From assembly GCA_000320545.1 (NCBI GenBank), contig ADNK01001386.1:186001-250000 (forward strand): a stretch of 64,000 bases of DNA, written 5' to 3'. This DNA is from Bigelowiella natans CCMP2755. Its lineage: Eukaryota > Protista > Cercozoa. The notes under the pieces were generated by a model, which worked only from the letters and a program-made list of their open reading frames with translations, did not search any database and was not told the DNA's origin. Position numbers and translations under genes: made by a program. Positions 1 to 64,000 of this stretch are shown one piece after another (positions within the stretch are counted from its first letter, which is position 1; each line of letters opens with the position of its first letter).

Positions 1-835
1 GCCACTTCTCTGTAGTGAATAAATAGGATGACTCTGTAGCGTTGGAGATGGCTTTGGACGACTTTAGCTTTCACGCCAGCAAAATAAGTGCACAGGCAAT
101 ATTCCTAATAGCAGAGAACGACGGAGAAGACACAAACGACGACAATGATAACAACAATATGTGTCTAAGCAAATATTTGAAGACTTAAAACACGGTGCTG
201 GTTGTCTGAATGAAGTGTTTCGGCGTTTATAAAGTTCCAGAAATAATTTTCGAATATTCATGATATATGCTCATGTGCACACATGAGAAAAGTCAAAGAT
301 TTCATTTTGCAGTTAAATCACGCATAAATTACCTTAAGAAGCCAGCATTTGGGACACTTGTTCGAGGAATAGTTTTTTTTCCACGTGTCCATCTCCTGAT
401 TATAGCATCGATGTAAAAATGTGATACCCAGTGTAACGATAATGAGAAAGGCAAACAATAGCCGCTTGTGCTCATTTCCACATCGACTAACAACGCTGGG
501 AGAAAAGCATTTTCAAGTACGCAGCAAGAAGGCTACCTTCTTAGCAAAGTGGAAAAATTTGAAACGCCCAAACGAACGCTTGAAGGCTTTGCAGGCCTAA
601 GGAAGTTTGGAACATGCTTAAGCTGTTTTCGAGATCGAGAACGTTGTTATCGCCCTCCCCTTCGTTTAAAAGAATCTGCAGTTGGGAGAGTAGAAAATAT
701 TACCATGTGCAGACGGCACAACGACCACGAACCCTCCAACATTTGCATTATGAATCTGACTATCCTTGGATCCCCCAGGGCTCGTAGCGCAAGGATGGAG
801 GTCGCCTGGCCATGTTTAGCAGCCTCGACCTCCAT
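1..835 (-). CDS. Partial multi-exon gene of unknown function, running off the left edge
   Basis: ORF 647-835 (MEVEAAKH...CRLHM) is followed by a GTAAT donor. Two further segments splice in frame by eye (LKHVPNFLRP..., ...QEMDTWKKNYSSNKCPKCWLLK|GTAATT). No recognisable domain; true start uncertain. Confidence 0.3.
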
Positions 836-1879
836 TTTTTAGCATGCCACGGTGTCGTCTCGGAATGTTCGGATGCACCTGTTCTTGTTGTTGTTTGTTG
901 TTGTTGTTGTTGTACTCATTCTGTTCCTCAGAGTTAGATGTTCTTCCGATCAGAAGGGTGTCTTTACTTATAGCTGTGGCAGTCAAGAATGCGACTAGAA
1001 CAACTCACTGTGAACAATTGTCGTTAGGTAGTCAAATGGTGCGATTTTACTTAACTAAACCGTGAACAATGGTTAATGAATACAACAAAATCGGCAAATT
1101 ACCAAAATAAGTTGCTGCTAGATCTAGATCGATAGTGGCTCGTGCCAACCTTGTCTACCAAGTCTGTGTCAACGCTCTCTTCCTTCACCTTTTTTGTGTT
1201 TTTTTTCCTAAAAAAACCTAAAAGAACCAGCCTGCTCGTGCTGGTAACGTTGTCATCCCATTATCTGCTTGTATCAGGAATTGTAATGCCCAATTTCATA
1301 TAAGACTTCAAGATTTCATTGTCTTTGTTGGAGAATAGCATTTGATTTTAGTTCATTCTCGTAAGATTAGTAACCTGTATAATCTTACTTGACTGTTTTT
1401 GTTCACTCTCGTAGTGGCCGTAACTGGATTATCTGACGACGACCCCCTGATCTGATCTGTCTCACTCCGCACAGACCCACTGCTCTGGCTCGCTAAGAGG
1501 AACACGGGGAGGAAGAAGAGGCAACAGATTCCAGAAGACAGACTGCAGATAGAGACTGCAGATAGCAACAGTACCTAGCACTTCCAGTGATTGCTCACGC
1601 CGCGTGTGGGGATAAGGAACCTTGTGGTATATCTATCTCTAGTCGAGACCTCGCAGCAGTTGCCTAGATCCAGAGAGTCTCATGAAGATTGTAATTTTAT
1701 GATTAGAGGGCGGGATGTTGTTGCTTCGTATTTGTTGTTGTACCTCATCCTCCTCCTCCTCCTCCTCCTCCTCCTCCTCCGCCTCCTCCCCTCCTTTTCC
1801 TCTCCCCTTTCGCTGACTGTGTTGGCCAAATTTCTATCTGGTGCTACAGTTCACATATTTGGAAAAAAAGAGATAAAAA

Positions 1880-3827
1880 ATGTCGAAAGGACTCTATATT
1901 GCTACTTTCGATTTTGAGAGTGTTGAGGAAGGCCAATTGAGCATCAAGGAGGGGGATATCATAATCCTCATAGAGAAGGATGACAGGTGAGACTGGACAT
2001 GTAATAGAAAATAGTGATCGAAGAGAACATGAGTATTAATTTCAGAAAATATCTTCTCACTGTCTGATGTTAATTTCATTTGAATTCTCAGCGGTTGGTG
2101 GTTTGGCCGGCAACAAAAGGACCACGAGCAGGAGGGCCTGTTCCCGTTCAACTACGTGGAGCCGTACAAGCCTTCAGCAAAGAAACTAACACCTCCTCCT
2201 CGTCCTAACATTGGTGGAAGCTCTGGCGAACTATCATCAACATCTGCTTCCAAGAAACACCTGTTATTGACAAACAACTCTTCGCAACAACTAAAGTCTC
2301 CTGGGAACTCAAGTGTTGGTAATGTGCTGCGACAGCATAATACGAGCAGTCCTGTATCGACGCAGGACGTGGTTGTTTCGATGGGAAAAGGAGCGGAAAA
2401 AAAGGTGTGTGATTATTATGTGTTGTGGTACTACAACGAAGATATAGAGACTTTAGTATATCGTTATCTCTTCATTCCGTCCTCAGATCTCTATCTCTGT
2501 TGTTGAAATCCATGTTTCCCGAGATATATTCATTACCTCCACCCTTATCACGTAATCCTCTTATGATTTACATCGTAGTTTGTAGCCCGCCCCCCTTCCG
2601 CTCGACCCCCTCCTCTTTCCGGCCCCCACCCCCCCGGTAAAGCTCAGCCAGCCCACCGTCCAGGCTCCCCTAAGACCAAGGCGTTTGAAACCAAAAGCCG
2701 TGCCGAGGGGGGGAAAAAGAAGAAGGATGAACCTGAAACCGTTTTCCGCAAATATGCTCACGTTCAAGTGGCCTATGGATGCTCGATGCTGTGCTTCTTT
2801 CTGGGTATTGGGGGTGTTGTCCTGGGTGGCCACGGCCTTGGGCTATTTTCTCCCGCCTATGAAATCGCCGCAGGAGTCATCGGAGCCATGTACTTCTATC
2901 ATTACAAACAACAAATCAGACAAGTGCATTGTCACTTTACTCATTCCGTTACATCGCGTTTTTCTCGTCTTGGTCATTAGAATACCCCTCTCATGTTGTC
3001 GCTGACATCTTCCTTTCGCTGATACATAATACATACATACATACATACATACATAACATACATACATACAACTTTTGCAAGATACGGACTGTGGTTGTAC
3101 TACCACGAGACGAGAAACGATGGCGCACCATGGGGCTCACAAGCTCCTCTACGTGCAATGCTTTGGATTGCTTCGGGATGTGCTTTTCTTGCCTCCTTTG
3201 CTCTACTGACTGCGGGACTCTCGCTCATAGGAGCAGGTATCACCGACATTGTCGGTTTTTATCGAGGGGAGCAGTACAAGGCGCCCAGGAAGAAAAAGAA
3301 AGTTGTTGAGGAAAAGTCCATGTAAAATCACAACAGCATCATCACCATCTCACCAATATTAGTTTAAGAAGGAGGGAAGAATTCTAATCCCCACAGTGGC
3401 ACTTACCACGATACATACGATGCACACAGACACCGATGCAACAGTACACAAAACGGGAGCCAGTCTGAAACAACAATATCAAAATATTATCCAGGTGTGA
3501 GAAGTTTGAGGAGTGGCTTGCGAAGGAGGTTAAGAAGGGACGGCCTTTTGTCTTCTGCTGCGTCTATATCGGAGCAAACATTGTCGCATGGGTTGTCACT
3601 GCGATCGTATGGTTTGAAATCCTTGGGAAGATGGACGAGGATAAGAGGTTGAGCACCTGGGCTCCCTTTGCAAAGGTTAGGAAAGTCACCGTTCGATGGA
3701 TGTATTCGAATGCGAGTAACTATTATGTGCACTCAAGATGCGTGTTAATTGACCATCAGGCTTTTGGGGCAGTGATCGATATCAATAGTTCGCTCATTCT
3801 CATCCCCCTTTGCCGCACGTAAGCTAC

Positions 3828-3864
<37 letters not shown>

Positions 3865-4536
3865 TAGTAATAGTAGTCATACTGCAAGAAGGCATGTATA
3901 ACGTTACTATTTCTTGGAGGAGGTGATAACGACGCAGCAGGAGTTTATTCTTCAATGTGCATTCAGGTTCCTCCGTATGCTGTACAACGTCGCATCGTCG
4001 GAGGAGAGCTATATTGCTTACGCGCTTCGCTTTGTGTTTTCATGCATCCCTCTCGATAAGAACCATACGATGCATCGTCAACTGGCCAAGTTGACTCTAC
4101 TGGGTGTTGTGGGGCACACTGTCGTCCACTTCATTAACTATTCGATAAAGCCAGAGCAGGTAGTAGCAGCAGCAGCACAGTAGCAGCAGCAGTAGCAGCT
4201 CGAATATGCTATTTCATGAATGAGGCTTCTAGAGACAGACAGCTGCCTTTTTTCAAGGAGCGGGAGCAGCATTGAATAACAAAATAATTATAGTGCAGAG
4301 TGTGTAGAGTTGTAAATACAACACACACACACACACACACATAAGACCAAGTGAAACCAGCAAATTATGATGACAATGGGATGATAATAATGATAATAAT
4401 GAAATGATAATCATAACAACTAGGCGGTAAAACGTTTTGGCCTGTGGCCATTTATTTCGGGTATGACTTTGCTGGTAATCATGGTCTTCATCTATGCTGG
4501 CGGGTAACAATAATATATGTGTTAGCAGCAGCAGCG

Positions 4537-4571
<35 letters not shown>

Positions 4572-4915
4572 TGGAGTCATACTGAAACAATAGCATATCA
4601 TTGTCATCCTTTCCCCCTTCCTTGCCGGGCAAATCTTTGCTCTTCTTCCTTCGTTTTGGTGGTACGATGACGATTATTCATCGTATTATCATAGATTCGA
4701 GATTGTGAAACGAGGGACCTTTGAGATATTCTGGTACAGCCATCACCTATTCATCCTGTACTTTCTGCTCATCCTCGTGCATGGAAATGGCGGATGGAAC
4801 CCCAACTTCTGGAAGTATCTTCTCATTCCTGGCTTCTTTTACCTCTCGGAGCGAATTCTTCGGGATTGTTTCCGTGCTAAGAATAGCGTAAAGGTACTGC
4901 TACTGCTGCTGCTGT

Positions 4916-4949
<34 letters not shown>

Positions 4950-6208
4950 GTGGTGTAGCAAGCGGTAGATTGTGATGAAACACACGCCATCAAACGCCAC
5001 CAAGAATTAACGCGTCCGATCGCTTTTGAGGGTTTCTTCAATATCATCACCAATATCCAAAGGTAATGAGCGTGATGACAATGGAGCCGCGCCTGATTTC
5101 GCTTGAGTTCGATAAGAAATCCGCCTTCTACAACGGTTTCAAGGAGGGGATGTACGTCTTTATCAACGCTCCAAGCATCCGAAAGTAATGATTAAGTTAT
5201 GGCCATGTTCTCTTCTTGCTTTCATTACCAATTACCCCAAACTTGTTTCACAGTCCAAAAAAAGGTGCCTTGGGCACAAAACATCGACTGTTATTAGTCT
5301 CTTTGTTAATTCCTCCTTTTAACTGACGAAAATGGCCACAGAACAACCGATCATCATCGACTTTGTTCTCAATACATCTTCTCCGATTTGCCCTCTTCGC
5401 TATTCCGATGTTACGATAGACTTTGTCATATTGCCATATTTGAAGATCTAGTAAGTTGCTCATGAATGCTGTCTTCCTTCCTTCTAGTGATGTGAGCGCC
5501 TCATCCTCCTTCCTCTGCTTATATTATTATTATTATTTGTTGTTGTTGTTGTTGTTGTTGTTGTTATTGCCTTGTTTGTTTTGAAGGTACGAGTGGCATC
5601 CGTTCACAATCTCAAGCCCTCCCCACAAGGACACTTTTACCGTTCATATTCAAACACAGGGAGCGAATAGGTGGTGGACCACAACTACTGTGTGCTATCA
5701 TATCCGTCATAACTTCATATACAAACTTTTGAGTTCTTTTAACCTTCCTCCCCTTCCCCTCCCCTCCATCGTCTTCACGCATCTCCAGTTGGACGTTGGC
5801 AGTCAAGGAGTACATGTTATCTCTTGGGCCTAAGGGCGCTGCTTCTTTCGAGCTCACCTCTCGACAACAGGATGGTGTTATGGGGCCGGGCAGAGTACGT
5901 AGAAATCCATCACCAATCCAGATATTTGCGCTGTTCATTTTCTTCCTCTGTATTATTCTTTGTTTCCAAGCTGTGATTTGGTGATGATGATAGTTGTTGT
6001 ATCTGATCCATTTATTGCACGAATTACCACAGGTTTTGGGCCCAGATGGCAACCAGCTTTTCTTGATTGATGGCCCTCACTCAGCGCCTACGCAGCACAT
6101 GACGGAGTACGACCATGTTCTCGTAGCTGGAGCAGGAATTGGCCTCACCCCTGTCGCGGCGTGCGTTCAAAGCGTAGTCTTCCATCGGTGGCATTTCAGG
6201 TCACTCCC

Positions 6209-6242
<34 letters not shown>

Positions 6243-7100
6243 CCCCATGATGATGATAACGAAGATTTTTTAATGCTTTATAATTGACAATTCTCCACAT
6301 GTGCTGCCTTTGAACAGTGTGGGTAAATGCTACCCGTCCCATGCGCACTTTGCATGGGTTGTCTCGCACCGCGATGTCCGTGCGTATCGGTGGTTTGTGT
6401 CGCTGCTCAAAGACGTTCAGGACTGCGTGGTCAACATGCGGAAGAAGTCGGCCGAATCGATGAAGACGAAGACATTCAAGTTTCATATCTACGTCACATC
6501 GGTATTTGTTACTTGTGTTTGTATTAGTCTACTACCGACGTTCGTTGTTCCTTCAAGAGTAAATGTGTAAATTTGGGCTATTGTCTTGTCGCCTTAGGCT
6601 CCGAAGGATTTGAATGAGGCAAAAGAATTTGCAGGTCTTGAGTCAAGCGAAAAGAGCGACCCCAACTTCTGGGGAATTCCTGCCCCAGAATCGAAAGTGA
6701 TCGTGGAGCATGCAAACTTCAGCAAGATGGACCTTTACAAAGCTCTCTTGGCTCCGAAAAAGGAACAGCAACTTGGTGATATTTGCATCTACAGGTCAGC
6801 TGAACTTAAGATGAAAGAGAAGTCGGAATGGTGGTGAGGACGGCGGGAATAAATAGAGATTGAGAATCAACAAATCAAAAGCTTCGTGTAGGTCAAAAGG
6901 CCGCTTGATAATTTTTTCCCTTTACACAGTGGGCGACCAAAGTGGGATCCTCGTTTCGAAGAGATATCTAAGCTGCATCGTGGCGAAAAGTCGGTGTCAT
7001 GTTCTGCGGAAACCGCTTTGTCGCCGCGGCCTTGAAAGACGCATGTAGAAAGCATTCGGAAGGCCCAACATCGTTCACATTGCACAAGGAAAACTTCTAA
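1880..7100 (+). CDS. NOX: NADPH oxidase (NOX2/gp91phox-like, no EF-hands) fused to an N-terminal SH3 domain, proline-rich linker and p22phox-like membrane domain; about 16 exons
   Basis: Exons 1880-1986 and 2092-2404 give an SH3 (LYIATFDFESVEEGQLSIKEGDIIILIEKDDSGWWFG...EGLFPFNYVE). Exons 2579-2889 and 3082-3321 give a p22phox-like TM region ending RGEQY. From 3495: NOX TM1-2 (AFGAVIDINSSLILIPLCRT), heme His pairs (LDKNHTMHRQLAKLTLLGVVGHTVVHFIN; FEIFWYSHHLFILYFLLILVHG), FAD motif EWHPFTISS, NADPH motifs IDGPH, GAGIGLTP, GRPKW, GVMFCG, and terminal HKENF*. All junctions are GT-AG and in frame. Confidence 0.92.
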
Positions 7101-7225
7101 AGCTCCAATTGGTTCTTCTATTCACGGGGACATGTTCATATTTGCAAGTCTAGAGTGCTCATGATCTCATTGACGTTGTTGCATCATGCAATGGCGCAGT
7201 AAATTGTCAGTCAAAATGGTGGAAT

Positions 7226-7308
7226 TATAGACATGTAATATCATATATATAATATATATGCTGATACTTATTATAGACATGTAATATCATATATATAATA
7301 TATATGCT
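7226..7308. repeat. Short direct duplication (~37 bp x2) downstream of NOX
   Basis: ttatagacatgtaatatcatatatataatatatatgct occurs at ~7226 and ~7272. Confidence 0.8.
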
Positions 7309-8244
7309 ATTACTGTGTCTATTATTGGAAAGTGCCGACATGCTAGCAAGCGCTTGTGTTTGCTGCTAGGCTGTGCAAAGCTACAAAAGCGCGTCCCTTG
7401 ATGTGATCATGCCTAGGGTGTGGAAGCACTGTTTGTATAAATGATGGCTGCTCGCGTCCTATAGCATGTTCCTTCTACGATATACATGTGCGCTGCTTCG
7501 ACCGTAACAATATGATGATTTTCGCGCATGCTAGCATGGAATGATGTGCAAACATTGTTTAGCATTATTATTATTGCATCAGCTAGTAAATCTCTACTAA
7601 TGTGCTTGATTAGTAAGTAGTATTGCGTTGGTATTCGGTCGAGCGGTTTAAAGTGCAAAGACACATGGTTTATTATAGACACGATAAGTCTGCTACAATA
7701 GATTTCACATACATAGTGATATCATGTTTTTACCGCTGTTATTAGTCTTCCCTGCATGTACAAGATGCAGCGACAGTACAGTTCGCTATGCCGTGCAAAT
7801 CATTTAACATGGATGAACAGCATGCATATATTTGTGCATGTACAAACAAGATATTTATGCCTAAATCATGAAATGCGTGCAGATGCTGCTTGATTGTAAG
7901 AAACCTGTATTACCCATAGTAAACTCTAATTATCAGTGTATAACTAACAACACATAGCGTAACAGTTTTTTATTTAAATATGAACATAACAGCACAAGTA
8001 GATGATGGAAGATGTACTGTGATATTCTTTTATACTCTTTACAAATGTCGTCCATGAAACACTACCGCCTCGCTATCATACTTCCAATAGATGCCCAAAC
8101 GCAGCAGCAACTAAACTCCAATACACTTGCAAGCTGTCATTGCTGGTTAGGCAGTGGCGACACCCGCCGTTTGGCAATATTCGGACGGACGGTAGAAGCA
8201 GCAATGAAGATCGACTTGATAGTGACACACAGTAGTGCAGATAT

Positions 8245-9954
8245 TTAAGGAAGTGAGTTGACAAGCTTAGCCAATTTGTCATAGTTAGGTGTTCCAAGTC
8301 CAGTTACAGGATCCCAGCCTTTGCTTGCAGGGAACCCTCGAGGCCCGCACCCTTCTCCCGCTTCGTTCGCACCGTCAGTTATGTCCATGAAGGCCCCCGC
8401 GTTCTTGTAAAAGAGCGGGTTTAGAAATCCCAGCGTAGGTTTGTTTTGCTTGAGACGCAAGTCGTTGAGGAGGGTTACGACTCCGCTGAATGTAGGACAT
8501 GCGCAGCTTGTGCCATCGACTGATTGGATCACACCGAAATCAACCACTTGGAAGTTGGTGGCCTGTGCGGCCACATCCGGGAATCCTGCTCCAGTTTGAT
8601 TAAAATGGCTAGCATCCGGGAGACGACGTTTTGAAACACTATCGAAGTACTCAGACACCGCGGATCTCTGATAGTCAGGTCGATCCCATACGTCAGAGAA
8701 TCCTCCTGCAGAGCCGCTCCACGCCGTCTCATCATCGACATAATCACCAAGTGTGGTCCCTCCAACACCTGTTACCCACGGCGACCCAGCGGGCCATTGG
8801 CCTTGAAACCTGGATTTAGGGCATGTGCCATCGTCAGTTGCTACTCCATAGTCCCCCGTCGCGAACAGAAGAGAAATCCCACGTGCAGCAGCTTTCTGGA
8901 ACTCGACATTTATGCGGTGCATGTACGCTGAAGAGACACTGTGTTCTGGCTCTCCATAGGACGTTGAGAAGACTTTGGGGACATCTGCATCTGACGTGTT
9001 ACCCACAAGGTAGATCCACTTCAAGAAAGGCTCGTTTTCAGGATTATCAGGAGCGCGTCCGGAGAAGCTCCAAAACTCTGTGTTAACGCCTCCCCCGATG
9101 GCGGTGATGTATTGTATGTCAAGACTAGCCTCCACTCCGGCCTCTCCATCGTTTGGTCCCACCACTTTGATCTTCTGACCTTTTGCTTCAGGATAAAAGT
9201 CCTTCCAAAATTTGTCAAGATCATTTTGACTGTAGTATTGCTCAAGGAACGCTGTGCATGCCTGCTTGCCTAGATCCCCTTCCACTTTTCCAATCTTATA
9301 CAGCTTTCGAAGACTGTCGGGGGTGTTATCGTCTTCTTCATCTTGTGCGCTTTGACCTTTTCTAGTGATCATACTACGGCGGGAATGGCGGATATATGGT
9401 TGGGGAGAAGGAAACCGCACAGTCGGGGAGATGAAGTCCACACTCGCAGATACATCATGAGGTAGGGAGTAATGAGGTGTCCTCAGCACCGTCACATTGG
9501 ATTTCAGATGCTTGTAGTAAAAATACTTGGCAGATAAGAGATTTTCAGCATGAGTAACAGTTGTGAGGCACTTGATGAAATCGTGGTTTGAGGTTGATTC
9601 ACAATCTGTGATGTTATTAGATTCAAGATGGGACATGACGACGGATACTGAGTCCGGAGCCGGAGCGATGAGCTCGTTCACTTGCTCCAGCGTCAGGTGT
9701 TCTCCATAGGCCATCGATTCGGGATCTGAGGTTGCAAGTACCATTTCTTCGAGGAGATGCTTGTCAGTTTGCTTTACTGCAACAATGATCTCGAGCGGTT
9801 CTTCAGCCTTGGCCCTCCCAATCTGCTTCCATTGCCAGCTTGGAGGCCCTTGAACATCTGATTCATGAAAAATGCGCACCTCCGGCCTCGCTAATGTAAC
9901 GCTAGTAAAAACTCCAAAGATCGCAGCTAATAAATGTGAACAATAGGTTGGCAT
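8245..9954 (-). CDS. TPP1: Tripeptidyl-peptidase I / sedolisin (peptidase S53) with signal peptide and pro-kumamolisin prodomain; intronless
   Basis: Likely start MPTYCSHLLAAIFGVFTSVTLA (signal peptide). Prodomain SDPESMAYGEHLTLEQV; catalytic EASLD, SYG, ATGDYG, GFPDVAAQ, GTSCACP (Ser); Ca-site GWDPVTGLGTPNY. Confidence 0.95.
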   Translation of the reverse strand: MPTYCSHLLAAIFGVFTSVTLARPEVRIFHESDVQGPPSWQWKQIGRAKAEEPLEIIVAVKQTDKHLLEEMVLATSDPESMAYGEHLTLEQVNELIAPAPDSVSVVMSHLESNNITDCESTSNHDFIKCLTTVTHAENLLSAKYFYYKHLKSNVTVLRTPHYSLPHDVSASVDFISPTVRFPSPQPYIRHSRRSMITRKGQSAQDEEDDNTPDSLRKLYKIGKVEGDLGKQACTAFLEQYYSQNDLDKFWKDFYPEAKGQKIKVVGPNDGEAGVEASLDIQYITAIGGGVNTEFWSFSGRAPDNPENEPFLKWIYLVGNTSDADVPKVFSTSYGEPEHSVSSAYMHRINVEFQKAAARGISLLFATGDYGVATDDGTCPKSRFQGQWPAGSPWVTGVGGTTLGDYVDDETAWSGSAGGFSDVWDRPDYQRSAVSEYFDSVSKRRLPDASHFNQTGAGFPDVAAQATNFQVVDFGVIQSVDGTSCACPTFSGVVTLLNDLRLKQNKPTLGFLNPLFYKNAGAFMDITDGANEAGEGCGPRGFPASKGWDPVTGLGTPNYDKLAKLVNSLP

Positions 9955-10456
9955 GGTGGGCACGGGGGGGATGGGACGCAAATCTCTATCCCTAGCTGCT
10001 TCGTGCCTCGAACAATGATGGTGGCAGTGGTCTACCTCGTACGTACCTTTAGTCAGGATCAAAGCGATAGATCGGTTGTCGCAAAGGAGAAAAGGGACTC
10101 ATTTCTTTGGTAGTCGCAGTACTCAAACTGCTGTGGTGCAAACCAACAACCCAACAACAACGACACCCAAGAAGGAACGGAAGGAAGAAGACCCTCCTCC
10201 TCCTCCTCCTCCTCCTCCTCCTCCTCCTCCTCTTTTTCTCTTCTCTCATCACCCTTCCCTTCTTCATTCTCCGTTTTCCTACCCTCGTTTCTGTATTTTG
10301 CTTCGTATTCTATCAAGTCGGGAGGAAGGGCGGCACAGGTTGGTTATTTCCAAGAGTACGAATGAACATTTCCACGTTGGATTAAGCATGTTTTCATATT
10401 TCATCATCTCTATTGATTTAGTTTCGTCCTACAGCTTTGTCAGTCCCCTTCTTCTC

Positions 10457-10801
10457 CTACGAGTTCGAAATGAGTGAGCAGAAAGAGAGGAAGAACAACG
10501 GCCTGAAGTATAAGGAAGAAAGCGCTCGACCTGTTTCAGGCCATCTCTTTCAAAATGCCCGACCTGTTTCAGGCCATCTCTTTCAAAATGCCCGACCTGT
10601 TTCAAGCCATCTCTTTCAAAATGCCCGACCCATTTCAAGCCATCCCCTTCAAAATGCACGAGAGGAACAAGCTTCTAACTACGAGTTCGAAATGAGTGAG
10701 CCGAAAGAGAGGAAGAACAACGGCCCGAAGTATAAGGAAGAAAGCGCCCGACCCGTTTCAAGCCATCCCCCTCAAAATGCACGAGAGGAACAAGCTTCTA
10801 A
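10457..10801 (+). repeat. Nested tandem repeat: a 123-bp block duplicated, the first copy carrying four 33-bp units
   Basis: Unit gcccgacctgtttcaggccatctctttcaaaat at ~10524, 10557, 10590, 10623 and 10746. The head ctacgagttcgaaatgagtgagc occurs at 10457 and 10679. Encodes ARPVS(G/S)H(L/P)(F/L/P)QN. Confidence 0.9.
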
Positions 10802-13040
10802 TTTAGCACCGTACATTCACCTAACGAGGGCTGCTAGGGGTGAAGATGGAAATAGCCTTGCGAAGGTAAGGATGAACAGTGTTTATTGTTTAACAACTAA
10901 TAGCAGCTAGCTTTGAGAAAGATTATCATCAGCAGAACATTGTTATACGACAGCAGGTGGAAACGATCACCCCATTGGTACACTATCAGTACCTTGACGA
11001 ACAAGTACCACAACACTTATCGTACTCGCAAAATCGTGTTCTGGTTGTGGATCTAATGGGCTCTGGCACGTCGGTCGATAAAGCTTTCGATTTTCACTTC
11101 ACGACGGGAAAAGCGGAGGCTCTGAATCTAAGGGCGAAGCTACTACCACCGGTAGTGAACTTTACACTAGTTGAGATACAAAACGACCACGACCAACCAC
11201 CTACATTGGAAATCATGACGATAACATCAATAAGCATTATTACTACAACACAATTCAGTCCCCTGATGGCAGCAGCAGCCCCGATGGAAAGGATGAGAGT
11301 GCGGTTAGGAGGAGGAGGACTCTGGTGTTGGATGCCTTTCCCAGCAGCATAGCAGCAGCAGCAGCAGCATCTACTCGTATTACTGCTTCTGTAATGGGGA
11401 ACGGCGAGGACGAAAAGTATTATCCGAACGCAGACTGGGGTGGTAGTAGTAGTAATAATAAGGCGGTTGCAGCAGGCCTGCCACCGGGTGCTGAGGAAGT
11501 AGAAAGTGTAAATAGTATGCTAAGGCGAACTATCCTCTGTGCTCAAATGGAAGTCGACAACGATAATAATAACACTTTGGATCCCGTCGATATTGTTGCT
11601 CGCATCCTTCTAGACCTTGATAGTGGTAAGGAGGAGAAGAAAGGCAATTTGGAGGGAGGAGGGGAAGATGGAAGAATTGAGGAGAAAGAAGAGCTGGAAT
11701 ATGGTTTAGGTCATGATACAAACGTTAAATATTGCCGTTTTGAGTTTTTCATCGTGTTGATAGTAGTTGTTGATAGTATTGCACTCTATTATAATCTGCT
11801 CTGAATCACCGTTATTTGTTTGCCTTCCGCTTATATACATATAGCAGCGAGTTTGAGTAGTAGTAGTAGTAGCCATGTCGAGAGACATTATTTTGAATTT
11901 CAGAATAATTCAATTTCGTCGTGTTGATGGCTAATTTTAGTCTTATCTGCATTACTCCTCCCCTCACATCTCACATCCAAATTCTCACATCCAAATTCTC
12001 TGTCGATACTGACTGTTGAAAACTTATCGAAGGTGTACAAGTGTTTCACAACTTCAAGAATGGACGTCAGATCCAAATCGTCGAGGGTCGTAGCGCTGAT
12101 GTCCGGCGGTATCTAGAAAAGTTGGCGATGATGATAAAGAATAGAGAAAAAGAGGAAGGAAAGCATGGAGACGATGATGATAATGATGACGAGGCAGCAG
12201 CAGCAGCAGCAGCTACAAGTCCTAATGACGCAAAACGCCCCTTCCCTTTCTCCCAATTGCAACTCCTCAAAGACGAGTACTTCCTACGCCTACATCCAAA
12301 ATATTGATAGATTGTTGCTCTTTCGTGCGTTTGTATCTATGAAGGATGTATTGGATGTCATACGGTTGAGAACAACGTGTTTCGATAGAATCTATGTTGA
12401 ACAATGTCTAATTTATCATGCCTGTACCTATTATTACTACTATACTATCCTCTTTCCTTTCATAAAATCCACTGGGTTGTGGCGATGATTGCGATGAAAA
12501 GTACTCCTCCGTTCCGAATTCTGCCTGCTAGTGGATGCTTGAGGGTACGTGATACAAGAACATAGCAGCAGCAGTAGCAGCAGCAGCAGTGATCTAAAAA
12601 AGGGGAATATAATAATCTTCTTCGCTGACACTATGATGATGATAAGATGATGATGATGATGATGCTCAAAATGATGATGCAGCGATGGTGGTAGCCTTTT
12701 CGAGTAAATATTTCCTATTATTGTTTATTCGTTTATTCGTTCATTAATTTATTGATACTTATTAATTCAACTAGGCGGACGATGCGCAGTGGGATTCTTT
12801 CGAGAGGAGGTTTCCTGTGTTCTACAACTGGCTTCAGAGCACCAACCCCAACCTGCTGCTTCCCATGTACGATGAATTTTCGTCGCGCAGTGAGCACATA
12901 CGCTCTTTGCTTTACGATCAAGGTTGCTCGAGTCCTTCGCTGAAATCATGATGATAGTGTTGTCGTTGATAATGATGATGATGAGGATGATGAGGATGAT
13001 AATGTTAATTTTAGCAACTACTGAAGTTTTTTACTTAGAC

Positions 13041-13080
<40 letters not shown>

Positions 13081-13234
13081 ATCTCTTGAAATGTTGGAAG
13101 TATCTTAAGCAACGGCGCATACTGTGACTTCATTTTCATCAGATCTCAAGGGACTCTCAACAGCTACTGAAACCAGAAAAGTTGATGAAAACGAGGAATA
13201 TAAAAAGAATAGCAACCGCCAACAGCAAGCTGGT

Positions 13235-13268
<34 letters not shown>

Positions 13269-14509
13269 GAGCAGTGGAGTTGGCGTTTCCTTCTTCCTCA
13301 TCACCATTGCAGTCGCCTTCCTTCATCGCCGAACCTGTACCATCAAAGCACCGAACAAGAGGAATGATGATGATGATGATGACTGGTGGTGAGGAGGCTG
13401 AGAATAGCGATAGAACCATTTCTTCTGGGTTGGATGCAAAGAAGAACAAGTCGACTCAACGGTCTGCCAACGTCGGCCGCAGTAGTAGTGAAAGCGGAGG
13501 AGGAGGAGTAAAGGCGAGAAATGACTGTGCGTCAGCGAAGAAGAACGTGACGACATCAATAGCAGCGGCGACAACTGCTGCTGTTGCAGGGGTTAGTTCA
13601 GTGGATGGTAGTGCGTGCGGCGGGGGGGGGCTGGAGAAGTATACGATATCGGGCTATTTCCCGTATTCAGCTGCAGGAGGGTCACCAACAGCAGCTATAA
13701 CACCACCACCAGCATCTGAAGATCGCAACAACCAACGTCCATCATCCCCCCCCATCCGCGTCAGGTGAGAGGCACGCGTAGGGTTATTTTAAGAAATGAT
13801 TATGTATCGTGAGATGGATATGTAAACGCATATGTCGTAGTACCGTTTTATGTAATTATAAACTCAGACGATCTTCAAATGTTGGAAACGTTTCGTCATC
13901 AAAGTCATCATTATTATCATCATCATCATCATAATTAATCGTTTTCGCTATGTCTCCCTCCCCCCTCTCCCCCTATATGATAACACCGATAGCCGCGAAA
14001 ACAACCTAGAGGAACAGACATCGTCGCTTGCCGCATTCTACCATCAGCAGCAACAGCAACTTCAACATGCAGCAGCAGCAGCAGCAGCAGCAGCAGTCCA
14101 TAGTGAGAGGGGGAGGATGATGACGACGACACCCCCTAATGACTATCCTGCTTCGACCAATACTACCACACCAAACAGGACTTCTAGCAAGCCCCATCAT
14201 TATCAATTTACAAACCCTCCAACCCCCATATCTCGCGGCGTATCCCCAATGCCATGGGCCATTATGCCACCACCATTTGGGGGGGGGGGGGTTACAGGTG
14301 GTGCTCGTACTACTGAGGAGCATCAGCATCATCATCATCATCATCATCATCATGTTGATCATGATCATGATGATATTGGTGCTATTGCTCCAGCAAGAGA
14401 CGGTGGAGTAAGAAGAGGCCCTCCTCCTTCGTCATCATCATTACCATCTGCTAATCATCCCGATGATCCATCTACCACTACCAATACTACTACTCCTACA
14501 ACTCCTATT

Positions 14510-14546
<37 letters not shown>

Positions 14547-15890
14547 CTGCTGCTAAGGCTGGTGGTGGTGGTGGTGGTGGGGTTGGCAACGCATTATCTC
14601 CTGTTCCTCTGGGAAATCGACAACCCTCTCAAACTTCAAACACCTCCACGGAAATAATGATGCTCATGACATCGAACAACAAGAACAACACGCGCAATCC
14701 CAACGGTGAGGGGAGAGAGTTCGGCAGTCATTTATATGATGATGATGAGGAGGAGGAGGAGGAGGAGGAGGAGGAGGAGGATGATAATCATCATCATAAT
14801 GATGATGGTGACGCTAAATACCATGAATAGTGGAGAAGAATTGGATAAAACCCGTTCCCTTTTCTGACATTTTGAAATATACGTGAATTCATGCGTCGAT
14901 AGTTTTGCTTAAGAGTCAGCAATAGTGCGAACATGTGCGCATTTTGTCATCTTAATTTCATCATCATCATCATCATCGTCGACGTCGTCATCACCACCAC
15001 CACAATACTCATCTTCATGAACATTTTTATCACCACCACTATCATTGTGTGGGCCTGTCCCCTTTGTTACCAAATATATTCACAATAATCATTCCTCACC
15101 CTCTCTATTCTATACATAGGCAATGAGCAGCATCTGCATTATCCTTCACCTCCTTTTGGTGTCCTTCATCCGCTGCCACCCCTCCCTTCATCATCCCATC
15201 AAGCTCCTAGTTGCAACACCAACTACTACGAGGAGGACCTAGAAGCGTATGTACGGCAGTTCGATATACACGTACAGGACTGTATTCAAAGAGCAATGGC
15301 TTCTCTTAAGTCGCAGATGGAAGATCTTGCGGTATGGTATTCATTTGTTTACAGTATAGCAGCATGTGATAATAGAATAACCAGAGGACAAGCAAAGAGC
15401 ACCCTCGACAAATAGGTTAGCGGCGGTAGAAGATCTATCATTATCACCATCATCACTATCATCATCATCATCACCACCACCATTATCATCATTATCATCT
15501 TTTTGCTCTACCCCAGGCGGATTACAAGCAAGCTTTAGTGGCGAAACTTCAAACACGCCAACTTTCCTACCCCCCAGCAAACAGGTTGTCTCTCTTCTCT
15601 CTCTACCTCGTCTAACCCCTCCAAACAATTCTTTCTCATGTTCTGTAGTAGTATCCTAATAATCGTAATGTGTGACTGATGGCTGTTGTTATGAAACCAT
15701 AATGATTAGGCCGCAGACACCTGGAAGTCCGCACACGCATAATACCAACAACACTCACAACAGTTTTCCGTTTGCCAGGACTATGAGCGAGTCGAGAAAG
15801 TTAGAAAAATCTCGTAGAGCACAGAAGCGAGTGGCAAGGAGAAGGGCAAAGGGGGACGGGGAGCCATCAGATGAGCAGAATGATAAATAG
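10470..15890 (+). CDS. Large multi-exon, low-complexity protein of unknown function (exon structure tentative)
   Basis: A chain of + strand ORFs bounded by AG/GT sites (10470-10865, ~10957, ~11330-11720, ~12030-12300, 12775-12922, ~13100-13765, ~13990-14830, 15121-15331, ~15710-15890). Rich in poly-A/G/H/T/E runs; no domain recognised. Confidence 0.4.
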
Positions 15891-16972
15891 TTGTTTCTTT
15901 GCTGTTTTGCGTATAAAATTCCATACTTCCGTTGCTGTCGCGCGGTTAAGTGCACATATCGCCATCATTACGCTGTGCGTACATTTGTGAGACGGATGTA
16001 ATGATGTCATCAAATCTTTTCAATTGTCATCCTTATGTAGCTCAGAGCTATGCAGAGCAGCGGCTACAGCGATTGTGTTTTGGGCCTACATGTGCAACAA
16101 CGCAACTACTAAGTCGACACAGCCGCATGCCATGTGCGGTGCAGAAAGATCCATAGCACGCATGCACGACACGTCGCCCATCACTCCGTCAAGTCCGTTC
16201 GCTGACTGTATCTGATCGAAGCAGTCTAGCAGTCTATAGCTAGCTAGCAGTGCATGCAGCACGCATTGTCAATTCATCGCAGCAGATTGCACGCCATGCC
16301 CCACATTTCACTTATTCCCTGCTGTCTATAGCTGTCCGCAGTCTAGCAGTGGCAAAAATTGCCCAAATGCGCAAGCAAGATGAAATTTTGCCCACTTCAT
16401 GCATGACGACCTGCCTAGCTGCGTGTCTGAACTGAATATAGCTAGCTAGAATGACACTTGTGTCATGCTCAAAAAAGATTGGCTTCACGAAAAAGACACA
16501 TGTGATGTGCCTGTCACTCTAGCTGTCTAGCTCTAGAGCTGTGAGCTTTCACCATGTAGTCATTCTAGCTAGCTAGCTTGTCTAATCATTGGCATCGCAT
16601 CTATATGTAGCACAGCATTTGGATGGTGTGCGCCTGAGATGATGGACACAGGGTGTTCCATGTCTGTAATTAAGCTAGTAAGTAGACATTATTCATCTTT
16701 CATGGTACACAGCATGCATGCTCAGCTATGAAGTCATGGCGTCTACATCTAATTTAGACATACGTCACATACGATGTAAAATGTAAACGCCGTTGAATGC
16801 ACGTTACGTTGATATAAATAGTAGGACAGCAGAGTCCATGCATAGATATAAAAAGTGTATTTTGTAATTCTCTATTTTAATTATCACATTAAACTCTTAT
16901 GTTGTGCTCAAATACATGTACATCGGCGAAAGCTTCAAACGAAAGCTTCATTAGTAGCCAACAATGACGATC

Positions 16973-17599
16973 TTATGCTGCAAATTGTTCCAAATAAGAT
17001 TTTGGAGCTTCTTCATCAACCGAATACATATGAAACGCCTTGTGGTTGAGAATTTCAGCAATTTTCCCCTGGGCTTCATGATGTCGCGTTATTGCCCTTA
17101 ATGAAGCTCGCAGCTTCTGGAGAATTTCGTCGCCCTGAGAGGGTAATGGCATTAGTGAGTCCTATTCTAAGTCAACCACTTACTGCACAACTTCACTACC
17201 TTGGTCGACATGTTGTTCAATGCCTCATGGTAGATTTCAGATAGAGGAGTCATCTTATTATCTTCCCCAGCTGAAGAGTCAGCAGTGAGACCTACCGTTC
17301 AATTCCGAGTTCAGTTTAGTAAAGATGGATCAGAAGAACTCAGGAATCAAAAGTTAACTTGATGAGGCGATTCTAGCACTACCTGGTTCCCTTTCTATGT
17401 ATCCTTCGTCTTCAATTTTGTTCCACTTTTCCTGAAGCTCCCCCAACTTCTCGAATTCAAGCTCAATTGGGCTAATGAGAATGTAGGACAGAAAGATACC
17501 CCCCGCACACACACACGCACCCAAGCACACGTATTTACACAATTTTTACGCAGGTACAAATATTTGTATGCGAAAATACATTTGGTATAAATATACTGA

Positions 17600-17639
<40 letters not shown>

Positions 17640-17680
17640 CTCTGTAAATAATATAAATATACTAGTTAAAATATGTTCAA

Positions 17681-17718
<38 letters not shown>

Positions 17719-18722
17719 TAATTTGTATATACACATTACTTAATTTTATAGCTAATACTAATTATCTCTCTACAGCAGTTTTCTTGATCTATAAATATTT
17801 TGATACTAGAGAAGGCGTTAAAAGTACAACCATTTTTTCATCTTAGCTAAATCCTTTTCGGCAGAGAGCTCAGTCTTCTCCCGAAGGTCATTTAGGCACA
17901 AGTCATTCACGTCCATGGCGGTCTTTGCTAGATACGCATGCTCTCCTATGTAGGTCTCTTTGATCTGATAGTAAATAAAAAGATGATCATCCGTATTTTG
18001 CACATTATTTACTAGTTGTATTAAATACTTCTTGTGCTACCTTAATTAGGGAGTGTCTCATTAAGTCCTCGAAAAAGCGTTGTACTTTGGTTGGCTCAGG
18101 CATGGCTTGTTTATCGTCATAAGATTTTGGTTTGAAGTCATCAATATCGGGAAAATTTGGAAGTGGTTGGCCTTCTCCTGTTTGCTGCTTGGGTACCTCT
18201 TCTTTCTTCTCCGGTTCTTCTTGTTTCCGTTCTGTTGCTCCTTTTCTAACTGACTCAATAGCGGTTTCCTTTTTTCGCGATTTCCTCTTTGTAAATGTGA
18301 ATCCACTCACAGCACTACGTTTCTGTAGTTACAATGATCCGACAGTCAAAGGATATTTCGTAAAACACAAAGAAAATTAACTCCACTGACCATTTCTGCA
18401 TTACTGGTAGTCTTTCTCCGCCTTTGTCTCATTCTAGAAAGTGAAAGCATAATCTCATTGGATGTAAAATTGAATCGAATTTCCAAAACTATTTAGAGGC
18501 GCCACTAAAATGATCAAGGAAAGGGGTGGACCTTCCATCCGCTTTTGGAGAGGTGACACTGATTAGGTATACATATTTCAAACAAGGTCATCAGAATAGG
18601 TCATACTCTTGCCTGCAGTGACTTAACATATCATCACAAAACACACAGCTTGTTGTAGCATACCTTTTCTTGGGGCTTTTCCTTTTTCTGCTTCTGCCGG
18701 GGGAGCTTCGACGGGGCGCCAT
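16973..18722 (-). CDS. Multi-exon basic/coiled-coil protein, possibly kinetochore Mis12-complex subunit Dsn1/Mis13
   Basis: Start MAPRRSSPGRSRKRKSPKKR|GTATG. Exons include SGFTFTKRKSRK, LPNFPDIDDF...MPEPTKVQRFFEDL and LEFEKLGELQEKWNKIE, ending EEAPKSYLEQFAA*. The gene is well supported; the Dsn1 identity rests on recalled motif order only. Confidence 0.4.
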
Positions 18723-19425
18723 TTTTTCCGAATGCTATCGAGGAATTCAGAAGAATGGCTGTAGGTTGTATCTCGCAGGACATTTTATATCATATTCGAA
18801 CAACATGACTTGTCTTTGTAGATAAACGCATCTTTTCGAAATGCAAATAAATGCATGACAAAAATACCTCTAATTTTTCATTGCTCGAAATTACATTATA
18901 ACTTTGGATTGCGACGAGAAAAATATTTTACAGCCGTTGAAGGAAAAAGGTTTAGATGCTGACAATTTATTTCTTCAATTTCAGATATATAAACATACTA
19001 TTGATTAACGACAATTTTAAATGTGCTAATCTAGCAAAAAAATAGGGATTCGACGGCACGATAAATTGATCCTTAAACCCTCTCATTGTTTTGAAATATA
19101 GTAACTCCTTCGCGCAAAACTCCTGAGACTTCCTTGAGAGTAATGTCATCTCTTGAAATCTCTTGAAATTCCAGCTCACGCGATTCAGAGTTTTGGGTGC
19201 CATTCAAGAAGTTCAACGTTAGATATTTTTGCGTTTATTATATTTTACGACAACAAAACTATTATTAAGAGAGATAAATATCTGCGTAGTCCATGGTTTT
19301 CTCATTGACGTACCGCATGCGGAACAACCTGACCACAAGCCTTCTGGCGAGGAAGTTTCAGAACTTTCTCCCGATAATAGCAACTATTAGCTACTGAAAT
19401 TCCTTCTAAAAAATGTATAAAAAGG

Positions 19426-20924
19426 ATGTCGTCTAAAACATATTCCTTGGTAAGTATTTATTTTCTCCTGTTATAGTGCGTCCCATCGTATTCTGAAGAA
19501 GCAACTCATTCGCGGGGCAGTGCTTTCCGCTTCCACTTCCCACAGAAAAGAGCGATGTCACACGACCCTAGCGACACCGGTACGTCCTTTATCTACCTCT
19601 TATTTGCATTCCTTATCCATACTCTCCCTGTATCTCATAGCTAAGCCACTTTGCATCACACAGCAATCACAAAGAGGCCCTTATTTGAGCGTGATACTTT
19701 TTTTGCGTCATCCTGCGAATGCTTTTGACATTATAGCAATTTCCTTGAGCGCGCATGCAAGCTAGAGAATAATAAGTATCAATGAAAAATACTCATGCCA
19801 AAATCTTATTCCACAAAACTTGTGAAGATTCGGACCTCTCCGATTCGGAGCAGCCGATTCGACGTAGGGCTGTGCAAGAGGAGGAGACAGAAGAAGCACC
19901 TGCCGAGGATAAGAAGGAAGATGATCAACCACGCGAGGTTCGGGCGGAAATAGTAGGTGACGACGATGATGATGAGGAAGGTCAAGATGAAGAAGGAGAA
20001 GACCACGACGAAGATGATGATCATGATGAAGACGAGGAGGAAGATGGTGATGAAGACGAGGAGGACGTAGACGACGAAGCCAATGAAAATAGCGAGAAGA
20101 AACCTGAGGTTAAAGAGAAGGATCCTGAACCTTGGGATGTTCCTAAAAGCGGGAAATTCTTCCTCCATGATGACCGGTTTGATCCTGCCAATAGAAAGGG
20201 TGGTAAATACCGGGGTCGCGGTGGTGCTAGAGGGAAGAAACTGTGGGAAGAAGAAGAACCTATGTGGACCCATGATAAATTCGAGGAGCTTGCAAGTGAA
20301 CCCGACCCTGCACCAATAGAAGCCAATGGCACCAACGGATTCAGAGGCGGTGCTCGCTGGAATAAGCGGGGCCGTGGGCGCCGATCTGGCAGGAGGTATA
20401 GAGGGCGTGGTGGGAGATCTGGAAGAGGCCGTCGTGGTGGTAGAGGGTCAACAAGGGGGGGGAGAGGAGGAGCGAGAGGTCGGCAAGAAGGAGGAGCAGG
20501 GGGGCGAAGAACACTAAAATGGATACCGAAGGAGGAAATAGCACAAAATAAGGCGTCTGCAGCGACGGTGAAGCCTGCACAGGGTATCAGCGGAGATAAT
20601 GACAACAAACAGGGGCAACACCAACAACAAGCAAGTGGAAAGCTTCAACAACCCAATGGAAAAGCCAATCATCAAAGCAATGGTTATCCGCAAAAAGTTC
20701 CAAAGTTCTTTGCGAAAGATTCAAAGACGATGAAGGACAAAAAGTAAGAGATGAATATTATGCATTGACACATTAATACATACATTTTTCTCTATATCTC
20801 TAAAGTATTGAATCATATCCGCCCCTCCAAATACACATACCATCAGTATTTAAAGTAGAGTTACATACATGTTGGGCCTTCGCTTGATATATAGATATAT
20901 TTGTACACACACACACACACACAC

Positions 20925-20969
<45 letters not shown>

Positions 20970-21675
20970 GCGTTAATGTTTACAACTTTAATGTTTACCA
21001 TGATATAGGAGCAGCGGTAAATCTGGAAGAATGAATCCGAATGCGAAGGGATTCCGACCGAATCTCAATCCCAATGCAAAGGGGTTCACACCGACTAAGG
21101 GGATTCGAGACAAAAATGCTACATTAGAGCGTGTCACATATCACGGCGGGCATCACCAGCAACAACAACAACAACAACAGCAACAACAACAACAACAGCA
21201 ACAGCAACAGCAACAACAGCAACAGCAAGCAGCAGCTGCAGCAGCAGCAGCAGCAGCTTATTATGGAGCACAGGCCCCAATATTGGATGCGAGTCGACCC
21301 CTGATCCAAACCCAGCAACAGCAGCAACAGCAGCAACAGCAGCAACAACGACAACAAATGATGCAAGCAGCTGCCCAGATGCAGGCGATACCACAGTATT
21401 ACTCCTCTACTGGTCCTCATGGCGAGGAGCAAGTCGTTTACGGTTACCAAACACCTCAAGGTTTTATCGCGATGCAACCGCCCCAAGCAACTATGCCACC
21501 ACAACCAGCACAGGTAGTACAGCAGCAGCAACCGCCTCCCAACACGACACAACAAAGTGTGCAGTATGTGTACCAGGTCCCCGGCTACGGTTATGTTTCA
21601 GGCTCTGGCCCACTAGATCCGCAGATGATGATGGCTGCAGTTGGAGGGAACGTCCAAATTCAGCAGCAACCTTAG
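19426..21675 (+). CDS. CASC3: CASC3/Barentsz/MLN51 exon-junction-complex protein with RGG box, two PAM2-like motifs and poly-Q tail
   Basis: Btz/SELOR motifs DPEPWDVPKSGKFFLHDDRF and WTHDKFEE (20121-20285), acidic N-terminus, RGG-rich tract. Intron 20744-21008 joins in frame to MNPNAKGFRPNLNPNAKGFTP. Start is 19426 or 19555. Confidence 0.85.
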
Positions 21676-22043
21676 AACTTTTTAGAGCAAGTAGAAGCCT
21701 TAAAAACTAGCTCAGATAGAATAAAAATAACAAATTATACTTGTAGTCATGTGTAAGTGACTTCATAAAATGGCTCTTATGTTGTAAAGATTACCACGTG
21801 GGTGGTCTTTTCATAGACGTGGTTCAAAATTCAAAAATCAAAGTTTTAAGCTTTGAATGATAGCTATGTATGGATTAAGCTGATGGTACGTTTAAATCTA
21901 TGTTTGCATTGTGGCATGCAGTAGACATACGTATATATAATACATATAATATATACTGTGTCTATCAGTGCATGGCACTGTAGCCGTGCACATGCGAAAC
22001 TCAATGATTCAACATGAGACGGATGCAATGAATTGATCAAATC

Positions 22044-25000
22044 TAGGGCTGGGCACAAATAATTTTTTTTGTTTGGAAATACCTTTGTTTGCTTTTGAAC
22101 AAGCATTTGATTTGAACAAACAATGCCTCCTGTCGCGAAACTAGCATTTGATTTGTTCAAATGATATTCGAACAAGAAGCAGTGTTTGCAAATGCATTTG
22201 CAAATATTTTCCTTGCGGAAAATATTTACAAATATTTTCCTGTGAAAATTATTTGCAAATGATTTGAAACATTCTAGACATTTGAAACGTTCCCGCGCAG
22301 CTGCGCGCAAAGCACGACATGACAGACCAAATCACAATGCATTTGCAATGCGCATTGTCATGCAACGTGTGACAAAGGGCAGGCGGAACAACAAACAATC
22401 GTACGCACAACTTCACAACTTGTTGTTACAGATGGACATGGTTGTTGTAGACGCCATGCGCATGTACATGCATGTGTGTGTGCATGTGCACATAGCAGTG
22501 ATGGCGCACATGCACTGCCATTGAAAAGATTTGATCACTTCATTGCATCCGTCTCGATCAGAGCTACTCAGGACTCAGGACTCAGCCCCACAGACTCAGG
22601 AACCATTTTTCTCCACTTTTGAACCTCCAGCTGTGCCTTTCTCGTGTTTGAGAACTTTCCAAAATCTGTCCAACTTTGACAATTTGTTGAGCAATGCCAA
22701 TGCTTCAGCTGTGTCCGTTGACAATGCACTTCGATGCGCTGTCAGCATCAAGCCACACAACGAGAAGATGCGTTCTGACTCGACTGACGTAGCTGGCATG
22801 GACAAGTGGTGTCTAGCAACAACTGCTAGATTGGGAAAGCTCTTGTGATGCTTTCTCCACCAATCAAAGATGTCCAGATTTGTGGCCCCGTAGACTCCAG
22901 TTCTCGCCATGGTTTTCTCATGAGTTTCAAACTCCAGTGTGGCTTTTGCGTGTGCATCTTCGTCATTGAAGTTGCTGATCGAATCATCTTCGGACTCGCT
23001 GTCCGATTCACAAGTCGCCAATGCCAGTTCTAGCTCAGATGCCTTTGATGAACTCGCGCAATCATTCTCTTCTTCGGCACCATCAAGCAACTTTTGGCGA
23101 TGCAACAACTCTTCATGTTGCTTGGCCTCAACATGTTCAGCTTTGAGCACCTCTTTCACTTGCTCGATGAGCTTCAAATGAATTGCTTTCCTTGCTTCCT
23201 TGTCAGGTGTGAACTTGAGTTTGTGTCGGCGCGGATCCAAGTGGGCAGCGATTAGAACTTCAGGTTTCCCGATTCCAGTTTTCCAAGAATGTTCCAAACC
23301 CTTTGCTGAAGATGGTGCAAATCTTTGAGCATCGCTTCCATCCGCACCTGTGCCAGCGGATGTGGCTTTCAACTTCAAAGTTGCTGCCATCCATGACGGT
23401 GCCACGACGCTGAATGTGACAAATTTCACAGAACACAACACGTCGGTCATCAGCTTTGGTGGTTGAAGGCATTTCACAAGCTGAGCAATCAGTTCCCATG
23501 TGTGCGGAGAAATTGACATTCTCGAAATTTTTGATTTGCTCGTCGAAAGCACTTTGCCGACATGAGATCTCAGGGTGTGCGCACGTTGCAACACGTCGTG
23601 AGTTGAATTCCACCGCGTCGGGACATCAATTAGCAGTTTCAATGCTTCACTGCTGGCATCATTGGCATCTGCATCAGATTGCTGAGATTTCATGAATTCT
23701 GCAGCAGCTTTGTTGCTTCTTCTGAAGTGTGTGCAGACTTGCCGCACCCGTTTGATTGCAATCTCAATTGACAATCCAGCACTTGCAAGTTCGTTGATGG
23801 CCTGGTCGCTGAGGAAATCTCCATCATCATCTCCACCAACTGACATCGAAGGGTCAGAAGCCATGTCTTGGTCCACAAACATTGATTCCAACTGAGATTC
23901 TTTCTGATCGATGACATCCATTTCTCCCATGGATGCTTCAGACACAATTTTGTCAGCCAGAGCAGCTTCAACGACGAGATTCAGACAATGAGCTGCGCAA
24001 CTGAAATGTTGCTTTGCATCACGATCTCTTTTGAGAAGCTCACAAGCTTTGGTCACATTGCTCCCGTTGTCCCTTGTGATGGTGAATGTCTTCTTCGCAT
24101 TCATCGATCTGCGAACAGGTGGAAGCTCGTCTCGAACATTTTTAGCCAACCTTTCAGCAGTCTTGGGTCCTCGGAGAGCCGTGATTGACAAGGGAAGCAT
24201 CCTCAGCTCAAAATCTGCGGTGAGATGTTGTGCCGTTGTGCTTTCAAACTCGTCCTGCGCTCTGGAGGACCAGCCATCAGTCGTCAAAGCGATTGAACCT
24301 CCTTCAACTTCAGACAATTCCGCTGCTGTCACCTTCTTTGCAAGAGTGTGTTTTGCCATCAATGTCCTTGAAACATTTCTTCGTGATGGTGGTTTGAGTT
24401 TGGGCAAGAATCTTTCACAAAAACCCTTGAACCCAGGTTTTTCCACCATCGATGATGCATTGATGTCGATGATGATCGTGTTTGTTGCTTCATTTGAGAG
24501 ATCTGCATTGGAAGCTGTGAAGAAATTGGTCACACTAGACTTGGCGGATCTGGATCTTTTGGGAGCTGTGAACAAAGATTTCAATCAAAAAAAGGCTCCA
24601 CTCAATGACATCAATGAACCTGAAGGATTTGAACCTTCACTTTGCTTTTCTTCATGATGCATCCTGGTCAAATGGCTTGCTAGTGCATTCGTAGCACCTG
24701 ACATCTTCTTGTTGCAAAGCTTGCAAATTGCACGCTCTGGCTTGGATCCTGCCACAAAAGTCGCCCACTGCCATGCCCAAGATCTTCCAACAATCTTTTT
24801 GGTTCTCTGTTGATTTTGTTCATCTTCGTCCATGCAATGGTCACAAGAAATGCATCAAAGTTGACATCAACTGAACAATGAACAATGAACAAGGAACAAT
24901 GAACAATGACAATGAACCACATTTCCAACAAAATGGAATGTGTGAAAAAGTTGAACACATCAAACCTTCTTCTTCGACATCCGACAAGTTGCAATCATGT

Positions 25001-25890
25001 TCATCTTTGGATTCAAAGTTTGACTGATGTTGCTCAATGGCGAGATTTCCTTGAACACCTGCTGCACGAATGATGTGTCCACCGCCTTCTCCTGCCACTG
25101 CAGACACGTCCAAAGATGCTGGTACGAAATTGATTTTCTCTTCAGCGCTTAGCTCACGAGGTGCTAATTCTGAAGATGTTCGTTCTTGATGGTCGACTAG
25201 ATGATCAACAAGCTCAGCTTCAGTTTTCCGCTGGACATCAGCTTCTGAAAGTGCTCCTTCCCCTTCAATCCTACTAGCAAGTTCCCTGACATCTTCAGCT
25301 GCCATTTGCTCGAGAACATTGCGTTTCCCAGCCTTCCTCGATGATTTTCTTCGCGGAGCAAGACTTTCGTTGATGGATGTTTGCCTTTTCTTGTTGCTGG
25401 GCATTGCTTTGTTGGATGAACACAAGTGGATTTGAATCTGCGAGGATCATCAAATGGCTTTCGCTTGGGACCAAAACTGAGAAAAAAAATGAGACGAAAA
25501 GTTTCGAAACAAGCCGTTTTGAAGCAGTTCGATGACAACATTTCCTTCAGAAATTCACCGACAACGCAAACTCAGGCGATGTCAAATTTGGCTAGTGACA
25601 TCGGCAACAATTGGCCACGCTAGACGCATGCAAAAGCTCAATTTTGGTGATTTTCTTGAAACATTTCCAAAAACATTTGCAAACACATTTGATTTGATTT
25701 GGTTTGAACAAATGCGAACATTTTGAAAAATCATTTGCAAATGCCAAACACTTGCAGCCTCATGTTTGGTTTGTTCAAATGCCACTCTAGCTCATGCAAA
25801 CAAGTGTTTGATTTGAACAAATGTCATTTGTTCAAATGTGTTTGCAAACATGTTTGTTTTCAAGTGTTTGTATATTTGTGCCCAGCCCTG
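22044..25890 (-). mobile_element. Full-length hAT-superfamily DNA transposon (3847 bp), hypermutated
   Basis: 18-bp TIRs TAGGGCTGGGCACAAATA (22044) and TATTTGTGCCCAGCCCTG (ending 25890), one terminal mismatch. Perfect 8-bp TSD ATCAAATC at 22036-22043 and 25891-25898. Internal transposase; caaata/tatttg-type subterminal repeats. Confidence 0.96.
22596..25404 (-). pseudogene. hAT transposase (BED finger, DDE core, C-terminal dimerisation domain), probably inactivated by TA->CA/TG substitutions
   Basis: BED finger SWAWQWA...AICKLCNKKM...LASHLTRMH (24585-24833). Core ALTTDGWSS, ITRDNGSN, CAAHCLNL, DVPTRWNST, LDPR, DWW...FPNLA, PATSVESERIFS. A 54-bp GT-AG intron (24566-24619) removes the in-frame TGA between the BED and core ORFs. 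Confidence 0.9.
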
Positions 25891-26635
25891 ATCAAATCTT
25901 GTCAATGGTCATGCATCCTGCTGTAGCCATGCAAAGCAGCGGCTACAGCGCTGATCTTGTGTCGGTTTGTCTCCACTGTGATGATGTGTTTCATGCACGC
26001 GCGCTAGCACGTAAAAGAATGTGCATCATGTCGTCTGTGTCGTGCAGCACGCCCGATGTACGCACCTGTGTACCGTCTTTCTTTTTCAGCTTGCGAGTGA
26101 GAACATTTTCGTCTCGATCAGTTTTGCGTTTCATGATGGCTTTCAATGGATTGCGCAATGTGCGTTGTTGGTGGAAACAGGTGGTGTTTGTGTGCTTCGC
26201 ATTGACGCAGATGATCCATTTGTGTCTTGCTGCAAGATGCCACATGCTAATATGTGTCGCATGTGGCATCTGCGCCTCTTCGCGTTCTAGCGTTGTCCTC
26301 GTGACAACATGAATTTCCCAGGTTTCTCACCCCACAGATGGTGCGCATTCATATGATTTAATATATATCATCGGCACCATGGAATTACTGCGATCCACAT
26401 CTTAGCTAGCGTACGTGCGCGTAGATGGCAGCTAGTTGATGAGACTGTATGGATAATGGTGAACAACTGCATGCCGCCATGCATGAGCACATATAGCTAC
26501 ATATGATACTAAGACACTGTAGGTATTTACATAACTACTGGCGCAATTTGTTGCATTTATCACATTAGACTTTGCTCTAAATATCATTTTTTCGTTACCT
26601 GGATACAGAAGCTAGTCGGTGCATAAAAGGGATTG

Positions 26636-27170
26636 ATGTCGAACAATGGGTTTAAAATTTCGCTCTTTGTACGTCTTCCCTTGAAATCTCTAAAGCTAAT
26701 TATTTGCCACTACTACGATCTTGATTGATCATCCCATATATAAAGTTCGAGGTTCCTGAACTTATCTCCAACAGATCCGACAATAATACACCATGATGAA
26801 TCAAGGTAAGCAAACAAATCTTTGGATAGTGAATGAGGAGATGATGTTTAACTGTTGAGGCAATATGTTTCATACCGCTCTGTTTCTTCTCCTGCTCTTA
26901 AATACTGTCGGCACAACCTGCGAGACAAATTGCAGTTCGTAAGATGCTTTCAAAACGGAATCAGAGTTCGAGGAAAGAAGTCACCATTGAAGTACGCTCT
27001 GGCTTCTTTAACACGAGATCTATTACACATGGCTAATCTCAATATCAAAAGTCTGAAGTGTCCAGATAAGATTCCAAGAACGAGCTGGTTTTTGTTTTCC
27101 TGAGGTCTCCGAGATCCACGTAGGCCCACCATTAATGAACCTGGGGTGCTCCGAAAAAAAATTATATGAG
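26636..27170 (+). CDS. Possible small multi-exon gene of unknown function (3' end unresolved)
   Basis: ATG near 26636, GT donors at ~26670 and ~26806 (GTAAGC), and ORF 26855-27103. No recognisable motif. Confidence 0.2.
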
Positions 27171-27634
27171 GTAAATATATCTGATTTATAGATTACGACA
27201 ACCACACATTGTTGTCGTACTACCGCCGTGCACCAGTCTGATCAAATATCTCGGTTGATCCAGAATTCGGATGTGGATTGGTAGTTTTTCCTTCCAGTAG
27301 TCTAGATTTCTAGTTCAATATTAGGTTGACGCATGGATAAAACCGCCTGCATTTAGGATATGTTGCAAGGCACTTGTAGAACAGGCGTCGGGGGATCATC
27401 GGCTTGTTCGACTTTTCTTCAAACGATTCTTCCCGAACTCTCCCTCCCCCCTCTCAATAGGTCTTCTACAAGTCATGCAAACTACAGTATATTAGTTTTG
27501 AGAAGTAGGATGTGGCTAATTTACTATCCATGCTTCAAGAGAGTCTATTACGGTGTTTGATCGAGTAGTTACAATAATCACTACAATGTGTGTGAGATGG
27601 TGCCTAAAGAATAATATTACATCGGATCTGTGTA

Positions 27635-27684
<50 letters not shown>

Positions 27685-28311
27685 TAAATGTGATCTTAAA
27701 GGAAAGAACCTCATGAAGGCGGAGCCAGAGGATAAGCCGCAAATGCCTACAAATCGCCCCCGGAGATATACCAGGGAAAACCCCCCTCCCCCCCCTCCCC
27801 GGAGGGCTTCTGCCATGGCAGCCTTGGTACCACCTCTCCTCGTACTGACACATGCAGTTAATATGATACATATCTTCCACAGTCCATCAAAGTTACGAGC
27901 CCCGCATCGGACAAGAAGACTGGGTATAATAATTGCACCATCTCCGACCCTTATTCTTCCCGTAGATCCCTCATCATTCCTCCGACTTACAGCAACCCAC
28001 GAAGAAGCGTAAGCCCTACACGAAGGATACCAGAAAAATATCAAACAGCTCCTGGATCTTTGGGGTTTGAGTAAAAATCTTTGTTGACACCCAGTATCAA
28101 TTTGATTCAGTAACAACTATGGCTACAATTGTTTAGATCTCAGATTGAAAACCCGCCAGTTTACCCCCCACATGTGCTCGAATGGAAGGTAGAAAGATGA
28201 GAATCACTAATAGTTTCTTCACCCTAATCGGAAAATGAAACATTTCATCAATAGCTCATTGGGCGCACGGGTCATGTGATGCCTGTACTCGTACCCTTCC
28301 GGGATGTTGGT

Positions 28312-31258
28312 ATGGCTGGCAAGCTAATCGTCAATGTCAAAGAGGCAAAGGGTCTACATATAAAGAAAGGGCGTGAAGCTAGCGTCGAGATCTGTCTTGG
28401 TGAACATAGGAGCAATAAGTAAGTATGCTTGGAGAGTTAGAGGGGGTAGCAGTAAATGGTAGTAGCAGTAGTTGTATAGTGACATATCCTCATTTGTTCA
28501 AACTTCACCACCATTTAATGCAACCTTTACACTAATACAGGCTAAAACGAATAACTCAGCGTTGTAAGGTGCTTTTAAAATCACCATTGACATAAATTCA
28601 CACGTCGCTTGTCGCAGCACTTCGGTGACAAAACGCTAAACCTTTTTCCTCGAGGTTAAGAACGTGCAGTCCGTTGATAGAGTATCTCATCATCATCGTG
28701 TTCTCATCATTTTCCTGATCTTCCTCCTTTGTCAGCCATGCCGGCTCGTGAGTCATACAATAAAGTGGGAGACGGAACTTGTGATCCCTATCGCTCACTT
28801 AGATAGGGTTCTGCGCTTGAAGCTCTACACACACAATAGCAAAAACGTCATAAAAAATCGCAATGAGGTATAACACTAAAGGTTGAAAAGATTACTAAAA
28901 CTACACCCACCTTGTCGTCGTCGTCTTGTGAATTGTGGTATACACTAGTAATCGGTCATTGATTTACATCAGGTTGGCAAGTTGAAGATTCCTATATCTC
29001 CCTTGCTTTTACTACTTCACCCCAAGTAAGAATACAAATTACCCTAAAATGATGGTTTTCGCTCCTCTAGATCGCATGGCGATTGGGTTCGCAACGGTCT
29101 TTCTCCTTTCTCGTGTGATGAGGAATAATTCCTGCTTCTGGTGAAATACGTACTACTAAATAATGATCCCCATATATAGATGCTTTCAGACTCTTAAATT
29201 TATGATGGATGCTTACATATGAGCATGTAAATGTTGGTTAGAATCGAGGATGCTAAGGAGAATATCTTACCACCGAGATCACGTAAGCTCTCGTTGACTA
29301 CTACACGAAGTATGTATTTAATGGTGACGGACGATACGTTGTTTGTTTAGCACAAAGCCACGCAACTTTCTCTGATCTACGCAGACGATCAACGCAGATT
29401 GCAGCAAAGCAATGTCAATACTGGTAATGTCAATTATGACAATCATCAACTTTAAAATGAATAAGGGGAGTTTAATAGCTAGATATTCAAGTGCACACAA
29501 CGGCCAATGTCGCATTATGACCTGGAAATATCGCTCTTTTTCCCAACAAATTCTTTTTTGCTCCTTATTTTCTTCTTGATCTCCTCTTCCCTACTCGTGG
29601 CATAACTGCCAACTCAGGTTCGATTTGCACAGCAGCAAAGATCAAGTCGTTGGACAAATCCACCTTGGATTTCGTCTTCATCCAGAACCAGGGGCAAAGA
29701 TAAAAGCATACCACACACCAGTACGAGCATCATCTTCCTCCTCCTTCACTCCGTCTGTTCTTTGTGATCATCATCATTTACTTATTGCCATTGATTCTCT
29801 TCTTGATTCAGTTCATAGAGGAGGTCGAGAAGAGGAGGAACATGCCGTCTTCTTCAAAGCAGCAGCATGTAGACGAATCGATGGGCCACTTTGGAGTTGA
29901 ATTAGAACACGTCATGGAGCAATCACGCTATCAATACCCAGAAGTGTGCTTTCATGTCGTTGAGTATCTGAGGGAAACAGGGGGTGTCAAGGAACCAGGA
30001 ATATTTCGCAAAGAGGGTAGTAGTAGTAGTAGTAGTAGTAGTAGTAATAGTAGTAGTGGCTCGAACCATTTTCTTTAATTTTGAAATATAATTTGGTACA
30101 TACTCTTTAGCAAAAAACCATGCATGCATCTACCCCCTCTTCTAATAATATCCCTAATGAATAAACGCACGCCACTCTCTTTGCCATTATTTAGGAAGGG
30201 AGTCCACAATTAGAGAGCTAGCAAAGAGCTTCGATCAAGCGAAACCGGTCGTAGTATCCTCCGAATAGTCAAATGATTGCATTTCACCTCGTTTACTCTT
30301 TGAGGTGAATCACATGCCAAACTAACTCCGTCATTCTCTCCTTCTCCTTTCTTTGCCAATGAACGACGAAGGTGACATCTTTTAGCAGTCCGCACGACGC
30401 TGCGGGATTGCTCAAACTCTTCTTCCGTTCTCTTCCCGAATCTATTATTCCTCCACTGCATCTGGGGCCATTTATAGAAGCAAACCAGGTGTTGCCGTAG
30501 CGCATAATAGCATAGAGCGAAATACCATATTCTGTGTGAAGAAAATGAAGCACATAAATCCACCAGAAATGAATAGACACCTCTTTCGAATGCGAGATAA
30601 CCCATCCGAACTAAATGTATTTTATTGAAACAGAGCGATAACTTGAAAGTGAAGATTGATAAGTTTAAGGTGGTGATGATTTCCAGTAGTATCAACAGAT
30701 AAGAGGGAAAGGTAAATAAATATTGCTGTGTTTGTTATTTGAAGGTAATCCTAGCAGCTTTACCCGAATCGAATAGAAAGCTGTTAAGGTTCCTCATGGG
30801 TTTCCTGAACGAAGTCCATTGCCACGCCAAAGAGAACAAGATGGAGGTCTGCTGTCGTACACGATACATTATCATCTTCCTTATGATTAAGATGGACCAT
30901 CGATTCTCTTTAGGCTAAGAATCTAGCAACATGTTGGACCCCAAGTCTGGTATATTTAACAGAGAATGATAAGGTAGCACTCTGAAGTTCGATCAAACTC
31001 AAGCGTATTATGCTGTTGATTCTCGGCTCATCTAAATATTTTTTTCCTCAGGATGACAAGTTACCTTTGGATATTGCAGCGTTGAAAGCAATAGCCAGTC
31101 CCGATGCAAGATCGTGCATTGAATTGCTAATAACGTGAGTTTTTGGTTCTTTTTTAAGTATCAATTTCCAGATCTGATTGTTTCGAACTCTCAGGCATCA
31201 GAGGGATATATTTTATACTGGATCAGACAGCAATAAAAGTTTACAAGGTCCATCTTAG
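28312..31258 (+). CDS. C2-domain + RhoGAP protein (many short exons)
   Basis: C2-like N-terminus MAGKLIVNVKEAKGLHIKKG...WETELVIPI...LRLKLY...VGKLKIPI. RhoGAP motifs FGVELE, VEYLRETGGVKEPGIFRKEG (arginine finger), HDAAGLLKLFFRSLPESII, LPESNRKLLRFLMGFLNEV...ENKMEAKNLATCWTPSL. Confidence 0.9.
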
Positions 31259-31758
31259 CATATAGTGGTGAAAAACTGGAGCAACATTAATTAAATGTGT
31301 AATATGAGCCTTTAATAAACTCAGCGTTACTTGTTGCATTATATATAGAATTAGCTAATAATGACAACATGATCATAATCTGCTAGCTGTGCGTGGGTGC
31401 CACAGGCTTATCTAGCTTATGTGTCAATATGCTGAAAGTATATAGAAGCAGGTTGTCATGCATGAGTGCTGCTACACACGTACATTCGCGCTCATTGTCG
31501 TAATTGATGATGACTACCGCGTGGATGCGTATTATATGTACACATGCATCTCTAACCTCCATATAGTTTTAGAGTTCGATCACCGGTCGCACGCGTACAG
31601 TATATATACGACACGTCTCGTGTGCGCAAAGTGCAAGCGTTCTAGCTATGACAATGTCGTGGACATGTGGATATATGATGATGCCACACATAGTGCATGC
31701 TGCATGCCATATGCAACAAACAGCCACGAACTATGCGCAATATATATACATATATATG

Positions 31759-31810
<52 letters not shown>

Positions 31811-32013
31811 CTAGATTGTGTATGCTAGTACGCGCTGTGTTCCAGAAATATTAGACATATGTATAGTGTTTTCATATCTAATAATATAGCTTAGCTTGTT
31901 CGTCGCGATCTCATTCCGCGATATTCTCCTCAGTTATATGAGAAAATTTTTGAGTAACCAGCATAGATATGTCTAAAAAATAGCTCTCTCCACACACACA
32001 CACACACACACAC

Positions 32014-32066
<53 letters not shown>

Positions 32067-33178
32067 ATAGTTAATTATGTGTTGCAATTATCATGAATTC
32101 ATCAACTGAGCAACTCAGCTTCTAATAATTCTGATACAAATTGCAATTATCTGTGCCATTATTCATGGTGAAATAACCTAGATCAGGCTATTTGTTTCTA
32201 TCAGTCGGCAGTGCCGCTTCTAATCTGCCAAGACTTGAGATTTGAGTCAAATATGAATGTATCTTGACCAAGAAACATGAAGTCTGTGAGGAGAACCATA
32301 CCCCAGAACACAGACAGGATAATCCAGTGAAAGTGGTAGTTCCTAATATTGGGAAACATTAACATGAGAATCAAAAGCATAGTTCCTTCGAAATCTCATC
32401 ACGCCTTGGTCTCTCATTTCTCTCCATCTTTCCTTCACACACACGGAGTGAAGATAAATTCGAAAAACTGCATAAGTGATTGTTACTTGGCTAAGAACTC
32501 CATGCAATTCAACAACATAAAGTGTAGTTACTAATAACTGGATAACCTTGAATAAGCCGCAAAGGAGAAGAAGATGAGCCAGAAGAGGATAAAGAGGCCA
32601 AAGTTACGTCTGTAGTTAAACAGCGCCATTGTCCTTGTTGGCTGTACGAGGGCTATCTAAGTCTTTGCGTGACTTTATATCGGTGAGAATGCCATGGGTT
32701 TTTACCAATTATTCCGTCATTTTGCATGTCGTTACAGTAAAAATAAGGTCTCTATTCTGATATAGAAAAAATAATTTGTAAGATCCTAATGGGATCAACG
32801 ATTCCCCAGAATGGCCAGAGATTTTACAGGGCATAGGCCTAATTTCTCAATTTATTTGCATAATTCCTAAATAAGAGCATAAAATCAGAAGCATCCATAA
32901 CTATAATGACTCTTATGATATCACGCCGAACATCCTCATCACAGCAAATTTCTTCCGAATACATTAGTTTTCATATCTGCGACAAAGCGAAAACATTATT
33001 AGACCGGTTGGTAAAGGAATCAATACTAGGCAAAAAATATTCCCAGAAATACCTAATTATTCATCCCAAAGTAAAAAGATGATTGGACAGATTGATGTCA
33101 TTCTGGGCAAGAATTAATCGGTAAAAGATCTAGCTCATAGAGTCACGTTCAAAGTCCTCATTGCCGGCCACAGTCAAG

Positions 33179-34287
33179 ATGGCGGCGGCCCAACCCCGAC
33201 CTGCCTCGAATGGCCAGCATCTTGTAATACGTGTGTTCTGACTACGATCGAAGTTTTGGAGCTTCCAATTTCTTTTCATATCCAAAACATTGTCACCATC
33301 CGTCTTCCTAAGTGTTGCAACACGCACTGCTGCTACTACTACTACCACTACTACCCCTCTATTATTTCCAAAGGACCCTTGCGACTACCTTACTGGTTGC
33401 TGGAAAAGAAACCTTGAATGGCGTCAGTTTGGGGGAAATTTCAAGAGACTTCGAGGCACAAATGCTATTGTTGTGGTAATGTCCAAACCTTCCCCTTTTT
33501 GCAGGGACTAATAATATCGATATCACTCCTTCTTCTCCCAGATCGAAGAGTACATAAGCTCCGTGAAAGAGGACGGAACGCGGTAGTAGTAGTAGTATTA
33601 GTAGTAGTAGTTGTTGTTGTTGTGCACTCATGAGTTCTATTCGTCGTTTGGGGGATAATAACATTCCTTATTCCTTGAACCATTGAGGGGAAAATCTTAT
33701 TCAGAAGTGATTTCCGCGATGGAACTATAGGTATTTGAAGTGGAGCTTCGGTAGAGGCCTCAAGCCTGTCGACCTTAGATTCGGCTACGTAATGAAGGTA
33801 GTATTATCATCAGTACGTACAACAACAACAACAACAACAACAACATGGCACACTACTACTCCTACTACTACTACTACTACTATTTTGGTCCTTCTCCTGC
33901 TCGCTGCTCTCCTGAAGCAACTTGCTGCTGTCGAATCGCTTCAAGTCTAAATAAGTACTGCTACCATAACACAGTTCAATGCTGGTCTGGAAAATAGTGA
34001 TGATGAGAACAAAAAAGCTGATTCCACGGCGATAGAGTGGCAATATTGCGGTATATTATTAATAGCTGCTATGATGATGATTTATAGTCAGAGAGAGGAT
34101 GCCATCGGTAATGGTGAAGTAGGACAGCAAGAACAATAACTTTTTTTCTACCAACTACTATGTTGTTATAATTCTCAGGGCATCTTTGTAGCGGGGTGTT
34201 CCAGCAAAACACGAAAGTTTACGTATTGAACTTCCACCTCAAAACGTCCACCGTCGTCATCACGTACCGGATACTGGATAAGAACAG

Positions 34288-34318
<31 letters not shown>

Positions 34319-34957
34319 CAGTAGTTGGATTAACGTGGTGCTTTCAGTTGCAGTAGTAGCTAGTAGTAATAAAGCCATGATACTAATAAGCAGCAGTATG
34401 GATGGATAGTGTCATTCAGCTGCTCCCCAATACCACGTTTGTTGTTGTTCTTACCCGGTTTCTATCCCCTTCTTTCCATTATCTTCACCTACATGCCCGA
34501 CACTACCCCCCCCCCCTTTCCAGAAATGGCAGTTTGTATAGTCGAGGTCGATGGGCGCCACACGCCAACTGTGCAAATGGGAAATATGTATATATGCATC
34601 ACCAACAACAAAAGAACAAGACAATATCAGATCATCACGTTCAATCAACATAGTAGTTGCAGCAACTAGAGAGACTGCTTCTTCAAGATGGCTTTCGTTA
34701 CTACTCTATGACTAAAAAGAGCTGCATTGCCATGGAACGAAAACTATCAGCTAGGCGATAGGATTTTCCGAATTTGAGTCCTCTCTAAATGCAAAGTTAC
34801 TGTTCTCTCGGATTAAGACAAGAAACCTATTATGATCTTGCAAATAAGAGCACATTCCTTCTCTTTCTTCTAACCGTCGTTCTGTTTGCGGTGTTATTTA
34901 TTTAGGTACAGATTGGACCCTAACATGTATAGCACGAAGAAATCGGATGATTCCTGA
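33179..34957 (+). CDS. Small (~190 aa) uncharacterised protein, possibly a calycin/lipocalin-like beta-barrel
   Basis: Eight short exons splice in frame: MAAAQPRPASNGQHL|DPCDYLTGCWKRNLEWRQFGG...|IEEYISS...|YLKWSFG...|...VYVLNFHLKTSTVVITYRILDKN|KMAVCIVEVD...VQMGNMYRLDPNMY...*. N-terminal GxW and alternating beta-strand pattern. Confidence 0.65.
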
Positions 34958-35828
34958 CAACGACGCTTAGCACATTGATGGAGGCTGCTGAATTAAGAGT
35001 GTACTGAGGACTTTACTTTTGCGTCTAGCAGATTTTATTGCGTGGATGCAATTCTCATTAACGTCCGTCTACGGAGCCTCAAATAACCTTTAATTGTCAG
35101 TGTGCATATGAGAGACTAGGATTAAATAACTCCAAGGCGTGAAACTGCGCTAGTTAGAGCGTAAGCATATGCATGCACTCAGGCGATGTAGAATAATATC
35201 GTCCCCATTTGTCGTCGTCCGATAGTATCTTGTCAACATGTACTTAATGGCCCAGAGCGCGCATATGTATAATATCATTTTATGTGACTATACGTTACGC
35301 GCTTCGTACTTATGACGCGACTTAGGTTTTTGGTCATAACAACAAAATTCACTCAATCTGAAAATATACATCTAATGCGTACGAATGCCTAGTGATGGTT
35401 CGAAATGAATGAGGTACGATGAGACACATATTTCAGGATTTACGCAGTCACTTGATTTCTGTCACATTTCGACCTATTATTTGTAAGACGGATCTAATGA
35501 ATCAATTGAATATGTTCAATGGTCATCCTTATGTACGTAGCTGTGCAATGCAGCGGCTTGTACAGCGCTAATGTTGAATTTGGTGTTTTATTTGTGCACA
35601 GTATACTAGCTAGCCGTATACATGTCAGTGGCTGCTGTGTATTCATTGCTGTTGTGTGATTATCTTCTGTTGATATTTTTATGCTACGTGAAAGCTTTCA
35701 GCGCGCAAGCATAGCATACACTTTTGGCGCTACACAGACGATTGCATCCACATGGAATGTCATAAGTCGCAACAGTACAATTAACCATTGTATCCTCACT
35801 TGATCAATATAAGTTCTGTCAAAAAGGA

Positions 35829-38800
35829 TCATTCATCGTCACCAGAAAGAAGGAAGGATATTGAGAACACTTTATCTCCTCCTCCACTTTTCATCTTCCC
35901 CTCCTCCGTTTCCAGATGCGACTGACCGCAATCGCGCTGTTTCTTTTGAGATCCTTTCCCATCCTGCTGGTTGCTGCTCAAAGTGGAGCGCAAGTTAATC
36001 TCTGAGCACAACACGGCCATCTGCTGCCTTTCCGCAGCGCCGATACCAGCCAAACTGAACGGTAACGGTGAAGACGACGGTGATGGCAAGGACTTGTCTC
36101 CCAACGAATTCTGGAGAACAATCATCGCCGCATCATTGATTTGCGCTATAAGCGAAAGCTTTGCCGCCCCCGATAGCTGCAGCATTGGCAGCAAGCTGTA
36201 CATATGAGCAGCTTGAAGCTCGGAAACAGACCTGATAGCATCAACCAAGGATTCCTCGATTTTTAGCCTTGTACAGACCCAAGTAATGAATCTCTGACAC
36301 ACGCGCGAAATACGCACGAGGAGGCGAGCGCATCTTGGAGAAAGAACAGTCGTATTGAAGCGTTCCGACGATAAGATAGCCAATAAAGTATCGTTGCACC
36401 TGAAAAAATGATGGCGACGATATGATGCTGATTAGCAACAGACGAACTAATACTGCTGACGAGGATGTTAGTATGTGGCTCATATTTGAGGGTATTATTC
36501 AAACTGCAACCATCAACTACTCGCCAACCAAAAATAAATTGTCACAGATATTTCACGCAAAGGAAAGGCAAAAATATAACCGAGAATTTAAAACAATTCT
36601 TCCGGCCTAATTCTTCTATTTTCTCCCCCTACCAGGTGATAACACGTGCGAGAGAAGCTGCCTCTGCCTCTAGGCCTGTGTGTAGTGCTACAGTCTTTCC
36701 TCTTCCTCCTCCGTGCTTCCTACTCCCGTTAATTTTCATCATCCTATTCTTCTTCTTCTTCTTCGATATTGGGGCCAGATACAAGAGTAGAGAAACGATC
36801 ATCTCGCATTGTCGGGCGTCGTTGTCGTCACCATCGTCACCATGGCTATGATAAGGTAATTGACAATTGCGGGGTTGCTGCCGCCGCCGCCGCCGCTGCT
36901 GCTTCTGTGGTTTCTGCAGATCATCCATATCGTCTACAATCCGAACAAGTAGCGCTGGTGGGACAATGTCACTCGAAATAAAAGCTGACGATGATGTTGA
37001 TAATGATGATGATCCTTGTCGGCGACGTGGGAAGAGGAATCGAGAAAAGAGCACCAGCAATTCCAACAGTAGAAGCCGCAGAGAGGTCTGGGCCTACCGA
37101 TCATTTGCAGGCAAAAAGAGAAAGAAAAAAGGCGATTGCATAGGGATTAATATTCTTCGATGAATCAATAAGACGGAGCTGCTTGCTCTAAGTGCTTGTG
37201 CGTGCATGATTGAAGAAGGAAGAGTCACCATTCGCAGATTAAATGTAGTATATTGCCGTTCGTTTCTTGATATTGTGTGATACATTCATCTCTCTTCGGA
37301 TCATTTACCAATTATTCCTCGACTATACTACTATTGCCACCCCCCCCCCCCCTCCCCCTTCGCCTTCTTACCGTACGATTCTTGGCACGTCTCACAAGTG
37401 AAAGGAAACGAATCTTTACAGTGGTAAATATCAGTCCAAGTTCGCGTAACATGAATTTGGGTACGATGCTTCCGCCTGGCAAGGAATTGAGCCGACCCAA
37501 AGCAAGTAACAGCAGGTTGAAGATAGGCTTGAGGTCAGATGGTGATAGGGACTCATCTGTCAGTAGACTATGAAGCCAACTCAACAGCCCCGTATGCTCG
37601 AGCACCCGAACCACCACAGAAGAAGAAGAAGAAGAAGAAGAAGACGATGATGATGATGACGATGATCGGTGGTGTGCACGAATAATCTGTTGTTTCTCAT
37701 CACCCTCACCATCATCATTATCATTACTGTCGCTATCATCATTGCCATCCCCATCTTCCTTCTTCTCCGCATTCACTCTTTCCTCCTCCTCCTCTTTTCC
37801 TATACTAAGTAGACGCGTAAGGACTTGCTCAACGAGACTCCTTGCAGTTCGTCCATTTGAGGTCTTGTTGGCCATCTGAGATTGATGGAATGCTAGCATG
37901 ATAGGCACCACGTGTCTTCTCGAGAGAATCTCCAGGTCAACGCGACTGTCGCATGCCGAAAGCAGGTACCTGTGGTGGTAACAACAACAACAACAACAAC
38001 CAGTGAACATGAGGAAGGAGCCGACAACTCTATTCATATCACTCATCGACTCGAATCTTGTGAGTGATCTCTCGGTACGACGACGACCCAAAAACCACGA
38101 ACAACAAACGTTGTATTCAGAAAGGCAACACATGTGTATTATGATGAAATATGAAATGGCAGATAAAGCACAACGACGACTTTGGTAATGACAAACGGAC
38201 GACGGTATAAGGCAAGAGATGAGGAGGGGAGCTAGTACTTAAGCATCCACACGCGCTCCTGATCTGCGTGACTGCTGCCGCTGTTGAAGGTTGAATAAAA
38301 CATTGGCACGTCCTCTAAGTCAAGATACGGTCTTTGGAGTAAGAAGCGATTCAGTTGTTTGTACCTGAAAATAAGCACGTAATCGTGACTAGATGATAAT
38401 GATAATGGTCATGACGATGGCAGAGAAGGACAAACGCTCTTGACAGCACTAGCATTACTTTCTCATCGTTATTACGATGATGATTATCATTATGGTTATG
38501 ATTACGATTGTTATTATCCCAACATACATCATTTGGTCAGGCCGGAGTAGCACAGGAATGGATCGTGCCATAAACTTGGCCAGAAGAAACGGCACTTGCT
38601 GCGCCTCTTCAGTGATGGCGTTACGAAAGCACATCAACAGCGTTGTGATCTGCTTATGCTCTTTGAAGAAATCGCTCACACCACCCCTGAAAGATGACGA
38701 GGATGAAGAAGAATGCTGGCCTCTCTCCCTCCCTGCCGCTGCTGCTGCTGACGCCATGGCGCTTAGAGACGCGGTCTGTTCAAGCACGTCAAACAGTTGA

Positions 38801-41800
38801 GACAAGATTTCGTACGCAATATTTCGAGCGTTTCTGCGAGGGAGCGAGGTCGCTAGCAGCACGTATGCGAGTGCTCCAGAGTCTGCGAACTTACGCATGT
38901 CCATCCCACCGCTACCACCACCTTCACCGCTGCTACTCTGCACAAAGCGGAGAAGGAAGGGGAGGAGGAACTCCGGGTTATATACTTTCACACTATCGTC
39001 GTCGTCGTCGTCGTCGTCGTCATCGTAATTGTCAATATTGTAGTAGGGAGAGTTACCACCATTACTACTACTGCTACTACTTCTCATAATAATGCGCTGG
39101 AGATTGTAGAGACGAGAAGACTGTCTATATCGGTTGAATTTCTTGCGATTGCTGCTGATGCTGCTAGCAAGCTGATGTGGGACCCTTTTTCTTCTTCTTC
39201 GGCGTGTGGGACCTCGTCGCAGCATGGAGAGGTCTAGCACTTTGTACACCCAATCGAAGCCTTGATTCAGACGCGATGACTTCGAGTAGTGTCGCTTGTG
39301 AGCCTAGAGGATGTTAAGAATTAAACAAAAAATCAATAATAATAATCATGATGATGACAATGATGCGGACGATAAAGAGGGCGGATTTACGTGGGAGAAG
39401 CAGCAGGGATGCACAACTAAAAAGAAATGCTGTAATAGTATGCATATCAGCTATTCATTATCATCATTCCTATTATGTAGACGTTTACAAGAGCCGCATT
39501 CAGTGCTATAACACAACTAGTGTAGCTGCTTCACAGGGCGTCTCCTCCTTTTCTTCTTTATCATCTTCTTCCTCACCAATCATCATTTGTAGCATCAACT
39601 CATCATCATCATCATCATCATCACTAATAGCATCAGAAGGAAGCAAGCTTCTCACTCACCACAAAACCCCATCGCTGGCACGGCGGTTCTTCTGATAGCA
39701 ACGAGCGCTTTACCGAGACTCGTCCCAGTGTAAAGGGGGGGGAGGACGCCGAAGACGCTGCCTGCTCTATCTCCGTCAATATCCCCCATTTTTCCTTTTC
39801 CACGAAGCTGTCATCTCCACGGAAAGTGTTGAGAATAGTGTAGTAAATAGCAGTCAAGGTCTCTGTCGCTTGGATCAGGGAGGAGGATGACGAGGAAGCA
39901 GCTTTGCAATTTGTTTCTTTATCATCTTCATCCATCTCGTTGTTATCATTTTTCTTTTTCGTTCCGCTCCCCTCCTCTCTTCTCATCTCTCCTTCTTCCT
40001 CATGATGCTTGATTTTAATAAACTCGATGAGGCCTTGAACCGTCGAGGCAATACACGTGATTGTTGCTGCCACCGCTGCTGCCTTCTCCCCCCCTTGCTC
40101 ATCTTCTTCTTTTTCTTCGTTGTCTTCTTCCATTCTACTAGTGCTGTTCTTCCTCCCTGTGTCGTTCTTACCATTCTTATCATCTCTGCGGCTGGCACTC
40201 ACAATCTCTGTCATCGTCGCCATCATTTTTCTCTTCTTGTTAGCCTTCTTCGCTCCACCACCACCACCACCACCACCACCACTGTTTTCCTGAATCGAAT
40301 CATTTCTGCCGCTATTATTCTCAAAGTGGCGTAGATATTCTGTGACTTGTTGTGATTGTACAAACAGCCGGTGAAGTGTGTGCATGGCAGCATCGATGGC
40401 AGAGATTGAAGCCTTACTCTTCCTTTTTTTCTTCTTCTTTTGTGCGTTTGTAGAAGAGAGTTTGAAGGCGAGAAAGGGTGTCAGCATCAGTAGGAGAGAG
40501 GATTGCAGCTGTGAAGGAGTTGTTGTAGCAGTAGTAGTTGTTGTTGGCGATGATGATGTTGGTGGTGGTGGAGGCAGCAGCTTTGTACAGAAGGATTGTG
40601 CTATCTTACAAAGTCGAGTGATTTCCTTGGAAGTTAGAGGAGGGGGAAGCTTGACAGGATGATCATAAGAACACCTATCGTCATCATCATCATCATCACT
40701 CACCTCCTCCTCCTTATTCCCATTGGCCATGTTCTTCCCCTGCTTATTCTTCCTCCTCTTCTTCTCGTTGCCACCATCATCATCTCCATCATGATTATCA
40801 TCATTCTTCCCGGCTACTGCAACCGTAATCAACCAGATGGATGCTTCACGAAGCTGAGTCCTCAGAGCAGCCATGACCTCTCTGTTGTCATCATCATCAT
40901 CAGCATCATGATCATCTTTGATGGTAGTGGACAGCACTGAGAGGTATTGGATGATTAGTGTCTTCTGCGCGATGGGCGTCTTGATCACGGACTCCTCCTC
41001 CTCCTCCTCTTCTTCTTCCTCGAATTTCTTCTCCTTGCTTTGATGGTGGTGAGGGAGACGAAAGGAAGAGAATAGCAACTTATGGACAACGTGGACTGCC
41101 ATCATTGAGAGTCTTGTCGGTAATGATGATGATGATGATGATGATGATGAACCTGGGCGGTATATGTATTACCATTACTATTCTTATTATTATGGAAAGT
41201 TGTTGTTATTGTTGTGGTATATTGATAGACAACAATGTTGATATAAGGAGGAAGGCATGAAAGATATTGCTTCTGCTCTGATGATGATGATAGCATAGCA
41301 ATTACAATCATTAAGGAAACATGCAAAGAAAAGAATAAGCGAGCTTGCTGTTGTGAGAGTCCTACTCCACTTGTAAAAAATGAGCAGCGTAGTAATATAC
41401 CCCCTCCTCTTCCTCCGTCTCCTCCACCGAGCATGATCTTGCGAACAAGCCTTTCAAGGTCCTCGGAAGAGACAGCACCACATTTGCGTAGCTGAATCAA
41501 CACACCATTAATCCGGGAGGAGTGGGAAAGGGAAGAAGAGGGGGAAGAAGTTGACATTGACGAGCAACTACGCAACACATCCTTTAAGAATGGCACAATC
41601 ACGCTCTCTCGAACTCTGGAGCACATTCTCGATTCTTCTTTTCCAGACTTTTTCGGAGAGAAAATGGCTTGGAAAAAGGGGGTTTTCACAAGCGCGTCAA
41701 TCCATAGCAAGGGTGGCGGCATGGAGGAGTTGGTAAGAAGATGACGGGTCAAAATGCGGGGAAGAACAGGACTCCACGCCAAGAAGTAGCACACTAACAC

Positions 41801-41877
41801 ACACAACACAAAGATGTGAATAAAGCGCATATCATTTGAATATGTGAGGTGTATTTTGTGTTCTTAAAATATTTTTG

Positions 41878-41911
<34 letters not shown>

Positions 41912-44124
41912 CATCATCGAGTTGCCCTGACGAAGAAGACCGCAGCAGCGACGAGGAGGAGGAACCGAAGGACAACAACGAGGAGGACTTGGATGACGAC
42001 GCCGACGATAATGTGGAACGGCTTTTCACTGTGAGAGCACACGCGCACATCAGGCGCACAATTGGTCCACTAGTGTGCGCCAGGGCGATCATGCTTCTGC
42101 TTCTTTCCTTGGCAGCAGCTTTATCATCATAGAACGGTAATGATGATGATGACGACGAAGAGGAACTTAAAGAAAGAAGCCTTTTCTCGTCACTTTTTCT
42201 CCTTTTCTGCTTTCTCTTCCCTTTGATTGCTGCTGCCGTTACCACCGCTGCTTTCGATGCTGCTGCTGCTGCTGTGCTTTGGAGGATGAGTCGTGGCAAG
42301 TTGTATGGGTTGTTTCTCGCGTGGAATGAAAGGAGGAGGGCGAGCAAGGAATCGTCGCCGTCATTAGCGTCGTCGTCGTTGTTGTTAAAACTAGGTAGAG
42401 CCAGCAGCTCGGGTGATGCTAGTAGTGCAACCATTGTTGGTGCTGATGCTAAAGATGATGATGATGATGAGGAGGATGATGATGCGTTTTCGTTGTCACT
42501 ATCCTCCATCATTCCATCTTTGTTGCTGCTGCCTACTACATCACTATCATCATCATCATCATCGTCACTAGCATCCTCCTCCTCATCATCATCATCATCA
42601 TCATCGCTTGGGGGGGGGCTGGGGCTGGGGCTGTTGCTCCTCTTAATATCGAGTGGAAATTGCTCAACAGCCTCTGGCATAGAAACCCACACACGTCGAA
42701 TCGATTGCAACCTGAGAGAACACAATAATAAGGACGACGCCATCATAAGTAACGACATCAAGATTAAGAACAAGTAAATCAAAACAAAGAAGAGAGAGGA
42801 GGAGGAGGAGGAGGAAAATGTGATAATAATTCATTTTAGGTTTATGTCTAACAAATATCAATTACAGGCCAATGCGGTCCTGCCCCTCCTTTCTCTGCTG
42901 CTGCTGCTGCTGCTGAATTGAAGAATTTGCTGCTGCCTTAGAAGAGCAATGATCGAGAAGCTGGCGCGCCAATCGTGTGAGGTAGGCTTTGGTCAAGACT
43001 CTCATTTCCCTGCTAATATCAGCATCATGCGCTTGGTTGTGGGAACTAGTGCTATCTCCTAACCCAGGATAAGAAGAATAAGGATAAGAAGGAGGAGGAG
43101 GAGGAAAGAGCTTTTCGCTGGATATTCGCCCTATAAGTCTCTCCAAGAGCATCCGCCTCAGCCTTTCCACTTCTCCTTCCCCATTCTGCAAGCTGCTGCT
43201 GTCTTCTTCGCAATGAATCTGTTGTAGATATCATCTAGTTAGGAAAGATTAAAATGATTGATTCACAAGTGAGTGGTATTTGAATATCTGCCTGATTCTA
43301 GTATATTATTTCCGTGGTAGGTGATAGTAATACTACCAATGCTCGTATCAGCCCCAGAACTTTCCAAATTCTATCGGTCACATTTCTGCTGCCTCTGCTA
43401 CTGCCAGAGAATGGCAAAGAAGACGACGATGATGATGCGTTAAAAGCTTCCCCATCTTTGGCCCATAGCACAGCGTCCAGGCCCGCAAATAAAGCTAGAA
43501 TTCCATTCAATCGCAGAGACAAATCTAACAGATACGCAGGGAAAGAGAGGATGGGAGAGGGAAGGAGGGTGAGGGGGGTTGACATTGGGATCATTTACAA
43601 TAAACGAAGAAGCAGCAAAAATAAAGTTATTTCTTCTTCTTGTTCTTGTTGATCTTCTTTGTCCTCTTCTCATATTGGCTTCATTCCCACCGCTGTTCTT
43701 GACATTCTCCTTCCTCATCATATTCTCCCTCTTTGCTTCGAGAGCCAGAACGTCGATTATCGTCACACAAAAATGTGAAACAGCAGCCGTACGAACCTGG
43801 GGATTTATTTACCATATACAAGTGGCGGTGTGCATGCTCTCCTACTGCACTCATGACCATGTAAGGGTGATGCTTGATTGGTGTAAAGGTGATGATGATG
43901 ATGATGGTAGTGAGGAGGAGGAGGAGGAGGAGGAGGAGGAGGAGGATATACACGACGTATGTTATGATGTACATGCTTCCGTGCTTGTGATTATATTTGA
44001 TGGAATTGAATGGAGGTGATAGGGACCAAAAACAACCTCTGGATGTTCCCTCGAATTGATCAAAGCAGTCACGGAATCAAAGACAACCTAATAGTAGTAG
44101 TAGTAGGAGGAGGAGTAGTAGTAG

Positions 44125-44157
<33 letters not shown>

Positions 44158-44251
44158 AGCAGCAAAGCAGGAGGAAGAGGAGGGAGGGAGGGAGAGAGAG
44201 AGAGAGAGAGAGGAAGAGAAGGAGAAGGAGAGCAAAGAAGAGAGAAAATAC

Positions 44252-44284
<33 letters not shown>

Positions 44285-45296
44285 ACGACTACCTTGGAGA
44301 TCTTTTGCACTATATCCCTCGTAATCATTGTTGCCTTTTTTTCTTGTTTTTCTTCTGTTTTTGAGCCCTTCATCGTCATCATACTTCCCCATGCCTTTCG
44401 AACGTAATGTAACACCAGTGGCAACCAGAGAAACGACGATGTAGTGCTACTAGCAATAGCAGCGGTTGAAGAAGAAGCAGAAATTGTAGAACTCCCCTTC
44501 TTTCTCTTCTTCTTCTTCTTCTTCTTCATCATCGTCTTGATCTTCTCATTCTCTTCCTTGACGATAGCATCCAGCACTGAATACGCAGAGAACTTCTCTG
44601 GATTCAGTGCAAAGCATGCTGCAGCCGTATCTGGTAAGACATGCCCGGACTTTACACTGTGAACGAAAGAGCTCAGCCAAGACTTTGTTGGTGATAACGG
44701 AGAAGAAGAAGAAGAAGAAGAAGAAGAAGAAGAAGAAGGAGGTGATGATGACGACATCGACTTCCGCTTCTTCTTGTTCTTTTTTGTACTACTCCCTCGT
44801 ATCCTCCTCTCTTCGGCATCATCATCATCATCACCACCGCCACCACCACCATGATGGTGATGACGATCGTCTCCTCCAACTTGAGCTGAGTAGCGATGGA
44901 TGGCCACTAGAGTGGAGGAAAGCTGTGAGCTCTGAAGGAAGCTAGGAAGTGAAGAATAATGAGAAGATGATGGGGTAGTAGAGAACAAGACTGCGTTGTC
45001 CCTTTTTGACTTTTCTCCTCCCCCCCTTCTTGCCATGGGGCGAAGAAGAAGTATCGATGACAAACATAGGTCGGATAAACTCGAAAACCTTGCAATGAGG
45101 AAGAAGAAAAGTAGAGGAGGAGGAGGAGGAGGAGGAGGAGGAGGAGGAGGAAGATACACATGCATGATGATTAGAAGATAAAGAGAGCACGGACGCATGG
45201 AAAAGAGGAAGACAAAGAATAAGAAAAAGAGGAAGAAGAAGAAGAAACAAATAGTAGTTTGTATCAACTAAGAGGGAGTAGTAGCAGGTGGTAGTT

Positions 45297-45329
<33 letters not shown>

Positions 45330-45397
45330 AATAAAAGGGCATGTGCTCATCATTGATTCAGATATATTTCCCTTGGTTGCTGCTAATATGATTGCTG

Positions 45398-45431
<34 letters not shown>

Positions 45432-45488
45432 ATGTGTATTGGATAGCTACTAATCATTAAACCGCGACCACCACCAGTACCATCATCG

Positions 45489-45522
<34 letters not shown>

Positions 45523-46682
45523 TCTCATCATCAACCAACCAACCTCTGGTCGTTAGCAAAGAGCTCTCGTATCTTCCCGTAACTTGGATCATCCTCCTCC
45601 TCCTCCTCCTCTTCCTCCTCCTCTCCCCCCTCAATATTGCTGCTGCAGCTCACGAGCAAACGAGCCAGCTCAAAGACAAACAAGTTGTCATCTCCCCAGT
45701 ACAGCAGCTTCGTCAGACATATCACTGTATACTCGCTGAATCGTGAGAGCAGGGCAGCGTTATGATCGATATTAGATGTATTTGAAGTATCATGGCCGTT
45801 CTCGCTATTCCTCCTCTTCTTCTTTTTCTTCTTCTTGTTGTTGTTTTGGGTGGTGGCGGTGATAGCTGCGGTGATATCAGCAACTATTGATAGGGCACAA
45901 AAAACAAGGCCAAGGGTAGCTGGATTATGGGAAGATGGAGAAGAGGAGGAGGAGGAGGACGTATCTGCTACTCCCCCCATTCCCTTCTCGTCGTTTCCAT
46001 CGTCCACATTGTCCTTCTCTCTGCTCTCACGAATGAGTTGCTGATGGTGGATGGATAAGAACGAAGAAGAAGAAGAAGAAGAAGAAGAAGAAGAAGAAGA
46101 ATTTCATCATTAATAATGTGATTCTTCATCATCAACATCAAGGAAATCTCTAAGGAAATCTCTCCTACAAGCAAAGATGGATGGGTGGCAGCTTGCAGCC
46201 TCTACCATCATCATCATCATCATCTTCTTCTTCTTCTTCTTCTCTTTCAACTACTACTATTACGACAACCATTACTATTAGTAGTGCCACGACTTCTCAC
46301 CCTTTGGATCAGCGCTGTCGCTTTTTGCATATAGTCATAAGGGCTGGTGGAGAACTTCCCCGCCAAGAAGTCCAAGAAACCGACAGTCTCTGGTTGGCAG
46401 GAGGATACGAAGATCCACATATGAAGGGGATGAGCTGCTTTGAATGTAAGGCAATGGAGAGCGCTGCTAGCAACGGACAGTGCTCGACACGATATTATGT
46501 CATCATCGTCGTCATCATCGTCGTCATCTGTTTTCCGAATGATGATTTGTTGTTGTGGCCCCTCCTCCCTGCTCTGCTGCTGATCCCTGTTTCTTCTTCT
46601 TCTTCTTGCTGCCATGGCAATACGCATGAGAATGCCGAATCTCGACGACACACGATGTGTTCGGTCAAAGAAATCATCTGTG

Positions 46683-46714
<32 letters not shown>

Positions 46715-46801
46715 TTTCCAACAACTTGAGCTCATACGTTTTCCCATTATGAGTACATAAATACACGTGTTTATTTTGTTCAAATGTTCGATTGCTCTTT
46801 G

Positions 46802-46837
<36 letters not shown>

Positions 46838-48475
46838 TCATAATGTAGTCATGATTCTTCAAATAATGATGGTATAATCGAGAGAAAGACAGTAGAGGTA
46901 CTGACCCATCGCTGCTGCTGCTGTTGCTGCTGCCTCGGTCCCTGTCGTTGATATCGAGATCTTTCTTTTCTTGCTGTTTGGGTGATGATTGCTGGCTGCT
47001 TTGGAGTAGATGGACTTAAATCCAGTCGCCTTAACACTCATCATGTCCTTGAAGTCCAATAGACGAATGGCGTTTAACGTTCCGACTGCATGGCATCCCT
47101 ACCAATGATATAACGACAACAACAACAACAACAACTTAGAAGAGCAACGAAGAGAACAAATATAATTATATCGAATCATGTTTTATTCCAATGGCCTCCT
47201 CCACGGCCATAGGTTGTTACCAACCAGCCTCCCAGCGGCCCTCTCCCCCCCTCTCTCTTTCGCATTTTCCAGCTGCTCCTTCTCACATAATAGCGTGTGC
47301 TTTTGTTTCAACTATTTCATGGTCTACATGGGAATATGAAGAAAACGAAGAAGAAGATGCGCGCTCCTCCTTCTCCTCCTCCTCCTGCTTCTTCGTATCG
47401 CCTTGATTCGTTGCCATGATCTTGGTGGTGGAGTTTTTCATCCATGAGTACATCCTTGCCATAAGACGCCATTCATCGAGCTTGGCCCTTGCATACGCCT
47501 CAGGTAGTAGTACGCGGTACAAGTAGATGGTGCGGTATAACTGTGAGCACACCATCAGCAAACCACTCGAAGAAGAAGGAGAAGAAGAAGAAGAAGATGG
47601 TGATGGCGAGGAGGATGATGATACTCCTTCTGTTTTTTTTCTCTTTCTTCCACTTCCCTCGTCATCTGCCTGCTTCTGCAAAAGTCGTTGTGAGCCAACG
47701 CCATCCCTGAGAACAACAATTGTGGCGGGAGGACCAGGACAGAGAAGGTAATAATAGAAAGTATACAGCAGCAGTGTCAGTGAGAAATATTTGGAGACAT
47801 AGAGAGGCAGTACAAACTCTTCCTTGCTTAATCCAAGTGCTGCTGCTGCCAAACTCCACGCATACATTACATAGAATCAAAGAAACAAATACATACATTT
47901 TGGACTCAATCTTGGCGTAAAGTGCGTAGAGAATTTCCAGACTAGGAAGTCTCTGGGAAAGGGAATGGCGTAGTGCGGCCAACGTTTGCTCGCTTCCTTG
48001 TTTTCCTCCTTTCCCCAACATTTGAGTCGCTTTTCTCACCAGTCTTTGAAAGCTCTCCAGGATCTACCATTTTATGTGCATAAAGTATCATTTATGCGTT
48101 AGTGTTGATGTAAAAGCACCAAGGGAGGGGGGGGGGATTGGTGGTGACAATGGTATTTTTATAATCATATTTCGGCACAAAAAACAGTACCGTAGTGAGG
48201 AGTCGAAGCACAGTGATCTGCACCAAGGCGTTGCTATTCTGTACGCCTTGACTTAGCAATAGTCGTGTCACACCAGCAGGAAACAACATGCCCACTACCA
48301 TCTGCACATAAGTATAGGCTTGTAAGTCAGTCTGTATGCATGTATGGCTATCACAATGTTTCTCCACAACACGTATGCATTACTATGTTCTTTGATTTCA
48401 TGTATCATCTATCCTCCCGGTATGCATTCATCTCTCCCTCCCTCATACAAATAGCAGCAACAGTAGTAGTAGTAA

Positions 48476-48512
<37 letters not shown>

Positions 48513-48809
48513 CGCACATACATTGGGTGGTGTTCTGTGTAATGTGGAGGCCTCGAAGTCCATGAGACGTAGAAGCTTAATCGCCAGCGTCACATTTACA
48601 AGCCATCTTAGCGACGCTCGAGCCTCGAATGAAAATGGCATTGCATGCAGGTATCTAGCAGAGAAAAGAGCAGCAGCAGCAGCAGCAGCAACAACAACAA
48701 CAACATTCGTGAATGATATTATGTGATGAGGCCACAAGATAAATTCAACTGTCACTAAAGGAGCTGCTGTTCCATAGTAATACACGATGATAACACACTA
48801 CTTCCCGCC

Positions 48810-48873
<64 letters not shown>

Positions 48874-50586
48874 CTGTTAGTGAACACCACGAAATGCCTA
48901 AAGTAGTAAGTATCACCACCTTGTAAGCACATTGGGGAATTTACTCGCAATTTGGACAAGGATCTTCTGATGTTTTAAGGTGCTGTTGGGCTTGAGGTGC
49001 AGAAGTAGCCGCAACATTAGCCCGTTCGCGCTTCTGACGGTTTGTTCGTCGCTCCGGGTCATTAGTTGCTGTTTTCTCTTCCTCTGCTGCTGATGTTGCT
49101 TGTTAGAGATCATTGCTCCTCCTCCTCCTCCTGCTGCTGCAGTAGGCATTATCTTCCTTCGTCTCTTGTTCTTGTTCGAGCCATTAGATGCGCTTCTAAT
49201 AAGGCTCTGTGCGTAGGAAGATAGAGACGCAATGAAGGCGTATGCGACGCTACTGCGAGAGGAAGATCCTGCTTCATCATCGTCTTCTTCGTCGGTAGTG
49301 AGCTTGATGATCGAGTCAAGCATATGGCCAGTCAGAAACGTACACAGCACCTGCACACTGTAGGCACATGAAGCACATGGATATCAATGTTCCGCTCTTA
49401 ATTTTGAAGAAGTCCATCATGGATAATACGTGGATGGATGCACAGAAATCGGCAAGGAAGCAAGGAAGTAGCAACTGAAGTCATACTGCGCAATAGTAAT
49501 CACGCAATAGCCGTATTGTCCGCTTACAACATCTTCTACTACTATTACTACTACTACTACTTCGACGACGACCTGCATGCTCTAGGATCTAGCATGGCGT
49601 CTCTCACGCCCCCGAGCACTTCTCGGCAGGTTTTCGCATCCGAGGCCGATAAATTGCGCACAATTCCATCTTTCAGAGTGCCAAACACAACAATCAACTC
49701 ACAGCCTCCTCCACCTCCTCCTCCTGGTTTGGGTACTACTATCTATCAAGCTATCTATCTATCTCCTCTCTGGTTACTATCATCTCGCTTTATTCTCTCT
49801 CCCCCCCCCCCCCCCTCTCTCTCTCGACAACTGTTACTACGTGTATCCACGATCCACACCGAGAAATCCTTTTGTTGTCACCAGAGTACGCGTCATCTCA
49901 GCCTTCTTGTAGTTGAGAATGGACAGTGCAATGCTTGCCGATGCGGTTCGAATCTGTATTATTATGTCAAGAAGACAATAGATATAGGTGAGGAGGGGAG
50001 GAGACCAATGGCTATTCGTCAATATACATCCATATCTCCCCCCCCTCTATCTCTCTCTCTCTTTCTTTCTCTGAAACGGCTGAGATTATGCCTCCTACTC
50101 CGCCGCTTCCTCCTCTTCATTATGGACTGCTGCTTATTATTATCATTTTTATTATTATTATTACTATAACTATTATTACGTGGTTCGGCTTTGTCTTGAG
50201 ATTCAAAGCTGTAAATGCCCGGTGCGAAAAACTAAACTTGTAGCAAAAAGCTCTGGTAACTCCTGTAATAGATATGCGATAAGGATTAAGAATCATTATG
50301 AGGAAGAGCTACAACAACTAATACAACAACCCGTAGAAGAAGAATAGTAATATTAATTGTAGCACTTGGAAACAAAGAAGAAAGTAAAAGAAAGAAGAAG
50401 AAGAAGAAGAAGAAGAAGAAGAAGAAGCATGAAAGCACTGAATTACCTTGATTAATGTTGACAACGGCAAGAAGCATATTGACGGCTGCTAGCACGACGC
50501 GCTCATCCCCGGCACCTGTACACATATTATATACGGATCGTTTATATACAATATATAGCACACACTCCTGCACGCACAAACGGGTG

Positions 50587-50647
<61 letters not shown>

Positions 50648-51288
50648 ACAGACAATTATGTATCTTGTTTCTAGTAACTATAATGTCTATATGTGTATAA
50701 GCATGTGTTTTTATGTATATTATCATTTGAATTTTGCTGCTGAATAACCGAGAAGTGAGTATAGAGTGCGGAGCTGAGAGTTGATGACTTTATATGCAGT
50801 TGAAACTATTTGTGACACAAACTTTGCCTTCTGCTTGCCGCTGATGGTGATGATGTGAAATGATTAGATTGACTTCAATGATCATGTTTATGATGATTTA
50901 TGAAAATAGAGCAGAGAAGCTGTAGTAGTGTGTCAGTTGTCGTTGTTTGCACAAAGATCAAAATCCAATCTATGTGTCACGAACATTTTCAGTATTTCCG
51001 TCAGCGCCCTCATCACAGCAGATGCCAGCCCGTATTTCTGATGAAGAATGTTGTTGCGAGAATGAAGAAGTCAAATTTCACACTTCCATATCTCTAGATT
51101 AAGTTAACTTGGGGTGTTGACTCTCCTCTGTTTCTATACGTTTCGTCGTCCTCTTTGTCCCCAAATCATCATGATCATTTCATGATCATTATCATCTTCT
51201 ATCATCTTCTCCTTAATTCGAGAGGGAGTATCCGATCAACAGCAGCGTGAGTATAAATTTCATCCTCACCATCACCATCGTCATCACT

Positions 51289-51322
<34 letters not shown>

Positions 51323-51904
51323 CCTGGCCTTGATCCGACTGCAGGATGTTAAAGAGCTCCACAAGATATGGAGATGACTCAAGATACTGCCATCTATTAT
51401 TATAGTAGTAGTAGTGGTAATAGTAGTAATAGTAGCAGCAACCATCATTTTATCAATGTGTTTGGTTGGTATAATAATATTCAATACGTAACAGCTTTAG
51501 TGGGCAATCTCCTCTTGAACGAGAGGGGAAAACGTTCTTATTATTCCACTGACTAACGAATAATTACACGCAGCAGCAGCAGCAGCAGCAGCAGCAGAGA
51601 TAGATACAGCAGTAGTAGTCGCATTTTGTTTGATATTCTCATCATCTGTGTTGTGTTCTCATTCAAACATTATTTCATCTTCAGAGTCCAAATCTGTCCT
51701 TGCAGTCTGCCTTGCAAACCTGCGGGGAGGGAAGGGAGGGAAAGACGATATGATTTCGATGTGGATCTTTGCCAAGCGATGCAGCATGTTTGTGCTGTAG
51801 CTACTCTCTCGGATACGACGACTTGCAATTTCGGCATTGGACAATGATCACACATATAAGTATCATGTCGGGGTAGTTTGATTCCATCATCGTCATCTAA
51901 TGGT

Positions 51905-51943
<39 letters not shown>

Positions 51944-52099
51944 CCGATTGAGCCCAGAGATCGTCATCTTTACATCATCGTCTACTGCGTTTATGTGACT
52001 CAGCAACTCTTTCAAGCTGCCAAACCCCTCTCCACGGCTATCCTTGCTGCTATTTCTTCCTCCGCCACCATCGCTTCCACTTTTCCGCCTCTTTGACAT
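35829..52099 (-). CDS. URB1: Nucleolar pre-ribosomal-associated protein 1 (URB1/Npa1), ~16 kb multi-exon gene with many homopolymer insertions
   Basis: C-terminal NopRA1-type motifs YNPEFLLPFL...MDMRKFADSGALAYVLLATS...RNIAYEIL...LLRPDQMMY|KQLNRFLLQRPYLDLEDVPMFYSTFNSGSSHADQERVWMLK (38230-38990). Long helical-repeat exons throughout; start MSKRRKSGSD at 52099. Internal exon boundaries not fully resolved. Confidence 0.85.
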
Positions 52100-53078
52100 C
52101 GTAAAACAGGCTCGACTGCCCCTCTATTTGAGGGGGGGAGCACGGGGTCGCTAGTCCGCTATCGACGGCGTAGGAAATTGTAAGACATTGTTGTTTTTGT
52201 TGCCTGTGTTTTATTATGTTAGATATATTTCTGTTCAGCGTTTATCGAAATAAAATTAGAAACGGATCATTCCTTCATATTTCTGCGGTCACAATTTGAG
52301 CTGATTTTCCCTCGGGATATCATTGGATATTTTCGGGATAAAAATTGATCCATTTCCAATCAAGAATCTGCTCCAAATCAAGCGGTAGACTGACCCGTGT
52401 CCTCGCGAGAGAGAGGAGTTACGATCGTATGCAATAATGTGTGCTGACAATCCATGGGATGATAATGGATCCCGTATGCGAAATAGTCGTCACCATCGTA
52501 GTATTATTCTCCGCAACACGCTCAAAACTGAAGCCTATTTAAATTTCTTTCAGGGAAGGTCTGTTTTGGTGAGGACAGACAGTGCTGTGCAACGCTACAC
52601 TGCGTTTCTTCACTGCAGGCTTCGATAATATTGGATGGATATGAGCAACGCAAGGGTTTCTCCTCCTCCTCTTCCTCGTTTTCATCATCTCTTCCCCCTA
52701 CACCACCTTGATAGAAATCCTTAGTTGTGAACACAGCATTGCCCTGAGGAGGTAACTTTTGACTTCATGCAGGCATCACCCCTTGAGCTAGTTCTTCGCC
52801 AGCTTTATAAATGTAAAGCAACCTTTGCTGCTGTGTTCCGGAAGGTGCTGCCTGCCTGTTTTTTTATTTGATTTTAAGTGCTGCTGGCTGCAACCAATAT
52901 GATGCCATTCACTGATGCCCGCCCTTCATCCAACCTTTCTCGTCTCATCTAAGTTTGAGAGCAGTTCTTACTAGCGTCATTAAAGAATAATTCTCCTGAT
53001 GCGTTGTAGTAACACTTGTGGCGAAAAATATCACCTTGACCAATACCATTGCATCTTCGTCGTCGTCGTGTTCTTCTT

Positions 53079-53109
<31 letters not shown>

Positions 53110-53711
53110 TTCTTCTTCTTCAGGTGTTGCGAGCATCGCATGTTGGGGTGTTCTGGTGGAAACTCTTTGACCTAGCAACTGTGATACTTAAGGTAGTATT
53201 TATTGTTTTTACACGAGAGGAGAGAGGAGGGTAATGCGTGCAAAAGGAAATGATGCCGAAAGCAACATCACCTCAAAAGTAAATTCATCGCACAAACATC
53301 ATGCACAGACCAAAACACAGTTAAATAATATGGATATGAAAAATTATGAGAACAGCTCATCATTCTCACCCTCTGTTGCTGATGACAACAAACAACAGAG
53401 AGAGGATAAGTCGGTGGTGGAAAGCAGGGCTGGACAGGGATCGTTGGAGAAGCTAAGTGCATTGTTGATAGAGAGCTCGGATGTATGGCAGAGTATTCGC
53501 GACTCAGAAGATTTTAGAGATAACCAAGTCAGGCTGGGAAATTTGGAGGTAGTAGTAGTAGTATTAATAGTAGTAGAAAACTGCGCATCATGCACAGCAT
53601 AAACAGCCAGCCATCACCTTTCTCACCACTCACTCATCCACATCATCTTCCCCCATTCACCACCTCCTTCTCTCCTCTCTCTCCCTCTTCCCCCCCCCTC
53701 TCTCTCTCCTC

Positions 53712-53759
<48 letters not shown>

Positions 53760-53764
53760 TGCGC

Positions 53765-53807
<43 letters not shown>

Positions 53808-54063
53808 ATCATTGATTCTTTGTGCGACCACAACTCACTCACAGTGCTCAATTTACGAACTTTTGGAGATAGTGAGGGATGCTATTTCCCGCAAGAGGCC
53901 GACCGGTAACAACAACAACAACAACAACAACAACAACGCTCATGATGAAGATGATGATGATGATGAAGCCCTCTCTGATGAGCGCACAACCTTAAATTCG
54001 TTCTTCATTGTCAAACCATAAATATATTTTGGAATGTACGTAATATGTGTCCAGATATTATTC

Positions 54064-54095
<32 letters not shown>

Positions 54096-54237
54096 TGTGT
54101 GTGTGTGTGTGTGTGTGTTTTGTTTGCTTGTTTGTGGTATTCTATTTTACGGTCGATGCTGGACAACCAGCAGTGCCAAGGATTGATAAAGATAAGTCGA
54201 TACGCTTATTTTGGAATCGTTTCTTTGGTAATTGTGC

Positions 54238-54272
<35 letters not shown>

Positions 54273-54613
54273 CATGGGCTAGAGGACGAGGAGGAGCTGC
54301 TGGTGGTTATGAAGTTGATAATCATGGATGATGAATCAACGTTTGATGCAAAATCATTATTATCATCATCATTGTAATCATTGACGTTTGACTTGACTAG
54401 TATTGATTGATGGCTGCATAGGAATGACTCGAGAATTTTGGCCAGCTAGCCTTGACCTGTTTGCCGAGGCGTTGTGCGTAAATGCGCTGTTGAACCAGCC
54501 CAGTCATATTGTTGTACCATCCGAACATGTCCTAGCTGAGATGCTTGCCAACGTCGGAGGTCGTTCCCCTCACCGATGAAAAACTGCAATAATAACCAAA
54601 AAATGCTGCATTG

Positions 54614-54666
<53 letters not shown>

Positions 54667-54860
54667 ACAATTGTTCCCACGGTTTATTATCCACATTTTC
54701 TTCTTTTTGTAAACATCATCATCATCATCTCCATCGTCATCATAATGAATGTTACACAGAGTGGCCCTCAGAGGAGAAAGGAGAAGATGAAATGCCCAAG
54801 AACCTAACGCCTGAAGTGTGGGATTTAATACTCGAACGGTAGTAGTAGTAATTGTTGTAA

Positions 54861-54892
<32 letters not shown>

Positions 54893-55096
54893 ACAGTAAT
54901 AGTAGTAGGCATCATCGTCATTGACATTATCATCCATATCCTTTTTCTTCTTCTCCTCCTCGTTGATCCCCTCTTAATATTAATCAGATACGGTCCATTC
55001 GAACGCCTAATCCCCAACCTTGAGAGCGTATGTACCACCAATGGACGGATCCATGTATGGCTCACGAAGGTGCCCTTCTTCATGATGATTATGATA

Positions 55097-55131
<35 letters not shown>

Positions 55132-55373
55132 ACCCTAGCGACCGACTGTTTATTAGATGTCGTATATCATCATGTTGCTGGTTTGGCTCAGTATGTGATT
55201 ATGGAGGTGGTGTTGATGCTGATGCTGATGCTGATGCTGATACTGATACTGGTGCTGGTACGATGGCTAGGAAAGATCTCGAAAGGGGGCGGAGCAAGCG
55301 CTGCTCCAAGGCGCATTTACCTGGATGCTACGACTCGGTACAGTAGTGGTGGTGGTAGTGGTAGGGGTGTGAC

Positions 55374-55408
<35 letters not shown>

Positions 55409-55454
55409 GGTTATGTAGTAGTTATCTTGGCCAGGAGAAATTTTAGTAAGTAAT

Positions 55455-55487
<33 letters not shown>

Positions 55488-55925
55488 CCCCCACCCCTCA
55501 TCTCCACCACCACTGCATCATCATCCATCCATCCATACTCATACAACATAGGGAAGGCCCGCCTAGGCATGGCTTTCGTTCTTGTCTATAAAAACGCTAA
55601 TCATGGAATCGATCATGTCAGTAGTAGCAGTAGTAGTAGTAGTAGGAGCAGAGTATCTATCAACAACATGCAGCACATTCACCACCCAACTTTCCACCAT
55701 CATCTTCCGTCTCACGTTCTCATACTACTACTACTACTACTACTACTACTATATTGTTACAATCCCAATCTCTTATCGCTATAGCAGCTCTAATCATTAT
55801 AATATGACATTGAAATAATAATAATAATAGTAATAACTATCATCATCACTATGGAGTATACCGTCATATTGGTTATCTATCATCATCATCGTCATCATCG
55901 TCATGATGCTATTCTGTCTTCTTAC

Positions 55926-55961
<36 letters not shown>

Positions 55962-56484
55962 CATCACCATCATCAGACACCGATCTTACGGGAGGCGAAG
56001 GGCAGCAGAGAGTACTACGTGCAAGGAGAAAGAAATCGGACGTAGGAATATAGAAGGATCTACTATATATAACCACCAAAAGATGAACAACACCTTATCT
56101 CAAATAGCCAAAAATATAGACTGAACATATCCATTCTTGCATGAGTATATTGACAAATAGTAACATAATCTTCATTCGCAACGTCGCCCTCCTTCCTTCA
56201 CTCTCTTCCACTGCCTTCTCCTCCTCCTCCTCCCCCCTCTCAAGATTCCCAACGGTGCGTGCACTAGCAGCGGATGTTTGCCAGAGAATGGGGTGGTATA
56301 GCACAGGGTACGTTCTCAAGGAAGCGATGGATGGATGGATTAAATATGGAAGTGAGATCTCTCTTCATCAAGACCGTAGCAACAAAGGCAAATTGGAACT
56401 GATCTTAGGCTTCTTTCCCGATGTTAAGAAAGACCCCACGTGTCCTCTCATTCCAGGGTGGGTGGCCTGATTCATGCTGCTGCC

Positions 56485-56517
<33 letters not shown>

Positions 56518-57580
56518 CAGTGGTGGTAGTGTGTATTTGTGCACACCTGCAACGTTAAATCAGCGTAGTCGTCGTGGTCTTGGTCGTGGTCGTGGTCGTC
56601 GTCATCTTCTATGAGGATGAGCATAAGGAGGAAGAAGAAGCAGAAGAAGAAGAAGAAGAAGAAGAAGAAGAAGAAGAGGGAATAGAGAGCTTGCTAAATA
56701 ACCTAATCCTTCTTCTCCCCTCCTCCTCCTCCTCCTCCTCCTTTTTCTCGTTCTCTAGGCAGCAAAACAGCGCTGATTCTTCTTCTTCCTACGAAGCGAA
56801 GAGTAGTAGTAGTAATGGTAGCAGCAAAGAGAATATAGAGGGAGAGATCTTGGGGTGGCTCGACGGAAACGGCTCAATACAGTCTGTTACCAAGCATCTA
56901 GTCAAAACGCTTGATATGGTAGTAGTAGTAGTAATAACAATTATTATTATAATAATAGTATTCTTCGTCTCCTCCACCTCTTCCTCCTCCCTCTGCTCCT
57001 CCTACTCTTCCTCTCAATTTCTACTAAATATGGCCAAGAACAAAGTCCTCCTTATATTCTCATAATTAGAAATGTACTCTTTGGAAGACATTATTGATTG
57101 ATTGATTGATTGATTGATGGTGACAACAACAACAACACAGGGCAGCACCCAAAAAGAGAAGAAGGCGAACACACTGCTTGGAACAACTCTTACACAAATC
57201 CATTTACACGTAAGAATAATTGTAAAAAATAATTTGAATAATAATGATAAAGATAAAAACATGCCTTATTTATTATGACTTCCATCCTTTTTATTCCTAC
57301 AATCAACAGCTCAAGTGTATGAGGGATTTTGTGCTTTCTTCTTCTTGGGAGTAGGAGCATTCTTTGCTGACTTAATTAAATTAACTTGAAAAGATGTTGA
57401 AGCAAGCACAGGATTTACAGGATTTACGATCAAAGGTGCTGGATACGCTATCATATTTTGTCTGTTTGTTGATGTTTTGCATCTCAAAACCAATTCTATT
57501 TTCTATTTCTTTTCTTTTATGGGGGCGGGATCGATCTTATCTCGTAAGTTGTTTGAAGGGCGAACAAATAGCCATCATCG

Positions 57581-57611
<31 letters not shown>

Positions 57612-58062
57612 TATCTCTATCATCTATCAGGTGAAAGAACTCCGCGAAAAGGTGGATGTGTACGAAGGAAAGCCGAGCGCAATAGCAAAATGCACGGTAG
57701 GATAAATTCACATGGACATGCGTGTTACTAGGATGATATCACCAGTAGCGCTCTTAGATGTAACGTCTGAAATATAACAACGACGTTATAGACAAATTTT
57801 CTTGTAACTATCTACACATCAATACTATTGCTGTTGCCAATATTATTAGCTCTCAGACCTGTATTTTGCCTATGTTTTCATGAAAACCACGCGCAACAGT
57901 TGAAAGATCTGTTAAAGATGGAGAAGATGTTTGATAGTTCTTCGCAAAAGCTCAGAAAGGCTATTGAAGGCTTATACGCTAAGACTCTGACGTTTCCCAA
58001 TGAGTTTCTATGTCCCCTTACGCATGAAGTCCTCAGGGTAGTATGTAGAAGAATGTGTGCGC

Positions 58063-58120
<58 letters not shown>
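36700..58120. repeat. Region saturated with microsatellites: (TAG/CTA)n, (GAT/ATC)n, (GAA)n, (GAG)n, (CAG)n, (TA)n, (AG)n, (AC)n
   Basis: Directly visible, e.g. 41878-41910, 44090-44285, 45110-45150, 48460-48512, 50592-50640, 53720-53806, 55090-55130. Similar arrays occur in NOX introns and in 11-15 kb. Confidence 0.95.
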
Positions 58121-58538
58121 TACGTACGCCGTGATATGCTATGGATACTTGGTGCTGTGCGCTTTATTAGGATCCAGTCATCACCAAGGACGGCCACACA
58201 TATGAAAGAGCGGCAATCGAACTGTGGCTACAAAGACATGATACGTCTCCGCTTACGAATATGGTTGTTCTTCGAACTAAAGAGAAGCATAATTTGTTCA
58301 TTGATGACGTACGTACGTACGTACGTACGTACTAGGGGTGGCAGTGGACTTTGTATATTGATGTGTTTTTTTTCTTCACCATTATACTACTATTGTGTTT
58401 CAGCGGCTGGATGATAAAGTACTAACTCCAAACATCTCGCTGAGGAACTCGATTCTAGCCTTCACGGAGAAACATAAGGCGATGAACTCAAACATTGGGC
58501 TAGATGACGATGTTTTAGATGATGTCAAGTCACAATAA
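53234..58538 (+). CDS. U-box domain protein (putative E3 ubiquitin ligase); 5' end uncertain, may begin near 52436
   Basis: Terminal exons FPNEFLCPLTHEVLR|DPVITKDGHTYERAAIELWLQRHDTSPLTNM|RLDDKVLTPNISLRNSILAF...* form a U-box, preceded by a coiled coil (VKELREKV..., LKDLLKMEKM). Many short upstream + strand exons. Confidence 0.8.
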
Positions 58539-59384
58539 GTAGTGTATTGTAAGCTATTTGATCTAATGTACAATGTGAATTAGCAAGGTGAAACAAGTGA
58601 AAGAGACTTGGAGTAGAACCAGAATTACATAGTTTGTACAGCATGTGTTCGTGTATGTGTATGTGTATATGCATGTGTGTTCTAGCTAGTGCACTGCATC
58701 CTTCTTGCAGCGATGTATGTTGCAGTGCATGCATCTACATTAGGACGCTTGTGCATCTGATCGCAGTATGTCCGATTAATATTAATTCAATGAGCTTGAT
58801 GCAATGATCCAGCAAGACGCTCAAGTGGCACGTGCACATCTATATACATGACTAGCTCAATGCAAGCGAGCAGTTCCGATCTAGCACTAGAGCGCGGGCA
58901 TCTTTGACAGCACGCACACCCCACAACGTCCTCTTTTGTGCTTAGCGAAGCTTTCAATTTGTCGCAAATTAATGCTATATTCTGTTGAAAGCTAAACTGA
59001 AACCCTATTAGCCCATCGAGTTAGCTAGTTAGTCAGTGTTGTAGACTGCTGCAACATGCCTGGATGTTGTTTCAACCGGGCAAACACATCAACTAATGAC
59101 GTACGTGGTGGGCACAATAGATCGATTGCGATGCACTTACGTATGTTGCATTTTCCCCCCGATTTGATGCATACAGCAGCGATTATGGTTTCACAAGGCG
59201 CGCACTGTGAGCGCAACTTATCACAGCTTGCTAAATGACTCACTTAGAGTCATAAAGGCTATAAGCTCACCCAGCCACTACCATATCGCGCTAGAGAAGG
59301 ATAGCAGTGGCAGCTGCCGCTACATTGAATAATACTGTATAAAGCGATGATGAAGCCGAGGGCGAAGTTGAAGAATCTAAGCTG

Positions 59385-60359
59385 TCAACCATGTTGATCC
59401 TCGTCATTATTTGACAAAATCTCTGTATCTGTGTTTGACGAGGGGCTAGGAGGTCCTGAATTCACATTTTCTAACTCGATCTGAGCTCTTACGTGTTGTT
59501 CATCCGTCGCGGAAGAAGTTGAGTCACTTTGCCATAGAAAAGCTAGCACACATGATATTCCAGTGGTCGCCATCCACATCTGTGCCTCTCCTTCAAAATT
59601 TATATTTGCTGTGTAAGTTCCTAAAAGAATGCTTAGCAGAAGTCCTCCATATATTGCAAATGATCCTAACGTAATTGTATATTTATGAGGAAGGTTTTGA
59701 ACCCTGCTGCTCCTCTGGTGGTGCCTTGGCAAGAACTCAACTGCTGCTCTTAACAAATCCATCTGAGCAATTCCAGTCATAAAACTCGGGACGTCAATGA
59801 TGACTGTTTTAGCCACCATTGCAATTTGATCTAGCCAATGTGCTTTTTCGTCGAACACCACCGCTAGTAAAAAGACGAATTCGGTTGATAGGTAAACTGC
59901 GAACGATTGCTTTGGCTCTTCGAAGTAGCAAAATGTCCACACTGGATTCAAACTTGCAATGGCATGTGCGAGATGTGCTGCAGAAAATGCATGTCCAACC
60001 TAGAATCGGTGTATTTAATTTAGGGGATGTTTTTAGGACACAGGTAAGACACCCTCTCCCAAGATTTGAGTATAAAGACGAGCTTCTGTGGAGGTGCCCT
60101 CAAGAGTGCAGAAAGGTTTCGTAGGAACGTGATTGGGATGCACAAGAACAGCAAGCACCTAAAACAAGACCTCATTGGAGCTCAAATTTGATTCACCTTA
60201 TTGGAAGAAAGCATACCTTAGGACATAGCGTTCCTTGGGTGTGTGGCTGCTGCCGGATCGGAACTGCGTCTTGATAAGGATGGCATTGAAGAGAAGGAGA
60301 ATGAGGCGAATCACAGAGGAGATGAATACACTAACGTTCCCAACAAAGAAGGATGCCAT
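59385..60359 (-). CDS. Uncharacterised multi-pass membrane protein (5' structure uncertain)
   Basis: Terminal ORF 59385-~60000 has several hydrophobic segments (FAVYLSTEFVFLLAVVF; ITLGSFAIYGGLLLSILLG; MWMATTGISCVLAFLW). Upstream hydrophobic exon MASFFVGNVSVFISSVIRLILLLFNAILI. Confidence 0.45.
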
Positions 60360-61759
60360 TTGACGCCTACACCGCAAAGTTCTGGCCTGTGTTGCCGGTG
60401 AGCTCGAACGAGGGTCCGGCTCATCTTCGGCTCTTCCATGTTCTTCCTTTTATTTTCCGCCGCATTCTCGGAGCCCGCTGTTTTCGGCCATTTCCCACCT
60501 GCGACTACGCTATAATTGCTGAAAACCTATACGAAACTTGCGGAGGAGACTTGGTGTTCGCACTCCTAACAACTTAGTCTTGCACAGTTGGTTGATCTAT
60601 GAGCACGCCCAGCAGCCGAGGAACGATGGTGAGAGAACTCCCGGTTTTGAACTGATGTTCGCCGGGCATTTTCTGAACCTTTTTGCAACGAAATGCGAGC
60701 CGGTCCGCGGTTTTTTTTCCCAGAGCATTTCCTGTTTCAACGCCTGGAATACCGGCATTTCCTAAGGAGCATTTTAGGCGAGATTGTCGGAAAATAATAC
60801 GGAATAAAACGACTGAAACTGCACCTTTTTTCATCTGACATAGCTGAAGAAACTTCCAGGAGGAAACGTTCCATCCCCCCTGGATCGATTAACTCCACGC
60901 GTGCAAAACAGAGACGGCACCATGTCGTTCGACCATGTCAAAGGCAACTTGTCGAGGTACATACGTGGCGTTGAGGACTCCCTCCTTAAGGCAATGAAGA
61001 AAAATAAGATGGATCCGGAGGATGTTCAATGATGTGTGTGTGTGTGTGTGTAAGTGCAAGTGTTCGTTTGTTAAGAGAGAGTTGCATGAAACGGGGTTTG
61101 ATTTGTGTTTGAACCTGTGCATCCAAGCATTTAAGTAATGAAGAGAATTTGCATGCGTGAGCGTTAGCTAACTCCGTGTGCGATCAATGTGCATGTGCAA
61201 AGGTTCGACAAAAAGACAAAGAAAGATGAAAGCAGACAGCTCTACGTATAGCTCAAATGGATTGAATCAGTTAAAATCAAGTCAGATGGGAAAATTAAGC
61301 CGGGGAAATAAGCAAGAATGTAAGGGTGTTCTTTGCGAAACACGCTAAATCATGCTTCAGACTTTGTTCACGCTGCGTGCAAGGACAAAGGACCTAGATC
61401 CGCCCCGTGTCGTGTGATGAGCGACGCACGCTGAAAAAGCTTTCAATTTGAATCAGTGCAGCGCCATGTGCTAGTGTAGTGCAGAGTTGCATGCTTGCGC
61501 GTTTCCGTGCAGTGCAACATGCACGCAACACTAGAATAGCACTGTCCATCTTGCTGACGCTAGGGGAGCTCTTCTGAGCGGCCGACGTTGCATGCAACCA
61601 TTTTTCCTTCTTGTAAAAATGGTCAGATGGGCGTGCACTCATGCAGTCAGCATTAGCGTCGTGGCACACATTGCGGTCTTTGACTTAACTTTACATGTGT
61701 GTATTTTTATACATCTATGTCTCCCTCGCCTTTTAGAGTACGTATGAATTGTACCAATG

Positions 61760-63743
61760 TTACTGCCCTCTCTTTTTGCGAGATTTGAACGCATGCACAT
61801 TTGTATCCGCCATCTCGCGCTCCATCTCTGATCGTATTCGTTTCCGCTTTCTCGCAGCTTCGTTCGCCTGCTGAGCTGCAACCCGCTGCCTCTCGCGTGC
61901 GATGAACACGCTGTCCCTCTGGAGCGCCCGCATTGCATGTTTCTTTTCCCTCTTGATTTTCTTCTGCAGTTTCTTCCGTTCAACTCGCTCCCGGTCGTTG
62001 TCCTTGTCCTTCCCTGGCTGAAAGTTGTCGGTGATCTCCGGGTTAAACTGTTGAATCTGCTTAGGCTTGATAACTTTCAAAATGAGAGGAAGTCGGGTCT
62101 CTAGGCATCGCTTCACCCCGGCCTGTATCTTATTCACCAATTTCATCACGAGATCTTGATCATCTTGGTTAATCGATATCTTAGATAGAATGGGGATGAG
62201 TGCCTGAAATAGTTCTGGAAAAGTCTCAAGATCACGATAGATGTCAACGACACTTGACAATGTCCGTAGTGTCACTCTGAGGGCCGCCAACGACGTTTCT
62301 TCTCGAGTGAATTCCTGATGATTATTCTGTAGGAATAATCGGTGCAGCCCAGAAAGAGTAGTGGAAGCTCCTTTCTTCTTCTTTTTCTCTCCGTTTGATG
62401 TCTTCTTCCTTATCTCCTTCCTATTCTTCTTGTTCTTATCGTTCTTCTTTTTCTTCTTGTTATCATCACTCAAGCCTTGCCACATGCCACGAACGGAAGA
62501 TTTCTCCTCAAAGACGCAAGGGAGTGTGGTACTGTTATCCTGACCAACGCCAACAAGAATGAGTTCCGTGATAAAGCCCGTGAGCTCTGGAATGTATCTC
62601 TTCGACTCTTGGATTGAAAATAGTAGAATGCGGCAAAGGAAGTTGGCAGCGAATACGTCTCTCCCCCCCCTGATCGGACAGGTGGTGAGGAAATGGGCTA
62701 TGAGGTGGATCATGGGTACAGTGACGTTATGCTTAAAGTCTGAAGTAGGGAAAAGCGTAGCTGCGAGCTGCATCATGAAGAGCTGCTCGGATGTTGGAAA
62801 TCCTGCTGCTGCTGATGATGATGACAGCGATAGCATCATCCCAGAGAAGTTTTCACGGAAAATGGTTGCGGATAACTTAGGGAGCTGGGCGCTGAGCTCA
62901 TGAAGTGCCTGTGGAAATACCTCTATATAGGATAGCCTTTTATCTATCAGCTTGGATACCATCAGCATCGAGGATGATGATGATGATGAAGAAGAAGAAG
63001 AAGAAGAAGAAGAGGGGATGGATGATGATGATGGTGATGAGGAGGAGGAAGAGGAGGAAGAGGCGGAGGAGGGGAGTTTGCATAATTCAGAGAAGTGTTT
63101 CATCAGTATTTTCACGAAGAGTTGCAGTTTGGGCTTGTTTTCCTTGGAGATAGTGACGCTATTGTACACACGGATCCGATGCACGATCTTTAGGAACTCT
63201 TCGGCAGATGTGCAGTGCTCTGAAAGTACTTTTTTGAAATCCTTATAGTTGCTTGGAGCATTGAATATGTATGGCAGCTCTTTTCGTGCTATACGGGCCG
63301 ACTCAATTGCTTCGCTGGAATGCCGATAAGCCCCTTCCTCGTCATCATCATCACTATCTCCACCTTTCCTATTTTTCTTGTTCTTCTTCTGGGATCGCAA
63401 GGCTTTTGACTTAACTTTTGACTTGGGGGCGGCTCCTACATCGAGGACACCAGCCGTCCCCTCCATATCATTTTCATCCTCTACAACGTAATTAACAACG
63501 AGATCGTCATCGGTGGGCTTCGAACCTGTTTCTTCACCTCCTCCTCCTCCATTGTAGTTTTCTGGATTCATTCTTCGGAGACGGTCAGCTTCAAGTTTCT
63601 CCAGCCTTTCCTTCTGTTCCTGAGCAAGCTCCTCAGGAGTCTTTAACCTCTCCGTTGCCCTTGCACGCATATCCATGGCCAGGCGCCGCGTCATAGCACG
63701 AAATTCGTCCACTTGAGGGTTTTCGGGCTCTGGTTCCGGTGTT
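61760..63743 (-). CDS. NOP14: Nucleolar protein 14 (Nop14/Utp2), last large exon; 5' exons lie upstream or beyond the window
   Basis: ATERLKTPEELAQEQKERLEKLEADRLRRM, ELPYIFNAP, LFPTSDFKHNVTVP, SKRYIPE, KPKQIQQFNPEI...DNDRERVERKKLQKKIKREKKHAMRALQRD. Acceptor tttag at 63744-63748; the first ~64 aa of the track ORF are intronic. Confidence 0.93.
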
Positions 63744-64000
63744 CTAAACATTGGCAGTGTCAGACGATGAGATGACAAACAAAGGATAACAATGAGCAAC
63801 GGAGAATGGAATGGAGGAGTGCATAAATACATCATCACCGTTAAATCAGCAACAAAGGAAGCATCACACAAGTGAGGATGTTTGATTAGAACTATTAAAA
63901 GATGATACTGGAAGATCAATAACGATACTAGCAATTACTTATTACGGATCATTGTGAGCTGATAAACTACTTATTTACTCCTAACACTTATATATTTATA

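Follow-up and report, generated by a model that had tools for sequence, protein, structure and literature searches.

In animals, the SH3, p22phox and NOX parts of the NADPH oxidase are separate subunits. Human NOX1-4 require p22phox, the product of a chronic granulomatous disease gene, and p47phox or NOXO1 dock by their SH3 domains onto the Pro-rich cytosolic C-terminal region of p22phox. The fungal enzymes NoxA/NoxB, with NoxD (Pro41), and the Dictyostelium Nox, with CybA, lack EF-hands and need a p22phox homolog, which in those systems is encoded by a separate gene. In NOX5, plant RBOH and DUOX the regulator belongs to the same chain and precedes the catalytic core; it is a Ca2+-binding EF-hand region, to which DUOX adds a peroxidase-like domain. 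Naegleria gruberi is described as having a NOX that itself contains an SH3 domain (architecture M17 of Zhang et al. 2013, PMC3591440), which was taken to indicate that a Pro-rich partner regulates the enzyme; by that paper's description the SH3 lies in the C-terminal NADPH-binding domain, and no p22phox-like module is reported. The same authors call the origin of p22phox unknown (PMC3591440), and a survey found p22phox and its partners restricted to opisthokonts (PMC9421330).

The 64,000-nt stretch of Bigelowiella natans DNA analysed here (the window) carries, at positions 1418-7244 of the forward strand, a single spliced gene of 17 exons (JGI model Bigna1/135715) that encodes an SH3 domain, a relative of p22phox and a NOX2-like core. 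One mRNA and one ORF unite these parts with the Pro-rich region, as the initial annotation had proposed, and the public gene model of the locus is likewise fused. The features of the gene are as follows.

1418-1626, forward strand: non-coding 5'UTR exon (nt 1-209 of cDNA L003, 99.5% identity), followed by an intron at 1627-1848
1849-1986, forward strand: start-codon exon (ATG at 1880) with the first half of the SH3 domain (translation; joint 1986/2092 present in contigs)
2092-2404, forward strand: second half of SH3 (GWWFG...FPFNYVEP), PPPRP motif and Ser/Asn-rich linker (joint 2404/2579)
2579-2889, forward strand: second Pro-rich stretch, basic patch, p22phox-like TM1 and most of TM2 (AF2, HMMER)
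3082-3321, forward strand: remainder of the p22phox-like domain, from the last part of TM2 with its invariant Glu (...YYHE) over a short loop in the cytosol to TM3 and TM4 (HMMER), and in the same exon the RGEQY motif and a Lys-rich linker
3322-3494, forward strand: fusion intron of 173 nt (GTAAAA...CCAG), holding TAA 3323-3325 and TGA 3466-3468
3495-4893, forward strand: NOX transmembrane (ferric-reductase) domain, TM1-TM6, in five exons (3495-3675, 3760-3818, 3967-4159, 4424-4503, 4695-4893; Ferric_reduct match; all joints GT..AG)
5063-5894, forward strand: FAD-binding exons (5063-5184, 5587-5670, 5789-5894) with the HPFTISS motif (FAD_binding_8)
6033-7100, forward strand: NADPH-binding exons (6033-6199, 6318-6501, 6598-6794, 6930-7100) with motifs GAGIGLTP, GVMFCGN and C-terminal HKENF (NAD_binding_6; cDNA mapping)
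6986-6989, forward strand: A-run with a 1-nt assembly deletion, A4 in the window and A5 in all transcripts
7098-7100, forward strand: stop codon TAA, with 3'UTR on to about 7244

Transcript contigs of 3079, 3013 and 2093 nt, from three independent studies, cover 1849-7203 with every intron spliced out. The MMETSP cDNA L003, which differs from the spliced window by 11 SNPs and a 1-nt indel only, carries a complete ORF of 904 aa; an in-frame stop lies immediately 5' of the ATG at 1880 in this cDNA, and its mapping places the 3' end near 7244. At junction 3321/3495, flanked by GT..AG and compatible in phase, removal of 3322-3494 drops the TAA at 3323, restores a Met codon (AT|G) and brings the p22-like exon into frame with NOX TM1. 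The initial annotation had pointed to this junction as the place where transcripts should be sought, and it is spliced in the contigs of all three studies and in the cDNA: contigs from runs X1, X5 and X6 pass over the intron with 179 nt of flanking sequence, and L003 lacks it. This evidence consists mostly of assembled contigs and cDNA, the number of raw reads across 3321/3495 being nil. The locus might thus be read as two adjacent genes, one encoding SH3 and the p22-like domain and ending at the TAA at 3323, the other a separate NOX gene, with the joint transcript due to read-through or to chimeric assembly; contigs are no proof of single molecules, and with the intron retained the upstream frame does terminate, as ...EEKSM-TAA, at 3323-3325. 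Against this stand the canonical, phase-compatible splice itself and the lack of a start codon in the NOX exon: its frame contains a TGA at 3466-3468, no in-frame ATG was found in it ahead of TM1, and its first Met comes only after TM1, so that it needs the upstream exon, as had been noted from the sequence.

Relatives of the gene bear on the same point. There are at least four copies of the fused gene in B. natans, in two of which p22-like TM2 through the NOX C-terminus is a single uninterrupted exon, and the frame of the paralogs on C1058 stays open for 702 aa, from p22 TM2 to the end of NOX. In other taxa, too, the homologs are fused: about 35 proteins have a p22-like domain directly N-terminal to NOX, from sources that include Bigelowiella, Amorphochlora, Leptophrys and a Ploeotia transcriptome. 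The splice evidence, the missing NOX start, the single-exon paralogs and the fused homologs essentially refute the two-gene reading. The single fused gene is one of a family whose p22phox-like–NOX architecture is conserved in a protist clade: the fused proteins, from Rhizaria and other protists, form one group with SH-aLRT support of 100, distinct from fungal and amoebozoan NOX, and in our tree, with its limited sampling, the nearest clade comprises chytrid, ascomycete, basidiomycete and amoebozoan NOX. All six p22-like profile matches in the B. natans genome adjoin NOX exons, and the same profile search of that genome found no stand-alone p22-like copy; an exhaustive phmmer search with exon 3082-3321 returned fused proteins only.

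In the window itself the final NOX motifs are out of frame, due to the 1-nt deletion at 6986-6989, which shifts the frame over the last about 36 codons. The spliced CDS of the window as written is 2714 nt long and reaches a wrong-frame end 22 codons early, so that the protein would truncate at ...HRGEKSVSCSAETALSPRP*, and the same frameshift leaves the public model P0001 with an incorrect C-terminus. Taken at face value, the early end of the CDS and the altered P0001 would make the locus a pseudogene deprived of its C-terminal NADPH-site residues. This is highly improbable: the extra A, after 6985, and an intact ORF are found in all contigs of the three studies (X1, X5 and X6) and in the MMETSP cDNA, both of the two raw reads of X21 also have the extra A, and the site is a homopolymer, where assembly errors are typical.

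The homology of the four-helix segment to p22phox (CYBA) is supported both by profile searches and by fold. A profile of 10 SH3-less homologs, searched against the PDB, matches human p22phox with E 1.5e-8, its only significant match outside NOX, and positions 67-191 of the profile align to p22phox residues 3-145; a profile of the domain alone gives p22phox (E 3.5e-7) as its sole significant PDB match, the next having E 2.7. HMMER pairs part of exon 2579-2889 with p22phox residues 8-77 and part of exon 3082-3321 with residues 88-139. The gapless alignment of the domain's end proposed in the initial annotation is the one HMMER gives (RAMLW...RGEQY to RAVLH...RGEQW), and the parallels suggested there for TM1 and TM2 fall in the same register. 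Among 31 homologs Glu253 and Glu307 are invariant and Arg268 is at least 90% conserved; in the HMMER alignment Glu253, Arg268 and Glu307 fall on p22phox E53, R90 and E129, of which we take E53 and R90 to be sites of disease mutations. A significant profile match to p22phox was obtained with the two family profiles, but not with the Pfam p22phox model: with the cutoff relaxed to E<=10, PF05038 still misses the B. natans protein, and it matches nothing in a six-frame scan of the B. natans genome, and the domain is unannotated because of this miss. Searched as single sequences against the PDB with phmmer, the exons did not find p22phox. PF05038 does match the domain sequences of three of eight relatives below threshold (best E 0.0048), and none of the other Pfam families recurs in more than two of those eight.

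An AF2 model of the domain has four helices (pLDDT 84, pTM 0.74), of which H9-38 and H45-69 map to exon 2579-2889. Compared with 48,161 PDB chains, it best matches the p22phox chains 8kei_A and 8gz3_A (Z 12.5 and 12.4; rmsd 2.8-2.9 Å over 108 residues, with only 16-17% identity), ahead of a next best Z of 9.1; a Z of 12.5 can be reached by chance for helical bundles, but here it is 3.4 above the next match. The resemblance to p22phox structures that the initial annotation proposed to look for stands out in this predicted model by a clear margin. Foldseek also places 8gz3_A first, with probability 0.99 and TM 0.56-0.58, though with an E of only 0.2. The readiness with which four-helix bundles match, the low identity and the Pfam miss would all be compatible with an unrelated, convergent 4-TM module, such as a Flower- or TMEM72-like one, that merely resembles p22phox, and a protein-language-model search did rank 'Flower' 4-TM proteins (0.88) above p22phox clusters (0.85), all being below the 0.9 that counts in that search. 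Such convergence seems improbable, since p22phox is the only significant non-NOX PDB match of two family profiles and clearly first in the structural ranking, E, R and GE(Q)W/Y are conserved at the positions where they stand in p22phox, and the domain adjoins a NOX2-like core, the sole context in which p22phox is expected; the Flower and TMEM72 Pfam models match no member of the family, while PF05038 touches three of the eight.

We therefore treat the segment as a p22phox relative, and animal cytochrome b558 (NOX2/gp91phox plus p22phox/CYBA; 8GZ3, 7U8G, 8KEI) is among the closest known systems. The same two membrane modules are present, but as one polypeptide rather than a heterodimer, and the four-helix domain, which aligns to p22phox residues 3-145, is predicted to share the p22phox fold as well. 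It differs from animal p22phox in having a TM2-TM3 loop about 20 residues shorter and in not keeping His94, which is Trp in the B. natans protein. Its Pro-rich motifs and SH3 are N-terminal, with no C-terminal Pro-rich region; what lies between TM4 and NOX TM1 is a Lys-rich linker of about 30 aa. The p22 module begins and ends on the cytosolic side, an arrangement compatible with its being fused head-to-tail with NOX. In an AF2 model of the p22-like part together with the NOX TM domain (374 aa; pLDDT 91), the pLDDT of the p22-like part rises to about 96, and the pTM of 0.87 suggests that the bundle packs on the NOX core in cis.

The NOX core is complete, as had been claimed. Against solved structures the 10-homolog profile finds NOX2 best (E 1.8e-84), with NOX5 at 3.7e-72, and the AF2 TM-domain model matches the structures of NOX5, NOX2 and DUOX1. 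On the transcript-derived protein P0003, Pfam detects Ferric_reduct (E 5.6e-10), FAD_binding_8 (E 2.9e-13, residues 558-644) and NAD_binding_6 (E 6.3e-12), but no EF-hand; the cis module here is a membrane subunit plus SH3, unlike that of NOX5, RBOH and DUOX. The heme-ligand His pairs H440/H454 (TM3, 14 apart) and H511/H524 (TM5, 13 apart) are invariant in the 31 homologs, and all the dehydrogenase motifs are present (HPFTISS, GAGIGLTP, FCGN and the final F). The fused protein is a putative NADPH oxidase. FRE-type transmembrane ferric/metal reductases share this domain set, distant relatives bear database names like 'predicted ferric reductase', and B. natans is an iron-limited marine alga, all of which would suit a metal reductase rather than a dedicated ROS-producing oxidase. 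That assignment is nevertheless unlikely, if somewhat less so than convergence of the four-helix bundle: among solved structures NOX2, NOX5 and DUOX are nearest (E 1e-84 to 1e-58), the clade groups, with limited sampling, with fungal/amoebozoan NOX and not with FRE sequences, and p22phox partners are known solely for NOX-type enzymes (PMC9421330).

The N-terminal SH3, whose coding region is interrupted by a 105-nt intron, is opened by ATG 1880 as originally annotated, and in the spliced product SH3_1 matches residues 7-54 of P0003 with E 5.1e-13. Beside it, N-terminal to the four-helix bundle, lie the Pro-rich motifs PPPRP and RPPSARPPP. The SH3 probably has a regulatory role; together with the Pro-rich region it would act as a docking or autoinhibitory module for regulators, in place of the Pro-rich tail at the C-terminus of animal p22phox, and this pair in cis may be a minimal form of the p47phox-p22phox switch.

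Taken together, we read 1418-7244, with a probability of about 0.82, as an expressed B. natans gene for a 904-aa, ten-helix SH3–p22phox-like–NOX flavocytochrome. In it a cytosolic SH3 is followed by a disordered linker with PxxP/PPPRP motifs, the p22phox-homologous four-helix membrane bundle, a basic linker of about 30 aa and the NOX2-like core, comprising six TM helices with two b hemes and then the FAD- and NADPH-binding domains. The bundle, packed in cis on the NOX transmembrane domain, would take the role that free p22phox has for NOX1-4, stabilising the heme-loaded core. Electrons would pass from NADPH to FAD, to the inner heme, to the outer heme and on to O2, so that superoxide or H2O2 would form on the non-cytosolic side.

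Literature searches found no published description of a fused SH3-p22phox-NOX protist family, in agreement with the earlier view that this architecture is not recognisable among the described NOX classes. With a true p22phox relative inside the NOX chain of a conserved protist clade, the range of p22phox reaches Rhizaria, and the family poses a concrete question of fusion versus fission. It is conceivable, though we consider it rather doubtful, that p22phox arose as the N-terminal half of an ancient NOX of ten helices and later broke away, the fused form being ancestral in the EF-hand-less lineage and split by fission in animals, fungi and amoebozoans; if so, the open question of the source of p22phox would be answered, and a natural single-chain cytochrome b558 would be at hand for structural and mechanistic work. 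The single-polypeptide 'cytochrome b558' is a natural test system for the share of p22phox in heme loading, stability and activation, and in this marine alga the B. natans enzyme is a candidate producer of superoxide outside the cell.

The window is eukaryotic DNA; its introns are short (GT..AG), and trinucleotide repeats fill a large number of them. The gene under study, proposed in the initial annotation as a one-gene oxidase joining an SH3 domain, a p22phox-like segment and a NOX catalytic core, is laid out as follows, together with neighboring features:

1418-1626, + strand: 5'UTR exon (cDNA)
ATG at 1880, + strand: start of the SH3 domain, which is interrupted by a 105-nt intron
C-terminal to SH3, + strand: Ser/Asn-rich linker with a PPPRP motif (translation)
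Between that linker and the hydrophobic segment, + strand: second Pro-rich stretch, then a basic patch (translation)
2579-2889 and 3082-3321, + strand: exons encoding the hydrophobic segment of ~120 aa (translation)
3323-3325, + strand: stop of the p22-like frame, ...EEKSM-TAA (unspliced frame)
3495, + strand: start of the NOX TM1 exon, 173 nt downstream of the p22-like exon, its frame shut upstream by a TGA at 3466-3468
3826-3880, 4160-4200, 4318-4340, 4530-4570, 4898-4950, 5525-5570 and 6212-6245: intron repeats (sequence)
Near 7244, + strand: 3' end of the transcript (cDNA)
7227-7325: short direct repeat beyond the gene's 3' end, with copies near 7227, 7266-7275 and 7321-7325
8245-10062, - strand: intronless 605-aa ORF for an S53 (sedolisin/kumamolisin-type) peptidase (Pro-kuma_activ, E 7.8e-37; Peptidase_S8, E 5e-6)

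On translation, the description first given of this region (SH3, a hydrophobic stretch of ~120 aa, a TGA at ~3466 and a NOX exon with no start of its own) proved exact, and no in-frame ATG lies ahead of NOX TM1 in the frame of the TM1 exon. The splice donor (AT/GTAAAA) and acceptor (CCAG/G) are phase-compatible, restoring a Met codon at the joint. The TAA at 3323-3325 overlaps this donor (AT/GTAA, 3322-3325), and a retained intron would encode a 325-aa SH3 plus p22-like protein without NOX. Long repeats of tri- or dinucleotide units -- (GTA)n, (GCA)n, (CA)n, (CTA)n, (TGT)n, (GAT)n -- occur in most of the gene's introns, and the read mapping shows a build-up of unrelated contigs with repeats at 4160-4200. 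The repeat at 7227-7325 is probably a dispersed repeat or the end of another transcript, since in all runs it is covered at very high depth, with several variant bases and 'goes back' joints.

In a search of sequencing runs, some 20, all from one organism, contained about half of the words of the stretch, a share that equals its exon fraction. Contigs from three studies were mapped to the window; they include single spliced contigs of 3079, 3013 and 2093 nt, spanning 1849 to about 7200, from which all predicted introns are absent, including 3322-3494, where the joint has 179 nt on its shorter side. The cDNA contig L003 is also spliced across 3321/3495, and the proposal of a single gene is thereby upheld. 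Exon 4, used as the query of an exhaustive phmmer search, returned two proteins: P0001 (861 aa, 100% identity), which is the JGI model Bigna1/135715 of Bigelowiella natans and is already fused, and P0002, a fused relative of 734 aa. The P0001 cluster includes P0003, the 904-aa ORF of an MMETSP transcript, whose cDNA, L003, has an in-frame stop immediately upstream of the ATG. When joined, the 16 coding exons of the window equal the L003 ORF apart from 11 SNPs and one absent A at 6986-6989. (The exons were joined only for this comparison; the inputs to searches and folds were natural cDNA contigs, L003-L010, together with database proteins.) The A-run at 6986-6989 is A4 in the assembly versus A5 in all transcript contigs and in both of two raw reads, so the frameshift there is an assembly error, not the mark of a pseudogene; it is because of this missing A that P0001 reads into an intron and acquires a false C-terminus (...YRSAELKMKEKSEWW).

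At least four fused copies are present in the B. natans genome, and no stand-alone p22-like gene was detected there. Further NOX genes lie at:

G000:C1058:19101-21146, - strand: nearly intronless, one of a divergent pair
G000:C1058:25658-27703, + strand: nearly intronless, the other of the pair
G000:C776:59514-63539, + strand: many small exons, with a p22-like exon
G000:C2882:55808-57565, - strand: p22-like exon not detected

The two C1058 copies, ~4.5 kb apart, run from p22 TM2 through the end of NOX without an intron, as a 702-aa open frame, and are DNA-level proof of the fusion, independent of splicing; one of them has an in-frame TAG.

The identity of the four-helix segment is not apparent from standard family models. 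The Pfam p22phox model, PF05038, matched neither the B. natans exons nor the whole protein, an exon-by-exon Pfam scan yielded SH3, Ferric_reduct and FAD matches, all of them weak, but no p22phox, and p22phox was likewise missing from the PDB matches of exons 3 and 4 in phmmer. The sole six-frame genome matches to PF05038, L001 and L002, are both Pro-rich low-complexity stretches and were rejected as p22phox genes. Word-based searching recovered no stand-alone relatives of the p22-like domain (78-247 aa), weak evidence from a length- and word-limited search, and with the domain region of P0003 it returned only that protein's own cluster. Profiles were more informative. A 31-homolog profile was swamped by SH3 matches in the PDB and was rerun with SH3-less members; the resulting ten-member profile matched NOX2 (1.8e-84), NOX5, DUOX1 and p22phox, the last as chains 8gz3_A and 7u8g_B at E 1.5e-8, with profile positions 67-191 against residues 3-145. 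A domain-only profile (A3), built from eight natural cDNA references, matched p22phox at E 3.5e-7, with no other PDB match below E 2.7. Its HMMER alignment reproduces the p22phox register originally put forward: ...lyEkysggkrkssk pairs with LLEYPRGKRKKGST, PlRalvyl... with YVRAVLHLL..., and GEeY with RGEQW. Within the p22-like family an invariant Glu ends TM2, a near-invariant Arg begins TM3, and a second invariant Glu lies in a G-E-x-Y/W motif C-terminal to TM4; human p22phox differs in having about 20 additional loop residues. PF05038 is touched, below threshold, by three of the eight domains.

A language-model search of a protein atlas gave leads all below 0.9 (Flower 0.88, p22phox 0.85); the Flower/TMEM72 identity was dropped, as none of the eight domains matches the Flower or TMEM72 Pfam models. 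The AlphaFold model of the p22-like domain has four helices (pLDDT 84), and in a structural comparison with 48,161 PDB representatives the first two places go to p22phox chains (Z 12.5 and 12.4; next 9.1); Foldseek also places 8gz3_A first (TM 0.56-0.58), with a weak E-value. We conclude that the four-helix domain is a divergent homolog of p22phox.

The catalytic core is complete in P0003, as had been claimed: Ferric_reduct, FAD_binding_8 and NAD_binding_6 domains (Pfam), two His pairs with NOX spacing that are invariant across the family, HPFT, GxGxxP and FCGN motifs, and a C-terminal Phe. Four plus six helices would place both the SH3 and dehydrogenase domains in the cytosol, and the p22-like helices are flanked by basic residues, consistent with this topology. 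A single-chain AF2 model of the p22-like and NOX TM domains (pLDDT 91, pTM 0.87), in which the p22-like part has higher confidence than when modeled alone, suggests a defined cis interface between the two.

The same domain order was found in other protists. A search with P0002 yielded about 35 proteins (700-1017 aa) that align over its full length. Their named sources are B. natans, Amorphochlora amoebiformis (two paralogs), the vampyrellid Leptophrys vorax and a Ploeotia vitrea transcriptome, the rest being transcriptome or metagenome contigs. In a local HMM scan, almost all members whose N-terminus is intact have the p22-like domain immediately ahead of the NOX core; the scan gave no p22-like match in the long-branch members P0048 and P0051, and most other members without the domain are truncated fragments. 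SH3 is present in most fused members and missing from some. In the cDNA of P0002 (L004), the closest relative, a run of N lies within a Pro-rich stretch that precedes the p22-like domain (1-330), and no SH3 is recognizable in that region in any frame. In a maximum-likelihood tree of NOX cores, for which plant RBOH served as outgroup, the fused proteins group as a single clade (SH-aLRT 100), beside which, across an unresolved fork, lies a clade of chytrid, higher-fungal and amoebozoan NOX.

SH3 has been noted in a Naegleria NOX, and the origin of p22phox called unknown (Zhang et al. 2013, PMC3591440), and p22phox has been considered restricted to opisthokonts (Massari et al. 2022, PMC9421330). 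No account of a naturally fused p22phox-NOX protein turned up in a full-text literature search, in agreement with the early view of the architecture as undescribed; the B. natans iron-response paper does not mention these genes, and the public gene model is annotated merely as hypothetical or FAD-binding FR-type.

The anatomy of the SH3-p22phox-NOX gene can thus be stated with high confidence, its function being a prediction from sequence. Ferric-reductase activity of the protein is conceivable. As an oxidase, it would be a self-contained flavocytochrome b558, its heme-binding core stabilized by the p22-like bundle in cis, with electrons presumably passing from NADPH to FAD, the two hemes and O2; the SH3 and adjacent PxxP motifs may then serve as a docking or autoinhibitory switch, replacing the pair formed by the p22phox tail and p47phox.
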